NCBI GenBank assembly: GCA_035637455.1
Contig: DASPXE010000227.1
Coordinates: 12,078 to 76,077 of the forward strand
Direction of reading: 5' to 3'
From: Gemmatimonadales bacterium
GTDB lineage: Bacteria; Gemmatimonadota; Gemmatimonadetes; Gemmatimonadales; GWC2-71-9
DNA length: 64,000 bases
Shown here in pieces: positions 1-64,000 of the stretch. Each line of letters starts with the position of its first letter. The first letter of the stretch is position 1. Made by a program: the position numbers and the translations under genes. The notes beneath the pieces are model-generated. The model made no database searches and was not told where the DNA came from. It saw only the letters and a program-made list of their open reading frames with translations.

Positions 1-636
1 GAACGCCATGCCGAGCCGCATCCCGAAGCGCGCGAGCGCCTCCCGGTAGGGCACGGGCGCGCCGAGCGCCCCCACCTCGCAGGCGCCCGACAGCAGCGAC
101 GCCGTCTTCGAGCGGATCAGCTGGTCGTATTGGGCTTCGTCGTAGGCCAGCTTGTCGTGCGCCTCGAGCTGCCGCATCTCGCCGACCGTCATTTCGTTCG
201 TCACCCGGGCGAAAACGCGCAACGGTGCCAGATCATCGAGCCGCACCAGCTCGATGATGGCGCGGGAGTAGAGATAGTCGCCCATGATCACCGCCACCTG
301 GTGCGAGAACAAGGCGTTGATGGTCGGCATCCCGCGACGCAGCACCGAATGGTCCACCGAATCGTCGTGCACCAGCGTGGCCAGATGGATCAGCTCGACC
401 ACGGCCGCCAGCGTCACCGCCCGCGCATCGTCCGCCCCGGACGCGCGGTAGCTGAGGAGCAGCAGCGTGGGGCGGAACAGCTTGCCCTTCATCCGCAGCA
501 AGTGCTCGTTGACGTCGGCGATGACCGGAAAGTCCGCGGCGATGATGCGCCGCAGCTCGTCCGCCACGCGCTCCAGCTCGCTCGCCACAGGCCGCTGGAG
601 GTCGGCCAGCGCAACGGGGGCGACTTGCTGGCTCAC
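1..636 (-). CDS. polyprenyl diphosphate synthase (IspB/HepT-like), N-terminal part; the gene runs off the window
   Basis: My own minus-strand translation from GTG at 634-636 gives VSQQVAPVALADLQRPV...KGKLFRPTLLLLS...ELIHLATLVHDDSVDHSVLRRGMPT. This is the first Asp-rich DDxxD region of trans-prenyl synthases. It is missing from the ORF track because it is open at the window edge. The listed + ORF 130..684 is its antisense shadow. Confidence 0.85.
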   Translation of the reverse strand, partial: MSQQVAPVALADLQRPVASELERVADELRRIIAADFPVIADVNEHLLRMKGKLFRPTLLLLSYRASGADDARAVTLAAVVELIHLATLVHDDSVDHSVLRRGMPTINALFSHQVAVIMGDYLYSRAIIELVRLDDLAPLRVFARVTNEMTVGEMRQLEAHDKLAYDEAQYDQLIRSKTASLLSGACEVGALGAPVPYREALARFGMRLGMAF

Positions 637-637
637 G

Positions 638-3232
638 TCACTTCACCTTGGCGAGCGCCCGGGACCGCGCGCCGACATCCTTGAAGCGGATATCCACGGC
701 GAAAACCCGGCCGTACTGCTCCCGCGCCTCCGCTTTTTTTCCCTGCTCCTCGAGCGCCCGGCCGAGCCAGTACAGGACGCCGAGCCGCTCCTGATCACTC
801 GACGCGGGCAGCTCGAGCCCGCGCCGCAGGATCGACTCGGCCACGACATACGCGCCCTTGTCGATGAAGCAGACGCCCAGCGCCTCGGACGTCCTGAGCT
901 TGCCCTCGGGCGCGCGCAGCGCCTTCTGGAGCTCGGCGATCGCCTCGTCGAGCAGCCCCATCTCCTTGAACGCGACCCCCAGGTCGTAGTGCGACTGGAA
1001 GTCCGCTTCGTCGATGTTCTCGTCGATCCCCTGCTTGAATCGGGCGAGCATCTCCTGGAAGTCCTTCTCCTCGTCCCCCGTCGGCTCCTCGTCCGCGACC
1101 TTCATGCGGGTGTCGCGCACCAGCGCCTCCTCGTCGAGGATCATCGCGCTGAGGTCGACGAAATCGCCTGCCTCCGCCACCTCATCGCGCACCTTCATCT
1201 TCGCGTCCTTGGGCGCGGTCCGCCCCTCCCGCGCGGGCGGCTTCGGCGGGGCCGGCGGCGGAGCGGCCGGCGCGAGCATAGCGAGCGCCGCCTTCGCCCG
1301 TTCGCTCGTGGGGTCGTGCTCGGCGACCCGCTGGTAAACGGCACGTGCCTTGTCCGGCAGGTCCTGCCGCAGCAGCGTGTCCGCCAGCTCGAGATACGCC
1401 TCGATGAGCTTCGCCTTGTCACCCGCCTTGAACGCGTATTCCACCTGCTGTTGCCGGTGACGCACACTGTTCGGGTCCAGCCGGAGGATCTCCTCCACCA
1501 GGTGCCGCGCCTGCGGCAAATTCCCCAGGTTCTCGAAACCCGCCGTCGCGTGGTCGAGCTCCTCGATCCCGCGGTCCCGTTCGCCCGCCTCGATCAGCGC
1601 CTCGCCGAGCGCTTGGTGCGCCTCCGGGTCGTCCGGGTCGTCGGCGACGCGCTCCTCGAGCTCCTCGATGGTGGGCGGCGCCGGCGTGGCCTCGATGTTC
1701 GTGAACACCAGAGAGGCCGACGTGTCTCCCTGGTTGACCACGCTGTCCAAGCCCAAGTCGATGAACGCCGACTTCCGCGTCTCCGAGACCGACGTGTCAT
1801 CTTCGGTCTGGATGAATCCCCCCGTCGGCGGGATGTCCTCGACCGCGAGCGGCTCGTCGTCCACATCGTGGCCCGCCTCGGCGATCGCCGTATCAAAGTC
1901 GGGCTCAAGCTCGAGCGGCGGCACTTCGACCACGGTTTTCCGCTTCGGTGGCGCGGGCGCCGCCGGCGGTGCGGCCGCCGGGCGCTTCGGCACGACCGGC
2001 TTGAGTTTCGGCGGCTCTGCCGCCGGCGGCCGCGGCTTGGATCCAGGCGTCGCGGGAATCTCGACGCGGCGCGGCGGCCCGACCCCCGGCCGTGCGCTCG
2101 GCGGCGCGGGGGGAGGGGGCGCGGACCCGGGTAGCCCGCCGGGTCGCTTCGGCACGACCGGCGTGACCTTGGCGGGCGCCGAGCGGGACGGAGGTGGGGG
2201 CGGGGGCGGGGGCGGCTCGATCTCGATCTCGTTGTCCAGCATGGGCTCGAGCTCGACATCGAGCTCGGGTTCGTCCGCCTCGACCGGCACTGTGGGTTCG
2301 AGCTCCGCCAGCGGACGCACGTCGTCGGCCGTTTCCGCTTCGCGCAACGATGGCACATCGCCCCGGCCGGCGTCGAGCTGCACTTGCCCGAACTCGGCGC
2401 TCGTCGACTCGAACCCCTCCAGCACCGTTCCCCGGGTCCCGTCGCCTCCAGGCGGTTCCACCTCCTCCGCCAGGCTGGTCGACTCGATCTCGAGCGACGT
2501 GTCCGGGTCGGGGGTCGTGGATTCCACCAGACTTTGCGCCAGCGGTGCGACCTCAGGCTCCGGCTCGGGCGGGCGGAGCGGCGGTGCGACCGGCTTCCCC
2601 TTGGGGCCGGGAGGCGCGTCCACATCCAGGAACACGAGGCTGGACGTCTTCCGCTTTCCCGATTTCGACACGTCTTCGCGCGGCGGAGGGGGTGCCGCAG
2701 GCGCCGGAGCCCAGGTGGACGGGCGCCGCTCGGCTGCACCGTACATCAGGAGATGCTCTTCCAACATCTCCCGCAGCTGGGTGTTCTCCGGAGAAATGTC
2801 GGTGAACTCCTTCAGCGCGGCGAATGCGTGCTGGATCTTGCCGATCTTCTGCATGCGCTCGGCGTACTCGACGAAGTGCTGCTTCGCCTCCGCCGTGAAT
2901 CCCTTGGCCGCGTACAGCTTGGCGAGCTTGAGATAGGTCGTCTGCCGGCCCGGCGCATTCCGGAGCACCTTGTTGCACATCGCAATCGCGTTGTTGTGGA
3001 AGCCGAGCTCGGCGTACTTGTCTACAGCCCGGTCGTAGTAATCGGCCGCCTGGGCGGGGTCCTTCACCTTCAAATAGAGATCACCGACGCGATTGAAAAT
3101 GGACAGGTCGGGGTTGGGCTCCCCCTCTTCCTCCTGTATCTTCAGAACTTCCAGCCAGGCCTCGATCGCCCCCCTGGGGTCTTTGGCCTCGAGGCCCTTG
3201 GCCTTGTCTTTCAGCTTCTCAAGCTTCGACAT
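638..3232 (-). CDS. large TPR-repeat protein with a central acidic/proline-rich disordered region
   Basis: 864-aa ORF. TPR-like helices occur at both ends (YYDRAVDKYAELGF..., ALGEALIEAGERDRGIEEL..., YDLGVAFKEMGLLDEAIAELQKAL). A poly-Pro run and a duplicated PVVPKRP motif lie in the middle. The stop abuts the GTG of the downstream synthase gene. Confidence 0.7.
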   Translation of the reverse strand: MSKLEKLKDKAKGLEAKDPRGAIEAWLEVLKIQEEEGEPNPDLSIFNRVGDLYLKVKDPAQAADYYDRAVDKYAELGFHNNAIAMCNKVLRNAPGRQTTYLKLAKLYAAKGFTAEAKQHFVEYAERMQKIGKIQHAFAALKEFTDISPENTQLREMLEEHLLMYGAAERRPSTWAPAPAAPPPPREDVSKSGKRKTSSLVFLDVDAPPGPKGKPVAPPLRPPEPEPEVAPLAQSLVESTTPDPDTSLEIESTSLAEEVEPPGGDGTRGTVLEGFESTSAEFGQVQLDAGRGDVPSLREAETADDVRPLAELEPTVPVEADEPELDVELEPMLDNEIEIEPPPPPPPPPSRSAPAKVTPVVPKRPGGLPGSAPPPPAPPSARPGVGPPRRVEIPATPGSKPRPPAAEPPKLKPVVPKRPAAAPPAAPAPPKRKTVVEVPPLELEPDFDTAIAEAGHDVDDEPLAVEDIPPTGGFIQTEDDTSVSETRKSAFIDLGLDSVVNQGDTSASLVFTNIEATPAPPTIEELEERVADDPDDPEAHQALGEALIEAGERDRGIEELDHATAGFENLGNLPQARHLVEEILRLDPNSVRHRQQQVEYAFKAGDKAKLIEAYLELADTLLRQDLPDKARAVYQRVAEHDPTSERAKAALAMLAPAAPPPAPPKPPAREGRTAPKDAKMKVRDEVAEAGDFVDLSAMILDEEALVRDTRMKVADEEPTGDEEKDFQEMLARFKQGIDENIDEADFQSHYDLGVAFKEMGLLDEAIAELQKALRAPEGKLRTSEALGVCFIDKGAYVVAESILRRGLELPASSDQERLGVLYWLGRALEEQGKKAEAREQYGRVFAVDIRFKDVGARSRALAKVK

Positions 3233-3238
3233 GAGGGT

Positions 3239-4432
3239 CTAAAGATACGGGGCCCGGAGGGAGCGGACAAGCGAACCTCCTGTCCACACGGCGGTTACGG
3301 GATTCGCGCCCATCCAGTACGCCACTTCCCGCCACTCTGACACGTCGCACAGCACGAGGTCGGCTCGAAAGCCGGGCGCGACTTGGCCCCGATCGGCCGC
3401 CTTGCCTAGCGCAGCAGCCCCGTTCACCGTCACGGCGTTGACGGCCTCCGCATGGCGGAGTCCGAGCTGCGAGACGGCGAGCGCCATGACGAGCGGCACG
3501 CTCACGGTCGGTGACGACCCGGGGTTGAAGTCGGTGGCGAGAGCGATCGTCGCACCGGCGTCGAGCAGTTGGCGCGCCGGCGCCTGCCTGTGCCCGCCCA
3601 GGAACACCAGCGTCGCCGGGAGCAGCACCGCCACCGTGTCGCTCGCCGCGAGCGCGCGGATGCCCGCGGCCGAGACGCCAGCGAGGTGGTCGGCGCTGAG
3701 CGCGCCGAGCTCCACCGCGAGCTCCGCCCCACCCGAGCCCTCGAGCTCATCGGCATGGAGCTTCACGGCCAGGCCGGAGCGGCGGGCGGCGCCGAGCAGC
3801 GTGCGCGCTTCGGCGACGCTGAACACGCCCGGTTCGCAAAACACGTCGCACGCGACGGCGAGCCGCTCGCGCACGACCGCTGGTAGCATGTCCTCGCACA
3901 CCAGGCGGAGGTAGTCACCCCGCCGATTACGGAATTCGGAGGGTACCTCATGCGCGCCGAGGAAGGTAGGGACGAGCGCGGCGGGCTGCGCCCGCGCGAG
4001 CTGCCCGATGACCCGCAATTGTCTCAGCTCGGTCTCGCGGTCGAGGCCGTAGCCCGATTTCACTTCGATCGTCGTGGCGCCGTGGCTGAGCAGCGCACCG
4101 AGTCGCGCGCGTGTGAGCGCCGCCAGCTCGGCGTCGGAGCGGGCGCGGACGTCGCGCACCGACTCCAGGATCCCGCCGCCCTCCGCGGCGATCGCCTTAT
4201 AATCCATTCCGAGCGCGCGTCGCTCATGGTCGTCGAGGCGCGGCGCGCCGAAGACTGCGTGCGTGTGGCAGTCGACGAACCCAGGGAAGAGGACCCCGGC
4301 GACCTCCACAACCTCCACCCCCCGTTGCACGTCGCCTGTTCCAGGCCGCAAGTCAGCATACCGGCCCACAGCGGCGATACGCTCGCCGTCGATCAGCACC
4401 GCGGCATTCGTGAGGACTTCGAGCTCCGCCAT
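3239..4432 (-). CDS. hutI: imidazolonepropionase
   Basis: 397 aa. Motifs GFVDCHTHAVFG, GGGILESV, EVKSGYGL, LGAHEVP, DVFCE, KLHADEL and SADHL are typical of HutI amidohydrolases. It is adjacent to hutU and hutH. Confidence 0.9.
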   Translation of the reverse strand: MAELEVLTNAAVLIDGERIAAVGRYADLRPGTGDVQRGVEVVEVAGVLFPGFVDCHTHAVFGAPRLDDHERRALGMDYKAIAAEGGGILESVRDVRARSDAELAALTRARLGALLSHGATTIEVKSGYGLDRETELRQLRVIGQLARAQPAALVPTFLGAHEVPSEFRNRRGDYLRLVCEDMLPAVVRERLAVACDVFCEPGVFSVAEARTLLGAARRSGLAVKLHADELEGSGGAELAVELGALSADHLAGVSAAGIRALAASDTVAVLLPATLVFLGGHRQAPARQLLDAGATIALATDFNPGSSPTVSVPLVMALAVSQLGLRHAEAVNAVTVNGAAALGKAADRGQVAPGFRADLVLCDVSEWREVAYWMGANPVTAVWTGGSLVRSLRAPYL

Positions 4433-4503
4433 CTCCCGGCCGCGGCGTGCCCGTGTCGGGCCGCGACAGGTGACGACCTGGCGCGCGCCGACCAGGAGCG
4501 TCC

Positions 4504-6183
4504 TCAGTCGCTCGCCTCGCGCATCGGCAGGCGGATGGCGTGTTGTCGGGCGGTCTCGATCGCAGCCGCATAGCCCGCGTCGGCATGACGCGCGATCCCG
4601 ATCCCCGGATCGTTGGTGAGCACGCGCTCGAGCCGCCGGGCGGCGGAGGCCGTCCCGTCGGCAACGCTCACCTGCCCCGCGTGCAACGAGTTACCGATTC
4701 CGACCCCGCCGCCGTGGTGGAACGCCACCCAGGCGGCGCCGGAGGCGGTGTTCAGCAGTGCGTTGAGGATCGGCCAGTCGGCGACGGCGTCCGAGCCGTC
4801 CTGCATCGCCTCCGTCTCCCGGAAGGGCGAGGCCACGGAGCCCGCATCGAGGTGGTCACGGCCGATGACGACGGGCGCGCCGACCTTACCCTGCTTGACG
4901 AGGTCGTTCAAGGCGCAGCCGAAGCGTGCGCGCTCCCCCTGCCCGAGCCAGCAGATGCGCGCGGGCAAACCCTGGAACGTCACGCGCTGCTGCGCCAGCG
5001 TGATCCAGCGCCGCAGGTGCTCGTTTTCGGGGAACAGCTCGAGCACCAAGCGATCGGTGCGATGCAGGTCTTGTGCGTCGCCCGACAGTGCCACCCACCG
5101 GAACGGCCCCTTACCCTCGCAGAACAATGGCCGGATGTACTCGGGGACGAAGCCCGGGATGTCGAACGCGTCGGCAACCCCCGCGTCCCGCGCCTGCGCA
5201 CGGATATTGTTGCCGTAGTCGAACGTCACGGCGCCGCTCCGCCTCAGGTCGAGCATCGCCCGCACGTGCGTGGCTATCCCGGCAACCGAGCGGCGCAGGT
5301 ATTCCTGCGGGTCGCGCCGCCGCAGCTCGGCCGCCTGCGCCATCGACAGTCCCGGCGGGATGTACCCTTGCAGCGGATCGTGCGCCGACGTCTGGTCGGT
5401 CAGGACGTCGGGGACGAAGCCACGACGCGCCAGCTCCGGCAGCACCTCGGCGCAGTTGCCGACCAAGCCGACCGACAGCGTCCGTCCCGCGCGCCTCGCC
5501 TCGTCGCACCAGCGCAGCGCCTCGTCGAGGGACAGCGTCGAGCGATCGAGGTAGCGCGTGTCGACACGGCGCTGGACGCGCGCCGGATCCACTTCGACGG
5601 CGAGGCAAATCGCGTCGTTTATCGTGGCGGCGAGCGGCTGCGCACCGCCCATGCCGCCGAGCCCGCCGGTCAACACGATGCGCCCCTTGAGCGAGCCGGC
5701 GAAGTGCCGTCGCGCGACGGCGCCGAGCGTCTCGTAGGTGCCCTGCAGGATTCCCTGCGTGCCGATGTAGATCCACGAGCCCGCGGTCATCTGGCCGTAC
5801 ATGATGAGGCCCTTCCGCTCCAGCTCGCGGAACACCTCCCACGTCGCCCAGCGGCCGACGAGGTTCGCATTCGCGATCAACACGCGGGGCGCTTCGGCAT
5901 GGGTCGTGAACACACCCACCGGCTTCCCGGACTGCACCAGCAACGTCTCGTCGTCCTCGAGCGTCAGCAACGTGCGGCACACGGCGTCGAACGACGCCCA
6001 ATCGCGCACGGCCTTGCCGGTCCCGCCGTACACGACCAGGTCTTGCGGCCGCTCCGCCACCTCGGGGTCGAGGTTGTTCATGAGCATCCGCAGGGCGGCC
6101 TCCTGGATCCAGCCCTTGCAGGACCGCTCCGGTCCCCGCGGCGCGCGAACGACTCTGGGGCCAGTCACGGTTCCCGATCCCAC
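4504..6183 (-). CDS. hutU: urocanate hydratase
   Basis: 559 aa. Shows [48 protein letters not shown] and the typical urocanase length. The start is GTG. Confidence 0.95.
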
Positions 6184-6186
6184 AAA

Positions 6187-6288
6187 GTGCGGAATGAGGA
6201 ATGCGGAATGCGGAATGGCAGTGCAAGGTCGTTCGCTTCATGACGCTCGCACTTCCATTCCGCATTCCGCACTCCGCACTCCGCATTC
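6187..6288. repeat. long imperfect hairpin with arms made of tandem 7-nt units (GCGGAAT and variants); fills the hutH-hutU spacer
   Basis: Left arm 6187-6224 is gtgcggaatgaggaatgcggaatgcggaatggcagtgc. Right arm 6249-6288 is gcacttccattccgcattccgcactccgcactccgcattc, the near reverse complement. The loop is about 24 nt and contains AGGTCGT. Related copies lie at 23673-23731 and 29152-29255. Confidence 0.8.
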
Positions 6289-7771
6289 ATACGGTCCCCG
6301 GATCGAACTTCCCCGCCCGCACGCCCGCCGCCACCCGTTCGATATCGGCCGTGAGTGGGCGGTCGCCGTCCAACGGCGCCACGTCACGCCGGATCGCCGC
6401 ATAGGTACGCGCGACGCCCCGGCCCGGCGTGAGCGGCTTCAGGTACTCGAGCCCCTGCGTGGCGGCGAGCAGCTCGATCGCGACGATCCGAGTCGCGTTC
6501 GCGAGAATCCGGTCCGCTTTCCAGGCCGCGCTCATCCCCATGGGCACGACGTCCTCCTGGTTCCCTTCCGTCGGCACCGACTGCACACTGGCCGGCGTCG
6601 CCAGCACCCGACAGTCGGCGACGAGCGCCGCCGCGGCGATCTGGGCGGTCATGAACCCCGACTCCACCCCCGGATCCCGCGCCAGGAACGCCGGCAGTCC
6701 GGAGGAGAGGTCGGGGTTCACGATCCGCTCGATGCGCCGCTCGGCGATGCCCGCCAGGGTCGCCAGCGCGATCCCCAAGACGTCGAGCGCCAACGCGATC
6801 GGCTGGCCGTGGAAGTTGCCGCCCGAGAGCACGGCGCCGTCGAACACGAGCGGGTTGTCGGTGGCGGCGTTCAGCTCCACCGCGACCAGCCGCTCCGCGA
6901 ATGCGATGCCCTCCCCCACGGCCCCCAGCACCTGCGGGGAGCAACGGATCGAGTACGCATCCTGCACGCGGGGATCGTTCTCGCGATGCGACTCGCGGAT
7001 CTGAGACGCCGCGAGCTGGTCACGCAACAGGGCCGCCGAGCGCTGCTGGAACGGGTGCGGCCGGGCATCGTGGATCCGGGGGTCGAACGGCTCGGGCGTA
7101 CCGCGGGTCGCTTCGAGGCTCATCGCCGCGGCGGCGTGGGCCGTTCGCCACAGCACCCAGGCGTCGTGCACGACGAGCGCCGCCAGGCCCGTTTGCGCCT
7201 GCGTCCCGTTTACGAAGGCGAGCCCCTCCTTCGCTTCGAGCGCGATCGGCTCCAGGCCCTGTGCCTCCACGGCGCTGCCGTCCTCACCTTCGCCGATCAT
7301 CGCGAGCGCGAGGTGCGCGAGCGGCGCGAGGTCGCCCGAGGCCCCAACGCTCCCCTGCGACGGCACGCGTGGGTGCACGCGCTTGTTCAGCATCGCCACG
7401 ATGAGCTCGGGGAGCGCGGGCCGGACGCCGCTCGTGCCCCGCAGCAACACGTTGGCGCGCAACAGCATCATCGCCCGCACGGCTTCCTCGGAGAGCGGGT
7501 CGCCCACGCCGGAAGCGTGGCTGCGAATCAGGTTCAATTGGAGTTGGCGCGCGCGCTCTGGCGGGATCCGTACGTGCGCCAGCTTTCCGAAGCCGGTCGT
7601 CACCCCGTACATCGTCGCGCCGCGCGCGATCGCGTCTTCCACGGTGCGGCGCGACGCCCGCACGGCGTCGAGTGCGCGCGGTGCGATGGTCACGGGGACG
7701 CCACGGCGGGCGACGGCCACGACGTCCTCGATCGCGAGAGAACGACCGTCCAGCGTGACGGAGGCTGTCAT
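6287..7771 (-). CDS. hutH: histidine ammonia-lyase
   Basis: Carries the MIO-forming motif GSVGASGDLAPLAHLAL and the typical HAL N-terminus MTASVTLDGRSLAIEDVVAV. I prefer ATG at 7771 over the TTG at 7792 used by the ORF track. Confidence 0.93.
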   Translation of the reverse strand: MTASVTLDGRSLAIEDVVAVARRGVPVTIAPRALDAVRASRRTVEDAIARGATMYGVTTGFGKLAHVRIPPERARQLQLNLIRSHASGVGDPLSEEAVRAMMLLRANVLLRGTSGVRPALPELIVAMLNKRVHPRVPSQGSVGASGDLAPLAHLALAMIGEGEDGSAVEAQGLEPIALEAKEGLAFVNGTQAQTGLAALVVHDAWVLWRTAHAAAAMSLEATRGTPEPFDPRIHDARPHPFQQRSAALLRDQLAASQIRESHRENDPRVQDAYSIRCSPQVLGAVGEGIAFAERLVAVELNAATDNPLVFDGAVLSGGNFHGQPIALALDVLGIALATLAGIAERRIERIVNPDLSSGLPAFLARDPGVESGFMTAQIAAAALVADCRVLATPASVQSVPTEGNQEDVVPMGMSAAWKADRILANATRIVAIELLAATQGLEYLKPLTPGRGVARTYAAIRRDVAPLDGDRPLTADIERVAAGVRAGKFDPGTV

Positions 7772-7800
7772 GTGACAGGAAGCTACGTTCAAGGCGGAGC

Positions 7801-7915
7801 AGACGCCAAGTCACGACGGGCGTCACGAAGAACCGTCACGAAAAAGCGTCACGGAACAACGTCGTTCCGTGACGCCCCTCCGAGACGCCCCTTCGTGACG
7901 CCTCTCTGAGACGTC
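7801..7915. repeat. hairpin with arms made of about four tandem ~13-nt units (GCGTCACGAARRR)
   Basis: The left arm reads agtcacgacgg/gcgtcacgaagaa/ccgtcacgaaaaa/gcgtcacggaac. The centre is aacgtc. The right arm reads gttccgtgacgc/ccctccgagacgc/cccttcgtgacgc/ctctctgagacg. It sits between the stop of the lipoprotein gene (7920) and the hutH start. Confidence 0.75.
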
Positions 7916-7919
7916 CCGT

Positions 7920-9095
7920 CTACCGCGACCCCGTGACCCGGGCAGCGAGCGCAGGCTGCATCACCACCAGCTCGGGATTCCCAGGATCGGTCTGCGCGCT
8001 CCAATCGAAAATGACGTATTGCCGACCGACCGCCGTAACCCGCAGAGCCGCGTAGTGGTACTGGCCGTTCTCGTTGCGCTGGAACACGTATCCATATCCG
8101 GGGACGGCTTGGATCATGTTGCGCGTATAGCCCGACGCCGGCGCGAAATCGATCGATGTCAGGTCCGCGACGGGATGGGTGCTGTCGTACAGTTGGAGGC
8201 TGTCGCCTGCGAACTCGGGCACGATCCACAGAGTCGAATCGCTCGCCTGCAGGTGAACCCAGAAGTCGATATCCGTGCGGTTACCGTCCTGCGGCAGCCC
8301 CAGCTCGCCGGGATCCCCTTTGCCGTTGCCGTTCGCATCGTTCCAGAAGCGGAATCCCGACTGCGACTGGCTCACCTCATACGCCGAGACCAGCACGTTC
8401 CGCGCATCGGGCCGCGGCGTGTCGTGCCACAGGGGCGACCACAGGCTTTCGTAGCCCTCGACGCTGATTGCCGACACCCCGAAGCAGCGAGGCACTCCGT
8501 TCACCAGCAGCGTGGCCAGGAATTCGTTCGACACGGTAGTGCCCTCGAGGAAGATCGAGTCCCGTTGCGTAATGCAGACGCCCTGATCGAGATCATAGGG
8601 CATGCTATACAAGCGGTACCAGTTGAAGCGGCCGGGATCGGACACAGCGGCGTTGTCCGCCCACTGGAGATGAATGGCCTGGTTGAGCGAAATCGAGGTA
8701 AGGCTCGCGGGCTGTGGCAGCTGCAAGCGCTCGTCGACCGTGATGATGTTGCTCGGGTCGCTCTCGCCGCCGTTCACGTCCGCGGCGGTCACGTAGTACT
8801 GCAGATGGGGAACGCCATTGTCGTGGAAGGTGTTGGAGCTCGTCTCACCGCGGAGCCCATACGGGCTGCTGGTGCTGCCGTGTGAATAAATGCGGTAGCT
8901 CCCCAGGGCCGAGCTCTGCACGTCGTCCCAGACGAGCAGGATCCCGGCCGGCTGGGCCGGGTCGCCGCTCGGGTCGAGCTGATAGGCGAGGTTTTGCGGT
9001 GGCGGAAGCGTGGAAACGAGGCTCGTGGTGTTCGACTGGCAGCCCCAGCTCAAGAGCGCGGCCGCCAGGCCGGTGTATCGCGACAGGAGACGCAT
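7920..9095 (-). CDS. hypothetical secreted lipoprotein with FN3-like repeats
   Basis: MRLLSRYTGLAAALLSWGC is a signal peptide plus lipobox. Two segments resemble fibronectin-III-type domains (LAYQLDPSG...LLVWDD...YRIYS and SISLNQAIHLQWADN...YRLYS). I chose the start at the internal Met at 9095 rather than 9146. Confidence 0.6.
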   Translation of the reverse strand: MRLLSRYTGLAAALLSWGCQSNTTSLVSTLPPPQNLAYQLDPSGDPAQPAGILLVWDDVQSSALGSYRIYSHGSTSSPYGLRGETSSNTFHDNGVPHLQYYVTAADVNGGESDPSNIITVDERLQLPQPASLTSISLNQAIHLQWADNAAVSDPGRFNWYRLYSMPYDLDQGVCITQRDSIFLEGTTVSNEFLATLLVNGVPRCFGVSAISVEGYESLWSPLWHDTPRPDARNVLVSAYEVSQSQSGFRFWNDANGNGKGDPGELGLPQDGNRTDIDFWVHLQASDSTLWIVPEFAGDSLQLYDSTHPVADLTSIDFAPASGYTRNMIQAVPGYGYVFQRNENGQYHYAALRVTAVGRQYVIFDWSAQTDPGNPELVVMQPALAARVTGSR

Positions 9096-9230
9096 GATGC
9101 CCTCGGGAAGCATTCGGGAAGGTTGTAGGCACGGCGCGTGCCCCAACGTAAGTGACCCCCGGGGAGCCGCTTATGACATCACGCCGTAGCGAGCGTGTCA
9201 CCCGCAGAGGACACGCGGTTTGCGAAACCG

Positions 9231-12200
9231 TTAGCGGGCGAAGCTCTGCTGGTTGTAGTCGAACTTGATGTCCGGCTCGTCCAGCAGGCTCACAAAGAAC
9301 GAGAAAGCGAAGTTGCCGTTCGGGCTCTTCAAGAACGAGAAGCTCGCGTGCCAGCGGTGCAGGTCGCGCTGCAGTTGGATGACGTGCTGGCCGAATTGTT
9401 TGGTGTCGACGTCGTAGGTCGAGGTCCATGACGCCGACCAGTGCTGCGTGGGGCTGAACGACAGTCCCAGCGTGAGCTGCTGCTGGCCTCCCTGCGCCGG
9501 GGTGAGCGCGCCCACGGAGTCGGGGCGCGGCCGGATGCGGGTCCCCGAATAGGAGACGGTCAGGTTGAACCCTCGCCCACCAGCACCGGCCGCGAACTGG
9601 GGCGGCGGCCCGCCGAAAGCCCGCTGATCGATCGGGCCACCGGGCAGTTGACCCGGCAGCTGGCCGCCGGGCTGGCCGCCGGGAGTGGGACCGGGGGCAG
9701 GCGCGGCGGCACCCTTTCCGCCGCCCAGCCCGAACAGGCTGCCGATGCCACGGATCGTCGCCGGCGTGACGGAGAACGATGCCGTGATGCTCGTGAGGAA
9801 CGGGGAAAACTTCGCGGTATCGCTGCCCACGGTCCCCTGCCAGAGATCGTGCGTCAGCGCGAGGCTGAACCCAGGGAGGAGATCGGAGGCGAAGGTGTTC
9901 CCCAGCGTCTGCGTGGTCCAGCCGGTCCGCCCCGAATCCTTGGCCTGCTCGAAGTTGTAGCCGATCGAGGTGGTGTTGATGCTGAGCAACCGGATCTTGC
10001 GCGCCTCGCGGCCCGTCGTGTCCCCGGGCGGCGGCTTCAGCTTCGCCTCGAAGTTCTGCGACAGCCCCAGGCCGATAGTCTGCTGGGGATCGGTGCGCGC
10101 CTGCGTGTTCCGGCCCGTGGGGTCGAGGGCCCGGGCGAACTCTTGCGGGACCGCGGCGCCGGGCGCGTAGAAATAGCTCAGCTGCGGTGAGATCGAGTGG
10201 CGGATGCGCTGCAGCGGGCCCACGCCGGGAAAGAAGCCGAAGAACGTCGGGGACACGCTCGCGGTGAACGCGAGGCGCTTCCCCTGGTGCAGCCAGCGGC
10301 CTCCGGTGAACTGATTCCGGATCGCGTACGGCCCTGCCGTGGTGGTGTTCACGATCGACAGCCCCGGTTGCAGCTTCCACGTTCCTGTGAGCAGCGACGG
10401 CAGGTTGATACCCGTTTGCCACTCGACCCGGGTTTCGAACGTCTGGTCGTACAGGACGCGCCGGGCTCCGCCCGGCGACGTCGAATCGAACACGAACTCC
10501 GTCCGCTTGTCGCTGATCCGGTCGGTGACCTGGAAGCTGTTCGACCAGTTCCACGGCCCGATCCGCAGCGGCGTCTGAAAACTGAGCTGGGTCTCGCGTG
10601 AGTCGGCGAAGCGGGCCAGGGTGTCCGGCACGCCCCCAGGCCCCGCCACGAGCAGCGACGTCGAATCCGAGTGAAACGTCTGCTGGTTGTTGAGGGAGAA
10701 CCCGGGGGACCACGTGATCCACGACGTGATGTTCACGGGCGACGGCGTGAGGCCGATGTTCGGGAAGTTCTGCGAGATGAGGCCGTTCCCGATGTCCTGG
10801 TACCGGTTGCCTCCGATGTTGAGCGTGCCCCAGTCGAACTGCTTGGTGAAATTCAGCTGCGACCCGAGTCTGGCGGTCGCCAGGTACGGATTCGCTGTAT
10901 TGCTCTGGATGACGCTGGTATTGGTCGAGTAGTCGATGCTGGCGTTGAAGTTGGTGCGCGAAGAGAAGCTCTGCTGGTGCTGCCAGCCGACGCGGATCGA
11001 GTGGGCCGTCACGTCGAGCTGGTTGTACCAGTCGAACGAGAAGCTGCCCGTGACGAAGCGGTCGAGCCAGCGGTAGTGCGTTTGCCCCCGCAGGGCCAGG
11101 TACCGGCCCGAGTACCAGTCGCCCGACACCAGAAAATCCACGTAGTCGTTGACGACGAAATAGTAGCCCAGGCCCGCGACGTGGCGGTGGTAGCTCCGCG
11201 TGGGGCGTACGATGTCGTTCAGGCCAAAGCGGGGGACGAGGATACCGCTGCGGCGTCCCGGCCGGATGTCCTGGAAGATGAATGGCAGCCACATGATCGG
11301 AACGTCCCGCACGTACAGCACCGCGGGGCGGCCCACCATGACGGTCTTGTTGAGCCATTTCACTTTGTGCGCGCCGAAATGGTAGTCGGGCACGGGGTTG
11401 TCGTCGGAGGTGATCTGGCTGCTCGCTCCGTACAGGCGCGTGGAGCCCGAATCGACGGCCAAGTCGCCGCGCATGTACCACGTGGCACCGCCCTGCTGGA
11501 AGTGCGTCAGGGCCTGGCTCACGGTGCCCCGCCGAATGCAGGTGTCGTAGCGCATCCGCTCCCCGACGAGCACCGTACCCTGGTCGAACAGACGCGGATC
11601 GCCGGTGGCGTCGAGCCGACAGCTCGCCTGCCGGTAGCGGATCGAGTCGGACTCGAGCTTGGTGCCGTCGCGATCCACGAACGCCTGACCCCACAGCGAG
11701 ATGGCGCTGTCGCCCTCCACGAGCATCGTGTCCGCCACGTACTGCGTAACGCGGTACCCCTTGAGCTTGAGGAGCGAGTCCATCACCGCGTCCGACGGGG
11801 GAAAGCTCCGGGTAGGTCCGGTCGGCAGCCCCAGCTTGTGTGCGGTGGCGGAGTCGAGGGTACGGCCCTGCCCCGCCGAGTCGGCCCGGACGTGGGACGT
11901 GTCGGGCCGGGGCGGCGGACCTTGGGCGTGCACCCGTCCTGGCGCGGCGACAAGCAGCAACAGTACGATGCCCGCCGCGCTGGCCGCCCGCTCGCGCCGC
12001 GCGCGCCGCTTGGTGACGACCCAGGCGCAGACGATGCTCACCTCGTAGAGCAGCAGCAACGGCACCATCATGATCAGCATCGACACCGCGTCGGGCGGCG
12101 TGAGCAGCGCCGCGGCCACCGCCGAGAGCGCGATCGCGTAGCGGCGGTTCCTCGCCAGGAGCTGCGGCGTGACGAGGCCGAGGGCCGCGAGGATCACCAC

Positions 12201-12737
12201 GACCAGCGGCAGCTCGGTCACTACACCGAACCCGATCATGATCTGGGCCGCAAATCCGAAGTAGCCTTCCGCAGTGATGATCGGATCGAATACGCTCTGT
12301 TGGAACCCGAACAGCACGCGCAGAGCACGGGGCAGCACCCAGAGATAGGCGACGGTCGCCCCGCCGAGAAACAGCACCACGCCCGCCGACAGCGCCGGCA
12401 CGATCAAGCGCTTCTCGCGCGGGTATAGCGCCGGCGCGAGAAAAGCCCACGCCTGGTAGATCACCACGGGCGACGAGAGCACGAGCCCCAACACGAACGC
12501 GAACTTGAGGGTGATGAAGAACGGCTCGGTAGGGTGCGTGAACTTGAGTTTGCCGTCGGGGAGCAGCGGCTTGATCGGCTGGATCAAGAGCCCGATCACA
12601 TCCACACGCTCGACGATGACCCAGCCTGCCACCGTGGCGAGCACGATAGCGAGCAGGCTCCAAAGAATGCGCCAACGCAGCTCCTCGAGGTGATCGAGGA
12701 ACGGCATCTCGGCGCGGGCATTGGGACTCTCAGGCAC
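9231..12737 (-). CDS. single ORF encoding TatC (N-terminal ~240 aa) fused to an LptD/OstA-like outer-membrane protein (C-terminal ~880 aa)
   Basis: 1168 codons with no stop. The N-terminus reads MPFLDHLEELRWRILWSL, followed by six hydrophobic helices and YEVSIV, all typical of TatC. The C-terminus has OstA-like strands (VTQYVADTMLVEGDSAISLWGQAFVDRDGTKLESDSIRY) and the LptD signature region (PIMWLPFIFQDIRPGRRSGILVPRFG). The start is GTG at 12737 or ATG at 12707. Confidence 0.8.
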   Translation of the reverse strand: MPESPNARAEMPFLDHLEELRWRILWSLLAIVLATVAGWVIVERVDVIGLLIQPIKPLLPDGKLKFTHPTEPFFITLKFAFVLGLVLSSPVVIYQAWAFLAPALYPREKRLIVPALSAGVVLFLGGATVAYLWVLPRALRVLFGFQQSVFDPIITAEGYFGFAAQIMIGFGVVTELPLVVVILAALGLVTPQLLARNRRYAIALSAVAAALLTPPDAVSMLIMMVPLLLLYEVSIVCAWVVTKRRARRERAASAAGIVLLLLVAAPGRVHAQGPPPRPDTSHVRADSAGQGRTLDSATAHKLGLPTGPTRSFPPSDAVMDSLLKLKGYRVTQYVADTMLVEGDSAISLWGQAFVDRDGTKLESDSIRYRQASCRLDATGDPRLFDQGTVLVGERMRYDTCIRRGTVSQALTHFQQGGATWYMRGDLAVDSGSTRLYGASSQITSDDNPVPDYHFGAHKVKWLNKTVMVGRPAVLYVRDVPIMWLPFIFQDIRPGRRSGILVPRFGLNDIVRPTRSYHRHVAGLGYYFVVNDYVDFLVSGDWYSGRYLALRGQTHYRWLDRFVTGSFSFDWYNQLDVTAHSIRVGWQHQQSFSSRTNFNASIDYSTNTSVIQSNTANPYLATARLGSQLNFTKQFDWGTLNIGGNRYQDIGNGLISQNFPNIGLTPSPVNITSWITWSPGFSLNNQQTFHSDSTSLLVAGPGGVPDTLARFADSRETQLSFQTPLRIGPWNWSNSFQVTDRISDKRTEFVFDSTSPGGARRVLYDQTFETRVEWQTGINLPSLLTGTWKLQPGLSIVNTTTAGPYAIRNQFTGGRWLHQGKRLAFTASVSPTFFGFFPGVGPLQRIRHSISPQLSYFYAPGAAVPQEFARALDPTGRNTQARTDPQQTIGLGLSQNFEAKLKPPPGDTTGREARKIRLLSINTTSIGYNFEQAKDSGRTGWTTQTLGNTFASDLLPGFSLALTHDLWQGTVGSDTAKFSPFLTSITASFSVTPATIRGIGSLFGLGGGKGAAAPAPGPTPGGQPGGQLPGQLPGGPIDQRAFGGPPPQFAAGAGGRGFNLTVSYSGTRIRPRPDSVGALTPAQGGQQQLTLGLSFSPTQHWSASWTSTYDVDTKQFGQHVIQLQRDLHRWHASFSFLKSPNGNFAFSFFVSLLDEPDIKFDYNQQSFAR
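11925..12011 (-). other. signal-peptide-like junction between the TatC and LptD-like parts
   Basis: Residues 243-271 read KRRARRERAASAAGIVLLLLVAAPGRVHA, followed by QG. This gives a basic n-region, a hydrophobic core and a VHA-Q cleavage-type site. No ATG, GTG or TTG occurs in frame at the junction. Confidence 0.55.
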
Positions 12738-12814
12738 GCCGGCCCCCTCGGACCCCCCCGGCCCGCCGGCCCCCCGGGGCTGTCCGGGCCCCCAGGCGAG
12801 CGCCGCGGCGCCGG

Positions 12815-13630
12815 CTACCGCCCCAGACGCTGCAGCTTGTCGCGCGCGAGGTTGGCCTCGTCAGAGCGGGGATAGCCGGCGATCACCCGGGCGTAATACG
12901 TGCGGGCCGCCGCCTTGTCAGAACGCTGCTCCGCGAGGAGGCCCAGCTTATAGAGAGCCGCGGGGGCCCGCGACGAATTGGGGTAGGTCTTCACCACCTG
13001 TTGATACACGGCAGCCCCGGAGTCGGCGTTTTCGCCCGCCCACGTCTCCCCCACGTAAAACAGGGCGTCAGCGGCGTGCTCGTGGGTGGGGAACACGCGG
13101 AGGAATTCCCGGAAGCCGATGCGCGCGGTGGCGAGGCTGCCACGGCGGAACTGCTGCAGGGACAGATCGTACATCTGGTTCGGCCCGGGGCCGGCCGGAT
13201 TCCCCGACGGCCCGACCGGCGGGCCGGCGCCCGGCCCGGCCCCCCCGGCCCCCCCGGCCCCGCGGACCGTGTCGACCGGCGGCACGGGCTGCTGGGCGCG
13301 CTCTTCGATGCGCGCCCGAAGCTCGCTCAGGCGCTGCTGGCTCTGCCCGGTCAGCTCCTGCACCTGGACGAGCTGCTGCTGGACGGCGAGCAGGTCGGTG
13401 CGCACGTCGCCGCGCAGCTGCACGAGATAAGCCTGCTGCGCCGCGAGCGCCTGATGCACCGCGGCGAGCAGGACCCGCACCGAATCGAGCTGGGCCGCGC
13501 GCTCCGCATCGGCGCGGGCCCGCTCAGCCCGCGCCGCCTCCACCTGGAGCTCGACCTTCCGGACGTCCCCTTTCAGGGCGCATCCGGCGGCGAGCCCCAG
13601 GGCGAGCACCAGCAACGGTTTCAGAGACAT
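12815..13630 (-). CDS. cpoB: Tol-Pal system protein CpoB/YbgF
   Basis: 271 aa. Has lipobox LALGLAAGC, a coiled-coil N-half, and a C-terminal TPR block (YDLSLQQFRRGSLATARIGFREFLRVFPTHEHAADALFYVGETW). It follows pal. Confidence 0.85.
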   Translation of the reverse strand: MSLKPLLVLALGLAAGCALKGDVRKVELQVEAARAERARADAERAAQLDSVRVLLAAVHQALAAQQAYLVQLRGDVRTDLLAVQQQLVQVQELTGQSQQRLSELRARIEERAQQPVPPVDTVRGAGGAGGAGPGAGPPVGPSGNPAGPGPNQMYDLSLQQFRRGSLATARIGFREFLRVFPTHEHAADALFYVGETWAGENADSGAAVYQQVVKTYPNSSRAPAALYKLGLLAEQRSDKAAARTYYARVIAGYPRSDEANLARDKLQRLGR

Positions 13631-13641
13631 CTACGCGCGCC

Positions 13642-14256
13642 TCACGGCTGCCTCAGGGCGTCGCCGCCCGCGATGATCTCGAACTCGTCCCGGCGATTCT
13701 GCGCCCACGCCGCCTCGTCGTGTCCCTGCGCGAGCGGGCGCTCTTCGCCGTAAGACACGGTCTCGATGCGCCCCGCATCGATGCCGTGGCTCACCACGTA
13801 CTGCTTCGACGCGGTCGCCCGCCGATTCCCGAGCGCCAGGTTGTACTCGTCCGACCCACGCTCGTCGCAATGCCCGCTGATGCGGATGCGCAGATTGGGA
13901 TTCGCCTGCAGGATCGCCACCTTCTGGTCCAGAATGCTGGCGTCCTCCGACCGGATGTTCGACTTGTCGTAGTCGAAGTGAATCATCGTCGCCACCATCG
14001 TGCGCACGGCTTCGGTGGTTTTTCCCATCGCCGCGAGCGAGTCGGCAATCCGTTGCTGGCGTTGCCGCTCGGCCTCCTCGCGCGCCCGGGCGTCGGCCGC
14101 CGCCCGGTCGATCGAGTCCTGCCGTGCCTTCTCGGCCTGCGCGATCGAGTCCACGTTCTGCTGCGGGGTCACGGGCTGCGGCGGCGCCCCACCGCCGCAC
14201 GCGGTCACTGCCACTACCGCGATACCGCCGAGCAGGAGCAAGGATAGGCGTTTCAT
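13642..14256 (-). CDS. pal: peptidoglycan-associated lipoprotein Pal (OmpA family)
   Basis: MKRLSLLLLGGIAVVAVTAC is a lipobox. The OmpA-like C-terminus reads IHFDYDKSNIR...ISGHCDERGSDEYNLALGNRRA. I chose the start at 14256. Confidence 0.9.
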   Translation of the reverse strand: MKRLSLLLLGGIAVVAVTACGGGAPPQPVTPQQNVDSIAQAEKARQDSIDRAAADARAREEAERQRQQRIADSLAAMGKTTEAVRTMVATMIHFDYDKSNIRSEDASILDQKVAILQANPNLRIRISGHCDERGSDEYNLALGNRRATASKQYVVSHGIDAGRIETVSYGEERPLAQGHDEAAWAQNRRDEFEIIAGGDALRQP

Positions 14257-14276
14257 CGTGTGCGCCCTCTCCGAAT

Positions 14277-15683
14277 TCAAGGGGTGGACGAGGCGGTCTC
14301 CGGTATCCGTGGAGACCAGGCCGGCAGACGCGCGCCGCTCTGCTGCAGCAGCGGGCGGATGCGGCCGGTTTCTAGGTCGATGATCCAGAGCTGCCGGTAC
14401 CCCGAACGATCCGACACGAACGCCACATGACGGCTGTCGGGCGCCCAGGTTGGATCTTCGTTCCGCCCTAGGGAGGTGAGTTGCCGCACCGCCCGCGTCC
14501 GTACGTCGAGGACGAAGACTTGCAGGGTGCCCCCCACGTCGCGGTGGAAGGCGACGGATTGGCCGTCGGGTGACCAGTCCGGCGCGTTGGACGAACCGGT
14601 GACGCCGTAGTCGAACGGCGCGAAGAGTTGCTGGTCCGTCCCGTCCGCCGCCATCACATAGATCTGCGGCAACCCCGGGCGCGTCGAGACGAACGCGACC
14701 CGCTGGCCGTCGGGACTGTAGGTCGGTGACAAGTTGTCAGAAAAGCGCCCCACGGTCAAGCGCTGTAAACAGCAGTTGTCCTTGACGTTAACCGTGTAGA
14801 TGTCGGTGCCCTCTTCGGTCGCGCGGCTGAACGCCAGCGTCTTGCCGTCCGGGGAGAACGCCGGCGTGAAGTCGAGCGCCTGGCCCGTGGTGGCCACCGG
14901 CTGCCGCTTGCCGCTCCCGACGGGCTGGGTGAAAAGCTGTCCGTGACCAGCCCAGAACTCCATGTACGCGAAGCGCCGCCCGTCCGGCGCCCACGCGGGA
15001 GACATCGCCTGGTGATCGCTCGAGGAGACGAGCTGCCGGTCGGCGCCGTCCTGATCGATCACATACACCTTGCCGTCCATCACGAACAAGATGCGCGTGG
15101 CCGCGATGCCGCCGGTGCCCAACGTGGCTTCGAGGACATGGTCGGCCAAACGGTGCACCGCCATGCGGAACCCGGGGTCCTTGAGCGGAGGCAGCACGGC
15201 GCGAAACTCGCGCCGCACGCCGCCCGCGGCCACATCGTGCACCGCCAGAACCGTCGTGTCCGCCGCCAGCGCGATCCCGACGGCGAAATCGGCCCCCAGG
15301 GCCTGGTACAACGGGTAGTTCAGGCCTGCCGCAGCGCCCCCCCCGGCTCGCCCGCCGGTCGGCGGGCGGCCCACCGGCGACGAGGCAGCCCCACTGAAGC
15401 GGATCGAGTCTCCGCCCGGCAGCGTGATCAGCTCGAACCGGTCGCTGTAGTCCAGGTCCCGAGCGATGATCACGCGCGCCGAGTCGAGCGCTGGCGCGGG
15501 CCCCGGCAACACCACCAGTCCGGGACGGACCCCCGGGCGGTAGATGATGCCGATGCGCACGCCGCGGTCGATGGCGGACGTATCCTGGGCGGCCAGGCGG
15601 TTGGACGGGTAGACGGCTAGTAACGCCGCGGCCGCGACGCAGCCCCTAACCGCCCAACCGTCTGACCGTCTCGCCGCCTTCAT
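14277..15683 (-). CDS. tolB: Tol-Pal beta-propeller protein TolB
   Basis: Repeated propeller motifs are present (PAWAPDGRRFAY, FSPDGKTLAF, YSPDGQRVAF, WSPDGQSVAF, WAPDSRHVAF). The start forms an ATGA overlap with tolA at 15680-15683. Confidence 0.9.
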   Translation of the reverse strand: MKAARRSDGWAVRGCVAAAALLAVYPSNRLAAQDTSAIDRGVRIGIIYRPGVRPGLVVLPGPAPALDSARVIIARDLDYSDRFELITLPGGDSIRFSGAASSPVGRPPTGGRAGGGAAAGLNYPLYQALGADFAVGIALAADTTVLAVHDVAAGGVRREFRAVLPPLKDPGFRMAVHRLADHVLEATLGTGGIAATRILFVMDGKVYVIDQDGADRQLVSSSDHQAMSPAWAPDGRRFAYMEFWAGHGQLFTQPVGSGKRQPVATTGQALDFTPAFSPDGKTLAFSRATEEGTDIYTVNVKDNCCLQRLTVGRFSDNLSPTYSPDGQRVAFVSTRPGLPQIYVMAADGTDQQLFAPFDYGVTGSSNAPDWSPDGQSVAFHRDVGGTLQVFVLDVRTRAVRQLTSLGRNEDPTWAPDSRHVAFVSDRSGYRQLWIIDLETGRIRPLLQQSGARLPAWSPRIPETASSTP

Positions 15684-16369
15684 GATCGCTTCCCCGAGAA
15701 GTAGAACCGCACGAACAACACGTCGGGCGTCCATCCATCCGGTAGCGCCCCGAACGCCTTGAACCGCCCAGCCTCCTCGACCGCGCCCTGCGCTTCGAGG
15801 TCGAAGGCGAAGTTGCCGGAGCGCTTGATGAACTGCAGATCGCTCACAGAACCGTCGCGATGCACCAGGAACGACACCTCCGCTTCGAGTGGTGTGCTCT
15901 GGAGCGGACGCTGCCAGCGCCGCAGCACCTGCCCCACGATGTTCTGCAAGTACTCCGGAAACGGAAACTCGACGCCTTCGGTGCTGACCGTCGCGACATC
16001 GCTCCCGGTCGAGGGCGTCTCGCCGGGCAGCGGCGCCGTCTTGGGCGTCGTGCGGGGCGCCGCTTCGCGCTTCGTGTCGTCCGCCGTCTTGGGCGGCGCC
16101 TCTTTCGCGGCGGTGCTCTTAGGCGGCGGCTTCTTGGTGGGCACCGGAGCGGGCTTCTCTTCGGCCGGCCGCTCGACGGCTTCCGGTGCTTTGCGCTCTT
16201 CGTCGGTCGGCGCGGGAGCGGCGATTAGCCGCACCTTGTAGGTCGGCGGCGCCGGTTTGCGCGCGCCGGCCGCGCCAGCAAAGATGAACAGGCTGGCGAT
16301 TCCATGCACCAGCATCGTCCCCGCCAGGCCCAGGCCGACATTCGGGGACGCCCGGCGCCGCTGTCTCAC
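15680..16369 (-). CDS. tolA: TolA/TonB-family energy-transducer protein
   Basis: Has an N-terminal TM helix, a Pro/Lys/Ala-rich linker, and a TonB_C-like end (FPFPEYLQNIVGQVLRRWQRP...SFLVHRDGSVSDLQFIKRSG). It sits between tolR and tolB. Confidence 0.7.
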   Translation of the reverse strand: MRQRRRASPNVGLGLAGTMLVHGIASLFIFAGAAGARKPAPPTYKVRLIAAPAPTDEERKAPEAVERPAEEKPAPVPTKKPPPKSTAAKEAPPKTADDTKREAAPRTTPKTAPLPGETPSTGSDVATVSTEGVEFPFPEYLQNIVGQVLRRWQRPLQSTPLEAEVSFLVHRDGSVSDLQFIKRSGNFAFDLEAQGAVEEAGRFKAFGALPDGWTPDVLFVRFYFSGKRS

Positions 16370-16803
16370 CGCTCGATCGTCTCCGGCTCAGCAACGAGCC
16401 CGACGTCGCTCACGCCCGACGCCCGGATCACCGCGAGTACCTGGACGACGCTGGCATAGGGGACCCGACCGTCGGCCCGAAGGTACACCCCACTAGGGCG
16501 TTTGGTCCGCACCAGCGCGCCGAAGGTCGCGCGGAAATCTTCGTAGGACAACGGTGCCTGCTCGATGAAGATGCGCCCCTCCCGATCGACGGTCACGATG
16601 AGCCCCTGCTTCGGGTCGAGTGGGCGCGCCGCGGCGCGCGGCAAGCGCACGTCGACTCCGCCTTGCATGATGGGCGCGGTGATCATGAAGATGATGAGCA
16701 GCACGAAAGCCACATCCACGAGCGACGTGACGTTGATGTCGGCGTTGAGCGGCAGCTCACCGTGCCCGCGCAGCCCGCCGCCGCCGCCCAGCAAGCCGGC
16801 CAC
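16366..16803 (-). CDS. tolR: biopolymer transport protein TolR/ExbD
   Basis: 145 aa. INVTSLVDVAFVLLIIFMITAP is the typical ExbD/TolR TM segment. It forms a GTGA overlap with tolA. Confidence 0.85.
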   Translation of the reverse strand: MAGLLGGGGGLRGHGELPLNADINVTSLVDVAFVLLIIFMITAPIMQGGVDVRLPRAAARPLDPKQGLIVTVDREGRIFIEQAPLSYEDFRATFGALVRTKRPSGVYLRADGRVPYASVVQVLAVIRASGVSDVGLVAEPETIER

Positions 16804-17541
16804 TCACAGCCTCCCTTCGCGCGCCATCGTGCCGATGATCTCCTGCGCGAACCCTTCGAGCTCGCCGGCGAACAGGCCGAGGCGGTTGACGAACAGATTG
16901 TACGCCATCACGGACGGCACGGCGACGGCGAGGCCCGCCACGGTGGTGACGAGCGCCTCCGCGACGCCTGGTGCGACTGCGGCGATGTTCCCGGACCCCC
17001 CCAACGCGATCCCGATGAAGGCATCCATCACGCCGAGCACCGTGCCGAGCAGGCCGAGCAGCGGGCTGACGGACCCGAAGGTGGCGAGCCAGGGGATGAA
17101 CCGCGCGGCCGCGTCCCGCTCCGCAGCCACCTCCTTGGCGAGCACCATCCGGAGGGCTTCGAGCTGGGTGGTCGTCAGCGTGGTCGGCGGCCCGACCGTG
17201 GCGGGCCCGTCGCCCTTCAGGCCGCCCTTCAGGCTGCCCGGCTTGAGCTCCGAGAAGAACTGGATGCCCTCACGCAGCAGCCGGTTGTAGGGCGAGGAGG
17301 GCAGCCGCATCGCGGCATGATAGGCGTCCTCGAGCCGGGTCGCCCGTTCGATCTCCCCCATGAACCGGTCCGCCTGCCGTCGCATTTTCCGGAATTGCCA
17401 CCACTTGAGGAAGATGAGGTACCAGGAGACGACCGAGAAGACCACCAAGATCGCGAGCACGAACTTCGTCTCGCGGCTCGAGGTGAGCACCAGCTCCCAG
17501 GGCGTCGTCGGCACCGCCCGACCCACCTGTAGCAGCAGCAC
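16804..17541 (-). CDS. tolQ: MotA/TolQ/ExbB proton-channel protein
   Basis: 245 aa. Three TM helices, with LATFGSVSPLLGLLGTVLGVMDAF and VAEALVTTVAGLAVAVPSVMAYN typical of TolQ/ExbB. Confidence 0.85.
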   Translation of the reverse strand: MLLLQVGRAVPTTPWELVLTSSRETKFVLAILVVFSVVSWYLIFLKWWQFRKMRRQADRFMGEIERATRLEDAYHAAMRLPSSPYNRLLREGIQFFSELKPGSLKGGLKGDGPATVGPPTTLTTTQLEALRMVLAKEVAAERDAAARFIPWLATFGSVSPLLGLLGTVLGVMDAFIGIALGGSGNIAAVAPGVAEALVTTVAGLAVAVPSVMAYNLFVNRLGLFAGELEGFAQEIIGTMAREGRL

Positions 17542-17579
17542 GCGTCAGCCCTCCCCCCCAAGAAAGCGGCCGAAACAGG

Positions 17580-18563
17580 TCAGTTCGAATACCCGGACGG
17601 GTGCGTCCGGTGCCAGTCCCACGCGCTCGCGATGATCTCGTCCAGCGCCGAGCGCCGTGGGCGCCAGCCGAGCAGCTGCTCCGCGCGGCCCGGGGCGGCG
17701 ACGAGCGTGGGCGGATCTCCGGGGCGCCGCGGGCACGCCACCGTGGGGATCGACCGCCCCGTGACGCGCCGCGCGGCCGCGGCCACGGCCAGCACCGAAT
17801 GGCCCGCTCCGGTCCCGAGGTTGACCGCTTGGGCGCCCGTCAGGTCCGCGTCCAGTGCTCGGACGTGGGCGTCGGCGATGTCCGCGATGTGCACGTAGTC
17901 CCGCACCGCGCTGCCGTCCGGGGTGCGATAGTCGGTGCCGTAGACGTCCACGGCTGGCCGTCGGCCGAGCGCCACCTGCAGGACGTTGGGGAGCAGGTGC
18001 GTCTCCGGATCGTGGTCCTCGCCGTAGCGGGCCGTGGCGCCGGCCGCGTTGAAGTAGCGCAGGCTGATAGACGCGACCTGGTGTCGCTGGGTGTAGTCCG
18101 CGAGCAGGTGCTCGAACTCGAGCTTCGTCTGCCCGTACGGATTGACGGGTGCGCGGGGCGCGTCTTCCGGGATCGGGATCGCGGGCGGGTGGCCGTACAC
18201 CGCGCAGGACGACGAAAAGATCACGCGGCGCACACCCGCCGCGACCACGGCATCGAGCAGCACGCGGCCCGCCGCCACGTTGTTCGCGAAGTACATCTCC
18301 GGATGCGCGACCGATTCCGCGACTAATGCGTACGCCGCGAGGTGAACGAGCGCGTCGAAGGAATGGCGCGCGAGCAGCTGCTCCAGGATGCGCCGGTCGC
18401 CGATCCCGCCCTGCACGAATTCCGCGCCGGGGTCGAGCGCAGCGCGATGACCCCGACTCAGGTCGTCCAGGACGACGACGGCGTGGCCTTGCGCCAGCAG
18501 CTGCTCGACGACCACGCTGCCGATGTACCCCGCCCCACCGGTGACGAGGACGTTACGAGCCAT
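17580..18563 (-). CDS. galE: UDP-glucose 4-epimerase
   Basis: 327 aa. Shows VLVTGGAGYIGS, the YGQTK catalytic motif, and LRYFNAAGA. Confidence 0.85.
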   Translation of the reverse strand: MARNVLVTGGAGYIGSVVVEQLLAQGHAVVVLDDLSRGHRAALDPGAEFVQGGIGDRRILEQLLARHSFDALVHLAAYALVAESVAHPEMYFANNVAAGRVLLDAVVAAGVRRVIFSSSCAVYGHPPAIPIPEDAPRAPVNPYGQTKLEFEHLLADYTQRHQVASISLRYFNAAGATARYGEDHDPETHLLPNVLQVALGRRPAVDVYGTDYRTPDGSAVRDYVHIADIADAHVRALDADLTGAQAVNLGTGAGHSVLAVAAAARRVTGRSIPTVACPRRPGDPPTLVAAPGRAEQLLGWRPRRSALDEIIASAWDWHRTHPSGYSN

Positions 18564-19815
18564 CCGGCCGCTCCAGGCCGAACAGCTTCTTCAGCGACTC
18601 GAGGAGACCGTAGCCGCGGCCGGCCTGCGCGGCCTGCTTGAGCGCAATCGTGGGGTGGTGCAGAAACTTGTTGAGCAGCGCGTGGCTGAACTGCTCCACC
18701 TGGGCCCGATCCTCCGGCGACAAGTGCGCGAGGCGCTTGAGGGCGCGCTCCAGCTCGGCCGCGCGCACGTCGTCGAGGCGCCCGCGAAACTCTTTCAGCA
18801 CCGGCACCACGGCCAGCCCGCCGTACCAGGCCCAGAACCGCTCGACCTCGTCGCGCACGATGCGCTCGGCCGCCGGAACCTCCTGATGCCGCTCGGCGGC
18901 CGCGTGCGCGGCGACCGCCTGTAGGTCGTCGATGTCGTACAGAAACACGTTCTCGAGCTGCCCCACGGCAGGCTCCACGTCCCGTGGCACCGCGAGGTCG
19001 AGGATGCAGAGCGGCCGTCCACCGCGGCGACCGATCGCGCGGGCCACGCGTTCCCATGTCACGACGGCGTGAGGCGCCGCGGTGGAGCTGAGCACGATGT
19101 CGGCGTTGGCGAAGTGCTCCCAGGCCTCGTCCAACGTGAGCGCCCGTGCGCCCAGCTGCTCGGCGATCGCGCGCGCCCGCTCATAGCTGCGGTTCGCGAC
19201 GAGCGTGACGCGCACGCCTTCCGACACGAGGCAGCCCGCGGCGAGCTCGGCCATGTCACCCGCACCGAGGACCAGCGCGGAGCGTCCCGCGAGCCGGCTG
19301 AAGATCTTGCCAGCCAACGCCACGGCCGCCGAAGGAGCCGACGCCGCCCCCGTGCCGAGCGCCGTCTCATTGCGGACGCGCGCCCCGACAAGCAGGGCGG
19401 ACTGGAATAGGCGATGGAGCACGGGGCCGGCTTGGGGCCGCGATGCTTCCCACGCCTCGCGCACCTGGCCTTGGATCTGGGACTCGCCGAGGATCATCGA
19501 GTCGAGACCCGCCGAGACGCGGTAGAGATGGCGCACCGCTTCGCGGTCGCGCTGGAAGTATCCGTACTCGCTGGCACTGCGACCGGCGCCCAGGCGCTCG
19601 CCCAGGATGGCCCAGACCGTCTCGGCCGTCGAGTCGCTCGGTTCGGCGAGGTAAAATTCGGTGCGGTTGCACGTGGACAGCAGGACCCCGCCGCCCGCGC
19701 CGGCCGACAGCACCCGCTCCAAGGAAGCCGGCACCTCGCGGGGAGCATGCACGAACCGCTCGCGCACCTCCAGGGGCGCCGTCCGGTGATTGACTCCGAC
19801 GACCGCGATGCTCAT
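18553..19815 (-). CDS. hemA: glutamyl-tRNA reductase
   Basis: MSIAVVGVNHRTAPLEVRERF...LLSTCNRTEFY...ALVLGAGDMAELA. Only the last 420 codons of the 911-aa track ORF are credible. The ATG is at 19813-19815. Confidence 0.9.
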   Translation of the reverse strand: MSIAVVGVNHRTAPLEVRERFVHAPREVPASLERVLSAGAGGGVLLSTCNRTEFYLAEPSDSTAETVWAILGERLGAGRSASEYGYFQRDREAVRHLYRVSAGLDSMILGESQIQGQVREAWEASRPQAGPVLHRLFQSALLVGARVRNETALGTGAASAPSAAVALAGKIFSRLAGRSALVLGAGDMAELAAGCLVSEGVRVTLVANRSYERARAIAEQLGARALTLDEAWEHFANADIVLSSTAAPHAVVTWERVARAIGRRGGRPLCILDLAVPRDVEPAVGQLENVFLYDIDDLQAVAAHAAAERHQEVPAAERIVRDEVERFWAWYGGLAVVPVLKEFRGRLDDVRAAELERALKRLAHLSPEDRAQVEQFSHALLNKFLHHPTIALKQAAQAGRGYGLLESLKKLFGLERPDGS

Positions 19816-19829
19816 TGCGCGCTGCCGCC

Positions 19830-20624
19830 CTAGAGAAAGCGTTGCGTCCCCGGCTCGGCGAGCTTGAGGGCGAGGTACACGAGCACCACCGCCACGAAGC
19901 CCGCGATGCTCGCGAACGCCGCCCGTCGGCCCGCCCAATGCCGCACCACCCGCATCCACACGGCCGACCCCAACACCACCCAGGTGAACGAGCCCCACAC
20001 GATCTGTGCCGGGTCCACGTGCATGCCACCGGCATAGCGCACCGCATAGCCCAGCGCCAGCAGGACGCCCAGCGTCAGCGCGGGGAAGCCGGCGACGAGG
20101 GCCACGTGGTTCAAGCGATCGAGCCGCTCCAGCGGGGGAAACAGACGAAACACTTGACCGAACCGTTTCGACTTGAGCTCGCGGAACTGCAGCAGATACA
20201 GCGCCGCCGTGATGAAGGCGAGCGCCAGCAGCGCGAGCCCGAGCACGCTGAGCGTCACGTGCAAGATAAACCAGGCGTTGCCGCCGCCCGAGGGCTCGGC
20301 ACCGGGTCCCAGTCCGATCAGCAACGCCAGCCCCACGAGCCCGGTCGCGAGCGGACCGGTGAACAGCGCGACGGCGGAGGCGCGGAACACGCGCTCGCTC
20401 ATGACCTGCAGCAGCATCAGGAAGAGCGCGAGAATCGACAGCACCGGAGCGACGCCCACCGGCGTGAGCTGCGCGACGCCGACCACGTGCGCCGTAGCGC
20501 CCGAGAGGGGGGCGCCCAGCGTCAAAGCACGCGGTGCGGGCCGAAGCCCCGCGAACGGCGCGAGCGCAAGCGCCGTGGCCAGGCCGTACAGCCCCAGCGC
20601 CAGGAGATGCGGTACGAGAACCAC
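19830..20624 (-). CDS. cytochrome c assembly family membrane protein (CcsA/YpjD-like)
   Basis: 264 aa and polytopic. It holds the usual position directly upstream of hemA. Shows WFILHVTLSVLGLALLALAFITAALYLLQFRELK. Confidence 0.65.
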   Translation of the reverse strand: MVLVPHLLALGLYGLATALALAPFAGLRPAPRALTLGAPLSGATAHVVGVAQLTPVGVAPVLSILALFLMLLQVMSERVFRASAVALFTGPLATGLVGLALLIGLGPGAEPSGGGNAWFILHVTLSVLGLALLALAFITAALYLLQFRELKSKRFGQVFRLFPPLERLDRLNHVALVAGFPALTLGVLLALGYAVRYAGGMHVDPAQIVWGSFTWVVLGSAVWMRVVRHWAGRRAAFASIAGFVAVVLVYLALKLAEPGTQRFL

Positions 20625-20663
20625 GGGCGCGGTGCGCCGGCCCCGCCAGGAGCCGGCGGCGGG

Positions 20664-21941
20664 TCAGGAGGGCATCTTCCGGACGAGACGGACTGGCATT
20701 CCGGGGCGAACGTCGGGATGATTGATGTTGAGCACCAGTCCGGACGCCGAATGGTCCCGCGTATGCACGATCTCGAGCACCATGCGCACTTCTTCGGACG
20801 CCGTGCCCGGGACGCCCGACGCCGGTCGGAACACCTCGAACACGTCGCCCGGGGTGACCCCTTCGGCGCGACCGCGGTTGATGAACAGGATCTGCTGCAG
20901 GTCCGTCAGCCCGTGGATGTCGCGTTCGGCCACGATCTGTCCCTCGAGGCCTTGCTCCACGGGCGTGGGCCGGGCGAGACCCGGGTCCTTGAACGGCTCG
21001 AGCGGCATCGCCAGGTGGCCGTCGTGGATCCGGCCGAACTGCATGACCACGTCCGCCAGCACCTGCCTGCGCTGCAGCTCCGTCACCCGGGCCACGCCGA
21101 CCGGCACCACTACCCCTCCCCAACCGGCGATGTCCCGATCGATGCGCGCGATCAGCAGCGAATCGCCGACGTGGTACGACGCGTTGCGGGGCGGCGCGAG
21201 CGCGATCTGATCGAACCGCGTCGCGGTGGAGCGCTCCGTCAGGCGCGGGATGGCTGGAGTCGCGGTGTTCCCCAACACCCGGCCCCACGGCAGTCGCTCG
21301 TTCTCGGTCAGGAAGCCCGCCGCATAGAACTCACCGCGCCGCAGCGGTCGATACAGCGGGTTGGAGTACGCCCGCAGCACGTCCTGCACCTGTTCCCGGG
21401 GTGTGCGGCGCCGCTCGAAGATCGTCTCGTAGGCGTCGGTGGCCGCAGGCGGGGGCGCCTCCACCACCCCAGCCGTATCGAACGCCGTCGACGTATCGGG
21501 CGCGATCGCCGTCACGGTGTCCGCCTGGGCCCGCACCGTGTCGGCCGGGGCGACCGCTGCGCTCTCAGGCGCCTGCGCCACCGCTACCACAGACCCGATG
21601 TGCAGCACCTCGCCAGGATAGATCCAGTGCGGGTCTTCGATCACGGCAGTGTTCAGACGGTAAATCTCGGGCCACAGTAGCGGATCGCTGAAATACAGCT
21701 GGGCGATGGACCATAGGCTCTCGCCCGTGACCACGGTATGGCTGGCGGGAAGCTGTCCTTCCTGGAAGGCCGCGGTGGGCGGCGGCACCTGTGACGTGTC
21801 CTGCACCGCCTTCGAGCTGTCCGCCCGAGCCTGGGTCGTGTCCTGAGCCACGAGCGGCGGCGCCACCACCCCCGCGAGCAGCCCTGCTACAAGGGCGAGC
21901 AGGGCTGCTCGATCAGAACGGCAGATCGTCGTCCTCCTCAT
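20664..21941 (-). CDS. LysM domain-containing secreted protein
   Basis: Has a signal-like N-terminus and the LysM motif HTVVTGESLWSIAQLYFSDPLLWPEIYRLNTAVIEDPHWIYPGEVLHI. The 5' end overlaps the ssb 3' end by 29 nt. Confidence 0.7.
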   Translation of the reverse strand: MRRTTICRSDRAALLALVAGLLAGVVAPPLVAQDTTQARADSSKAVQDTSQVPPPTAAFQEGQLPASHTVVTGESLWSIAQLYFSDPLLWPEIYRLNTAVIEDPHWIYPGEVLHIGSVVAVAQAPESAAVAPADTVRAQADTVTAIAPDTSTAFDTAGVVEAPPPAATDAYETIFERRRTPREQVQDVLRAYSNPLYRPLRRGEFYAAGFLTENERLPWGRVLGNTATPAIPRLTERSTATRFDQIALAPPRNASYHVGDSLLIARIDRDIAGWGGVVVPVGVARVTELQRRQVLADVVMQFGRIHDGHLAMPLEPFKDPGLARPTPVEQGLEGQIVAERDIHGLTDLQQILFINRGRAEGVTPGDVFEVFRPASGVPGTASEEVRMVLEIVHTRDHSASGLVLNINHPDVRPGMPVRLVRKMPS

Positions 21942-22395
21942 CCAGCGCCTCCGGGAGCGCGTCGAGCGACTCCGCCTTGCCCTCGGGCGTTACCTTGGCC
22001 GCGGCCTTGGCCCGGGCGAACTCGCCGGCGCCTTCACCGCCTCCCCCTCCCCGGGACGACAGCAGGATCACTTCTCGCGCGATGATCTCGGTGACGTAGC
22101 GGGTCTGCTTCTCGCGATCCTCCCACGTGCGGTACTCAATCCGCCCTTCCACGTAGATCCGGTCGCCCTTCTTCATGTACTTCTCGGCCAGGTCAGCCAA
22201 TTGGGCGCCCTTGTTGTTCCAGCAGATCACGCGGTGCCACTCGGTCTTCTCCTGCTTCTCCCCACCCTGTCCCGTCCACTGGCGGCTGGTCGCCAAGGAG
22301 AGATTCGCCACCCGGGAACCGTTGTTCGTGCTCCGCACCTCGGGATCGGCCCCTAAGTTCCCGATTAGCATGACTTTATTCAGGCTGCGACTCAC
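21913..22395 (-). CDS. ssb: single-stranded DNA-binding protein
   Basis: LNKVMLIGNLGADPEVR forms the OB fold, followed by a Gly-rich tail ending in the acidic tip EEDDDLPF. The GTG at 22395 lies 6 nt after GGAGG. Confidence 0.9.
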   Translation of the reverse strand: MSRSLNKVMLIGNLGADPEVRSTNNGSRVANLSLATSRQWTGQGGEKQEKTEWHRVICWNNKGAQLADLAEKYMKKGDRIYVEGRIEYRTWEDREKQTRYVTEIIAREVILLSSRGGGGGEGAGEFARAKAAAKVTPEGKAESLDALPEALDEEDDDLPF

Positions 22396-22440
22396 AACAG
22401 GCCTCCAAACGATGGGCGGGCAGGGACCAAGGGCGACAAC

Positions 22441-22469
22441 AGTATATGAATCGCAAGTTATTCTGTCAA
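22441..22469 (-). promoter_or_regulatory. near-consensus sigma70-type promoter upstream of ssb
   Basis: The minus strand reads TTGACA, a 17-nt spacer (gaataacttgcgattca), then TATACT. It lies in a locally AT-rich island, about 45 nt upstream of the ssb start. Confidence 0.55.
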
Positions 22470-22489
22470 TCAAAGATACGCCACTTGGG

Positions 22490-23029
22490 CTAAAGTTTTG
22501 CAGACATCCCGGCCGCTGGGATGGCCGCCCGGAGGATCACGGCATCCTCGACCGGACGCCGGTAGTAGCGCGCCCGCCGCCCGACCTCAGCGAAGCCCAA
22601 GCTCTCGTACAAGCGGCGGGCCGCGGCGTTCGATTCCCGCACGTCGAGATAGACGACCCGCACGCCACGACCCTGCAACGTCTCGAGCACCTGCTCGACC
22701 AGCGCCCGCCCGACCCCGCCGCGCCGGTGCACCTGGGCCACGCCCAAGTTGAGAATCTCCCCTTCATCCGCGGCGAAATGGGCGACAGCGTAGCCCGCGA
22801 TGGCGCGGCCTACGACGGCGACGAGGAACGGGGCCCCGGCGGCCAAGCACTCGGTGAAGTCGTTGGCCGACCAGGGGTCGGAGAAGACGGCGCGCTCGAT
22901 CGCGGCTACGGGCGCCACGTCAGCCGCTTGGGCGGGACGGATCCGGTAGGGGCCGGCCGTGGCGGGCCTCCCATTTCGCTTGCGCTTCGGCCGGCCGGCC
23001 GTAGGCGGGCTCGGCGACGAGCGGCTCAT
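22490..23029 (-). CDS. rimI: ribosomal-protein-alanine N-acetyltransferase (GNAT)
   Basis: IRPAQAADVAPVAAIERAVFSDPWS and LGVAQVHRRGGVGRALV form the GNAT core. The start is uncertain. The ATG at 23029 gives a basic 28-aa extension and a 110-nt overlap with tsaB. Confidence 0.7.
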   Translation of the reverse strand: MSRSSPSPPTAGRPKRKRNGRPATAGPYRIRPAQAADVAPVAAIERAVFSDPWSANDFTECLAAGAPFLVAVVGRAIAGYAVAHFAADEGEILNLGVAQVHRRGGVGRALVEQVLETLQGRGVRVVYLDVRESNAAARRLYESLGFAEVGRRARYYRRPVEDAVILRAAIPAAGMSAKL

Positions 23030-23660
23030 CCAGCGAGCGTGCCGCCCCTTTCCGGGTGAAGAGCGAGAGCAGCGTGGTGGCGTTCGGCGTCAAACTCTCC
23101 AGCGGTACTGGCGCGGCACCGCTCCACCTGAGGACGTCTTCCGGATAGCGCATCGCCCCGTCGCCGACGGCGACCTGGGGGCGGACCAGGGGAGGGGCGG
23201 CGCGCGCCAGCTCGGCGACGGTGGTGACTGCCGGCGCCATCGCCGTTTCGACCTCACCGGGGCGGAACACGTACACCGCGCCATACACCTGTCCGCGCAA
23301 GGCGTCGTAGCACGCAGCGACCGGCACCGAATCCAGCCGTCCGGCGACGCCGGCCGCCGCCGCCATGAGTGACGGCACGGCGCGGAGGGGCAATGCTGCC
23401 TCCTGCGCCAGCCCTTTCGCCGCTGCCCAACCGATCCGCAGGCCTGTGAAGCTTCCCGGCCCATCCCCGATCACGATGCCTTCCAAGTCCGCCGGCCGCA
23501 GTCCCGCCTGCGTGAGCACGTGATCGACGAGTTGAACGATCGCGGCCGCGTGACGGCGCGCTCCCCGCACAAGCGCTCCCGCCTCCGCGCCAGCCGGCGA
23601 TCCGACGGCGACGCTCGCGATCTCCGTGGCGGTATCGATGGCGAGCCACACCCCGCCCAT
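22920..23660 (-). CDS. tsaB: tRNA t6A biosynthesis protein TsaB (YeaZ)
   Basis: WLAIDTATEIASVAV...GIVIGDGPGSFTGLRIG is typical of TsaB. The start is ATG at 23660 or TTG at 23663. Confidence 0.8.
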   Translation of the reverse strand: MGGVWLAIDTATEIASVAVGSPAGAEAGALVRGARRHAAAIVQLVDHVLTQAGLRPADLEGIVIGDGPGSFTGLRIGWAAAKGLAQEAALPLRAVPSLMAAAAGVAGRLDSVPVAACYDALRGQVYGAVYVFRPGEVETAMAPAVTTVAELARAAPPLVRPQVAVGDGAMRYPEDVLRWSGAAPVPLESLTPNATTLLSLFTRKGAARSLDEPLVAEPAYGRPAEAQAKWEARHGRPLPDPSRPSG

Positions 23661-23672
23661 CAACCCTTCCCC

Positions 23673-23731
23673 AATTGCGGATTGGATGCTCGATCATCGA
23701 TTCCGCAATCCGCCATCCGCAATCCGCAATT
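23673..23731. repeat. variant heptamer hairpin (unit GCGGATT / AATCCGC) in the tsaE-tsaB spacer
   Basis: aattgcggattgg is followed by attccgcaatccgccatccgcaatccgcaatt. The outer arms are complementary. The right arm has three units and the left arm fewer. Confidence 0.65.
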
Positions 23732-23751
23732 AGGCACCGACAATCCTCCCC

Positions 23752-24159
23752 TCATCGGACCTCCTCGAGCTCGCGAATGTCGGGTTGCTCACCGTAGCTC
23801 AGGTAAAAGTGCCGATCCAGCGGTGGCGCCCATGCCCCCGCCCGCTCCGGCCATTCCACGAGCACGATGGCGCGCTCCCGGATCATGTCTTCGAACCCGA
23901 GATCGCGCGCCTCGTCGGCAGCCTTGAGACGATAGCAGTCCACGTGGTAGACGGGAGTGGCACCGGCCTCGTAGTGGTGCACCAGGGCGTACGTCGGGCT
24001 CGTCGCCAACACCCGGGCGCCCAGGCCGCGACAGATCGCCTGCACGAGGGTCGTCTTACCCGAACCGAGCTCGCCGGAGAGCCCGATCACCGCCGGCGCG
24101 GCGAGGTCGCGACCCAGCTCCTCACCGAACCGGTTGAGGTCGTTCGCGCGGAGGCGCAT
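23752..24159 (-). CDS. tsaE: tRNA t6A biosynthesis ATPase TsaE (YjeE)
   Basis: 135 aa. [16 protein letters not shown] is the P-loop, and [10 protein letters not shown]...HVDCYRL is also present. Only the C-terminal part of the 235-aa track ORF is credible. Confidence 0.85.
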
Positions 24160-26146
24160 GGTGCGCCGCATCCCCTTCGGCCTTGAGCTCGAGGAGCTGG
24201 TCGCGCAGCACCGCGGCGAGCTCGAAGTCCAGCTCTTCGGCCGCGGCTTGCATCTGCGTCTCGAGCAGCCGGATGAGCGCCTCCCGCTCGCGCGCGTCCG
24301 CCGGGCGCCGCAGCGCGGGGCCCACCGCCTTGGCCGTCTTGGCGTCCGCGACGCGCGTGGTGAAGCGCACCTGGTCCACGGACTTGACGATCGAGCGCGG
24401 CGTGATGTTGTGTGCTTCGTTGTAGGCCTGCTGCCGCCCACGCCGTCGCTGCATCTCATCGAGCGCGCGCTGCATCGAGCCGGTGACCCGGTCGGCGTAG
24501 AGGATTGCCTTGCCGCTCAGGTGTCGGGCCGCTCGGCCGACCGTCTGGATGAGGGAGCGGTCGGAGCGCAGGAACCCCTCCTGGTCCGCGTCGAGGATGG
24601 CGACGAGGGACACCTCGGGGAGGTCGAGCCCCTCGCGCAGCAGATTGATCCCCACGAGGACATCGAACTCGCCGAGCCGCAGGCCGCGGATGATCTCCAC
24701 GCGCTCGATGGCGTCGATCTCGGAGTGCAGGTAGCGCACGCGCACTCCATGCTGCTGCAGGTAGTCCGTGAGGTCCTCGGCCATGCGTTTCGTGAGCGTC
24801 GTGACGAGCACGCGCTCATTCTTTTTCTCCCGCAGCCGGATCTCGTGCAACAGGTCGTCTACCTGGCCCTTCACCGGCCGCATCTCGACGGCAGGGTCCA
24901 CGAGGCCGGTCGGCCGGATGATCTGCTCCACCACGACGCCGCCCGAGAGCCTCAGCTCTTCGTCCCCCGGCGTCGCCGACACAAACACGATCCGGGGCAC
25001 GAGGCCCATGAACTCGTCGATCCGGAGCGGCCGGTTGTCGAGCGCCGACGGCAGGCGGAATCCGTAGTCGACGAGGGTCTGCTTGCGCGAGCGATCGCCT
25101 TCGTACATCCCACCGAGCTGCGGCATGGTCTGGTGTGACTCGTCGATGATGCAGAGGTAGTCGTCAGGGAAGTAGTCGAGCAGGCACGCGGGGCGCTCCC
25201 CCACCTGCCGGCCGGTGAGGTGGCGCGAATAGTTCTCGATGCCGGTGCAACGCCCGACCTCGAGCAGCATGTCGATATCGAAGTGGGTGCGCGACTCGAG
25301 CCGCTGCGCCTCGAGCAGCTTGTTCTGGGCGCGGAGCTCCGCCAGGCGCGCGGTCAGCTCCTGCCGGATGGCCGCGACGGCGCGCTCGATTGTGGGTCGC
25401 TCGGTGACGAAGTGCGTCGCCGGGTACACCGCGGCGCGCCGCAGCTCGGCGATCGTATCGCCGCTCGTCGGATCGATCTTCGCGATGCGCTCCACCGCGT
25501 CGCCCCAAAACTCGATCCGCACCGCCTGCTCGTCGTACGCCGGGAACACCTCGACGGTGTCGCCCCGCACTCGGAACGTGCCTCGCTCGAAGGCCACGTC
25601 GTTGCGTTGGTACTGCACCGCCACGAGTGCCTCGAGCAGCTCGTCCCGGCCCCGCGGCTCGCCGACCGCCGCCGTCACGAGCCGGCGGCGGTACAGCTCC
25701 GGGTCGCCCAGGCCGTAGATCGCCGAGACGCTGGCCACGATGATCACGTCGTCGCGCTCCATCAAGCTCGACGTCGCGCGCAGCCGCAGCCGGTCGATGT
25801 CATCGTTGATCGAGGAGTCCTTGGCGATGTAGGTGTCCGTCTGGGGGACGTACGCCTCGGGCTGGTAGTAGTCGTAATAGGAGATAAAGAACTCGACGGC
25901 GTTCTTCGGGAAGAACCCCTTCAGCTCGCCGTAGAGCTGCGCCGCGAGCGTCTTGTTGTGTGACAGCACCAACGTGGCGCGGCCTAAGCTCGCGAGCACG
26001 TGCGCCATCGTGAACGTCTTCCCGGAGCCCGTGACGCCCAGCAACGTCTGGTAGCGGTCGCCCCGGGTCAGGCCCTGGGCCAGTTCGCCGATGGCGCGCG
26101 GCTGATCCCCCGCCGGCGGGTAGGGGGCAACGAGGTCGAAAGGCAT
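24122..26146 (-). CDS. uvrB: excinuclease ABC subunit B
   Basis: 674 aa. Shows [14 protein letters not shown], helicase motifs, and the C-terminal UVR motif ([17 protein letters not shown]). Confidence 0.97.
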
Positions 26147-26156
26147 GCGATGAAAG

Positions 26157-28337
26157 CTAACTAACGATCGGCTGTGTCTGAGGACCCGACTCGCGACGCG
26201 ACACTTCGGTCACGCCTTTCAACCGCCGGATCGCCCGGATCACCTTGTTGAGGTGGGTCTGGTTCTCGACTTCCACGAGCACCGATCCGAACACCGCCCC
26301 GTCCTTGGTCGCGAGCTCGGCGCTCTTGATGTTGGTGCCCGACTCGCTGATCGCGGTGCAGATATCGGCGTACAGACCGCGACGGTCTTCACCGCCCACG
26401 GCGAGCCGCACCACGAACGTCTCGCCCTCCGACTCCTGCCAATCGATCTCCACGCGCCGCTCCGCCTCGGCCGAGAGCACCAGGAGGTTCGGGCAGTCGC
26501 TGCGGTGGATCGAGATGCCGCGCCCTTGGGTGACATAGCCCACCACCGCGTCCCCCGGAACCGGCTGGCAGCACTGGGCATAGCGGACCATCAAACCGTC
26601 TACGCCCTGGATCTTGATGCCCCGGCCGAGCCGCAGCCGCTCGATGACGCGGCCGAACGCCGTGGGCTTGGGCGGTTGGAGCTCGTCGGCGGGGAGGTCT
26701 GGGTACAGCGCACGCATGATCGTGCCGAGGGCGATGTCCCCCGTGCCAAGCGCGGCCTGCAGCTGCTCGGGCGTGCCGACCGAGAGGGTGGCAGCGGCGC
26801 GCTCGAGGCGGGCCTCGTCGGGCGGCTCGAGCCGCCGCCGGCGCACCTCGCGCGCCAAGATGTCGCGCCCCAGCTCGAGGCTCCGCTCATGCTCCTCCTG
26901 GCGGATCCACTGCCGGATCTTATGGCGAGCCCGGGCCGTCTGCACGTGTGCGAGCCAGTCGCGCGAGGGTTTCGCCTGCGCGCTCGTCATGACCTCGACC
27001 GTGTCGCCGTTCTTGAGGGGGCGGTGCAGCGGCGCGATCCGGCCGTTGATGCGAGCGCCCTGGCAGTGCTGGCCGACCTCGGTGTGCACGGCGAAGGCGA
27101 AGTCGATCGGCGTCGCCCCCTTCGGCAGCCGCTTCACGTCCCCGCGCGGCGTGAAGACGAAGATCTCGTCCTGGTAGAGATCGACCTTCAGAAACTCGAG
27201 AAACTCCTCGGGCGTGTGCGCGTCCTGCTGCAGCTCGATGAGCTGGCGGAACCACGCCAGGTGCCGGTCGAGCTCGTCCGGGCTCTTCCCCTCCTTGAAG
27301 AGCCAGTGCGCTGCGATGCCGTACTCGGCGGTATGATGCATTTCGCGGGTGCGGATCTGGATCTCGTACAGCTGGCCCCCGGGCCCGAAGACAGTCGTGT
27401 GGAGCGATTGGTAGCCGTTGGACTTGGGGCTGGCGATGTAGTCCTTGATGCGCTCCTGCAGCGGCGTCCACTCGTGGTGGATGATGCCGAGCACGTGGTA
27501 GCACTCGGGGATGGTGTTCACCAGCACGCGCACCGCGAGCAGGTCGTAGATCTCCTCGAACGGTTTGTCGCGCTTCCTCATCTTCTTGTAGATGGACCAC
27601 AGGTTCTTCGGCCGCCCGGTGATCTCGAAGCCCACGAGCCCGGCCCGAGTCAGCTCCTCGGCCAGCGGGTCGCGGAGCCGCTCGATGGTGCGCTCGCGTT
27701 CGGCCTTCTTCGCGCGCACGGAGCGCGACAGCGCCCGGTACTCCTCGTGCTCGAGAAACTTGAAGGCGAGATCCTCGAGCTCGGCCTTCACCCCGGCCAT
27801 CCCGAAGCGGTGCGCGAGCGGTGCGTAGATCTCGCGCGTCTCGAGCGCGATGCGGCGCTGCTTCTCCACATCGAGATGCTCGAGCGTGCGCATGTTGTGC
27901 AACCGATCGGCCAGCTTGATAATGATGACGCGCGCGTCCTTCGCGACCGAGAGCAGCAGCTTACGGTAGTTCTCCGCCTGCTCCTCGGCCGTCGAGCGGA
28001 ACGTCAGCGTCGACAGCTTGGTGAGGCCGTCCACCAGCTCCGCCACTTCGGCGCCGAAGTCGCGGCGGATGTCGTCCAGCGACGTGTTCGAATCCTCCAC
28101 CACGTCGTGCAGCAGCGCCGCTGCGATGGTGGTCGAGTCCATCAGCTGCTCGGCGAGAATCGTGGCCACCGCCACGCTGTGCGAGACGAAGTCGTCCCCG
28201 GAGAGGCGCTTCTGGCCGTGGTGCGCCTGCGCGCTGACCCGGTAGGCGCGTGCGAGCAAGTCCAGGTCGAGGCGGTCCCGCTGGGCCGCCACGGCCCGCG
28301 CGAGCTCGGGGGCGAGGATAGGGGCGGTGCTGGTCAC
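26157..28337 (-). CDS. rel: bifunctional (p)ppGpp synthetase/hydrolase (RelA/SpoT family)
   Basis: HD domain ([11 protein letters not shown]...LLHDVVEDS), synthetase domain (GYQSLHTTV), and TGS and ACT regions. The start is GTG at 28337 or GTG at 28406. Confidence 0.9.
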
Positions 28338-28424
28338 CTGTGGACGATGGCGAGACTCCGCTGCCGAGTCAACGCGGGGGCACGAAAGGCCCCACCGCGC
28401 CGGCACTCTGGCCGGGCGGGGGTA

Positions 28425-29108
28425 CTACAACAATCCCGCCTCGGCGAAGCTCACGTAACGATCGCCCCCCACGATCACGTGGTCGTACACCGGCAGGTCG
28501 AGCAACCGGCCCGCGTCCACGAGCTGCCGCGTCACCGCCCGATCGTCCGCCGAGGGCGTCGGGTCGCCGCTCGGGTGGTTGTGGACGACGATGATCCCTG
28601 CGGCCGCTTCCGCGATCGCCGCCCGGAACACCTCCCGCGGGTGGACGAGCGAGCTGTTGAGGATGCCCCGCGTGATCAGCAAGTCGCCGAGCACCTGGCT
28701 CTGGCTCCCCAGGGCCAGCACGTGGAACTCCTCGACAGCGAGATCCCGCAACCGCGCGCCATAGATGCGTTGCACGTCCGCCGGCCCGCGGATCCGCGCC
28801 GCCGGCGGCTCTGCCTCCGAGCCGACGCGCCGGCCGAGCTCGAGCGCCGCCGCCACCCGCGCGGCCTTGCTCCGGCCCACGCCGGGGATGCGCGCCAGCT
28901 CCGCCAGTGGGCGGCCACCGAGCCGACGGAGCGAGCCGTCCACGACGCCCAGCAGCTCTCCCGCAACCACCAGCGCATCCCGGCCCGCGCAGCCCGTCCC
29001 GAGCAGAATGGCCAAGAGCTCCTGACCGGTCAGCGCGGTCGGGCCGACTCTCCAGAGGCGCTCTCGGGGGCGGTCCTGCTCGGGGTGCTCGGCGAGGCGC
29101 AGGGGCAT
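28425..29108 (-). CDS. radC: RadC-family JAB-domain protein
   Basis: 227 aa. Shows PRERLWRVGPTALTGQELLAILLGTG, a helix-hairpin-helix segment (IPGVGRSKAARV), and the JAB motif VVHNHPSGDPTPSADD. Confidence 0.85.
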   Translation of the reverse strand: MPLRLAEHPEQDRPRERLWRVGPTALTGQELLAILLGTGCAGRDALVVAGELLGVVDGSLRRLGGRPLAELARIPGVGRSKAARVAAALELGRRVGSEAEPPAARIRGPADVQRIYGARLRDLAVEEFHVLALGSQSQVLGDLLITRGILNSSLVHPREVFRAAIAEAAAGIIVVHNHPSGDPTPSADDRAVTRQLVDAGRLLDLPVYDHVIVGGDRYVSFAEAGLL

Positions 29109-29128
29109 GGGGGGAACATAGGTGGGGA

Positions 29129-29142
29129 CGGGATATATCCCG
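29129..29142. promoter_or_regulatory. perfect 14-bp palindrome CGGGATATATCCCG just upstream of radC
   Basis: Read directly from the sequence. It ends 21 nt from the radC ATG. The AT core could act as a -10-like element or as an operator. Confidence 0.3.
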
Positions 29143-29151
29143 GTACCCAAA

Positions 29152-29255
29152 GAATGCGGAATGTGGAATGCGGAGTGCGAAATGTCAGGACGTAGGTCGT
29201 GCCGCGAGCGAACTCCCCGTGCAATTCCGCACTCCGAACTCCGCATTCCGCATTT
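29152..29255. repeat. heptamer-unit hairpin (GCGGAAT/GCGGAGT) in the secA-radC spacer
   Basis: Left arm 29152-29184 is gaatgcggaatgtggaatgcggagtgcgaaatg. Right arm 29222-29255 is caattccgcactccgaactccgcattccgcattt. The loop contains AGGTCGT, as in the 6187-6288 copy. The right arm touches the secA stop codon. Confidence 0.8.
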
Positions 29256-32200
29256 AGGCAGCCGCCCCATGGCACTTCTTGAACTTCTTGCCGCTGCCGC
29301 ACGGGCACGGATCGTTACGGCCGACGCTGGCATAGGGGTTGCGGGCGAAGGCGGGCTCTGGCGCGCCGCGCGCCGCCGCCCGCTCCAGCGTGGGCGGCTG
29401 CTCGGCCGATGTGATCAGCCCGTCCGCCGCGGGTTTGGTCGCCACGACCGGGGCGGCGCGGCGCGCGGGGTGCCCGCCCGCCGGTCCGGTCAAGGTGCGC
29501 GCCGGCGGCCGGGCGGCGGGCGCGCCGCCCGGAACCGAGATCTCGATGGGCATGTTGCGCCACCAGTCCTTGAACCACCCTTCCGCGAAGGTGTTCTCGA
29601 CGTCACTCATCAACCCCTTGAACATGTCGAACGCTTCGGTCTTGTACTCGACGAGCGGGTCCTTCTGCCCCCAGGAGCGGTAGTAGATGCCCTCGCGCAG
29701 CTGATCGAGGTCGTACAGATGGTCTTTCCATTTTTCGTCGATCACGCCGAGCATGAAGCGCGACAAGGCGCGCTCCCCCAATCGGACGGAACCCGCTTGG
29801 GCACCGAGCTGCGCCTCGACGTCCTTTTCCATGCCCTTCAGGTTGTCGAGCTTCGCCTGGAACGCCTCGCGTACCGCCTGCTGCGCGGCCCGTACCAGGT
29901 CGTCGCGGTTGTGGATCACCGTCGGATCGGTGACGCCGGGCACCGAGATCAGGAACTTCTGCAGGAACTCGGTCTCGAAGAGCGCGCGGTCCCACTGGGC
30001 GGGGTCGTCGAACTCCGCGACGAGCCCGTCCGCAAGCCGCTCGACCGCCGCCTCGACCATATGCAAGGCTTCCGCCTTAAGTTCCTCGCCCCCCTCGAGC
30101 GCGAATTGCCGCAGGGAGTAGATCACTTCGCGCTGCTGATTCATCACGTCATCGTATTCGAGGAGCTTCTTACGGGCCTGGAAGTGCTGCAGCTCGACCC
30201 GCTTCTGGGCCTGGCCGATGGCGCCGGTGACCCACGGGTGCGTGATGACTTCTCCCTCCTCGGCGCCGGTGCGGTCCATCCAGCGGGCGATGCGGTCCGA
30301 GCCGAACAGCCGCATCAGGTCGTCTTCGAGGGCGAGGAAGAACACGCTCTGCCCGGGGTCGCCCTGGCGGCCGGACCGGCCGCGCAGCTGCCGGTCGATG
30401 CGGCGCGCTTCGTGCCGCTCGGTGCCGATGATCACGAGGCCGCAGGGTGGGTCGTCGTAGCAGCCCAGCGTCTTGATCTCGGGCTGCGTCAAATCGGGCC
30501 GTTCGACCTGCTGCCCGAACGCCGGCTCGTGCGACGTGATGCCGCACACCTGACACTTCTTCACACCGGGGCCGAGCTTGATGTCGGTGCCGCGGCCGGC
30601 CATGTTGGTCGCGATCGTGATCGAGCCCGGCTGACCCGCCTGCGCCACGATCTCGGCTTCGCGTTGGTGCTGCTTGGCGTTGAGCACCTCGTGCTTGAGG
30701 CCGCGCCGCTTGATCATGCGCGACAGCGTCTCCGACACGTCGACGCTCACCGTGCCGACCAGCACGGGGAGCCCGCGCTGATGCTGCCGCTCGATCTCGT
30801 CCAGAATCGCGTTGTACTTCTCGCGCCGCGTCTTGTAGATGAGGTCGTGCTTGTCGATGCGCCGCACCGGGCGGTTGGTCGGGATCACCATCACGTCGAG
30901 CTTGTAGATCTCCCAGAACTCCCGCTCCTCGGTCTCCGCGGTGCCGGTCATCCCGGCGAGCTTGTGGTACATCCGGAAGTAGTTCTGGATCGTGATGGTG
31001 GCGAGGGTCTGGTTCTCCTCGCGCACCGCCACGCCCTCCTTCGCTTCCACCGCCTGATGCAGTCCGTCGGACCAACGCCGCCCGTGCATCAGACGGCCGG
31101 TGAATTCGTCGACGATGAGGACCTGCCCGTCCTGCACGACGTACTCCACGTCCTTCTCGTACAGCGCGTGGGCCTGCAGCAGCTTGTGGATGATGTGTAA
31201 CGTCTCGCTCTTCTGAGCGTATTCGGACTCCACGACACGCCGTCGCTCGACCTTCTCCTTGGCCGAGAGTGTTTCATCGTGATCGATCTCGTGCACCGCA
31301 TGCGAGATGTCGGGCACGACGAACAGCGTCGGGTCCTGCGGCGACATCGTCTCGACGCCCTTGTCGGTGAGGTGGACCGAGCGGCCCCGCTCGTCCATCA
31401 CGAAGTACAGATCGTCCTCGACATCCCGCATCTTCTGATCGCGGGCAGGGAGCTTGCGGTCCGCCAAGCGGTCGAGCTCCACGCGCTGCACCGTGGACTT
31501 GACGCCCGTCTCCTGCAGCAGCTTCATCAGCTTCTTGTTCTTCGGCATGCCGAGCTGCGCCTTGTACAGCAGCACGGCGCCGTCGTAGGCCGTCTTCTCG
31601 TCGCCCAGCAGCGGCTCGGCTTTGGCGATGAGGTCGTTCACCACCGCCGTCTGCTTGCGCACCAGCTGGACCACCTGCGCGTTGTACAGCGCGTACTTCT
31701 CGTTCGACTCCGTGCCGACGGGACCCGAGATGATCAGCGGAGTGCGGGCCTCGTCGATCAGAATCGAGTCGACCTCGTCGATGATCGCGTAGGCATGACC
31801 GCGCTGAACGCGGTGGTCCGGCGCGATCACCATGTTGTCGCGCAGGTAATCGAAGCCGAACTCGTTGTTCGTGCCGTAGGTGATATCGCACAGGTAGGCC
31901 TGCCGCCGCTCGGGCGAGCCGGGCTCGGTGTCGTCGATGCACCCGACCGTGAGGCCGAGCCACGTGAAGAGATGGCCCATCCACTGCGAATCGCGACGCG
32001 CGAGATAGTTGTTGACGGTGACGAGGTGCGCCCCCCGCCCGGCGAGCGCGTTCAGGTAGAGCGGCAGCGTGGCGACGAGGGTCTTGCCCTCACCCGTCGC
32101 CATCTCGGCGATCCTACCCTGGTGCAGCACGATCCCGCCGATCAGCTGCACGTCGTAGGGGACCATGTCCCAGATGAGCTCGTGCGCTGTCACTACCACC

Positions 32201-32574
32201 TTGGTGCCGAGCAGCCGCCGGCACGCTTCGCGCACGGTGGCAAAGGCCTCCGGAAGCAGCTCGTCCAAGGCGCGCTGCACCGCCGTGCCGAGCGCCTGCT
32301 CCGCCTTGCCAAGCTGATCGGAGAGCCGCAGCCGCTCCTCGGCGTCGGGGCAGTCGTGCTTGGCGCGCCGCAGCCGCTCGACCTCGGCCGCGAGTGCGCC
32401 CGTCCGCTCGGCGATGCGGGCGCGGAACTTGGGCGTCTCGGCCTGGAGCTCGGCGTCGGAGAGGTCCTTGAGCCGCGTTTCGTGGCCGTGGATTGCGTCC
32501 ACCAGCGGCTGGATGCGCTTGAGCTCGCGCTGGAAGCGGGTGCCGACGACCTTCGTGACGAGACGTTTGAGCAT
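29254..32574 (-). CDS. secA: preprotein translocase ATPase SecA
   Basis: 1106 aa. Shows [13 protein letters not shown] and [19 protein letters not shown], with the C-terminal zinc motif [14 protein letters not shown]. Confidence 0.97.
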
Positions 32575-32581
32575 CAGTCCT

Positions 32582-33142
32582 CTAACGATATAGCCCGCGC
32601 GCGGCGATGTAGTCGCGTACCGCGTCGGGGACGAGATACCGGATGGACAGGCCGCGCCGCACGCGCTCCCGGATCAGGGTAGCCGATACCTCCACGCCGG
32701 GCACGTCGAGCACGCGACCGATCAGGCGGTGCCGCGGCACGGCCGCGCCCGGCCGAGCGAACACCGCGAGCTCGGCCAGCTCGGGCAATGTTGCGACCTC
32801 GTGCCAGCTCGACAGTTCCTGAGCGGCGTCCGCCCCCAGCAGTAACGTGAACCGGTTCCCAGGCTCGCGTCGCGCCAGGGCCTGGAGCGTCCGGACCGTG
32901 TAGGACGGGGAGGGGAGCGTGAGCTCAATACGGTCGACGGAGAGCCGCGGATTGCCCGCCACCGCGAGGTCGAGCATCTCCGCGCGCTGTTCGGCGGTGG
33001 CGCCGTACGCCGCGCGCTTGAACGGCTGCTCGCGCGCCGGGACGAACCGCACGGCCGCGTCGAGCTGGTCGGCTGCCGCCTCCGCCACGATCAGATGCCC
33101 GACGTGCACCGGATCGAACGAGCCGCCGAACAGGGCCTCCAC
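32582..33142 (-). CDS. nadD: nicotinate-nucleotide adenylyltransferase
   Basis: 186 aa. [12 protein letters not shown] is the nucleotidyltransferase motif, followed by ...[10 protein letters not shown]. Confidence 0.9.
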
Positions 33143-33151
33143 CGCTCGGGC

Positions 33152-33922
33152 TCAGGAAGGCGACGGCGTGGACGGCGCGCTGGTACTCGAATCGGCCGGG
33201 CAGCTCTCGTCCAGACCGCGCGCCTGCGGGTAGAAGCGGCGCAGGTGGGTGCAGGTCTCCTTCAGCTCGTCGGTATACCCGATGCCACGATAGCTGTCGA
33301 CGAGCCGGAGCAACGCGTCGGGCACGCGCGGCGTCCCGGGATAGGTCGCGATCACGTCCTTGAAATAGATGATCGCGGAATCGAACGCCCGCCGCTTCAG
33401 GTAGAACAGCCCGTTCTTGTAGTCCTTCTCTGCGAACCACTCCCGCAACTGCTGCACGTGCTGCTGCGCGCGGGCCGCGGCCGTAGTGCCGGGGTAGCGG
33501 CCGGCGAGCTCCTGATAGATCGCCAGCGCCGACTGGCCGTAGGTCGGATCGAGCTCGGGGCGCCGCCACAGGCGCAGGTTCGCGTCGCCAGCGCGCAGCA
33601 GGGCAAGCGGGGCGTATTCGCTCGTAGGGTACTGGTCCGCCACCTGGCGGAACTCGTGGGCGGCCTGGACCCGGTCCCCCGTCTGGAAGTAGCACTCCGC
33701 CAGGTCATAACGGACCTCCCCCAGCTCGGGCTGCCCCGGGCCCAGCTCGAACGTCAGGCGCCGCAGCGAGATCAGCGCGTGGGCGAAATCGCCGCTGCGG
33801 AACTGGCGCCGGGCACGCGCGAGTTCCAGGTCCGGCTGGGACGCGGGCGTCACCTTCGGCGCGTGATGGCACGCCACGAGGCCGACCAGCGCGATCAGGC
33901 GGAGCCGAGTCGGGGTCCTCAC
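33152..33922 (-). CDS. bamD: outer membrane protein assembly factor BamD-like TPR lipoprotein
   Basis: The GTG start at 33922 forms a GTGA overlap. Lipobox LIALVGLVAC. The YfiO-like TPR pattern reads YDLAECYFQTGDRVQAAHEFRQVADQYPTSEYAPLALLRAGDA...NGLFYLKRRAFDSAIIYFKDVIATYPGT. Confidence 0.8.
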   Translation of the reverse strand: MRTPTRLRLIALVGLVACHHAPKVTPASQPDLELARARRQFRSGDFAHALISLRRLTFELGPGQPELGEVRYDLAECYFQTGDRVQAAHEFRQVADQYPTSEYAPLALLRAGDANLRLWRRPELDPTYGQSALAIYQELAGRYPGTTAAARAQQHVQQLREWFAEKDYKNGLFYLKRRAFDSAIIYFKDVIATYPGTPRVPDALLRLVDSYRGIGYTDELKETCTHLRRFYPQARGLDESCPADSSTSAPSTPSPS

Positions 33923-34839
33923 GGTGATTTCGGTGGCGTGGTCGACGGCGCGTCGGCCTTCCCCACGGCGTTGATTTTCTCGTGCGCTCGCTGGGCGATC
34001 GTGTCGCCAGGCGTGCCGCCGGCGAGCGCCTGCTGATAGTTCTCGAGCGCATCCGGGATGTCGCCTTGCGCCAGCTTCACGTCGCCCAGGCCCAAGAACG
34101 CGCCGCGCACCACATCCGGCGGCGACCCCGGCGCGGAAGCGCGCCGGAACCAATCCTCGGCGTCGGCGGGCTTGCCGGCGGCGAGCAGCCGCTGGCCCTC
34201 GATCAGCGCGCATAGCCCCAGCCCCTCGCGCGCCCCTTCGGCGATGGCCGGCTCGCGCTGCCGGCGGATCACGCTTTCGAACGCGGGCACCGCGGTGCTG
34301 CACGCCTGCGCTCGCACGGCGGCCATGCCGTAGACGAACAGCAGAGAATCCGCGGTGCGGGCGCTGCCCGCAGCGGCCACCGCGCTGGGCAAGAGCGCGA
34401 GGGCCGCCGCGGTGTCGCCGCGCTCCGCTGCGTCCAGCGCGGCGAGCCGGGTGTACTTTCCGAGCGGCCGGCTCGGCGACACCGTCCGCAATCCCTGCAG
34501 GGCGCTCGCCGCCGCGTTGCGCTCGTTCGCGGCCAGCGCGGCGCGGACCACGCGCTCGAGCCCATCCGCCGCTTCGGCGGCGCGGGAGCGGTCCGTCTGG
34601 CCAAGGGCGACGTACTGGGCGCCGGCGAGCGCATACTCGCCGGTATGCAGCGCCGCGGCCCCGGCCTTGGCACACAGGTCGGCGCTCCCCGGGTGGGCTT
34701 TCAGTCCCAGTTGGTATTCGGCCAGCGCGTTGCGGAACTCCCCCGCCGCGTAGGCCCGGTCGCCCAGCTCCTCGTGATCGGCGGCGCTGCGCGAGCAGGC
34801 GAAGGCCAGCACGAGCCACGCGAACCCCAGTCGCCTCAC
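33919..34839 (-). CDS. TPR-repeat lipoprotein, function unknown
   Basis: The GTG start at 34839 forms a GTGA overlap. Lipobox FAWLVLAFAC. Shows TPR-like repeats (LGDRAYAAGEFRNALAEYQLGLKAHP...). Only the last ~306 codons of the track ORF are credible. Confidence 0.6.
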   Translation of the reverse strand: MRRLGFAWLVLAFACSRSAADHEELGDRAYAAGEFRNALAEYQLGLKAHPGSADLCAKAGAAALHTGEYALAGAQYVALGQTDRSRAAEAADGLERVVRAALAANERNAAASALQGLRTVSPSRPLGKYTRLAALDAAERGDTAAALALLPSAVAAAGSARTADSLLFVYGMAAVRAQACSTAVPAFESVIRRQREPAIAEGAREGLGLCALIEGQRLLAAGKPADAEDWFRRASAPGSPPDVVRGAFLGLGDVKLAQGDIPDALENYQQALAGGTPGDTIAQRAHEKINAVGKADAPSTTPPKSP

Positions 34840-35648
34840 GGCTTCTTCCTCTTGCCTCCCCTGCCCTTCGCGGCGGGAGGCGTGGGATGGTCGGGCGGAA
34901 CGGTGGAGGGCGCGAGCTCGCCGGCGCCGGCCGCCGCCGTGCCCGTGTCGTTGCGAGCCAACATGGCGAGATAGGCCTCCACGCGCGGATCCTCCGGCCG
35001 CCGGTCCCGGCACGCCTCCCACACCTGCTTCGCCCCGAGACCGTCGCCGGCGAGGTAGCACGCGAGGCCGAGCATCGCGGCCGCGTCCAGGTAGGTCGGT
35101 CGGGCGCGGACGATGATCTCGAAATGCTCCCGTGCGTCGAGGGCCCGGCCCGCTTGCAGCAACATCCGCCCCAGCTTATACCGCAGGTCGTGGAACGCGG
35201 GTCCGAGGGCGAGGGCCGCGTGGTACTGGTCGATCGCCTGGGCCAGCGCTCCCGCCTCGCAGTAGGCGTCGCCGAGCGCGGCGTGTTGGTTGGCGAGCTT
35301 GGCTGCCACGTGGGCCGGCAGCCCCTGGCGCGACTCGCCGCCCACCTGCGCCGCTCGCCGGAACGCCGCGTCGGCCTCGGCTTCGCGCCCCAGCTCGTTC
35401 AATACGATCGCCCGATGGACGAGCGCCTCGACGTAGCGCGCGTTCAGCGCCAGCGCGCGGTCGAGGTGGGCCAGCGCCTGCTCCTGCTGGCCGGCGAGTG
35501 AGTACGACAACCCCAGCAGATGATGCGCGTCGGCGAACGCCCGCCCGCTCGCGACGACCTCCTCGAGCAGGTGAATCGCGCCGTAATAGTCCTGGAGGTC
35601 GAACCGCTCGCGAGCCTGCGCCACGAGGTGCTCAGGACTGACGTCCAT
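34836..35648 (-). CDS. TPR-repeat protein with a basic C-terminal tail
   Basis: 270 aa. Several TPR motifs (HLLGLSYSLAGQQEQALAHLDRALALNARYVEAL...) and a tail reading PAAKGRGGKRKKP. Confidence 0.65.
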   Translation of the reverse strand: MDVSPEHLVAQARERFDLQDYYGAIHLLEEVVASGRAFADAHHLLGLSYSLAGQQEQALAHLDRALALNARYVEALVHRAIVLNELGREAEADAAFRRAAQVGGESRQGLPAHVAAKLANQHAALGDAYCEAGALAQAIDQYHAALALGPAFHDLRYKLGRMLLQAGRALDAREHFEIIVRARPTYLDAAAMLGLACYLAGDGLGAKQVWEACRDRRPEDPRVEAYLAMLARNDTGTAAAGAGELAPSTVPPDHPTPPAAKGRGGKRKKP

Positions 35649-36609
35649 GTATCTCCTGGTACCAGCGCACGAAGTGCTGGATGCCCTCCTCGATCCCGAC
35701 CTTGGGCCGGTAGCCCAGCTGGCGCTCGGCGCGGCGCAGGTCGGCCGCCGTCAACCGCACGTCGCCCGGCTGATCGGGATGTCGCTCGATCCGCACCTCC
35801 CGCGCCAGGGTTCGCCCGACCAACTCGATCAAGCGGTCCAGCCGCACCCGCGCACCACCGCCGATGTTGATCGCTTCGGCAATCCCCCCCCCGCCGCTCC
35901 CTTGCGCCCGGGCGGTCCACTCTACCGCCGCCAGAACCCCGTCCACACAGTCCGTAATATAGGTATAGTCGCGCTCGGCCGACCCGTCGCCGTGCATGCG
36001 CACCGGGCTGCCGCGAGCGATCAGGTCGGTAAAGCGGTGGATGGCCAGATCGGGCCGCTGCCGCGGCCCGTAGACGGTGAAGAAGCGCAGGCAGGCGATC
36101 TGCATTCCGTACAGGTGCGCGAAGGCGTGCGCCATCAACTCCCCGGCGCGCTTGCTCGCCGCGTACGGCGAGATGGGCCAGACGGCTGCCGTGTCCTCGG
36201 CGAACGGCGCGGGAGTGGCGTCCCCATATACCGAGGACGACGATCCGAACACCACCCGCCCGATCCGGGCGCGCCGCGCCGCCTCGAGCACCCGGACCGT
36301 CCCCGTGACGTTGGCTTCGCTGTAGGAGGCCGGATTCTCGAGTGAGGGCCGCACGCCCGGCTTGGCCGCCAGGTGCAGCACGACCGTCACCCCGTCGAGG
36401 GGCAGCGGGTCGCGCGCCACGTCCGCTTCGAGGAACCGGAACCGCGGCTGACGGCGCAGGCCGTCGAGGTTGCGCTCCTTCATGGCCCGCGCATAGAACG
36501 GGTCGAAGTTGTCGACCCCGACGACCTCGTCCCCGCGCCCGACCAGCGCCTCACACACGTGCGAGCCGATGAAGCCCGCGGCCCCCGTGACCAGGACCCG
36601 GGGACTCAC
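35632..36609 (-). CDS. NAD-dependent sugar epimerase, UDP-glucuronate 4-epimerase-like
   Basis: Shows [28 protein letters not shown] and [20 protein letters not shown], resembling the Cap1J/LpsL-type SDR enzymes. It forms a GTGA overlap with uxs. Confidence 0.7.
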
Positions 36610-37541
36610 TTGCAGACGAGCGTGCGGAAGTACTCGATGGTGTGCTGTAGCCCTTGCTCGAGCGAGACCGCAGGCTCCCAGCCGAGCGTCGCGCGCGCGC
36701 GCGCGATGTCCGGCTGCCGGACCTTGGGATCGTCCACGGGGAGCGGCCGCTCCACGATCTGGCTCCGGCTGTCAGTGAGCTGCAACACGACCTCAGCGAG
36801 CTGACGGACCGTGAACTCGTTCGGATTGCCGATGTTGGTGGGCTCGGGATCGCCTCGCTCGAACAGCCGCACGATCCCGTCGATCAGATCGTCCACATAG
36901 CAGAACGAGCGGGTTTGCGAGCCGTCGCCGTACACCGTCAGCGGCTCGCCCTTGAGCGCCTGCACGATGAAGTTGGACACGACGCGCCCGTCATTGGGCC
37001 GCATGCGCGGGCCGTAGGTATTGAAGATCCGCACCAGGCGCGTATCGAGACCGTGGTAGCGGTGGTAGGCCATGGTCATGGCCTCGGCGAAGCGCTTGGC
37101 TTCGTCGTAGACGCCGCGCGGGCCCACCGGGTTCACGTTGCCCCAGTAGCTCTCGGGTTGGGGGTGCACGAGCGGGTCGCCGTACACCTCGGACGTCGAA
37201 GCGAGCAGGAACCGGGCGCGCTTTGCCTTGGCCAGCCCCAGCGCCTTGTGGGTGCCGAGCGAGCCCACCTTCAGGGTCTGGATCGGCAGCTCCAGGTAAT
37301 CCACCGGGCTGGCAGGGCTGGCGAAGTGGAGCACACCGTCGAGCGGCCCCTGGACCTCGATGAAGTTGGTGACGTCGTGCAGCACGAACTGAAAGTCGCG
37401 GTGATCCCGCAGGTGCGCCACGTTGACGGAGGACCCTGTGACGAAGTTGTCCATGCCCACGACGCGATGGCCCTGGGCGAGCAACCGATCGCACAGGTGC
37501 GAGCCGAGGAATCCCGCGGCCCCTGTTACGAGGACGCGCAT
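36606..37541 (-). CDS. uxs: UDP-glucuronate decarboxylase (UDP-xylose synthase)
   Basis: 311 aa. [41 protein letters not shown]...[42 protein letters not shown] closely matches the conserved UXS core. The ATG is at 37541. Confidence 0.9.
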
Positions 37542-38841
37542 GCCCGCGGGCGGCCGATGCTGTCGTAGGTGAGGCCCAGGCGGGCGAGGCGCGACGGGTC
37601 GTAGAGATTCCGCCCATCCACGATGAGCCGCCGCGAGAGCAGCTGTTTGATCTTCGCGAAGTCCGGGTTGCGATACTCCAGCCACTCCGTGACGATCGCC
37701 AGCGCCGCAGCGCCCTGCAGCGCGTCGTACGCCTGGCCGGCGTAGGTGACGCGATCGCCCAACTGTCGCCGCGCGGTCTCGAGCGCCGCCGGGTCGTGCA
37801 CGCGCACCTTGGCGCCGGCACACAGCAGCTCTTCCACCAGCACGAGCGCCGGGCTCTCCCGCACGTCGTCGGTTTCCGCCTTGAAAGCAAGCCCCCAGAC
37901 GGCGATGGTTTGCCCGTCCAGGTTGCCGTCGAAGTGGCGCTGCAGCTTTTCGAACAGCACCCGCTTCTGGCGCTCGTTCGAGACCTCGACCGCCTTGACG
38001 ACGTCGAGCGACACCCCGTTCGTCTCCGCGGTCCGCAGCAGCGCCTTGACGTCCTTGGGGAAGCAGGAGCCGCCGTAGCCCGGCCCCGGGAAGAGGAAGG
38101 CGGATCCGATGCGGCGGTCGGTGCCGATGCCCTTGCGGACGTGCGTCACGTCGGCGCCGACGGCTTCGCACAGCCGGGCGATCTGGTTCATGAACGAGAT
38201 CCGGGTTGCCAGCATCGCGTTCGCCGCATACTTCGTCATCTCGGCCGACGGGACATCCATGAAAATGATCGGGTTGCCCGTCCGCACGAACGGTGCGTAC
38301 AGCTCGCCAATCACCTGGGCTGCCTCCTGGGAATCGACCCCCACCACGACGCGGTCGGGCTTCATGAAGTCCTCGACGGCCGCCCCTTCCTTCAAGAACT
38401 CCGGGTTCGAGCACACGTGGAATGCGACGGTCGTGTGCTTCGCGACTTCCGCCCGGACCCGCTCCGCCGTGCCCACCGGGACCGTACTCTTCGTGACCAC
38501 GATCTTCGGCCGATTCATGTGTTGGCCGACCGTCCGAGCCACGTCCAGCACGTGCTGCAAGTCCGCCGAGCCGTCCTCATCGGGCGGCGTTCCCACGGCG
38601 ATGAAGACGACGTCCGAGCGCTCGATCGCCCCGGGCACGTCCGTCGTGAACTGGAGCCGACCGCCGCGCTGATTCCGCGTCACCAGCGGCTCGAGCCCCG
38701 GCTCGTAAATCGGCAGCTGGTTCTGCCGCAGCCGCGCGATCTTGTCCTCGTCGACGTCGGCACAAATCACGTCGTTCCCGGTCTCGGCGAGACACGCGCC
38801 CACCACGAGGCCGACATACCCGGTTCCGATCACCGCGACGT

Positions 38842-38845
<4 letters not shown>
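37526..38845 (-). CDS. ugd: UDP-glucose 6-dehydrogenase
   Basis: [26 protein letters not shown]...[13 protein letters not shown]. The ATG is at 38845. The upstream part of the track ORF is rejected. Confidence 0.9.
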
Positions 38846-40154
<1,309 letters not shown>

Positions 40155-40158
<4 letters not shown>

Positions 40159-41159
40159 AGAGTTACCGGCGTCCCCCCCGCGGCGAGCGACCGCGTCGCA
40201 GCGTCGAGCACGCGCACGACGCGGACCCCGTCCGCGGCGCTCGCCCGCGGGACCTCGCCATCGCGCGCGACGCGGACGAAGTGGCCCAGCTCCGCCGCGA
40301 GTGGCTCGATGTTCGGGATCTTGGGAATGAAGATGTCGCCCTCCCGAATCGCCAGGCTCTCCCCATAGGAGCCGTACTCCGGCGGGCGGTCGACGCCTTT
40401 GTCGTAGATCCGGAGCTTCTCGCGCGGCTCCATGTCGTCGAACACTACCATCTTTTTCGCTCCCACTACCGTGAGCTTCCGTTCCTTGTGTGGGTCGAGC
40501 CAAGAGAGCTGCACGTGCGCGAGGATGCCGCTGGCGAATTCCATCGTGAGAAAGACTACGTCCTCCACCCCGGGCTGGAGGTAGCTCCGCCCCTGCGCCG
40601 CGACCCGTATCGGTTGGTCGTCTAGCAAGTAGAGTGCCATCGATACGTCGTGCGGCCCGAAGCTCCAGAGGGCGTTCTCGTCAGCGCGGATCTGTCCGAG
40701 ATTGACGCGCAACCCATAGAGGTAGAAGATCTTACCAAGCTCGCCCTCCTGCAGCAGCGCCCGCAGCCGCTCGACTGCTGGATGAAACACAAGCAGGTGA
40801 CCGGCCGCGACGCTCACCTTCCGGTCGGCCGCCAAGCGGGCGACCGCTTCGGCGTCCCGGACCGTCAACGCAAACGGCTTCTCGACCAGGCACGGCTTGC
40901 CGGCTTCGACACATTGCAGCGCGATGCGCGCGTGGCTGGCCGCCGGCGCGGCCACGACCACTCCGTCCACCCGGCTCAGCAGATCGACCACGTTGGCGGT
41001 GACGTGCGTGACCGGGTACTGCCGCGCGACCCGATCTCGGACCTTCGGATCGGTGTCGCACACCGCGGCGAGCTCGGCGTCCGCCAGTCCGGCCACCGTC
41101 CGTACGTGATTCTTGCCCCATACCCCGGCACCGATGACGCCCAGCTTCAGGCGGCTCAC
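40155..41159 (-). CDS. wbpB: Gfo/Idh/MocA oxidoreductase, WbpB-like
   Basis: LKLGVIGAGVWGKNH...LVEKPFALT. The GTG at 41159 forms a GTGA overlap. It sits between the aminotransferase and the dehydrogenase genes. Confidence 0.75.
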
Positions 41160-42271
41160 CGATAGAACCCGCGGATCGCATCGATCACGTAATCGACCTG
41201 ATCGCGGGTGAGTTCCGGATATACCGGCAGCGACAGCACCTCTGTGGCCGCCCGCTCCGACTGCGGCAGTTGGCCACGCTGGTAGCCGAGGTGGCTGAAG
41301 CAGTTTTGCAGATGCAGCGGCACCGGGTAGTAGATCGCCGTGCCGATAGCCTTGCTCTTGAGGTACGCCTGCAGCTCGTCGCGGCGCTCCACCCGCACCG
41401 TGTACTGATGAAAGATGGGCTCGTTGCACGGGTCCACGACCGGGGGCTGCAGCGCGGGCAGGTCGGCCAGGCGCTCGCTGTAATAGGCCGCGATCTCGCG
41501 TCGCCGGGCGGACCAGGACGCGAGATGGGGCAGCTTCGCGAGCAGCACCGCCGCCTGCACGGTATCGAGCCGGGAGTTGGTACCCACCTCGTCGTGATGG
41601 TACTGCTTGGCGCCGCCGTGCAGTCGCAGTTTGCGCAGGCGCTCCGCGACCGCGGCGTCCGCCGTGACCATCATCCCGCCGTCGCCCCAGGCGCCGAGAT
41701 TCTTGCTCGGAAAGAAGGAAAAGCCGGTCACCCAACCCAACTCGCCGGCCATGCGCCACTGGCCGTCGATCTTGCGGCGTGCCCCGATCGCCTGAGCGGC
41801 GTCCTCGATGACCTTCACGTCGCGCGCCAGCGCCAGCGGCAGCAGCCGCTCCAGCGCGGCCATTTGCCCGTAGAGGTGCACCGGCACGATGGCCCGGGTG
41901 CGCGGGGTCAGCGCCGCGGCGACGGCCGCGGGATCGAGGTTGAAGGTGCCCGGCTCGACGTCCACGAAGACGGGCGTGCCGCCCGCGTTGTGGATCGCGC
42001 CGGCGGTCGCGAAGAATGTGAATGGGGTGGTGATCACCTCGTCCCCGGGCACGAGGCGCAGCGCCTTGAGCGGCAGCAGCAGCGCGTCGGTGCCGCTGGC
42101 GCACGCGATGGCGTGCGGCGCCCGGCAGAGCCGGGCCACGGCCGCCTCGAACTGCGCCACGGCAGGGCCCATGACGAACTGCTGCGACTCGATGACCGCC
42201 TGCAGGGCGGGCAGCACTTCGTCCCGGATGGCGCGGTACTGCGCCACGAGGTCCAGCAGCGGCACGTTCAC
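41156..42271 (-). CDS. wbpE: DegT/DnrJ/EryC1 family aminotransferase, WbpE-like
   Basis: 371 aa. Shows QFVMGPAVAQFE, SGTDALLL and the PLP-lysine region FSFFPSKNLGAWGDGG. Confidence 0.8.
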   Translation of the reverse strand: MNVPLLDLVAQYRAIRDEVLPALQAVIESQQFVMGPAVAQFEAAVARLCRAPHAIACASGTDALLLPLKALRLVPGDEVITTPFTFFATAGAIHNAGGTPVFVDVEPGTFNLDPAAVAAALTPRTRAIVPVHLYGQMAALERLLPLALARDVKVIEDAAQAIGARRKIDGQWRMAGELGWVTGFSFFPSKNLGAWGDGGMMVTADAAVAERLRKLRLHGGAKQYHHDEVGTNSRLDTVQAAVLLAKLPHLASWSARRREIAAYYSERLADLPALQPPVVDPCNEPIFHQYTVRVERRDELQAYLKSKAIGTAIYYPVPLHLQNCFSHLGYQRGQLPQSERAATEVLSLPVYPELTRDQVDYVIDAIRGFYR

Positions 42272-42301
42272 GTGGTCGGTATCCTTCGAAGGCGCAACAA
42301 C

Positions 42302-42892
42302 TTATCCGGGACGACGGGGCGGAGCAATCGGGCGCAGCGCGCCGTTCGACTCCGCGTACGTGGCGCCGCAGGCAGCGCACTCGCTCCGCCCGCCCGCCAC
42401 CGCGAGGCGCTCGCCACATTGGCACATCCACCCGACACGTCGGGCGGGAACGCCCAGCATCAGGCCGAAGGCCGGAACGTCGGCCGTGACGACGGCGCCC
42501 GCGCCGATGAAGGCGTACTCGCCCAGGGTCACGCCGCACACGATCGTCGCGTTGGCGCCGATCGAGCCGCCGCGCTTCACGACGGTCGGCCGGTACTCGT
42601 GCTTGCGGGAGAGTTGGGCGCGCGGGTTCAACACGTTGGTGAACACGCAGGACGGCCCGCAGAACACGTCGTCTTCGAGCACCACCCCCTCGTAGATCGA
42701 GACGTTGTTCTGGATCTTCACGTTGTTCCCGACGCGCGTCCCCGGCATCACCACGACGTTCTGGCCCAGGCTGCAACGCTCGCCGATCACGGCGCCGGGC
42801 ATGACGTGACAGAAGTGCCAGATCTTCGTGCCCGCGCCGACCCGCGCGCCCTCGTCGACGTAGCTCGACTCGTGGACGAAGTAATCAGGCAC
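42302..42892 (-). CDS. wbpD: hexapeptide-repeat N-acetyltransferase, WbpD-like
   Basis: Left-handed beta-helix repeats (IGERCSLGQNVVV, VGNNVKIQNNVSI) and a C-terminal Cys-rich tail (WMCQCGERL...CAACG) seen in this acetyltransferase family. The GTG is at 42892. Confidence 0.75.
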   Translation of the reverse strand: MPDYFVHESSYVDEGARVGAGTKIWHFCHVMPGAVIGERCSLGQNVVVMPGTRVGNNVKIQNNVSIYEGVVLEDDVFCGPSCVFTNVLNPRAQLSRKHEYRPTVVKRGGSIGANATIVCGVTLGEYAFIGAGAVVTADVPAFGLMLGVPARRVGWMCQCGERLAVAGGRSECAACGATYAESNGALRPIAPPRRPG

Positions 42893-43899
42893 TAGCCGAT
42901 GACCTTGACCTCGAGCTCCAGCTCGACGCCCAGCTTCTTGGCGACGGTCTTGCGCACGTGCTCGATCAGCTTGAGCACGTCGCTCGCCGTGGCGCTGCCG
43001 GTGTTGACGAAGTAGTTCGCATGCAGCGGCGACACCTGCGCGCCGCCGATGGTAAACCCCTTGAGGCCCGCTTCGTCGATCAAGGCCCCGGCGGTGCGCG
43101 GGCCCCCCGGGTTCTTGAACACCGAGCCGCAGCACGGTTGGTCGAACGGCGTCCCGGCCTTGCGCCAGCGGAGCAGCTTCCCCTGCAGCTCCTTCAGCTT
43201 GGCGGGCGGCTCCTCGATCAGCGCCAGCTTGGCCTCAAGCACGATCACAGGGCCGAGGTTCGACGCGCGGTACTTGTACGAGATCTGTTTGCGCTGGAGC
43301 TGTTTGATCTTGCCTTTCGCGTCCATCACGGTGACTTCCGTCACGACTTCGGCAAACTCCGCGCCGTGGCAGCCGGCATTCATGTAGACGCCCCCCCCCA
43401 CGGTGCCGGGGACTCCGATGAAGCGCTCCACGCCGGCGAACCCCGCCTCGGCGGTGCGACGCGCCAGCAGCGGCGTCGGGAGGCCCGCACCGACGATCGC
43501 CGTCGCGCCTTTCATCTCGAACCGGTCGAGCCCCTTGCCGAGGCGGATCACGACGCCCGGGAAGCCTGTGTCCTTGATCAGCAAGTTCGAGCCTAGGCCG
43601 AGGGCGAGCCACGGCAGTCCGCGACCCTGCGCCAGCTCGAGCGCCTTGACGACGTCATCGACGTCGGCGGGCATCACGAAGTAACGCGCCGGCCCGCCGA
43701 TCCGATACGTGGTGTAGCGCGCCAGCGGCTCGTTCTCGAGCACGCGGCCGCGGAACTTGACTTTGGGCGCGGGTGGCGCTGGCGCGGACTTCGCCGCCGC
43801 CTTGGCCTTGGCTACGCCTTCACGACCGGCGTGCGACTTCCCGTCGCGGGCTTTGCGGCCTCGTGCGGCTGCTTTTCGGTGCTCGTTCTTTCGTGCCAT
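42892..43899 (-). CDS. murB: UDP-N-acetylenolpyruvoylglucosamine reductase with a basic N-terminal extension
   Basis: Shows [17 protein letters not shown] and the C-terminal MurB core. The only in-frame start I found is ATG at 43899. It gives a ~45-aa Lys/Arg/Ala-rich leader and an 88-nt overlap with carB. Confidence 0.85.
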
Positions 43900-46800
43900 T
43901 CTTGGAGACTCCTCACGCTGCCCGTACGGCTGCGCAGAGCGATGATCGCGTCGCAGGCGGCGCTCGCCGCCGACATCGTCGTCGTATAGGGCACGCGGTG
44001 CATCAGCGCCGCGCGCCGGATCGCGTAATCGTCCGCCTGCGTGAACTTGCCGAGGGGCGTGTTGATGAGCAGCTGGACTTCCCCGGACACGATCAAGTCG
44101 ATCGCGTTGGGGCGTCCCTCGTGTACCTTGGCTACCCGCTCGGCCGGCACCCCGCGCGCCCGCAGGTACTGCTCCGTCCCTGCCGTGGCCACGATCCGGA
44201 ATCCCAGCTCGTGGAAACGGCGGGCGATCGGGACCACGGTCGGCTTGTCCGAGTCGTTCACCGTCACGAAGATCGCTCCCGCGAGCGGTAGACTGCCGTC
44301 CGCGGCGATCTGCGCCTTGGCGAACGCCATCCCGAAGCTGTCCGCGAACCCCATTACCTCCCCGGTCGACCGCATCTCCGGGCCCAGGATGGTATCGACC
44401 CCGGGGAGTTTCGTGAAGGGGAAGACCGCCTCCTTCACCGCCACCCCGGGGAGCGGAAGGTCATCGGGAAGCCCCAGTTCGTCCAGGGTCCGCCCGACGG
44501 TGACCGCGGCAGCGAGCCGGGCCAGCGACACCCCGGTCGCTTTGCTCACGAACGGAACCGTGCGGGAGGCCCGCGGGTTCACCTCGAGCACGTACACCAC
44601 CCCATCCTTGATGGCGTACTGGACGTTGATCAGCCCGACGACCCCGAGCGCCTCCGCGAACGCCTTGGTGTAGCGGCGCATCTCCGCGACCTGGCGGTCG
44701 CCGATCAGATACGGGGGCATGACGCACGCCGAGTCTCCCGAGTGTACGCCGGCGTCCTCGATGTGCTGCATCACCCCCGCGATGACCGTCCGGCGGCCGT
44801 CGGCGATCGCGTCCACGTCGCCCTCGAAGGCGTCCTCGAGGAAGCGGTCGATCAGGACCGGATGCTCGGGCGCGACGCGGGCGGCTTTCTCGAAGTAATC
44901 GCGCAGGGACCCGTCGTCGTACACAATCTCCATGGCCCGACCGCCGAGCACGTAGGAGGGCCGGACCAGCACGGGATACCCGATACGCTGGGCCACCTTT
45001 ACCGCGTCGGCGACCGAGCGCGCCGTGCCGTTGGCCGGCTGCGTCACGCCCAGGCGCCGAGCCAGCGCCTCGAACCGCTCGCGGTCCTCGGCGACGTCGA
45101 TCGAATCGGGCGGCGTGCCGAGGATCGGGACGCCCGCCGCCTCGAGCGGCTTGGTCAACCGGAGCGGCGTCTGCCCGCCGAACTGGACCACCACTCCCTT
45201 GGGCCGCTCCCAGCGGACGATCTCGATCACATCCTCGAAGGTGAGCGGCTCGAAGTACAGCTTGTCCGAGATGTCGAAGTCGGTCGACACCGTCTCGGGG
45301 TTGGAGTTGATCATTATGGTCCGATAGCCCAGCTCGCGGAAGGCGAGCCCCGCGCGGACGCAACAGTAGTCGAACTCCACCCCCTGCCCGATGCGGTTCG
45401 GACCGCTCCCGAGGATCACGATCCCCCGCTCCCCGAAGGGCTCGGACTCGTTCTCGGCGTCGTACGAGCTGTAAAGGTACGGCGTCGAGGAGGGGAACTC
45501 GCCAGCGCACGTGTCCACCGTCTTGTAGGCGGGGTGGATGCCCAGCTCCCAGCGCCGCGCGCGCAGCGCGTCCTCGGAGCTGCCGCGCAGGTCGCCGAGC
45601 TGTCGGTCGCTGAACCCCAGCCGCTTCATGCGCCGCAGCTCCGCCGCGCCGACGGACTCGAGCCGCGCGAACCAGCGCTCGGCCCCGATCAGCTCCTCCA
45701 TCTGATAGAGGAACCACGCGTCGATGCCCGTCGCTTCGGCCACCGCGTCGACGGGCAGCCCAGCGAGCAGCGCCCGCTTGATCTGAAAGACGCGCTCCGG
45801 GGTCGGAGTGCGGAGCGCCACGCGGACGTCCGCGAGGCCGTCGCTCGTCAACCGGTCGTCGGCGAGGGTGGGCCCGATGGCCCATCCAGGCCGCCCGGCC
45901 TCGAGCGCGCGCAGCCCCTTCTGGAACGCTTCCTTGAAGGTCCGCCCGATCGCCATCGCCTCACCGACTGACTTCATCTGCGTCGTGAGGCGGTAGTCCG
46001 CGGTGGGGAACTTTTCGAACGCGAACCGCGGTACCTTGACCACGACGTAGTCGAGCACCGGCTCGAACGACGCCGGCGTCGTCCGGGTGATGTCGTTGGG
46101 AAGCTCGTCCAGGGTGTAGCCCACGGCGAGCTTGGTTCCGATGCGCGCGATGGGAAATCCGGTCGCTTTGGACGCCAGCGCGGAGCTGCGCGATACCCGC
46201 GGGTTCATCTCGATCACCAGCATTTCGCCGTCGGCGGGATTCACGGCGAACTGGATATTGCAGCCGCCCGCCTCGACCCCGATCTCGCGAATGATAGCGA
46301 TCGCCGAGTCCCGCATCCGCTGGTACTCACGGTCGGTCAGGGTCATCGCGGGCGCGACGGTGATGGAGTCGCCAGTGTGAACCCCCATCGGGTCGACGTT
46401 CTCGATCGAGCAGACGATCACGACGTTGTCTCGGGCGTCGCGCATCACTTCGAGCTCGAACTCCTTCCACCCGAGCACGCTGCGTTCGATGAGCGTGGTG
46501 TGCACCGGCGAGAGCTCGAGCGCGCGCGCGACCAGCTCCTCGAATTCGGCGCGGTTGTATGCGACACCGCCACCGGTCCCGCCGAGCGTGAACGACGGGC
46601 GCAGGATCGCCGGATACCCGGTCTCGGCCACGATCACCAGCGCTTCCGCCACCGTCGCGGCCGTGCGCCCCACGGGCGTAGCCAGGCCGATGCGGTGCAT
46701 CGCCGTCGCGAACTCTGCGCGGTCCTCGGCCATCTGGATCGCGCGGGCGTTCGCCCCGATCAGCTCTACCCCGTGGCGCTCGAGCGTGCCGTCCCGCACG

Positions 46801-47088
46801 AGCGCCATCGCCACGTTCAACGCCGTTTGGCCCCCCATCGTGGGCAGCAGGGCGTCGGGGCGCTCGCGCTCGATCACTTTGCGCACCCAGTCCGGTGTGA
46901 CAGGCTCGATGTAGGTCCGGTCCGCGAGCTCGGGGTCGGTCATGATCGTGGCCGGGTTCGAGTTCACGAGCACGACCGTGTAGCCTTCTTCCTTGAGGGC
47001 CTTCACGGCCTGCGTGCCCGAATAGTCGAACTCAGCGGCCTGCCCGATCACGATCGGGCCCGACCCGAGCAGCAGGATGCGGCGCAGG

Positions 47089-47105
<17 letters not shown>
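43812..47105 (-). CDS. carB: carbamoyl-phosphate synthase large subunit
   Basis: 1097 aa. Begins [24 protein letters not shown], with duplicated ATP-grasp halves and an MGS-like C-terminus. Confidence 0.97.
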
Positions 47106-49300
<2,195 letters not shown>

Positions 49301-49306
49301 CGAAAA

Positions 49307-49325
49307 GGGGGACCCAGGGTCCCCC
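49307..49325. terminator. GC hairpin between convergent rpmB and rplQ
   Basis: The hairpin is gggggac-ccagg-gtccccc. On the minus strand it is followed by TTTTCG, giving an intrinsic-terminator shape for the rplQ operon. On the plus strand there is no T tract. Confidence 0.55.
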
Positions 49326-49355
49326 TCGCGCCGGCGCCATCTCCCCGCCGTTCCG

Positions 49356-49712
49356 TCACTCACCCAGCAGTTCGATCCGAGCCACTTCGGCGCCGTCGCC
49401 CGAGCGATGGCCCAGCTTGATGATCCTGGTGTAACCGCCGGGACGCGCAGCGAAGCGCGGCCCCAGGTCCTTGAAGAGCCGGTGGGTCACCGCCCGGTCC
49501 TTGATGCGTCGCTCCACCTGGCGGCGGGCGTGCAGATCCCCGCGCCGCGCGAGCGTGATGAGGCGCTCGGCGTAGGGCCGCAGCTCTTTGGCCTTCGCTT
49601 CCGTCGTGACGATGCGGTCGTGGCGGAACAGGCTGGTGGCGAGATTCGCGAGCAGCGCCTTCTTGTGACTCGCCGTGCGCGACAGCTGCCGGCCCTTGGC
49701 GCGGTGCCGCAT
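49356..49712 (-). CDS. rplQ: 50S ribosomal protein L17
   Basis: 118 aa reading [37 protein letters not shown]. Confidence 0.95.
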
Positions 49713-50767
49713 TACTCGCCCTCTCCCTCGGTGACCTGGGCTTGCGGCGGCACGCCCTGCTCCAGGACGCGCAGCTCACCTTCAGCCTCCTCGACCTTCA
49801 TCGCGAAGTTCAGCCCTTCGCGACGCAGCAGCTCGGCGATCTCCCCCAGCGCCTTCTCGCCGACGTTCTTCACCTTCAGCAAGTCCTCCTCGCGGTACTG
49901 GACCAGGTCGCCGAGCGTGCGGATGTTCGAGTTCTTGAGCGAGTTCACCGACCGCACGGACAAGCCGACGTCGTCGATGCTGCGGCTCAGCACCTCGCGC
50001 AGCCGGCCCGCGGCAGCGCCGCCGTTCCCCGCGGGCGGCGCCGCCACCATCGGCACCTTGCCGAAGTCGACGAAGAAGCGGAAGTGCTCCTGCGCGAGCG
50101 CGGCGGCGTACGCCACCGCGTCCTCCGGCGTGATCGTCCCGTTCGTCTCGACCGTGAGCGTGAGCCGGTCATAGTCGGTACGTTGCCCGACGCGCGTCTC
50201 CGCAACGGTGAAGTTCGCCCGCCGCACCGGATTGTAGATCGAGTCGATGCGGACGACGTCCACGGGCATAGTGCGGTCGAGCGGATGCTGCTCGGCCTCC
50301 ACATAGCCGCGGCCCTTGTTGACGTACAGCTCGCCCCCGATCTCCCGGTCCTCCTGCAGCGTGAACAGCAGCTGGTCCGGGTTCACGATCGTGACGGCGC
50401 TGTGCGCCTCGATGTCACGGGCGTAGACGGGACCCGACTTGCCATGCTTGATGTGGAGTACCGCCTCGTCGACGTCGGGCGCGACGACGAGGGTCAGTTG
50501 CTTCAGCCGCTGGATGATCTGGTGCACGTCTTCGACGACGCCCGGAATAGTCTGGTGCTCGTGCACCACACCGTCCAGGCGGAACGCCCACACCGCCGCG
50601 CCGCGCAGCGAGGAGAGCAGCATCCGTCGCAGCGAGTTGCCGAGGGTGTAGCCGTAGCCCCGCTCGAGCGGCTGCAGGCGGAACTCGGCGGCGTTCTGGT
50701 TGTCCTCCCGCTTGGTCATCTCGACCAGATGGGGCCGGACGAGGCCGGTCAAATCCAGAGTCGTCAT
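49712..50767 (-). CDS. rpoA: DNA-directed RNA polymerase alpha subunit
   Basis: [26 protein letters not shown], with the C-terminal domain [19 protein letters not shown]. The ATG is at 50767. Confidence 0.95.
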
Positions 50768-51402
50768 CACTTGGAATAGAGCTCGACGATTAGCTGTTCT
50801 TGCGCGGCGATCGGGATGGCGTCGCGGGTGGGCCGCTCCGTCATCTTGCCGAGCGCCTTGTCGGGATCGACGTGAATCCACGTCACGGGCTGCGAGCGGC
50901 CGAACTGCTCGAGCGCGTGTTTCACTTGTACCATCTCGCGGCTCGCGTCGGCCACCTTCACCTCATCTCCGGGGCGTACCCGGTACGAGGGGATGTCGAC
51001 GGTCCGGGCGTTCACCTGGATGTGCCGGTGCCGCACGAGCTGGCGCGCCTGTCGGCGCGAGACCGCGAAGCCCATCCGGTACACGAGGTTGTCCAGGCGG
51101 CTCTCCAGCGCCACCAGCAGGGCCTCGCCCGTCACGCCCGGCTCCTTGAGCACGCGATCGAAGATGTTGCGGAACTGGCGCTCCGATAGCCCGTAGATCC
51201 GTTTGACCTTCTGCTTCTCGCGCAGCTGGCGGGCGTACTCTGATGCCTTGCGCCGGCGCCCCGAGGACTGGCCGTGCTGGCCAGGGGCGTAGGCGCGCCG
51301 CTCCACGGCGCATTTCTCCGTGAGGCAACGCGTCCCCTTGAGGAAGAGCTTCGTCCCCTCGCGGCGGCACAGCTTACAGGCGGGGCCGGTGTAGCGTGCC
51401 AT
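50767..51402 (-). CDS. rpsD: 30S ribosomal protein S4
   Basis: 211 aa reading MARYTGPACKLCRREG...YGLSERQFRN. Confidence 0.95.
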   Translation of the reverse strand: MARYTGPACKLCRREGTKLFLKGTRCLTEKCAVERRAYAPGQHGQSSGRRRKASEYARQLREKQKVKRIYGLSERQFRNIFDRVLKEPGVTGEALLVALESRLDNLVYRMGFAVSRRQARQLVRHRHIQVNARTVDIPSYRVRPGDEVKVADASREMVQVKHALEQFGRSQPVTWIHVDPDKALGKMTERPTRDAIPIAAQEQLIVELYSK

Positions 51403-51405
51403 CGG

Positions 51406-51804
51406 TCAGACGCGCCGTTTCTTGGGCGGCCGGCAGCCGTTGTGCGGAATCGGCGTGACGTCGCGAATCGACCGGATCTGCAGGCCGGCGGTCGCGAGCG
51501 CCTGGATCGCCGACTCGCGGCCCGAGCCCGGCCCCTGGACCCGGACGTGCACACGGCGCACGCCCAGGTTGAGCGCCTCGCGCGCCGCCTGCTCCGCAGC
51601 CACGGTGGCCGCGAACGGCGTGGACTTCTTGGAGCCCTGGAACCCGGCCTTGCCTGACGAGCCCCACGTGATGGCGTTTCCCTGCATGTCGGTGATCGTG
51701 ATCAGCGTGTTGTTGAACGTCGCCGTGATGTGGGCGATGCCCTCGGCCTCCACGACCTTCTTGGCGCGCTTCGCGCTTCCCGCCGCCGGCTTCGCTTGTG
51801 CCAT
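51406..51804 (-). CDS. rpsK: 30S ribosomal protein S11
   Basis: 132 aa reading [18 protein letters not shown]...[13 protein letters not shown]. Confidence 0.95.
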
Positions 51805-52188
51805 TTATTTTTTGAGCACGGGCTTTTTCTTGCCCGCGATTGCGCGCCGCGGCCCCTTCTTGGTGCGCGCGTTGGTGTGCGTGCGCTGGCCGCGCACCGG
51901 CAGTCCCTTGCGGTGCCGCGTCCCGCGATACGTCCCGATGTCCATCAATCGCTTGATGTTCATCGCCACTTCGGTCCGCAGCGCGCCCTCGACCTTGTAG
52001 TCCCGCTCGATCACCTGGCGCAGGCGCGCCACCTCGGCGTCGCGCAGGTCGCGCACCCGCGCGTCAGGACTGACCCCCGTCTCGGCGAGAATCTTCTTCG
52101 CGTTCGAGGGGCCGATGCCGAAGATGTACGGAAGGGCATACTGGATTTTCTTGTCGCGCGGCAGATCCACGCCCGCTATACGTGCCAT
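51805..52188 (-). CDS. rpsM: 30S ribosomal protein S13
   Basis: 127 aa reading [26 protein letters not shown]. Confidence 0.95.
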
Positions 52189-52191
52189 TCC

Positions 52192-52308
52192 CTACCCCTG
52201 CCGCTGCTTGTGCTTGGGGCTGCGCTTGCAGATGACGCGGATGACGCCTCGCCGCTTGATCACCTTGCAGTGCTCGCAGATCGGTCGGACGCTAGTGCGA
52301 ACCTTCAA
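52192..52308 (-). CDS. rpmJ: 50S ribosomal protein L36
   Basis: (M)[37 protein letters not shown]. It starts at TTG 52306-52308, 9 nt after GGAG. The longer track ORF is rejected. Confidence 0.85.
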
Positions 52309-52347
52309 CGGGGTCGGCTCCGGGAGAAAAATCCAATTGAATCTCGA

Positions 52348-52376
52348 ACTATAGACGACCTCGTAAGTTCCCGCAA
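52348..52376 (-). promoter_or_regulatory. candidate promoter of the rpmJ-rplQ operon
   Basis: The minus strand reads TTGCGG, a 17-nt spacer, then TATAGT. It lies in an AT-richer spacer about 40 nt upstream of rpmJ. It matches only part of the consensus. Confidence 0.3.
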
Positions 52377-52385
52377 GGGGCCTAA

Positions 52386-52814
52386 TTACGGTGCGCTCCG
52401 CAACTCCGACAGCCGCCACGACGCCCCCACCTGCCGGAACCCCAAGAAGAGCGTTTCCTGCCGCTCATCGGACGTCCCCGCCACGACGTAGCATCGCTCC
52501 AGCTCGGCGTACCCTTTCCCCGACCCCGACTCGTGCACGCCGCGCAGAGTCAACGATCGCTCCACCGCCGTGCGCCAGTGTCGGCGCAGCAGCTCTGCGG
52601 CCTGGGCACGATCGAGTGGCGACGACGGATCGGCGCCCGGGATCTGCAGCACGATGCTAGCACTTTGTCCGACAAGGGCTTGAGGATCGTGGGCGAGCCA
52701 CGCGCCACGCGCGTGCTCGGCCGCAGCCGCGAGCGACGCCTGCGCGGCGAGCCGACCACCGCACGTGAGGGCCGGGCTCAGGACCAACGCGACCCCGGCG
52801 AGCCAGCGCTTCAT
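52386..52814 (-). CDS. small secreted hypothetical protein (possibly DUF4783-like)
   Basis: 142 aa. [16 protein letters not shown] is a signal-like N-terminus. The start forms an ATGA overlap with pyrF. The family assignment is from memory only. Confidence 0.5.
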
Positions 52815-53485
52815 ACGCTCTCCATGAACCGCTGGTACACCCCGGCCGGGTCCTTGGCCATGGTGATCGGCCGGCCGACCACGAGGTGGGTCGCACCACA
52901 GCGCACGGCGTCGTCCGGTGCGACGGTCCGAGCCTGGTCGCCGGGCGCGTCCCCGGGCGTGCGCACGCCGGGCACCACGATCCAGGGATCGGGCCCGAGC
53001 GCCGCGCGCAGCAGGGCCAACTCGCGCCCCGAGGCCACGACCCCGCGCAGACCCGCTTGCAGCGCCAGCCGGGCGAGGCGCTCCGCTTCCAAGCCCAAGT
53101 CGGGGACGCCGCGGCCCACGACCTGCTCGAAGCCCGCCGCGTCGTGCGACGTGAGGACCGTGACGCCCACGAGCGCCAGCTCGTCCGCGGCCTGCGCAGC
53201 GGCGGCGAGCATGGCAGCTCCGCCGAGACAGTGCACTGTCGCCATCGCCACGCCCAGATCGCGCGCCGCGGTCACGGCACCTGCCACCACGCTCGGGATG
53301 TCGTGCCACTTGAGGTCCAAGAAGACGTGCATGCCGCGCGCCTGGAACTCCCGCACCAGCGCCGGTCCTTCACGGACGTAGAGCAGCGACCCGAGCTTCG
53401 CCCACTTCAGGGCGGGAAGCCGTCCCGCGAGTGCGAGTGCGTCGCGACCGCTCGGCAGGTCGAAGGCGACCACGAGCTCAGCCAC
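52811..53485 (-). CDS. pyrF: orotidine 5'-phosphate decarboxylase
   Basis: LVVAFDL...VFLDLKWHDIPSVV...HLVVGRPI. The GTG start is at 53485. Confidence 0.85.
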   Translation of the reverse strand: MAELVVAFDLPSGRDALALAGRLPALKWAKLGSLLYVREGPALVREFQARGMHVFLDLKWHDIPSVVAGAVTAARDLGVAMATVHCLGGAAMLAAAAQAADELALVGVTVLTSHDAAGFEQVVGRGVPDLGLEAERLARLALQAGLRGVVASGRELALLRAALGPDPWIVVPGVRTPGDAPGDQARTVAPDDAVRCGATHLVVGRPITMAKDPAGVYQRFMESV

Positions 53486-54317
53486 GGGCAAGCTCCCGCG
53501 CCACGCGCTCGGGCACACGCGGGTCGGCCAGAGCCGCGGTGCCGATGGCAAGCAGCGATGCCCCTGCGGACAGATACTGGCGGGCGTCGTGCGCGCTCCC
53601 GATGCCGCCCACCCCGATCACGGGCAACCCGAGCTGGCTGGCGACCTTGTGCGTCGCGAGCACGCCGATCGGCAGTAACGCGGGCCCGCTCACACCGCCC
53701 GAGCCGTTGGCCAGCCGGCCATCGAGCCGGCCGGGAATGGTGTTCACGAGCGTCACGGCGTCGGCGCCCTCGTCCTGCGCGATGCGCGCCATCGCCACGA
53801 TGTCGGGCAGCACCGGCGAGAGCTTGACCGAAATCGGCTTGGTCGCGGCGGCGCGGCAGCGGCGCACCAGCTCCCGCAGCCCTTCAGGCGTCGCTCCGAA
53901 CTCGAGGCCGCCCGAGGTGGTGTTGGGGCAGGACGCATTGATTTCGAACGCGGTGATCACCGCTTGGCCGGTGAGCCCTGCAATCACTTCGACGTAGTCC
54001 GTCACCGTCGCGCCGGCCACGTTTACCAGCACGCGGGCGCGCTTGAGCCGGGCCGCGAGCCACGGCAGCTCGTGCTCGCGCACGGTCGCGAGCCCCGGGT
54101 TCGCGAGGCCCACCGCGTTCAGCATGCCGCCGGCGAACTCCGCCACGCGCGGCGCGGCGTGGCCCTGCCGCGGCTTCGGAGTCACGGCCTTGGTGATGAT
54201 ACCTCCCAAGGCGTCGAGGTCGATGACACCCTGTACCTCCCGGCCGAAGCCGGCGGTACCGGAGGCGAGCAGGACGGGGTTTGGGAAGTCGACGCCGAAG
54301 ACCCGAACCGCCGTCAC
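53478..54317 (-). CDS. pyrD: dihydroorotate dehydrogenase (class 1-like)
   Basis: 279 aa reading FGVDFPNPVLLASGTAGFG...NASCPN...LVNTI...IGVGGI. Confidence 0.85.
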   Translation of the reverse strand: MTAVRVFGVDFPNPVLLASGTAGFGREVQGVIDLDALGGIITKAVTPKPRQGHAAPRVAEFAGGMLNAVGLANPGLATVREHELPWLAARLKRARVLVNVAGATVTDYVEVIAGLTGQAVITAFEINASCPNTTSGGLEFGATPEGLRELVRRCRAAATKPISVKLSPVLPDIVAMARIAQDEGADAVTLVNTIPGRLDGRLANGSGGVSGPALLPIGVLATHKVASQLGLPVIGVGGIGSAHDARQYLSAGASLLAIGTAALADPRVPERVARELARG

Positions 54318-55837
54318 AGCGAGTCCCGGGGGGTGGGTTGGTCGGCGGGGCGCACGCGGCGCACCGGTCCGTCGTCGCGCTTCCCGGACGGGCGCGGCGC
54401 CCCGCGCGGCCGGTCCGCCGCGGGGGAGGCGGGCGGCGCCGCTGCCAGCGTCCCGACAGGCGGTGGATCGAGCATCGGGCCGCGCGGGCCGGGCACGGGC
54501 GGCGCGACGCGCCCGAAGAGCAGCAGCTCCGGTAGCGCCGCTCGCTCCACGCCGAGCGTCTGCGCCAGCGAATCCTCAGCCGCCGCGAACGCGGGGCTGA
54601 CGTCGCCGTGCAGCGCGAGCGTATACGGCGACACGGGGTAGCGCGCATCGAGCACGGCGATCAGCGAATCGCGCGCGTCCGGAAGCAACGCCAGGGCCGC
54701 CACCACGGCCTTGGGCGCGAACACCGAGCCGGGATGCGCTGCGGCGAAGGCGACGAACAGCCGCGCCGCCAGACGCGGTGCTCCCACGGAGTCGCGGGTC
54801 AGCTCGGCCATGCGGAATTGGCTGCCCTCCGCGACGTCCTCGGAGTCGAGCACGCGCCGTAGTAACGCCTCGAGCACGCGCGTCTCGCCGGCCGCAGCGC
54901 CCTGGCGGAGGCGGCCCAGCCGGGCCTGCACCGCGACCAGGTCTGCCATGCTGTCCGCCTGAGCGGCCAACGCCCGGAGCACGCGCACCTGCGCCTGCTG
55001 CCCCTCGAGCGAATCCGGCACGAGGCCGACGACCTGGGCATAGCGTGCCTCGGCCGCTGGGGCGCGCCCGACGGCCAACAGCCGGTCGCCATCGGCGAGC
55101 AGCAGGCGGCCGCGCGCACCCGCGGGCACCCGCGCTCGCACGAGCAGCGCGTCCAGGGTCCGACTGGCCGTGTCCGGTCCCGTCGCGCGGGCCACGTCCT
55201 CGAGCAGCGGCCCCCAATCAGCTTCGCGGAACCTGCCGCGTGCCAGCGTATCCAGCAGCGCCACCGCGTCTGGCATGCGTCCCGCCGCCAGCAGGACGCG
55301 AGCCCGTGCCGACGGCGCTGCGGCCGCCGTCGACCGGCCGTACCACTCCGCAGCGGCGGCAGCGTCGCCGGCGAGCTCGGCGGCGCGCCCCGCGAGCAAC
55401 GCGGCTTGGGAGCGCCGCCGGGCGTCGCGCGATCTCATCACCTCCACAAGCGGGCCGGCGGCCCCGCCGGGCGCGTTCGCCGCCAGGGCGCATTCGGCCA
55501 GCGCGAGCGCGGCGCGCTCGCGCAGCGCCTCCGACCGCGACGCGCGCAGGGCCGTCTCGAGCGGGGCGGTCGCACGGTCGCAGGCGCCGCTCTTAGCGAG
55601 CCCCTCCCCCTGCAGCACGAGCGCCGGCGTGGCCCAGCGGCTCCGGGGGTGGCGCGCGGCGACGGATTCGGCCTTTACCGCTGCCCGCGCCCAATAGGAG
55701 CGCGCGTCGAGCGAGCCACCCCGCTCCTCAGCCTGTTGCGCGTGCTTCGCGAGCTGCTCCGCGCTCCACATCGCGTTGTAATAGACGCATCCTGCGGCAC
55801 CGCTCAGCGCCAAGAGCAGGATCGGCGCGCGGCTCAC
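54314..55837 (-). CDS. Ala-rich helical-repeat (TPR-like) lipoprotein, function unknown
   Basis: 507 aa. Lipobox LLALSGAAGC. It has low-complexity Ala/Arg/Leu helical repeats and GTGA overlaps on both sides. Confidence 0.55.
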   Translation of the reverse strand: MSRAPILLLALSGAAGCVYYNAMWSAEQLAKHAQQAEERGGSLDARSYWARAAVKAESVAARHPRSRWATPALVLQGEGLAKSGACDRATAPLETALRASRSEALRERAALALAECALAANAPGGAAGPLVEVMRSRDARRRSQAALLAGRAAELAGDAAAAAEWYGRSTAAAAPSARARVLLAAGRMPDAVALLDTLARGRFREADWGPLLEDVARATGPDTASRTLDALLVRARVPAGARGRLLLADGDRLLAVGRAPAAEARYAQVVGLVPDSLEGQQAQVRVLRALAAQADSMADLVAVQARLGRLRQGAAAGETRVLEALLRRVLDSEDVAEGSQFRMAELTRDSVGAPRLAARLFVAFAAAHPGSVFAPKAVVAALALLPDARDSLIAVLDARYPVSPYTLALHGDVSPAFAAAEDSLAQTLGVERAALPELLLFGRVAPPVPGPRGPMLDPPPVGTLAAAPPASPAADRPRGAPRPSGKRDDGPVRRVRPADQPTPRDSL

Positions 55838-57090
55838 GTCCCGCCTTCCGGTGCCGCGACGAGCTTGTGCTCAAACTCGAGCAGATACGCCACGACGCCA
55901 TCGGCGATCGCCGAGGCGATCTTGTGCTGGCCGAGACTGGACGCGAGAAACGCTCCATCGGTGCGGTTGGTCGCGAAACCGGTCTCGACGAGGATGGCCG
56001 GGCGCCGCGCCGTGGTCAGCACCATGAAGCCCGCCTGCTGCACCCCGCGGCCTCCGCCCGGATGTACGGCGACGACTTTATCCTGCACGAGCTCCGCCAG
56101 CCGCGCCGACTCGCGCAGGTACTCGTTGAGTTGGAGGTCTTTCAAGATGAAGTCGACGGGGCCGCGCGAGCCGCCCGCGGGGGCCGTCTCGAACCGGAGT
56201 GCCTCGTTCTCCATTTTGGCGACGCGCTCCTGGTCCTCGGTCTTCGCATCGGACAAGAAGTACGTCTCTACGCCGCTGGTCCGCTCGACGTTTCTCCCGT
56301 CCGGCATGGCGTTCACGTGGACGCTGACGAAGAGGTCGCAGTCCGCATGACACAGCGCGCCGCGGTCCGCGAGATCGACCAGCGTGTCGGTCGTGCGGGT
56401 GAGCGTGGCCGGGATGCCCCGCCGCGCCAGCTCGGCGCGCAACAGCCGCGCGACCGCGAGCGTGATGTCCTTCTCAACCAGTCCCCCGGAGAAGTACCGG
56501 CCCGGATTCCCCGGGTCCGCGCCGCCGTGTCCGGGATCGATCACGACCGCGTGGTGGTGGCGCAGGCCGGTGAGCGGATGGGGCCCGAGGGCGGGCCGAC
56601 CGGCCGGCGGAGAGGCAGGGGCGGCCGGCGGGGAGGGAACGGGGGAAGCAGCCGGGGAGGCGGAGGGGACGGAGGGAGGCGCCGCGGCGACGGCTCCCGC
56701 GACCGGAAGCTCCTCCAGTCGCGTAGCCGCCGGATTCCAGTGATAGCGCGCCCCCAGCGCCCGCGGCACGCAGTCGGCGAGCCAGTGCAGCGGCAGGAAC
56801 AGTGTGTCGCGGGTCACATAGGGCTCTCCCACGAGTCCGTAAACCACGCCGCCCGCGCGCACGAACGGCGCGCCCAGCTGAAACACGAACGCCGCGCCGG
56901 CGAGCACCACTGTCGCGCGCGACCCCTCGAGCGCCACCGTGAGGCCGAGCGGTCCCCCGAGCAGCGGCGCCGCCACGGCCGCGCTGCCGCGCTCCAGCGT
57001 GATGGGAACGATCGTCTGGCCGCGCGGCGTGGCGATCACGACCGTCGGCGGCGGCGTGATCCCGAGGAGGAGGCAAGCGAGCCGGATCAT
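55834..57090 (-). CDS. N-acetylmuramoyl-L-alanine amidase (Amidase_3) with N-terminal beta domain and Pro-rich linker
   Basis: VVIDPGHGGADPGNPG...SVHVNA...GVETYF...VLVETGFATN. Confidence 0.85.
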   Translation of the reverse strand: MIRLACLLLGITPPPTVVIATPRGQTIVPITLERGSAAVAAPLLGGPLGLTVALEGSRATVVLAGAAFVFQLGAPFVRAGGVVYGLVGEPYVTRDTLFLPLHWLADCVPRALGARYHWNPAATRLEELPVAGAVAAAPPSVPSASPAASPVPSPPAAPASPPAGRPALGPHPLTGLRHHHAVVIDPGHGGADPGNPGRYFSGGLVEKDITLAVARLLRAELARRGIPATLTRTTDTLVDLADRGALCHADCDLFVSVHVNAMPDGRNVERTSGVETYFLSDAKTEDQERVAKMENEALRFETAPAGGSRGPVDFILKDLQLNEYLRESARLAELVQDKVVAVHPGGGRGVQQAGFMVLTTARRPAILVETGFATNRTDGAFLASSLGQHKIASAIADGVVAYLLEFEHKLVAAPEGGT

Positions 57091-57542
57091 CCGCGTCGGG
57101 CCCGCATATGGCGGGCGAGCTCCCGCTCTTCGGCCCTGCGCTTCAACTCCTCGCGCTTGTCGTGCAGCTGCTTCGCTTTGGCGAGCGCGATCGCAACCTT
57201 GGCGACGCCGTCCTTGAAGTACAGCTCGAGCGGGACGATGGTGAGGCCCTTACGGCTCGTGCCGCCGATCAGCTTGCGGATCTCGTGCGCGTGGAGCAGC
57301 AGCTTGCGGGAGCGGGCGGGAGGCGGGTTGTTGTAGCTCCCCGGCAAGTAGGCCGCGATCGTCAGGCCCTCGAGCCATACCTCACCGCGCTTCACGTGCG
57401 CGTAGGCCTCGCCGAGGCTCGCCTTGCCAGCCCGCAATGACTTGACCTCCGTTCCCGTAAGCACGAGGCCGGCCTCCCACGTCTCAAGGAGATGGTAGTC
57501 ATGTCGCGCCCGTGGGTTGCGGGCGATGGCGAGCTTATCCAC
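57087..57542 (-). CDS. smpB: SsrA-binding protein
   Basis: 151 aa reading IARNPRARHDYHLLETWEAGLVLTGTEVKSLR...LLLHAHEI. Confidence 0.92.
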   Translation of the reverse strand: MDKLAIARNPRARHDYHLLETWEAGLVLTGTEVKSLRAGKASLGEAYAHVKRGEVWLEGLTIAAYLPGSYNNPPPARSRKLLLHAHEIRKLIGGTSRKGLTIVPLELYFKDGVAKVAIALAKAKQLHDKREELKRRAEERELARHMRARRG

Positions 57543-57590
57543 CGGGCATGGGCAAGATAGAAACCGGGCTGAGAGCGGTCAAGCCAAGAG

Positions 57591-57620
57591 TTGACTTGAG
57601 GTTATACCGCCGTCTATATT
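57591..57620 (+). promoter_or_regulatory. sigma70-type promoter for tRNA-Leu
   Basis: TTGACT at 57591-57596, an 18-nt spacer, then TATATT at 57615-57620. It ends 17 nt before the tRNA 5' end. Confidence 0.5.
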
Positions 57621-57637
57621 CGCCGTTCCGCGCATGC

Positions 57638-57722
<85 letters not shown>

Positions 57723-57728
57723 GCGACG

Positions 57729-59192
57729 TCAGTAGCGTGGCAGCGACGAATCCACGTTCACCGCCCACGCATCGATCCCGCCGCGCAGGCTGCGCACTTT
57801 CGCAAAGCCCGCCGCCTTCAAGATCTCGAGCGCCTTGAGCGAGCGCGCGCCGTGGTGGCAGTGCGTCACGACTGCACGGTGACCGTCCAGCTCTCCCAGG
57901 CGGTCCGGCAGTTCGCCCAACGGAATGAGGACAGCACCAGCGATGTGGGCGATCTCGTACTCGTGCGGCTCGCGCACGTCGATCACGAGGAGATCCGGGT
58001 TCCCTTCCCACTCCGCCTTGAGATCCTGCGCGGTGATCTCCGCTCCGTCATAGGACGGCTCGGCGCCGATCCCACAGAACGCTTCGTAGTCGATCAGCTC
58101 GGTGACGCTGGGATGGCTGCCGCACACCGGGCAGTCGGGATCCTTCTCGAGCTTGAGCTCCCGGAACTGGAGCTTCAACGCGTCGAACAGCACCAGGCGT
58201 CCGATGAGCGGCTCGCCCGCGCCGAGAATCAGCTTGATCGTCTCCATCGCCTGAAGCGACCCGATGATCCCGGGGAGCACGCCCAACACACCGCCCTCGG
58301 CGCACGAGGGCACCAGTCCCGGGGGCGGTGGCTCGGCGTACAGGCAACGGTAGCACGGGCCGGCTTTGGCGTAGAACACCGACGCCTGTCCCTCGAATCG
58401 AAAGATCGAGCCGTACACGTTCGGCTTGCCGAGCAGCACGCAGGCGTCGTTTACGAGATAGCGGGTCGGGAAGTTGTCGGTGCCATCCGCCACGATGTCG
58501 AAATCGCGGATGATGTCGAGTGCGTTCTCCGATGTGAGGCGCGTCTCGAAGGCCTCGACCCGGACATTCGGATTCAGGTCGCGGATGCGCTCGGTCGCCG
58601 ATTCGAGCTTCGGCTTTCCCACCGCGGCCGTACCGTGGATGATCTGCCGCTGCAGGTTCGTCTTGTCCACGACGTCGAAGTCGACGAGACCGATCGTCCC
58701 CACGCCGGCGGCTGCCAGATACAGCGCGGCCGGAGAGCCGAGCCCGCCGGCGCCCACGAGCAGCACGCGCGCGGCTTTGAGTCGCTTCTGCCCCTCTACC
58801 CCGACATCGGGAAGGATCAGGTGGCGCGAATACCGCAGAATCTCCTCGTGCGACAGGTTGGGTAGCGGCGCAGCGTGCTCCGTCCCTGCATGCACCGCCG
58901 TCGCCATCGTGCCCCCTGACCCTCCGGCGATACTCGGGATGATCGAAACAGTGTCGCCCGACCGCACCGGCGTCTCCTGGGCGGAGAGCTGGCGAATGTC
59001 CCGATCGTTCAGGTAGACGTTGACAAAGCTGCGCAACCGCCCGTCGTCGGCAAACAGGTGTTTGCGCAGTGCGCTGTGCTCGCCGGACAGCCGGTCCAGG
59101 AGCTCACCGATGCTGGCGGCCTCCACCTGCACGGCGTCGCGGCCGCCCACGTAGGGGCGCAGCGGTGTGGGGATCAAGACGGTCACTGCCAT
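57729..59192 (-). CDS. in-frame fusion of a CysO/ThiS/MoaD-type sulfur-carrier protein (aa 1-91) with a MoeZ-type adenylyltransferase/rhodanese (aa 96-487)
   Basis: MAVTVLIPTPLRPYVGGRDAVQV...FVNVYLNDRDIR...GDTVSIIPSIAGG is the carrier with its diglycine end. SGGT follows, then MATAVH...YSRHLILPDVGVEGQKRLKAARVLLVGAGGLGSP (ThiF/MoeB fold), CxxC pairs, and a C-terminal rhodanese (VVTHCHHGARS). The ATG at 59192 lies after AGGAG. Confidence 0.85.
   Translation of the reverse strand: MAVTVLIPTPLRPYVGGRDAVQVEAASIGELLDRLSGEHSALRKHLFADDGRLRSFVNVYLNDRDIRQLSAQETPVRSGDTVSIIPSIAGGSGGTMATAVHAGTEHAAPLPNLSHEEILRYSRHLILPDVGVEGQKRLKAARVLLVGAGGLGSPAALYLAAAGVGTIGLVDFDVVDKTNLQRQIIHGTAAVGKPKLESATERIRDLNPNVRVEAFETRLTSENALDIIRDFDIVADGTDNFPTRYLVNDACVLLGKPNVYGSIFRFEGQASVFYAKAGPCYRCLYAEPPPPGLVPSCAEGGVLGVLPGIIGSLQAMETIKLILGAGEPLIGRLVLFDALKLQFRELKLEKDPDCPVCGSHPSVTELIDYEAFCGIGAEPSYDGAEITAQDLKAEWEGNPDLLVIDVREPHEYEIAHIAGAVLIPLGELPDRLGELDGHRAVVTHCHHGARSLKALEILKAAGFAKVRSLRGGIDAWAVNVDSSLPRY
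58908..58919 (-). other. linker occupying the place of the expected cysO stop codon and the moeZ ribosome-binding spacer
   Basis: The minus strand reads GGA GGG TCA GGG GGC ACG ATG. TCA is one substitution from TGA. GGAGGG/AGGGGG would serve as the Shine-Dalgarno for the ATG at 58905-58907. Confidence 0.7.
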
Positions 59193-59626
59193 ACGACTTT
59201 CCGCTCCTCTATGGTGATGGACTCTTCGTCGAACGCCGCGCGATCGTCCGACAGCGTCCAGCTCTTCATTTCCGCCGCGTGCCCGCGTGTCACTCCCAGA
59301 ATCACGTACGAGAGCCACGGCCACGCGTGCTCCCGGTCGAACGTGGAGGGCACCGCCGCGTGGTCGGGGTGTGAGTGATACACCCCGATCACCTCGAGCC
59401 CGTCGCGGTCGAGCCGCTCCTGCGCGCGGCGGAACGACACGGGATCGATGAGATAGCGATTCCGCGCAGCGTCCGTCCGCTGATTCACGAGCGGCACGAG
59501 TGCTACCGCTATCTTGCGGGCGCCGTCGGCCGTGCCGCCGATCAGCCCGCACGCTTCGGCTGGATAATCGGCTTCGCCGTGCCGTCGGATCGCCGTCGCG
59601 TGCCGCAGCTCGAGGACGAGGGTCAT
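59183..59626 (-). CDS. mec: JAMM/MPN+ metalloprotease, Mec-like
   Basis: 147 aa. EACGLIGG and the JAMM motif HSHPDHAAVPS. It sits between cysM and the carrier gene. Confidence 0.85.
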   Translation of the reverse strand: MTLVLELRHATAIRRHGEADYPAEACGLIGGTADGARKIAVALVPLVNQRTDAARNRYLIDPVSFRRAQERLDRDGLEVIGVYHSHPDHAAVPSTFDREHAWPWLSYVILGVTRGHAAEMKSWTLSDDRAAFDEESITIEERKVVWQ

Positions 59627-60603
59627 GCGGCGTCTCCCGCCAGACGCCGGCGCTCGCTCAGATAACGGTACCCCGAATCGGGAGCGATGACCACGACGAC
59701 GGCGGTCGGGCGGTCAGGCGGTCGGCCGGTCAGGACGCGCTCCGCGGCCACGAGCGCGGCCCCAGTGGACCAACCCACGAAGAGGCCGGCCTCGCGCGCC
59801 AGACGGCGCACCGCTCGGTCCGCCTCCTCTGTCTCGACGAACTCCGTCAAGTCGGGCAGCATGGGATCGTAGATCCCCGGCACGATGGCGGTCTCGAGGT
59901 GCTTCAAGCCTTCGAGCCCATGGAATGGGCCATCCGGTTGCACCGCGACGAGCTCGACCCGAGGACTCAATTCCTTCAAACGCCTGCCGGTTCCCACGAG
60001 CGTGCCGGTCGTGCCCACGCCGGCGACGAAATGCGTGACCCGGCCGGCCGTTTGTCGCCAGATCTCTGCGGCGGTCGTGAGATAGTGGGCCCGAGGGTTC
60101 GCGGGGTGGTTGTATTGGTCAGCGTACCAGAATTCACTGGATCGCTCCGCCGCGAGCCGACGCGCTTCGCGGATCGCGCCGTCGGAGCCTTCGAGCGGAT
60201 CGGTGAAGACCACCTCCGCGCCGTAGGCGCCGAGCAGCGCCTGGCGCTCCGCGCTCGCGTTGCGGGGCACGCAGACCGTGACGCCGATCCCCGCGGCGGC
60301 GCCCAGCATGGCGTACGCGATCGCCGTATTGCCGCTCGACGCGTCGAGCAGCCGTTTACCCGGCAGCTCGCCCCGGGCGATCCCGTCTCGCAAGATGAAT
60401 AGCGCAGCGCGGTCCTTTACCGAGCCGCCGGGGTTGAGCCACTCGGCCTTGAGAACGACGGACGGTCGAGGGCGGTCGAGGGCGGTCGAGGGCGGTATAG
60501 GGATCAGTGGCGTGTTGCCCACCAGCCCCCACAGTGCGGGTTCGCGGCCGGCCTCGACCGCCTGCGACCGCCTTTGACCGCCCTCGACCGCCGCCGTTTT
60601 CAC
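59623..60603 (-). CDS. cysM: PLP-dependent cysteine synthase, CysM-like (sulfur-carrier dependent type inferred from context)
   Basis: GNTPL...LKAEWLNPGGSVKDR...SSGNTAIAYA...GVGTTGTLVGTG. The GTG at 60603 forms a GTGA overlap with the rhodanese gene. The upstream part of the 492-aa track ORF is rejected. Confidence 0.85.
   Translation of the reverse strand: MKTAAVEGGQRRSQAVEAGREPALWGLVGNTPLIPIPPSTALDRPRPSVVLKAEWLNPGGSVKDRAALFILRDGIARGELPGKRLLDASSGNTAIAYAMLGAAAGIGVTVCVPRNASAERQALLGAYGAEVVFTDPLEGSDGAIREARRLAAERSSEFWYADQYNHPANPRAHYLTTAAEIWRQTAGRVTHFVAGVGTTGTLVGTGRRLKELSPRVELVAVQPDGPFHGLEGLKHLETAIVPGIYDPMLPDLTEFVETEEADRAVRRLAREAGLFVGWSTGAALVAAERVLTGRPPDRPTAVVVVIAPDSGYRYLSERRRLAGDAA
60464..60592. 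repeat. inverted pair of tandem 10-nt arrays inside the 5' coding region of cysM
   Basis: Arm A, 60464-60493, is a perfect GGTCGAGGGC x3. Arm B, 60551-60590, is gcctcgaccg/cctgcgaccg/cctttgaccg/ccctcgaccg, the reverse-complement units, imperfect x4. The arms are about 57 nt apart. The conserved GNTPL motif is encoded in the loop. Confidence 0.8.
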
Positions 60604-61463
60604 TCTGCTCCCTTCGCAATGGGGGCGCCGACGAGGTTGCCCCACTCGGTCCACGACCCGTCGTAATTCCGCACCTTCTTGACGCCGAGCAGGTACTTGA
60701 GCGCGAACCAGGTATGGCTCGACCGCTCGCCGATGCGGCAGTAGGCGATGATCTCGTTCCCGCCGTCGATGGCCTTCGCCCCCTTGTACAGCTGCAGCAG
60801 CTCCTCGAACGGCTTGAAGGTGCCGTCGGGCGCCACGGCCTGGCTCCACGGGACGTTCTTCGCGCCGGGGATGTGACCGGCGCGCTGCGCCGTCTCGGTC
60901 ATGCCGGGCGGCGCGATGATTTCTCCGACGAACTCCGGCTTCGATCGGACGTCCACCAACACGGTCTTCTTGGCTTTCAGCGCCTTCTCGACGTCGGGGC
61001 GCTTGGCCCGGAGCGCGGCGTTCAGCTTCGTGGGGACCGGGTAGACCGTCGCGCGGACGCTCGTGCGCTCGGTCACGAGGGGCCGACCCTCCGCCACCCA
61101 CTTCGCCCGCCCGCCGTTCATGAGCTTCACGTTCGTGTGACCGTACAGCTGCAACAGCCAGAAGGCGAAGGCCGCGAACCAGTTGTTGTTGTCGCCGTAC
61201 AGGACGACCGTGGTCTTGGGCGTGACGCCCGCCTCGGAAAGCAGCGCGGCGAACGCCTTCTTGTCGGGGATATCACGCCGGACCCGGTCGTTCAGCTGCG
61301 ACTGCCAGTTCCAGCCGACCGCGGCCGACAGGTGTCCCGAGTCGTAGGCCGTCGTGTCCACGTCGACTTCGATCAAGCGCAACCCTGCATCGTTGCGGTG
61401 CTGAGCCACCCACTCGGTGGAAACCAGCGCATCGGGATGAGCGTACCCCACAGCGACCTCCAA
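60600..61463 (-). CDS. sseA: two-domain rhodanese sulfurtransferase (thiosulfate/3-mercaptopyruvate type)
   Basis: LVSTEWVAQH is followed by two rhodanese domains and the active-site loop YCRIGERSSH. The start is TTG at 61463 or, more likely, GTG at 61451, which lies 5 nt after GGAGG. Confidence 0.8.
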   Translation of the reverse strand: MEVAVGYAHPDALVSTEWVAQHRNDAGLRLIEVDVDTTAYDSGHLSAAVGWNWQSQLNDRVRRDIPDKKAFAALLSEAGVTPKTTVVLYGDNNNWFAAFAFWLLQLYGHTNVKLMNGGRAKWVAEGRPLVTERTSVRATVYPVPTKLNAALRAKRPDVEKALKAKKTVLVDVRSKPEFVGEIIAPPGMTETAQRAGHIPGAKNVPWSQAVAPDGTFKPFEELLQLYKGAKAIDGGNEIIAYCRIGERSSHTWFALKYLLGVKKVRNYDGSWTEWGNLVGAPIAKGAE

Positions 61464-61469
61464 TCGGTT

Positions 61470-61508
61470 AAACCCGACAGGTCGAGTCGGGTTTGATGTG
61501 AAAAAAAA
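61470..61508 (-). promoter_or_regulatory. T8 tract plus 9-bp hairpin in the Rrf2-sseA spacer (terminator or attenuator-like)
   Basis: The minus strand reads TTTTTTTT cacatc AAACCCGAC tcgacct GTCGGGTTT aaccgatt GGAGG. It is a rare AT-rich element in this GC-rich window. Confidence 0.35.
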
Positions 61509-61525
61509 CAGAAGGGACGGCGGGA

Positions 61526-61978
61526 TTAGTTCCCGGCCATGGCCCCGGCGATTTGGTACAACTCGCGCTCATCGTGCATCAGGTCCGCGAGCGAAACGCT
61601 GGCGAGCAGATCGTTGATCCGCTGCTCCAGCATCCGCCACACGGGCCGGATGCTACACGAGGCGTCCGGACTACATCGCTGGGGATCGACCGGGTGAAGA
61701 TCGCAGTTGACTTCGAAGGTGACGTGCTCCGACGCTTCGATCACGTCTTTCACCGTGATGGCCTGGGGGTGTCGCGCCAGATGGTAGCCGCCCTTGGCGC
61801 CTCGCACGGAATCCACCAAGCCGGCGCGGCGTAGGCGCAGCAGGATCTGCTCCACGTAATCGTGGGGCAGCCGCTCCTGCTCGGCGAGCTCACGCGCGGC
61901 CACCGGTCCCTGCCCGGCGCGCTTCGCAAGGTTCAGGGAGACGAGTAACCCATACTCTGCCCAGGTGGTGACGCGCAT
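61526..61978 (-). CDS. Rrf2-family transcriptional regulator with three clustered Cys (IscR/CymR/NsrR-like)
   Basis: MRVTTWAEYGLLVSLNLA...VRGAKGGYHLAR forms the winged helix-turn-helix. Cysteines lie in NCDLHPVDPQRCSPDASC. I chose the start at the Met at 61978. Confidence 0.85.
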   Translation of the reverse strand: MRVTTWAEYGLLVSLNLAKRAGQGPVAARELAEQERLPHDYVEQILLRLRRAGLVDSVRGAKGGYHLARHPQAITVKDVIEASEHVTFEVNCDLHPVDPQRCSPDASCSIRPVWRMLEQRINDLLASVSLADLMHDERELYQIAGAMAGN

Positions 61979-61984
61979 GGGGGT

Positions 61985-62014
61985 AATATAGGGCGGGAGG
62001 CCTGCCCCGCCCAA
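61985..62014 (-). promoter_or_regulatory. candidate promoter giving a leaderless Rrf2 mRNA, overlapped by a 7-bp GC hairpin
   Basis: The minus strand reads TTGGGC, an 18-nt spacer, TATATT, ACCCCC, then ATG. The hairpin GGGCGGG/CCCGCCC (61991-62012) lies in the spacer and could also terminate the upstream gene. Confidence 0.3.
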
Positions 62015-62027
62015 CCCCACCCCTTAG

Positions 62028-63065
62028 TTACCGCCCTGTGCGGCCGACTTTCGGGCTCCCGCTCACCCCCACCTGCACCCCGAACACGTTTTCCCCTGAG
62101 TTGCGCCTCAGCCAGAGGAGCCGGGAGTTGACGTTCCACATCAGCGGGCCGCTGTAGAAGTCCCAGCCGAGGCCGCCGTGCAGCCCCTGGGCGACGCCGC
62201 GGTCGGGACCTTGGGTGTAGATACCGGCGAGGAGCACGCCGACCTCGCCGTACACCCGGCCCCAGGGAAGGCGTACGGAGGTCTCATAGCCCGGAGCGAA
62301 CAGGATCGCGTTGGGCTCATTGCAGCCCGCCGGCGAGCAGCTGGCGGTGAGTCGGAGCGGCGCGAAGTCGATCTGTAGGCCCACGGTGCCAGCCTTCTTG
62401 GTATCGCGGCGGAATCGCACCCCTACGAAAGGCGCGCGGCCCCGCAGCGACCCGGACATCGGAATGAAGACGCTCACCGTGGGCCCCACGGTCCCTTCCA
62501 AGAACTCACCCTTGTGCGGGCTGCCGAGCGCGACCGCCGCGTTGACCCGGGCTTCGAGCGACTGGATCTGGCTGCCCGGCACCTGCAGGAAGCGCCCTTC
62601 GAGCGCGGCCACGGCGCTGCTTCCGAGGTTGACTCGCACGCCGAGCCCGAACGCCAAAGCGATCTGACTCGACGTGGAGACGGTATCCTGGCACAGCAGC
62701 GGCGGGCACTGCGTCGCCGGCGCGGATTCCGTAACGCGCGCGAGGCCGAGCTCGGTCGTGGCGAAGGGCGCCACACCGCGGGCACCGATGGGATAGTAGT
62801 ACGAGTCCAGGCCGAACAGCGTCAGGCGTCGCACGCTGCCGTCCGTGGAGAGGTCGTTGTAGCGAGACACGGTCAAGCCAGTCTCTCCCTCCTCTCCGGT
62901 GATCAACGCCGCGGAGCCGCCGAACGACGAGAAGGGGTGGCCGTTGCCCGAGAGGTCCTCGAGCGTGATCGACGAATAGGTCGGACCAACCCGGAACTGC
63001 CGCTGGGCCGGCGCCGCCGTCGCGACCGTGAGCCCGAGCGCGGCGGCGAGGAGAGTCTTGTGCAT
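62028..63065 (-). CDS. hypothetical secreted protein, outer-membrane beta-barrel-like
   Basis: 345 aa. MHKTLLAAALGLTVATAAPAQ is a signal peptide. The rest shows alternating Gly/aromatic beta-strand-like segments. I recognised no family. Confidence 0.5.
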   Translation of the reverse strand: MHKTLLAAALGLTVATAAPAQRQFRVGPTYSSITLEDLSGNGHPFSSFGGSAALITGEEGETGLTVSRYNDLSTDGSVRRLTLFGLDSYYYPIGARGVAPFATTELGLARVTESAPATQCPPLLCQDTVSTSSQIALAFGLGVRVNLGSSAVAALEGRFLQVPGSQIQSLEARVNAAVALGSPHKGEFLEGTVGPTVSVFIPMSGSLRGRAPFVGVRFRRDTKKAGTVGLQIDFAPLRLTASCSPAGCNEPNAILFAPGYETSVRLPWGRVYGEVGVLLAGIYTQGPDRGVAQGLHGGLGWDFYSGPLMWNVNSRLLWLRRNSGENVFGVQVGVSGSPKVGRTGR

Positions 63066-63084
63066 GCACCAACAGGTAGCACCA

Positions 63085-63125
63085 GCGAGGGGCCGGATGC
63101 CGTGACTCGAATCACGGCCCCTCGC
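63085..63125. terminator. 11-bp GC-rich hairpin between two co-directional genes
   Basis: gcgaggggccg (63085-63095) pairs with cggcccctcgc (63115-63125). The 19-nt loop contains a 4-bp inner stem. No T tract follows on the minus strand. Confidence 0.4.
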
Positions 63126-63134
63126 GCGCGGAGA

Positions 63135-63557
63135 TCACTTCACCAGCAGCCCGATGAGCAATCCCGCGACGTTCATCCGGACGAGCCACGACCAGAACGT
63201 CGCCTTCAGCAGCGGTCGAACTTTGTCATACCACACTCCGCTCCCGAGGGTCGACAACGCGATGGTCGACAGCCAGAGGAGCGTCGCGAACTCCATCCCC
63301 GCCAGCGGGCCGCCGCCCTGCACCCACAGCCCGCCCTTGAGGCGTTGATAACCGCACGCCAGCAGCAGACCGAAGACGAGCGCCAGCGCGGCCGACTTCA
63401 ACATGGCCGGCAGCATCATCTTCTTTCGTTCCTCGGGCGTGGGCGGCATGGTGCCGAAGGCATGCATTTCCGGACCGGTGAAGATCTTCCCCCACATCAC
63501 GTAGTCCGCAAAGAACGCGCCGACGCCTGCGATCAGCCCCGCGACGATCCAGTTCAT
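63135..63557 (-). CDS. small integral membrane protein (possibly DUF1761-like)
   Basis: 140 aa with four hydrophobic helices (MNWIVAGLIAGVGAFFADYVMWG...). The family is assigned from memory only. Confidence 0.5.
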   Translation of the reverse strand: MNWIVAGLIAGVGAFFADYVMWGKIFTGPEMHAFGTMPPTPEERKKMMLPAMLKSAALALVFGLLLACGYQRLKGGLWVQGGGPLAGMEFATLLWLSTIALSTLGSGVWYDKVRPLLKATFWSWLVRMNVAGLLIGLLVK

Positions 63558-63585
63558 ACAGTGCCCTCTCCCGAAAGAGTGTGCG

Positions 63586-64000
63586 CTACTTCTTGCGCCG
63601 CCCGGGTACGCCGATCTCGGTCATGGCAGCGAGATCCAGCACCTCCTCCAAGTCCTTACCCTTGAGAATGCCCTTCTCGATCACCAGCTGGCGCACCGTG
63701 ACGTTCTTCGCCACCGCTTCTTTGGCGAGCTTGGCCGCCTCCGCGTAGCCGATCTTTGGGGCCAGTGCCGTGACCAGGGCCGGGCTGCGCTCGAGCCAGT
63801 GCTCGCACTGCGCCGGGTCGGCCTCGATGCCCTCCACGCACCGTTCCGCGAAGACGCGGGTGGCGTTGGTGAGGATCGTCAGCGTGAACAGCAGATTGTG
63901 GGCGATGACCGGCATCATAACATTCAGCTCGAGCTGTCCCGCCTCCGCGGCGGCCGCGATCGTCAGGTCGTTACCGAGCGCCTGGTAGCACACCATGTTG
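63586..64000 (-). CDS. aspA: aspartate ammonia-lyase / class II fumarase family, C-terminal part; the gene continues beyond the window
   Basis: AAAEAGQLELNVMMPVIAHNLL...LTNATRVFAERCVEGIEA...ALAPKIGYAEAAKLAKEA matches the aspartase-type C-terminus. The frame is open to the window edge. Confidence 0.75.
   Translation of the reverse strand, partial: NMVCYQALGNDLTIAAAAEAGQLELNVMMPVIAHNLLFTLTILTNATRVFAERCVEGIEADPAQCEHWLERSPALVTALAPKIGYAEAAKLAKEAVAKNVTVRQLVIEKGILKGKDLEEVLDLAAMTEIGVPGRRKK

Follow-up and report, generated by a model that had tools for sequence, protein, structure and literature searches.

The locus raises the question of how a sulfur carrier can function when its reading frame runs straight on into the enzyme expected to activate it. 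A sulfur carrier works only with a free Gly-Gly carboxylate, and by the chemistry of E1 enzymes an internal Gly-Gly is not adenylatable. In the window (the whole stretch of 64,000 nucleotides analysed here, from a Gemmatimonadales bacterium), one product contains a ThiS-family β-grasp domain with Gly-Gly at its end, as in known sulfur carriers, but lacks the free C-terminal Gly-Gly, as translation continues for 396 more residues with no stop codon. Because no stop follows the Gly-Gly, what the gene encodes is a precursor in the manner of QbsE, CxnE and MoaX, and carrier activity is possible only after cleavage. Judging from comparative sequence analysis, the neighbouring JAMM protease probably cleaves the proprotein behind its Gly-Gly, and the products then enter a cysteine route resembling CysO/MoeZ/CysM/Mec; we put the probability of this reading at roughly 0.75.

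The fusion gene (57729..59192, minus strand; all features below lie on this strand) runs from an ATG at 59192 to a TGA at 57731..57729, a total of 487 codons plus stop without an internal stop, and encodes carrier, linker, MoeZ-type E1 and rhodanese in a single frame. Pfam detects ThiS at residues 5–91 (46.2 bits, cut-off 22.5), ThiF at 121–356 (289.9 bits, E 1.4e-86) and Rhodanese at 388–477 (71.4 bits, E 9e-20), and the NCBIfam MoeB/MoeZ models match residues 108–487. The carrier domain (residues 1–91, 58920..59192) has the β-grasp ThiS/MoaD/CysO fold and ends in SIAGG (residues 87–91); across the junction the frame reads GGA GGG TCA GGG GGC ACG ATG, and open reading frame and translation agree here with what the sequence-only reading had reported. 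The predicted cleavage site, Gly91-Ser92 (codons GGG TCA, 58917..58922), opens a hypervariable linker of 21 residues (92–112, SGGTMATAVHAGTEHAAPLPN, 58857..58919) that is predicted to be disordered. The E1-like adenylyltransferase domain of the MoeB/ThiF/MoeZ type (Pfam ThiF; residues 113–375, 58068..58856) begins at a conserved N-terminal helix, LSHEEILRYSRHL, and is followed by the rhodanese domain (residues 376–487, 57732..58067) with the active-site Cys445 in CHHGARS. AlphaFold2 yields three confident domains, among them an N-terminal strand/helix domain and a separate rhodanese domain, with pLDDT < 50 at residues 89–107. A start at Met96 within the linker (ATG 58907..58905) would give the 392-residue enzyme described earlier from the sequence; this internal ATG is not kept among relatives.

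The carrier domain aligns end to end with 4n6e_B (E 3e-19) and with Mycobacterium tuberculosis CysO (3dwg_C, E 4e-17), and both chains stop at the aligned Gly-Gly. MoaD and SAMP1 are weaker solved relatives (E 7e-8 and 2e-7). For the E1 domain the best solved relatives are Escherichia coli MoeB (1jw9_B, E 4e-64), Uba4 (6yub) and ThiF (1zfn), and the protein has the features of a MoeZ/MoeBR-type E1: a Rossmann domain with the Gly motif, two CxxC pairs and a C-terminal rhodanese with catalytic Cys. When 28 full-length fusions were aligned, G90, G91 and the rhodanese Cys445 were invariant, and the GxGxxG motif (VGAGGLGS) and Cys280/283/354/357 of the E1 were invariant or nearly so. The NCBIfam scores fall below the cut-offs of MoeZ PRK07878 (519 vs 647 bits) and MoeB PRK07411 (542 vs 633) and above those of MoeB PRK08762 (486 vs 449) and subfamily PRK05690 (324 vs 266).

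Directly upstream lies the gene of a 147-residue, Mec/QbsD-like JAMM/MPN+ metalloprotease (59183..59626; Prok-JAB PF14464, 93.2 bits, cut-off 25). Its 3′ end overlaps the ATG of the fusion by 10 nt, as had been noted from the DNA, and its own ATG overlaps the cysM stop (ATGA). The metal-site motif, read from the sequence, is intact (Glu23...His83-Ser-His85-x7-Ser93-x2-Asp96). The best solved relative, 2kcq_A (E 1e-23), aligns over this motif and archaeal JAMM1 (5ld9) also matches; with the NCBIfam desampylase model the protein reaches 76 bits, the cut-off being 130. The next gene (59623..60603; Pfam PALP, E 6e-65) encodes a CysM-type PLP-dependent cysteine synthase of 326 residues, for which the independent contig that bears an identical fusion also carries a 326-residue gene call. 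It scores 299 bits with the cysM model TIGR01138, under the cut-off of 394. Among solved structures it comes closest to E. coli CysM (2v03, E 4e-60), followed by M. tuberculosis CysM (3dwg_A, E 1e-48), so that it is slightly nearer the E. coli protein than the mycobacterial O-phosphoserine enzyme. The GTG start of cysM overlaps the stop (GTGA) of a gene for a tandem-rhodanese sulfurtransferase of 283 residues, thiosulfate/3-mercaptopyruvate sulfurtransferase-like (60600..61451; two Rhodanese stretches, E 6e-34; NCBIfam PRK11493 121 bits, under cut-off). This gene is kept only in the closest Gemmatimonadales relatives, and its product may supply sulfur to the rhodanese domain of the E1. The first gene of the cluster encodes a CymR/IscR-like Rrf2-family regulator of 150 residues (61526..61978; Pfam Rrf2, E 3e-34; below the cut-offs of the NCBIfam IscR and CymR models), which has a conserved position in related loci and a putative regulatory role. 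The carrier, CysM-type synthase and JAMM genes are thus consecutive with overlapping ends, and the consecutive set recurs in L001, L003, L004 and L089.

The fusion is widespread, conserved and recurrent. A second, independent ENA assembly contains an identical 487-residue protein within the same cluster of five genes. All 120 of the 120 best homologues (83–100% identity, 475–559 residues) combine ThiS, ThiF and Rhodanese, a profile search again gave only fusions among the matches listed, and 74 of the best 150 clusters at 50% identity span the carrier–E1 junction. Fused homologues number in the hundreds, with identity down to 40%. Among the best 80 GTDB species-representative loci of more than 600 pattern matches, a selection whose proportions are for that reason not unbiased frequencies, 28 carry an in-frame fusion without a stop. 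According to their records these 28 represent about nine phyla and include one archaeon; the bacterial groups comprise Gemmatimonadota, Acidobacteriota, Bacteroidota, Chloroflexota and Eisenbacteria, and further fused loci come from an Acetobacteraceae, a Ruminococcus, a Treponema and the archaeon, a member of the Thermoplasmata. In a quick neighbour-joining tree of the E1, calculated without support values, fused and unfused states interleave and parsimony requires at least 13 state changes. The Thermoplasmata sequence (L033) clusters with Acidobacteriota (Thermoanaerobaculia, L024), and the whole CysM-JAMM-fusion cassette is present. With hundreds of independent sequences sharing this architecture, the fusion is far beyond chance, and the arrangement of a fused carrier and E1 beside a JAMM is real. 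It probably arises easily: where the carrier gene directly precedes the E1 gene and a Gly-Gly-cutting protease is already present, loss of the stop codon is tolerated. The sequence-only reading had anticipated neither this wide recurrence nor the cataloguing of such fusions in Archaea that appears in the available part of PMC11237513.

Conservation around the junction is uneven. Gly-Gly is kept in 71 of the 74 junction-spanning cluster representatives (from the best 150 clusters at 50% identity), and the linker varies from 2 to 32 residues among the fusions compared and has no conserved column. Of the 71 with Gly-Gly, 61 continue with Ala, Ser or Thr. A constrained Gly-Gly beside an unconstrained linker is the sequence pattern that would fit a cleavage site, and the disordered linker and the bias to small residues are consistent with removal of the C-terminal part. 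Most unfused carriers encoded beside an E1 also bear tails after Gly-Gly (GGC*, GGAA*, GGL*, GGNIV*, GGSAGGRCR*, up to ∼ 27 residues, the asterisk marking the stop), and carrier ends form a continuum from short tails to the fusion.

Two features of the gene neighbourhood bear on the fate of the fusion. Of the 28 fused GTDB loci (from the best 80 of more than 600), 25 have a JAMM gene no more than 4 kb away, and in 22 this gene immediately precedes the fusion on its strand. A JAMM gene is also directly upstream in seven of the eight loci fetched via proteins (L001–L006, L008); the eighth, from Teredinibacter waterburyi (WP_188152452.1), encodes a single protein of 634 residues that combines JAMM, carrier, rhodanese and E1. 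Residues beyond Gly-Gly together with a JAMM gene in the cluster, the marks of JAMM-processed precursors, are therefore both present in the window. A JAMM gene was not found in the fetched flanks of L022, L029 and L035 (three of the same 28), so an adjacent protease is not obligatory, or is encoded elsewhere in the genome. The other feature is that the operons examined encode no carrier besides the fused domain: no second ThiS-like sequence was found in the flanks of 35 fused loci or in the 64-kb window, yet CysM and JAMM, which both require a carrier, are present. A CysM-type synthase gene neighbours the fusion both in the window and in 19 of the 28 fused loci from GTDB (best 80 of more than 600). 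A natural co-loss is seen in a related member of the Gemmatimonadales (L056), where the Rrf2 gene and an unfused MoeZ occupy the same synteny and rhodanese, CysM, JAMM and the carrier domain are missing all together.

These observations allow four other explanations to be weighed. An alternative raised from the sequence alone, faulty sequencing or assembly or a stop codon lost very recently and in this contig only, has as its one argument that the coding-strand TCA is one substitution from TGA. The base in question was placed as a C at plus-strand 58918, where the plus strand in fact has G (tga spans 58917–58919 on that strand, and the C belongs to the coding, minus strand). The resemblance to TGA is a coincidence, silent on history. 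A comparison of relatives at this site, which had been suggested as a check, gives the sense codons GCC, ACG, ACC or AGA, which are not near-stop in general, and the contig is no singleton. The purine-rich GGAGGG, taken for a former ribosome-binding site of moeZ, is just the two Gly codons. With an identical protein on an independent assembly, all close homologues fused, hundreds of fused relatives down to 40% identity, 28 fused species representatives in about nine phyla and varied codons after Gly-Gly, error or recent stop loss is rejected, and we give it practically no chance. A different view would have the fusion never cleaved, with the β-grasp domain serving the E1 in structure or regulation and the true carrier encoded elsewhere. 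Fused Ubl-ThiF proteins that occur with a solo ThiS, and for whose fused domain a different role was inferred (Iyer et al., 2006), are a precedent, and the NCBI pipeline calls at least one member a plain 379-residue MoeB. However, the domain is homologous to CysO over its full length, and its end coincides with the Gly-Gly; Gly-Gly persists in 71 of 74 diverse fusions and later residues drift freely; in the fused loci examined, CysM and JAMM occur without a solo carrier gene; carrier domain, CysM and JAMM were lost together in L056; and an internal Gly-Gly is not adenylatable by established E1 chemistry. An uncleaved fusion is therefore highly improbable.

If the fusion is cut, the cut might be made by another protease or by autocatalysis, with the JAMM acting only as a Mec-type cysteine-releasing hydrolase. 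The three fused loci without a flanking JAMM still keep Gly-Gly, and six of 18 tailed unfused carriers (five close relatives within an Acidobacteriaceae/Sulfotelmatobacter clade, and L048) have no adjacent JAMM; moreover, the MoaX protease is not yet named (PMC4326299), so a JAMM is not the sole possible agent. Against this stand the close linkage of JAMM and fusion (within 4 kb in 25 of the 28 loci from the best 80 of more than 600, directly upstream in 22), its inclusion in the same polypeptide in one lineage, and the ability of JAMMs of the same family to cut linear carrier fusions (PMC8832034). As the bond hydrolysed in the Mec reaction also follows this Gly-Gly, one JAMM active site plausibly does both jobs, and we regard a separate protease as unlikely. 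The fusion could also serve molybdenum-cofactor (Moco) biosynthesis as a MoaD-MoeB protein rather than cysteine synthesis. NCBI names members ‘molybdopterin-synthase adenylyltransferase MoeB’, the MoeB model PRK08762 is above cut-off (486 vs 449 bits), the available part of PMC11237513 files such fusions under Moco, and mycobacterial MoeZR serves MoaD and CysO alike (PMC3227635). Because L056 retains the E1 alone, the E1 has a function independent of the carrier. The carrier is nevertheless closer to the CysO type (E 3e-19 and 4e-17) than to MoaD or SAMP1 (7e-8 and 2e-7), the adjacent CysM-type synthase recurs in 19 of the 28 loci (best 80 of more than 600), and MoaE, MoaA and MoaC were not seen in the gene tables of the examined loci. 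We consider a dedicated Moco role quite improbable; for the released E1, the Moco and cysteine roles are not mutually exclusive.

The preferred reading, maturation of a proprotein by the neighbouring JAMM, had already been put forward by the sequence-only reading. It has gained comparative support from Gly-Gly conservation, linker variability, JAMM adjacency and the lack of a second carrier; the cut itself, its agent, the substrate of CysM and the source of the sulfur are parts of the scheme that we infer. The fusion gene would give one chain that joins a CysO-type carrier to its own activating MoeZ-type E1. The JAMM, encoded directly upstream and translationally coupled, would most likely cut Gly91-Ser92 in the disordered linker to yield a 91-residue carrier ending in Gly-Gly and a free E1. 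As in M. tuberculosis, the released E1 would adenylate the carrier C-terminus, and the rhodanese persulfide would convert it to the thiocarboxylate, with sulfur that may come from the tandem rhodanese of the cluster. CysM would then join the carrier thiocarboxylate with an activated serine, either O-phosphoserine or O-acetylserine, and the resulting carrier-cysteine would be hydrolysed after Gly-Gly by the same JAMM, releasing cysteine and regenerating the carrier. We speculate further, as a rather doubtful extension, that the fusion may be an obligate zymogen, beyond a tolerated gene fusion, and JAMM cleavage its switch. The uncleaved carrier tail would then hold the E1 dimer and/or the carrier inactive, the cut would be the committed, possibly redox- or sulfur-regulated, start of thiocarboxylate-dependent cysteine synthesis, and carrier and E1 would be made in exact 1:1 stoichiometry. 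Such a zymogen would have many independent origins, with the protease recruited into the chain in one lineage (JAMM-carrier-rhodanese-E1), and if it exists would be a prokaryotic counterpart of ubiquitin-precursor processing.

The closest known system is the CysO/MoeZR/CysM/Mec+ cysteine pathway of M. tuberculosis (Burns et al., 2005, as cited in PMC3227635), in which MoeZR thiocarboxylates CysO and Mec+ hydrolyses CysO-cysteine (PMC3227635). The window has the equivalent parts, namely a CysO-type carrier, an E1 with C-terminal rhodanese, a CysM-type PLP synthase and a JAMM of ∼ 147 residues, and the three genes in its order cysM-JAMM-carrier are also those of the mycobacterial mec-cysO-cysM cluster. 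The mycobacterial carrier, in contrast, is a separate gene that ends at Gly-Gly. With carrier and E1 in one polypeptide, the system in the window needs an extra maturation cut compared with mycobacteria. In the actinomycete loci retrieved, a carrier gene upstream of moeZ was not found (E1 only).

Cleavage of this kind has been demonstrated for MoaD-MoaE-type fusions, whereas for the present protein it is a prediction. The JAMM DR0402 cleaves the Deinococcus MoaD-MoaE fusion DR2607, and HvJAMM1 cleaves linear SAMP1 fusions (PMC8832034); MoaX is active only after cleavage between Gly82 and Ser83 (PMC4326299), the same residues as at the predicted Gly91-Ser92. In both cases the carrier is joined at Gly-Gly to a pathway partner, and in MoaD-MoaE fusions cleavage there is required for activity, the cutter being a JAMM in Deinococcus and in Haloferax (SAMP1-MoaE by HvJAMM1). 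The partner there is the downstream thiocarboxylate user, MoaE, in Moco synthesis; here it is the upstream activating E1, in a putative cysteine route. The carrier precursor HcyS has a short C-terminal extension that is proposed or reported to be trimmed by the JAMM HcyD. Trimming by the JAMMs QbsD and CxnF has been proposed for QbsE (GG-CF) and CxnE (GG plus 10 residues) (PMC5925218). As in QbsE and CxnE, the carrier in the window runs on past Gly-Gly and its cluster includes a JAMM gene, and unfused relatives of the fusion show such tails. The extensions of QbsE, CxnE and HcyS are 1–10 disposable residues; that in the window is an enzyme of 396 residues.

Other proteins resemble the fusion mainly in domain order. 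Campylobacter-type ThiF likewise carries a β-grasp domain N-terminal to an E1-like Rossmann domain, a ubiquitin-like domain distinct from ThiS (Iyer, Burroughs and Aravind, 2006); this distinctness, and a solo ThiS in thiamine operons, are why it is thought not to be a carrier. Unlike it, the window has a CysO with Gly-Gly, a JAMM and CysM context and no solo carrier, and the gene tables of the examined loci list no thiamine genes, so that the protein does not belong to that class. The available part of PMC11237513 (mSystems 2024) catalogues MoaD-MoeB and MoaD-MoeBR fusions in Archaea (Thaumarchaeota, 61/98, Poseidoniales and unclassified Euryarchaeota), suggests transfer from Acidobacteria, and places rhodanese-less MoaD-MoeB among bacteria in Rokubacteria and NC10 only. 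Their domain order, carrier then E1 with or without rhodanese, is that of the window; in that part of the paper carrier–E1 fusions are listed under Moco, with no link drawn to JAMM, Gly-Gly conservation or CysM. The rhodanese-bearing form is found here in about nine phyla.

In eukaryotes, polyubiquitin and ubiquitin-ribosomal protein fusions are made as fusions and cut after Gly-Gly by deubiquitinases, among them members of the JAMM family. Ubiquitin differs in serving conjugation rather than sulfur transfer and in its fusion partners, and there is no E2 or E3 here. The likeness is one of analogy, a β-grasp modifier released from a fusion by a protease that cuts after Gly-Gly, and the carrier–E1 fusion extends known biology without a new principle.

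The carrier–E1 fusion of the window appears to be a JAMM-matured carrier precursor that has its own E1 as tail. Its frame runs on the minus strand from an ATG at 59192 to a TGA at 57731..57729 (59192..57729, 487 codons). Residues 1–91, ending in SIAGG, form a ThiS-family β-grasp carrier; Pfam assigns residues 121–356 to a ThiF/MoeB domain and residues 388–477 to a rhodanese domain, and the MoeB/MoeZ models of NCBIfam span residues 108–487. Translation bears out the sequence-only reading that SIAGG is followed not by a stop but in frame by TCA GGG GGC ACG ATG. The Met encoded there is residue 96, and a start at this position gives 392 aa, the enzyme length of that reading. Position 58918, reported there as a plus-strand C, carries that base only on the coding strand; the plus strand has G. 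A JAMM/MPN+ gene had also been noted upstream with a 10-nt overlap, and a 147-aa Prok-JAB protein encoded at 59626..59183 (minus strand) does overlap the fusion ATG; its Glu ... His-Ser-His-x7-Ser-x2-Asp site is intact.

The surrounding cluster is compact, with all five genes on the minus strand: an Rrf2-family regulator (61978..61526, 150 aa), a tandem-rhodanese sulfurtransferase (61451..60600, 283 aa), a CysM-type PLP synthase (60603..59623, 326 aa), the JAMM protease and the fusion. The last four overlap at their ends, by GTGA, then ATGA, then 10 nt. A scan for promoters and terminators found none inside the cluster, which fits a single operon but is no evidence for one. Judged by its structure relatives, the CysM of the window is at least as close to Escherichia coli CysM as to the mycobacterial O-phosphoserine enzyme. 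No second carrier or E1 is found elsewhere in the 64-kb window. A convergent tRNA-Leu(CAG) gene (57638–57721, plus strand) lies 8 nt past the fusion stop codon. One homologue (P0112, 559 aa) reads through its stop into the apparent antisense of a tRNA gene at that position, probably because its stop codon differs or the gene was miscalled.

That the missing stop might be a sequencing error or a recent stop-loss, the alternative offered when the sequence was first read, is refuted. An ENA contig from an independent assembly has a gene call for an identical 487-aa protein, in the same order as in the window (Rrf2–rhodanese–PALP–JAB–fusion–SmpB–amidase). Nor is the contig a singleton among uniformly separate orthologues: all 120 of the 120 best homologues listed (83–100% identity) combine ThiS, ThiF and Rhodanese, are 475–488 aa long except for the 559-aa read-through protein and, where the source is named, come from metagenome-assembled Gemmatimonadetes/Gemmatimonadales genomes. 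Named relatives at 86% identity place the window in Gemmatimonadales. Three loci of best homologues (L001, L003 and L004) share both the synteny and the 10-nt overlap of the window. The codon 3′ of Gly-Gly is TCA in the window and GCC, ACG, ACG, ACC and AGA in five relatives; because it varies in this way, the likeness of TCA to TGA, once taken as a sign of stop-loss, is a coincidence. A relic ribosome-binding site of moeZ with an internal ATG start was also considered and discarded, since the GGAGGG in question is just two glycine codons and the linker lacks Met in most relatives.

A cluster search with residues 1–200 against 1.84 billion representatives at 50% identity yielded 74 junction-spanning proteins among the best 150 matches considered, down to 40% identity. 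Gly-Gly closes the carrier in 71 of these 74 (the exceptions read CG, RR and DL), and G90 and G91 are invariant in an alignment of 28 full-length fusions. Directly behind Gly-Gly conservation is lost, to return with the first E1 helix, LSxEEIxRYSRHL. The linker between them has 2–32 residues (∼ 120 with an inserted rhodanese domain) and zero conserved columns. In 61/71 cases it opens with Ala (34), Ser (20) or Thr (7); over the whole linker Ala makes up 22% and Ser 7.5%. AlphaFold2, run with a 28-sequence alignment for which the representative search supplied nine diverse members, predicts three confident domains (mean pLDDT 82, pTM 0.69), with pLDDT < 50 at residues 89–107, i.e. the Ala-Gly-Gly tail and most of the linker. 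This pattern is what one would expect of an exposed site of processing, where the left side matters and the right side does not.

A second search, of GTDB species representatives, used a pattern drawn from the E1 (search alignment 200 residues), and the loci were re-analysed for frame and stops. Among the best 80 of > 600 matches, 28 are fused in frame without a stop, 21 have the carrier adjacent as a separate gene, and 31, mostly Actinomycetota, have an E1 but no carrier gene in the 1.5 kb upstream of it. Since the pattern came from the E1, many matches are plain Actinomycetota MoeZ; no carrier gene is expected directly upstream of mycobacterial-type moeZ. By record title the fused loci belong to Gemmatimonadota (including Longimicrobiales), several classes of Acidobacteriota, Bacteroidota, Chloroflexota, Eisenbacteria, an Acetobacteraceae, a Ruminococcus, a Treponema and a Thermoplasmata archaeon, about nine phyla in the sample. 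A profile search for more diverse fusions gave only Gemmatimonadota among the matches listed (70–100% identity). Variant architectures are carrier–rhodanese–E1 (P0131), carrier–E1 without a rhodanese domain (Chloroflexota) and JAMM–carrier–rhodanese–E1 in one 634-aa protein of Teredinibacter waterburyi. On a neighbour-joining tree of the E1, drawn without support values, fused and unfused loci interleave, with at least 13 state changes by a rough parsimony count. Differences in architecture and linker length likewise point to repeated gain or loss of the fusion.

Some of these loci have surroundings of their own. The carrier part of the T. waterburyi protein (WP_188152452.1, L007:5001-6905) ends in Gly-Gly, and its gene adjoins a lanthipeptide-dehydratase C-terminal-domain gene, MacB/FtsX ABC transporter genes and a LuxR/LuxI pair, which may be a natural-product cluster with a thiocarboxylate donor. 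In Evtepia- and Ruminococcus-like gut and rumen Firmicutes (L006:2334-3281 and L029:5562-6530) the fusion is followed by a gene for a SrpI-like type 2A encapsulin, a shell family linked to sulfur metabolism. Neither JAMM nor CysM flanks the fusion of a Chloroflexota locus (L035:5337-6560), which adjoins an MnmA-type tRNA 2-thiouridylase on the opposite strand, a neighbour that hints at a part for some fusions in tRNA thiolation.

At 25 of the 28 fused loci among the best 80 of > 600, a JAMM gene occurs no more than 4 kb from the fusion: 22 have it directly upstream in the same orientation, and three from Chloroflexota have it downstream. In the eight loci retrieved from homologous proteins it is directly upstream in seven (L001–L006, L008), including the encapsulin locus L006, and part of the protein itself in L007. 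The flanks of the remaining three fused GTDB loci (L022, L029, L035) gave no JAMM by tblastn with the JAMM of the window; as Pfam scans of the flanking ORFs gave none either, these are real exceptions and not a failure of sensitivity. A CysM-type gene is adjacent in 19/28 fused GTDB loci, and a second carrier-like sequence was found neither in any fused locus examined nor in the window. Since CysM and JAMM act on a carrier and no second one is present, the fused domain is presumably that carrier. In one Gemmatimonadales locus (L056:3510-5125, DASQIZ010000096.1) the window's synteny of fumarase, hypothetical protein, outer-membrane protein and Rrf2 is kept, and Rrf2 is directly followed by an unfused 382-aa MoeZ that starts MTTHTSTGLSHEEVLRYSRH. 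The locus lacks the tandem rhodanese, CysM, JAMM and the carrier domain all at once, as if one module had been excised up to the linker.

Unfused carriers suggest how the fusion arose. Only 3/21 carriers in separate-gene GTDB loci stop at Gly-Gly itself. The others have tails (among them L023, L026, L027, L030, L031, L036, L044, L046, L048, L051–L055, L065, L070, L075), either short, with the stop written as a full stop (GGC., GGA., GGL., GGAA., GGIA., GGAL., GGLC., GGNIV., GGRAM., GGNFG.), or longer (GGSAGGRCR., GGRPLRCACS., one of ∼ 27 residues); several hold Cys (GGC., GGLC., GGRPLRCACS., GGLNLRCICR.). In L026 a lone in-frame stop lies between GGC and the E1 start two codons on. JAMM is absent within 4 kb at six loci with tails of 1–2 residues (five Acidobacteriaceae/Sulfotelmatobacter and L048). 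An unfused, JAMM-less state is also seen in a Gemmatimonadota locus (L057:3998-5480, DATHRZ010000072.1), where a separate 92-aa carrier ends Gly-Gly-stop, a 400-aa E1–rhodanese gene follows 1 nt later, rpoC lies upstream and JAMM and CysM are absent nearby. Because most unfused carriers have tails, the family would already depend on trimming after Gly-Gly. Stop-codon loss is thus the likely route to fusion, though not a recent one in the window, and repeated fusion is understandable because losing the stop merely lengthens the part trimmed off.

Cleavage by a protease other than the neighbouring JAMM would suit the three fused loci that have none, and the enzyme behind the MoaX cut is unidentified (PMC4326299); however, JAMM adjoins the fusion at most loci and in one case is fused with it, which makes this the less likely reading. 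That the domain is never cleaved and is no carrier at all, as described for the N-terminal domain of Campylobacter-type ThiF (Iyer et al., 2006), we regard as very unlikely: the Gly-Gly is under constraint, the domain is by identity a CysO, and it is lost jointly with CysM and JAMM in L056. Moreover, a solo ThiS accompanies Campylobacter-type ThiF, whereas neither the fused loci examined nor the window holds a solo carrier. Public protein names and a survey of archaea (PMC11237513) point to Moco biosynthesis; the E1 may have such a role, but for the carrier it is improbable, as gene context and best matches favour cysteine synthesis.

E1-like enzymes act on the terminal glycine of the carrier, adenylating its free carboxylate, and a rhodanese persulfide then gives the thiocarboxylate. 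We infer that the fusion is made as a proprotein which the neighbouring JAMM would cut at Gly91–Ser92. Once freed, the 91-aa carrier and the E1 would work with CysM in a cycle of the CysO type, in which carrier-cysteine would later be hydrolysed at the same Gly-Gly by this JAMM. Sulfur may be fed by the tandem rhodanese, with the Rrf2 protein as a possible regulator of the cluster. By analogy with mycobacterial MoeZR, which serves other carriers besides CysO, the freed E1 could do the same, from which the retention of E1 alone in L056 would follow.

Annotation hides the fusion. A Gemmatimonadales protein (HEY8257299.1, P0275; compare P0122) is started by NCBI at an internal Leu codon (MPKLAHAEVL...) and annotated as a 379-aa MoeB without its fused carrier, and full fusions elsewhere are named simply MoeB. 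Because of such labels or truncation, pipelines miss the carrier, and reconstructions of Gemmatimonadota, Acidobacteriota and others miss the carrier-dependent cysteine pathway. IMG annotations already string the three functions together. A literature search for CysO–MoeZ or ThiS–E1(GG) fusions returned no mechanistic study, only an archaeal fusion catalogue, and no description of the bacterial breadth, of the JAMM/CysM link or of the Gly-Gly and linker constraint that marks cleaved proproteins. The advance is incremental and no surprise to specialists; it merits a simple biochemical test, for which the fusion is a handy single-substrate assay of JAMM specificity, and a correction of annotation.

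Neither the components nor the two kinds of JAMM reaction are new. The operon of ThiS/MoaD-like carrier, rhodanese-bearing E1, JAB peptidase and cysteine synthase was described in 2006 as separate genes (PMC1779556, row 4c). A 2024 paper that screened archaea for fusion proteins (PMC11237513) lists MoaD–MoeB and MoaD–MoeB–rhodanese fusions and suggests that they came from Acidobacteria by transfer; our Thermoplasmata locus fits this, as it groups with Acidobacteriota on the E1 tree and holds the whole CysM–JAMM–fusion cassette. In Mycobacterium tuberculosis MoeZR converts CysO to its thiocarboxylate, which CysM joins with O-phosphoserine to form CysO-cysteine; cysteine is then freed by the JAMM Mec+ (PMC3227635). 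Linear carrier fusions are cut by DR0402 (Deinococcus MoaD–MoaE) and HvJAMM1 (SAMP1 fusions) (PMC8832034), JAMM trimming of tailed carriers is proposed for QbsD on QbsE (GG-CF) and CxnF on CxnE (GG plus 10 aa) (PMC5925218), and MoaX is active only once cut between Gly82 and Ser83 (PMC4326299). If cleavage is confirmed, JAMM maturation of carriers would extend beyond short tails and MoaD–MoaE to the carrier's own E1, and the ubiquitin-style logic of fusing and then releasing after Gly-Gly would be common in bacterial sulfur metabolism.

Follow-up and report, generated by a model that had tools for sequence, protein, structure and literature searches.

We have found a large mRNA hairpin that lies wholly inside the first 55 codons of the cysM gene of an uncultured Gemmatimonadales bacterium from soil. 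It consists of a stem of ~45 bp and a loop of ~50 nt, and both arms of the stem are built from tandem copies of a short unit. In relatives the repeat sequence changes but its pairing persists, and strains exchange the hairpin in one piece; it is therefore probably a control element of the junction between cysM and the gene 5' of it. We hypothesize, with a probability of about 0.42, that it acts as a gate or throttle on the ribosomes that pass from the upstream rhodanese gene into cysM.

The hairpin was studied within a 64 kb window, which is the whole stretch of DNA that was analysed, and the genes and hairpin parts described below lie on its minus strand. The gene cluster begins with an Rrf2-family regulator (IscR/CymR-like; 61526..62020), which is followed by a rhodanese / 3-mercaptopyruvate-sulfurtransferase-like gene (60600..61463), by cysM (59623..60603), encoding a 326 aa cysteine synthase of the CysM/CysK family, by a JAMM/Mec-like metalloprotease gene (59183..59626), and by a gene for CysO, a MoaD-like sulfur carrier, fused in frame to a MoeZ adenylyltransferase/rhodanese (57729..59192). 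The rhodanese gene and cysM share a GTGA overlap (60600..60603), in which the cysM GTG occupies 60603-60601 and the rhodanese TGA occupies 60602-60600; the cysM reading frame is -1 relative to that of rhodanese, and the rhodanese stop codon stands at the 5' base of the hairpin. An A/GTGA overlap was seen in 36 hairpin-bearing loci. The Shine-Dalgarno-like sequence GAAGGGAG (60608..60615) lies within the last rhodanese codons, is predicted to be partly unpaired and is conserved in the orthologue alignment. Between rrf2 and rhodanese there is a conserved leader hairpin, AAACCCGAC…GTCGGGTTT, followed by GGAGG (61470..61494). In sister clades this leader stands directly 5' of cysM, and the appearance of the cysM hairpin coincides with insertion of the rhodanese gene between the conserved leader plus Shine-Dalgarno site and cysM. 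A consensus scan found no canonical promoter or terminator at the junction (terminators were scanned over 60200-61600).

On the plus strand, GGTCGAGGGC occurs three times without mismatch, at 60464, 60474 and 60484 (60464-60493). Its reverse complement is present at 60580-60589 with no mismatch and at 60550-60559 with one, and no second site with GGTCGAGGGC in tandem was found within the 64 kb window. Tandem Repeats Finder reported a first array of period 10 at 60463-60496 (3.4 copies, 100% matches) and a second, inverted and imperfect array of the same period at 60554-60592 (3.9 copies, 82% matches). An inverted-repeat search returned arms of 39 nt each at 60463-60501 and 60552-60590, which are 85% complementary and 50 nt apart. 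The perfect triple 10-mer and the facing imperfect inverted array, which an earlier note on this DNA had described, are thus borne out by exact matching and by Tandem Repeats Finder. The stem foreseen there also proved far more stable than composition-matched controls: the minus-strand RNA of 60440-60620 folds at -105.4 kcal/mol, compared with -79.2 ± 4.2 kcal/mol for 200 dinucleotide-preserving shuffles (z = -6.24), none of which was as stable as the native RNA (0/200). A 211-nt fold has 43 pairs between 60602/60450 and 60552/60501, with a single G.U among them.

The 5' arm of the mRNA hairpin (60552..60602) contains ~4 imperfect 10-nt units that resemble GGCGGUCGAG, and it encodes CysM residues ~1-17. 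The loop (60502..60551) consists of native CysM codons (…REPALWGLVGNTPLIP…) with small internal helices, and the 3' arm (60450..60501), which holds the perfect 3.4-copy array, encodes the CysM loop PPSTALDRPRPSV. Both arms are translated, and the peptides assigned to them in the earlier note agree with the cysM translation. That note had placed the first arm directly after the start codon, about 11 nt in; the position is right, but solid pairing begins ~8 nt past the first base of the start codon, and weaker pairs extend down to the start codon itself. The loop, given as ~57 nt, measures 50-60 nt according to which inner pairs are counted. A possible outer helix, a feature of the fold prediction only, would pair 60627..60636 on the 5' side with 60439..60447 (codons of …AEW) on the 3' side and would leave the region of the Shine-Dalgarno site and start codon inside an internal loop. 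Resembling outer pairs are predicted in several orthologues.

A third tandem array of kindred sequence (59701..59734), C-rich on the sense strand with GACCGCC units, is found close to the C-terminus of CysM, in a variable linker (…GRPPDRPTA…). Long-range pairing between the 5' arm and this distal array gives strong duplexes (z to -5.1), yet it was set aside, as the array belongs to the flank and not to the hairpin cassette and is not complementary in the 8-mer allele L098 (loci of relatives carry L numbers).

Hairpin carriers form one monophyletic Gemmatimonadales clade, in which the hairpin is kept in ~40 of 45 lineages. Folds of the window and of loci L001-L005 have z = -2.2 to -7.9, and 43-63 of their pairs close over the GNTPL codons; in most outgroups z is near 0. 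The combination of an arm-to-arm duplex of -50 to -106 kcal/mol with a period of 10 or 8 on both arms was found in the clade only. Both arms are tandem arrays in hairpin-bearing lineages, although the unit differs and its period is 10 or 8; neither is a multiple of 3, and the repeat is therefore not a peptide repeat. Other lineages have arms that are wholly different yet complementary, for example CCCCUACCGU, CCUUCCGU and GGCGGACA.

Covariation was assessed over 43 pairs in a set of 23 distinct 10-mer-type sequences. Paired cells made up 89.3% of the total, compared with 44-60% when the partner was slid by 1-3 columns. Changes on both sides were found in 15 pairs, amounting to 53 cells against 19 ± 3.5 in shuffles (0/500 reached 53). 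The arm units evolve in concert, both within and across arms, and the EPALW..GNTPL peptide between the arms is conserved in all relatives. The earlier note had asked for an orthologue alignment to see whether the two arm peptides were insertions; they are not peculiar to this genome, since all clade orthologues (~120) have both. Its proposed refutation, orthologues with the peptides and no DNA-level repeat, turned out in favor of the finding: the orthologues consistently carry the repeat, and where the peptides differ both arms have changed together. In L007 and L115 the overlap and the N-terminal extension are present and the spanning hairpin is absent, and in L112 and L113 the 3' arm has been lost. 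They show that the hairpin is dispensable, which counts against a coupling gate.

The stem begins 0-5 nt past the rhodanese UGA. From +8 onward the predicted unpaired probability is ~0.1, compared with ~0.4 in sister clades, and the cysM start codon and Shine-Dalgarno site are predicted to be about half open. In loci without a coupled upstream gene (L116 and L006), positions +8 to +16 are open, with values of 0.46-0.50 against 0.00-0.22 in coupled loci. In the gate that we propose, the active molecule would be the mRNA. Because the stem is solidly paired from ~+8, a free 30S subunit could probably not seat on the cysM initiation region. A ribosome ending at the overlapping UGA, on the other hand, would already have partly melted the stem base, and re-initiation could follow. 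If terminating ribosomes do open the stem base and re-initiate, cysM translation would depend on, or be a fraction of, rhodanese translation. The complementarity and tandem form of the arms are probably upheld at the DNA level, by unit slippage or gene conversion and by arm-to-arm template switching.

Structure-dependent coupling and structures just past stop codons are both established concepts (PMC12548453, PMC7518266). Other observations also sit poorly with the gate. Locus L116 has a strong upper stem despite having no coupled upstream gene, and ~45 bp is far longer than the occlusion of an initiation site requires. In addition, the RTS study found that stable post-stop structures are depleted in overlapping gene pairs and inhibit re-initiation (PMC7518266). 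Because these statistics conflict with a gate, the effect of the hairpin could be that of a gate or of a brake.

The protein encoded by the arms was examined with AlphaFold2. CysM residues 1-18 have pLDDT < 50, and the 3'-arm peptide PPSTALDRPRPSV is a surface loop with beta1 (residues 33-36) before it and beta2 (48-53) after it. According to this model, the 5' arm encodes a disordered N-terminal tail and the 3' arm the beta1-beta2 surface loop, and the arm-bearing regions of CysM are predicted to tolerate any sequence. The disordered tail is found in this clade only. It appears to exist only as the source of one arm, the surface loop having been recruited for the other.

The hairpin may instead be a post-stop element that serves the upstream message, as a barrier against 3' exonucleases, a processing site, a partial terminator lacking a U-tract or a REP-like ribosome staller. 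As a processing site it would determine how stable the rrf2-rhodanese segment is relative to cysM-mec-cysO/moeZ (selective RNA processing and stabilisation), and cysM would have to accommodate the hairpin for want of a spacer between the two genes. We regard this reading as possible but doubtful. Like the gate, it draws on the wider occurrence of such hairpins: the four strongest in the window are all tandem-armed, and tandem arms are present in 49 of the 64 long hairpins found in the 867 kb examined. Ten of 17 tandem-arm hairpins lie directly against a long ORF's stop codon, compared with 5.7% of random positions, but where spacers are short some closeness to stop codons is inevitable, and this enrichment therefore overstates specificity. 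Three intergenic hairpins of the window (6188-6285, 7819-7916 and 29153-29254) match the cysM hairpin in tandem-arm architecture and in stop-codon position, and in relatives an intergenic hairpin 5' of rrf2 is likewise made of the unit family G[GA]CGG[TC]A[GA]AG. From the literature, REPs located <=15 nt from a stop codon have been reported to stall ribosomes (PMC12306157), and 3'-UTR stem-loops of selected operon genes (SRPS) are known to control transcript stability and operon stoichiometry (PMC4423207, PMC8219983). What weakens this reading is that L116 and L006 have no rhodanese gene and the hairpin is still found with cysM, and that translation of cysM would keep melting the hairpin. As for termination, the sequence offers neither a consensus terminator nor, apart from UCUUUCUC, a U-tract. 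An intrinsic (Rho-independent) terminator was rejected on the same consensus scan of 60200-61600, on the 50 nt loop, and on the position of this pyrimidine run partly within the stem.

The relationship to the spacer hairpins can be stated more exactly. The earlier note had raised the possibility of an intragenic insertion of the same kind of hairpin; the shared tandem-arm architecture stands, whereas one contiguous insertion does not, since the loop is native conserved CysM sequence. The cysM hairpin is the coding-sequence version of a hairpin class that is common in these genomes and is marked by arms of short tandem units and a position against a stop codon, and tandem-arm hairpins are widespread in two phyla. 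No earlier description of tandem-armed hairpins was found in the literature searched, coverage of which was incomplete. More speculatively, they may constitute an undescribed class in Gemmatimonadota and Acidobacteriota, with concerted arms of 7-14-nt units, which stand flush with stop codons and colonise tolerant coding sequences. The cysM hairpin would then comprise ancient, recombining 8-mer and 10-mer allelic cassettes of unequal stem strength, maintained as a balanced or incompatibility-maintained polymorphism in a coupling gate. This proposal, taken as a whole, is a tentative one.

Another explanation is that the hairpin is a self-maintaining DNA quasi-palindrome with no RNA function, which is made and corrected by replication slippage and template switching, and which is tolerated because the CysM regions that it occupies are unconstrained at the protein level. 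Mismatches between the arms are symmetric, G.U (47) being no commoner than A.C (64), and the sense and antisense duplexes are equally stable. This agrees with a DNA-level process and, as the lack of a sense-RNA signature, counts against the gate, although for a stem of this length these comparisons have little power and are uninformative. The concerted evolution of the units, the kindred third array in another tolerant CysM linker and the wide occurrence of tandem-arm hairpins in two phyla agree with it as well, and hairpins are known to arise and persist through template switching (PMC8794818).

The hairpin's divergence among strains bears on this reading from both sides. Strains whose flanks are 96-100% identical differ by 25-75% over the ~190 nt of the hairpin, and the cassette tree and the flank tree disagree. 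Even in same-type pairs the cassette outpaces its flanks (3.1% vs 0.2%; 14.5% vs 0.9%), which favors a process acting on the hairpin DNA itself. However, L083 and L001 differ by a sharp mosaic block with many synonymous changes, which rules out uniform local hypermutation as the sole source of cassette divergence; the excess is in part a recombination mosaic. Recombination exchanges the whole hairpin among strains as one co-adapted cassette. A quasi-palindrome with no RNA function would also have to be reconciled with its retention in ~40 of 45 clade lineages even though an extra N-terminal tail comes at a cost, with a stem base that lies exactly at the stop/start overlap and is relaxed in loci without coupling, and with the enrichment of the hairpin class at stop codons, a translational landmark. 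We consider it unlikely.

A mobile or ectopically copied palindromic element, similar to a Rickettsia palindromic element or a MITE and inserted in frame into cysM, is quite improbable. It would explain why the 10-mer unit family recurs in the third cysM array and, in several relatives, in the intergenic hairpin that lies 1.5 kb upstream, and why the arm peptides are disordered or surface-exposed, as has been reported for in-frame palindromic elements. However, the arms flank the native conserved EPALW..GNTPL codons, and the hairpin is therefore not one contiguous insertion; both arm peptides are present in all clade orthologues, the window's own unit, GGTCGAGGGC, occurs in tandem nowhere else in the 64 kb, and neither conserved terminal motifs nor target-site duplications were observed. 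Covariation of the cysM arms with the rrf2-upstream hairpin is not significant either: mean unit distance is 2.90 within and 3.02 between genomes (permutation p = 0.17), and within-genome concerted evolution of the two, hinted at by L004 and L086, finds no overall support in this comparison.

Least probable is phase variation, in which cysM would be switched by frameshifting gain or loss of units of 8 or 10 nt, one of which would shift the frame, or by inversion between arrays that form inverted repeats around a ~50 nt segment: the apparently defective locus L146 shows the one frameshifting event, a +1 insertion (which may be erroneous) in its 3'-arm C-run, but unit number is constant in all 23 distinct 10-mer-type sequences, the sole array-length change in an intact frame is an in-frame three-unit (30-nt) deletion in L112 and L113, and the arms vary too much between lineages to be targets of a site-specific invertase. 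The slippage-prone contingency locus suggested earlier is likewise not supported by these identical arm lengths, and an intragenic inverton was rejected, with a single loop orientation in the assembled sequences of all 127 loci (0/127 inverted).

If the hairpin does gate ribosome flow from rhodanese to cysM, it would be a clear natural case in which RNA/DNA structure dictates protein sequence. The locus offers ~40 natural variants in which pairing is constant while sequence, unit length (8 or 10 nt) and stem strength vary, and these are material for learning how structures near stop and start codons set operon expression ratios, which is still an open question in the coupling literature (PMC12548453, PMC7518266). 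With the concerted units, divergent cassette and discordant trees, the slippage and template-switch proposal (PMC8794818) can also be tested on natural populations. Abundant soil phyla may generally carry unannotated tandem-arm hairpins at their stop codons, and in that case the hairpins would bear on operon prediction, on the calling of gene starts and stops, and on metagenome assembly.

Comparison with known elements began with Rfam 15, which at gathering thresholds matched only tRNAs in the window and eight loci. Several other identities were tried and rejected. For -1 programmed frameshifting, which calls for a slippery heptamer 5-9 nt 5' of the structure, cysM is in the -1 frame relative to rhodanese, yet there is no X XXY YYZ motif on reading GCGAAGGGAGCAGAGUGA. 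A SECIS-like pairing of UGA with a hairpin is contradicted by a stem far too large for bacterial SECIS elements, and by sibling hairpins that follow UAA; the rhodanese frame past its UGA has only 33 codons to the next UGA, which also counts against it. An integron attC-like site shows no R-box motifs (RYYYAAC/GTTRRRY) visible at the hairpin ends. The attC sites had been considered for their variable sequence, conserved fold and placement past a stop codon.

Cyanobacterial STRR heptamer repeats and Drosophila foldback elements consist of tandemly amplified short units of 7-31 nt, and foldback elements share with the cysM hairpin inverted arms built of tandem arrays. They differ from it in organism and scale and are non-coding, and we know of no described relation of either to stop codons or translation. 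The Rickettsia palindromic elements found in frame within genes, reportedly described by Ogata and colleagues in 2000, are said to be contiguous mobile insertions of conserved sequence. They reportedly resemble the cysM hairpin in that both arms are translated and supply extra peptides in tolerant surface regions, whereas the cysM element is locus-specific and has native conserved codons between its arms.

Template-switch hairpins (Monttinen and Loytynoja, PMC8794818) show how, at the DNA level, inverted repeats can arise at once and compensatory changes in one step, and this model fits the symmetric mismatches and the fast, pairing-preserving turnover of the cysM arms. That work covers ordinary RNA stems, in contrast to the tandem-array arms, coding arms and allelic cassettes seen here. 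REP/BIME elements are likewise stem-loops at gene 3' ends, some of them flush with the stop codon, and form dispersed families with a reported role in translation or mRNA stability (PMC12306157). Unlike the intragenic cysM hairpin, REPs are extragenic, 20-40 nt long and conserved in sequence within a genome, while the 8- or 10-nt units arrayed in the cysM arms vary from strain to strain.

The RTS of Chemla et al. (2020; PMC7518266) has in common with the cysM hairpin a stable mRNA structure right after a stop codon and a proposed control of re-initiation. RTSs, however, are reported typically to follow genes after which re-initiation is undesirable, to be depleted at gene overlaps and to insulate against re-initiation, whereas rhodanese and cysM overlap by 4 nt; and they are statistical features of modest local folding energy, in contrast to a hairpin of ~-100 kcal/mol with repeat arms. 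RNA-unfolding coupling, as in phage f1 genes VII-IX, MS2 coat-lysis/replicase and E. coli rpmI-rplT (PMC12548453), likewise involves adjacent, co-directional genes that are close or overlapping, and a stable structure, in cysM a predicted one, over part of the downstream initiation region that the finishing ribosome of the upstream gene can reach. The cysM hairpin is distinguished from these structures by a stem of ~45 bp that lies entirely within the downstream coding sequence, by arms that are both translated and both tandem arrays, and by a Shine-Dalgarno site and start codon that are predicted to be occluded only in part.

The first 55 codons of cysM in the window encode an mRNA stem-loop whose arms are translated tandem arrays (5' arm 60552-60602, loop 60502-60551 and 3' arm 60450-60501, minus strand). 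On the plus strand, GGTCGAGGGC is repeated three times in perfect tandem at 60464-60493, and its reverse complement occurs exactly at 60580-60589 and with one mismatch at 60550-60559, with two degenerate units between. Tandem Repeats Finder returned a period of 10 with 3.4 copies and 100% matches at 60463-60496, and 3.9 copies with 82% matches at 60554-60592. An inverted-repeat search found 39-nt arms that are 85% complementary and 50 nt apart. The inverted arrays described in the earlier note are confirmed by these match positions and searches, and the folding calculation it proposed also came out in favor of a stable stem: the minus-strand RNA of 60440-60620 has a predicted energy of -105.4 kcal/mol versus -79.2 +/- 4.2 for 200 dinucleotide shuffles (z = -6.24), none of which was as stable. 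Folding of 211 nt gave 43 pairs between 60602/60450 and 60552/60501, only one of them G.U. An 8-bp outer helix is also predicted between the last rhodanese codons (60627-60636) and the cysM …AEW codons (60439-60447), which would put both the start codon and the Shine-Dalgarno site inside an internal loop of a more extensive structure.

The gene lies in a minus-strand cluster that comprises, in transcription order, an Rrf2-family regulator gene (rrf2, 61526-62020), a rhodanese/3-mercaptopyruvate-sulfurtransferase-like gene (60600-61463), cysM (59623-60603), a JAMM/Mec-like protease gene downstream of cysM, and a CysO(MoaD-like)-MoeZ reading frame (57729-59192). The rhodanese TGA and the cysM GTG overlap as GTGA, with a Shine-Dalgarno-like GAAGGGAG just upstream. 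By the source names of homologous proteins, the bacterium is one of the Gemmatimonadales; the organisms under study are uncultured. CysO, a MoaD-like sulfur carrier, is fused in frame to the MoeZ adenylyltransferase/rhodanese with no stop codon between them (…SIAGG-SGGT-MATAV…), and the adjoining JAMM/Mec protease may free its Gly-Gly end. A plus-strand tRNA gene (57638-57721; Rfam RF00005, 53.7 bits) lies directly past the end of the cysO-moeZ frame.

In sister Gemmatimonadales clades, rrf2 is followed by a small conserved hairpin (CCCGAC…GUCGGG), a U-tract and GGAGG, and then cysM; the rhodanese gene, the N-terminal extension and the large hairpin are all missing there. In the hairpin clade, this leader with its Shine-Dalgarno site stands ahead of the rhodanese gene instead, and this gene was therefore inserted between leader and cysM. 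Thereafter the new junction gained an A/GTGA overlap, an N-terminal tail of CysM and the hairpin. The conserved leader (61464-61525 in the window) contains a T8 run, a hairpin AAACCCGAC…GTCGGGTTT (61470-61494) with no Rfam match, and GGAGG ahead of the start codon. Because it stands directly before cysM in the sister clades with a U-tract after it, it resembles a terminator or attenuator joined to a ribosome-binding site. Exceptions occur among the cysM loci fetched from relatives (L numbers): in L116 and L006 the leader is joined directly to a cysM still bearing an 8-mer hairpin, and in L007 and L115 the spanning hairpin is absent, although both the overlap with rhodanese and the N-terminal extension are retained.

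In the 36 coupled loci, where the rhodanese stop codon overlaps the cysM start codon, predicted unpaired probability is ~0.1 from +8 onward versus ~0.4 in sister clades, and the start codon and Shine-Dalgarno site are predicted to be roughly half open. In the uncoupled loci (n = 2, from one lineage), positions +8 to +16 are predicted to be open (0.46-0.50 versus 0.00-0.22 in coupled loci). Judging by known ribosome footprints, some 13-15 nt at the start of the coding sequence must be single-stranded for a 30S subunit to initiate, and a ribosome whose A site holds the overlapping UGA has by then unwound a comparable length. The best-supported reading, hypothesized tentatively with a probability of roughly 0.4, is that the mRNA stem would block independent initiation on cysM and that only ribosomes terminating on rhodanese, or a set fraction of them, would proceed to cysM. 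The stem could thereby act on re-initiation as either a gate or a brake.

The four strongest hairpins in the window, namely that of cysM and those at 6188-6285, 7819-7916 and 29153-29254, are all tandem-armed. Two intergenic hairpins built from the 7-mer GGAATGC (RNA GGAAUGC), at 6188-6285 and 29153-29254 (predicted -80 and -67 kcal/mol), lie 23 kb apart and suggest a dispersed family. Also intergenic are a hairpin of a 13-mer, CGTCACG…, at 7819-7916 (predicted -82 kcal/mol) and one with tandem arms of the 7-mer TTGCGGA at 23680-23730 (predicted -34 kcal/mol). A minus-strand ORF ends with its stop codon just ahead of each of these four intergenic hairpins; TGA 6287-6289 and TAA 29254-29256 lie within the first array unit. 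Over 867 kb (the window and the fetched loci, those of Acidobacteriota included), tandem arms were seen in 49 of 64 long hairpins. In 10 of 17 cases, an ORF of 120 codons or more has its stop codon within 12 nt of a hairpin base, versus 5.7% at random positions, a crude null; short spacers force some closeness. The likeness to hairpins in the spacers of the window, raised in the earlier note, thus holds for both architecture and placement with respect to the stop codon. Several relatives have a second, intergenic tandem-arm hairpin just upstream of rrf2 (L001:1499-1577, L004:1479-1562, L093:922-1016, L092:954-1026 and L104:954-1035), followed by a promoter-like TTGAAT…CATATT. Its unit belongs to the cysM-arm 10-mer family G[GA]CGG[TC]A[GA]AG in several genomes and is the 7-mer GGGAGCG in L104; within-genome co-variation between this hairpin and the cysM arms was not significant (p = 0.17). 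In Acidobacteriota loci, too, there are tandem-arm hairpins, of period 8, 10 or 14 (L024:1477-1628, 3365-3456 and 4265-4343; L015:5931-6035; L030:4880-4950; L047:657-833; L160:1060-1150), one of those in L024 directly after the cysM stop codon, and the architecture is therefore not confined to Gemmatimonadota. As an alternative, possible but unlikely, the cysM stem could act for the upstream message as a stabilizer, a processing site or a terminator-like element; no consensus promoter or terminator was found at the rhodanese-cysM junction, and the hairpin matched no Rfam family.

The arms consist of tandem units in every lineage of the clade, and unit sequence varies by lineage. The period is 10 nt in the window, L083 and L100 (3'-arm units such as CCGCCCUCGA, CCACCGCCCU and CCCCUACCGU, the last in four perfect copies in L100) and 8 nt in L098, L099, L101 and L106 (such as CAUCGUUC, CCUUCCGU, CCGCCCGU and the complement of GGCGGACA). 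Neither period is a multiple of 3; the repeat is therefore a nucleotide-level one read in all three frames, and a peptide repeat is ruled out. In an alignment of 23 distinct 10-mer-type sequences, with all stem pairs on one register, 89.3% of cells in the 43-pair helix are standard pairs versus 44-60% with the partner slid by 1-3 columns; registers slipped by +/-10 still leave 61-64% of cells paired. Both sides have changed in 15 pairs and 53 cells versus 19 +/- 3.5 cells in shuffles, none of 500 reaching 53. A unit change is typically shared by all units of both arms in a lineage, as where GGCGG[U/C]AGAG varies with CUCU[A/G]CCGCC, and the arm units show concerted evolution.

Arm positions in 38 loci comprise 1246 Watson-Crick pairs, 47 G.U, 64 A.C and 138 transversion mismatches, and sense and antisense duplexes are of similar stability. 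A sense-strand RNA signature is thus lacking in the 38 loci, the pattern that DNA-level maintenance would give. This mismatch test is weak evidence against RNA function, because a single mismatch barely affects a stem of ~-100 kcal/mol. Pairing and tandem structure would be maintained at the DNA level by template switching from one arm to the other and by slippage or conversion of units (PMC8794818), a view that fits the symmetric mismatch spectrum and the rapid turnover. That the stem is nothing but a functionless, self-maintaining DNA quasi-palindrome is considered improbable, more so than a role in the upstream message.

Loci were fetched from species-representative genomes (80) and metagenomes (80), and the 5' arm was left out of the metagenome query to avoid ascertainment bias. 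A GNTPL-spanning hairpin is present in the window and L001-L005 (z -2.2 to -7.9, 43-63 spanning pairs). It is missing from more distantly related Gemmatimonadales and from the outgroups, among them Acidobacteriota and Chloroflexota; most of these lie near z = 0. Only in this clade do the two arms form a duplex of -50 to -106 kcal/mol (z as low as -9) and share one tandem period. About 120 database orthologues, 76-98% identical and nearly all of 320-330 aa, have both arm-encoded segments, namely an N-terminal extension MKTAAVEGGxRRSKAVE… and a proline-rich stretch after GNTPL. With both segments in these orthologues and the structure clade-wide, the idea of an intragenic insertion was not borne out, and a mobile in-frame element is very improbable.

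The arms fall in tolerant parts of CysM. In an AlphaFold2 model (mean pLDDT 74), residues 1-18 are unstructured (pLDDT below 50), and strands 33-36 and 48-53 flank the loop in which the 3'-arm peptide lies. An in-frame deletion of exactly 30 nt (three units) in L112 and L113 has removed 3'-arm sequence and left the 5' arm array in place; this part of the protein is therefore dispensable, and the two loci represent natural hairpin loss in an otherwise intact cysM. A third array of the same sequence family, at 59701-59734, consists of GACCGCC units on its C-rich sense strand and occupies a variable linker close to the CysM C-terminus; in L001 and L083 the peptide it encodes, TALDRPRPPSSAL, nearly duplicates that of the 3' arm. 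On paper this array can pair with the 5' arm (z to -5.1), and it is part of the flank, not of the cassette. One cysM copy (L146:2400-2720) has a +1 insertion in the 3'-arm C-run and a -1 deletion ~95 nt later, which shift the reading frame across the PLP-lysine region; either the copy is a pseudogene or the assembly is wrong at the repeat.

Between strains, the hairpin acts as an allelic cassette. The CysM core tree recovers the hairpin clade as monophyletic, with 8-mer and 10-mer types intermingled. In five strain pairs (window/L098, L097/L106, L002/L107, L004/L111 and L086/L105), flanks are 96-100% identical over +/-900 nt and a ~190-nt block differs by 25-75%. This block coincides with the hairpin (~-110 to +75 from the first base of the GNTPL codons) and takes in synonymous sites of the conserved loop and the last rhodanese codons. 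The cassette tree has two deep lineages, 8-mer and 10-mer, scattered across the flank tree, and discordance is seen in both directions: L104, L105 and L111 differ by 0.5-1.6% in the cassette and 6-8% in the flanks, L086 and L105 by 43% and 3%. Same-type pairs differ by 3.1% and 0.2% (window/L081) and by 14.5% and 0.9% (L083/L001). Between L083 and L001, flanks and 3' arm are identical and synonymous differences are concentrated in a block made up of the 5' arm and loop, a recombination mosaic. Assembly chimeras do not account for these differences, since independent samples yielded the same cassettes and the two flanks of each contig match a single relative. We infer that old allele lineages move between backgrounds via homologous recombination; junctions within arms are probably disfavored because hybrid arms would mismatch, and a raised local mutation rate may contribute to cassette divergence. 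Stems of the 10-mer type range from ~-62 to -106 kcal/mol and those of the 8-mer type from -43 to -71 kcal/mol; speculatively, such differences could be polymorphism in a throttle setting. The slippage-prone contingency element proposed in the earlier note is not supported, the 23 10-mer-type sequences giving no support for unit-number variation, nor is an inverton at the hairpin, and phase variation is the least probable reading of all.

Reading of the junction sequence revealed no slippery site for -1 frameshifting, and SECIS-like and attC-like readings were rejected on the known features of such elements. Structure-dependent coupling, post-stop structures, REP elements and in-frame palindromic elements are already known. 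Within the incomplete literature searched, we found no prior description of a family-wide ~45-bp stem with both arms translated, of tandem-array arms with unit turnover, of allelic-cassette behavior with incongruent cassette and flank trees, or of a connection with a wider set of tandem-arm hairpins located at stop codons. Stable structures right after stop codons (RTSs) affect re-initiation; they are reported as insulators and as depleted in overlapping gene pairs (PMC7518266), and the cysM hairpin is therefore an atypical case. Coupling through RNA unfolding and re-initiation has been reviewed (PMC12548453), and the same logic is proposed for the cysM hairpin.
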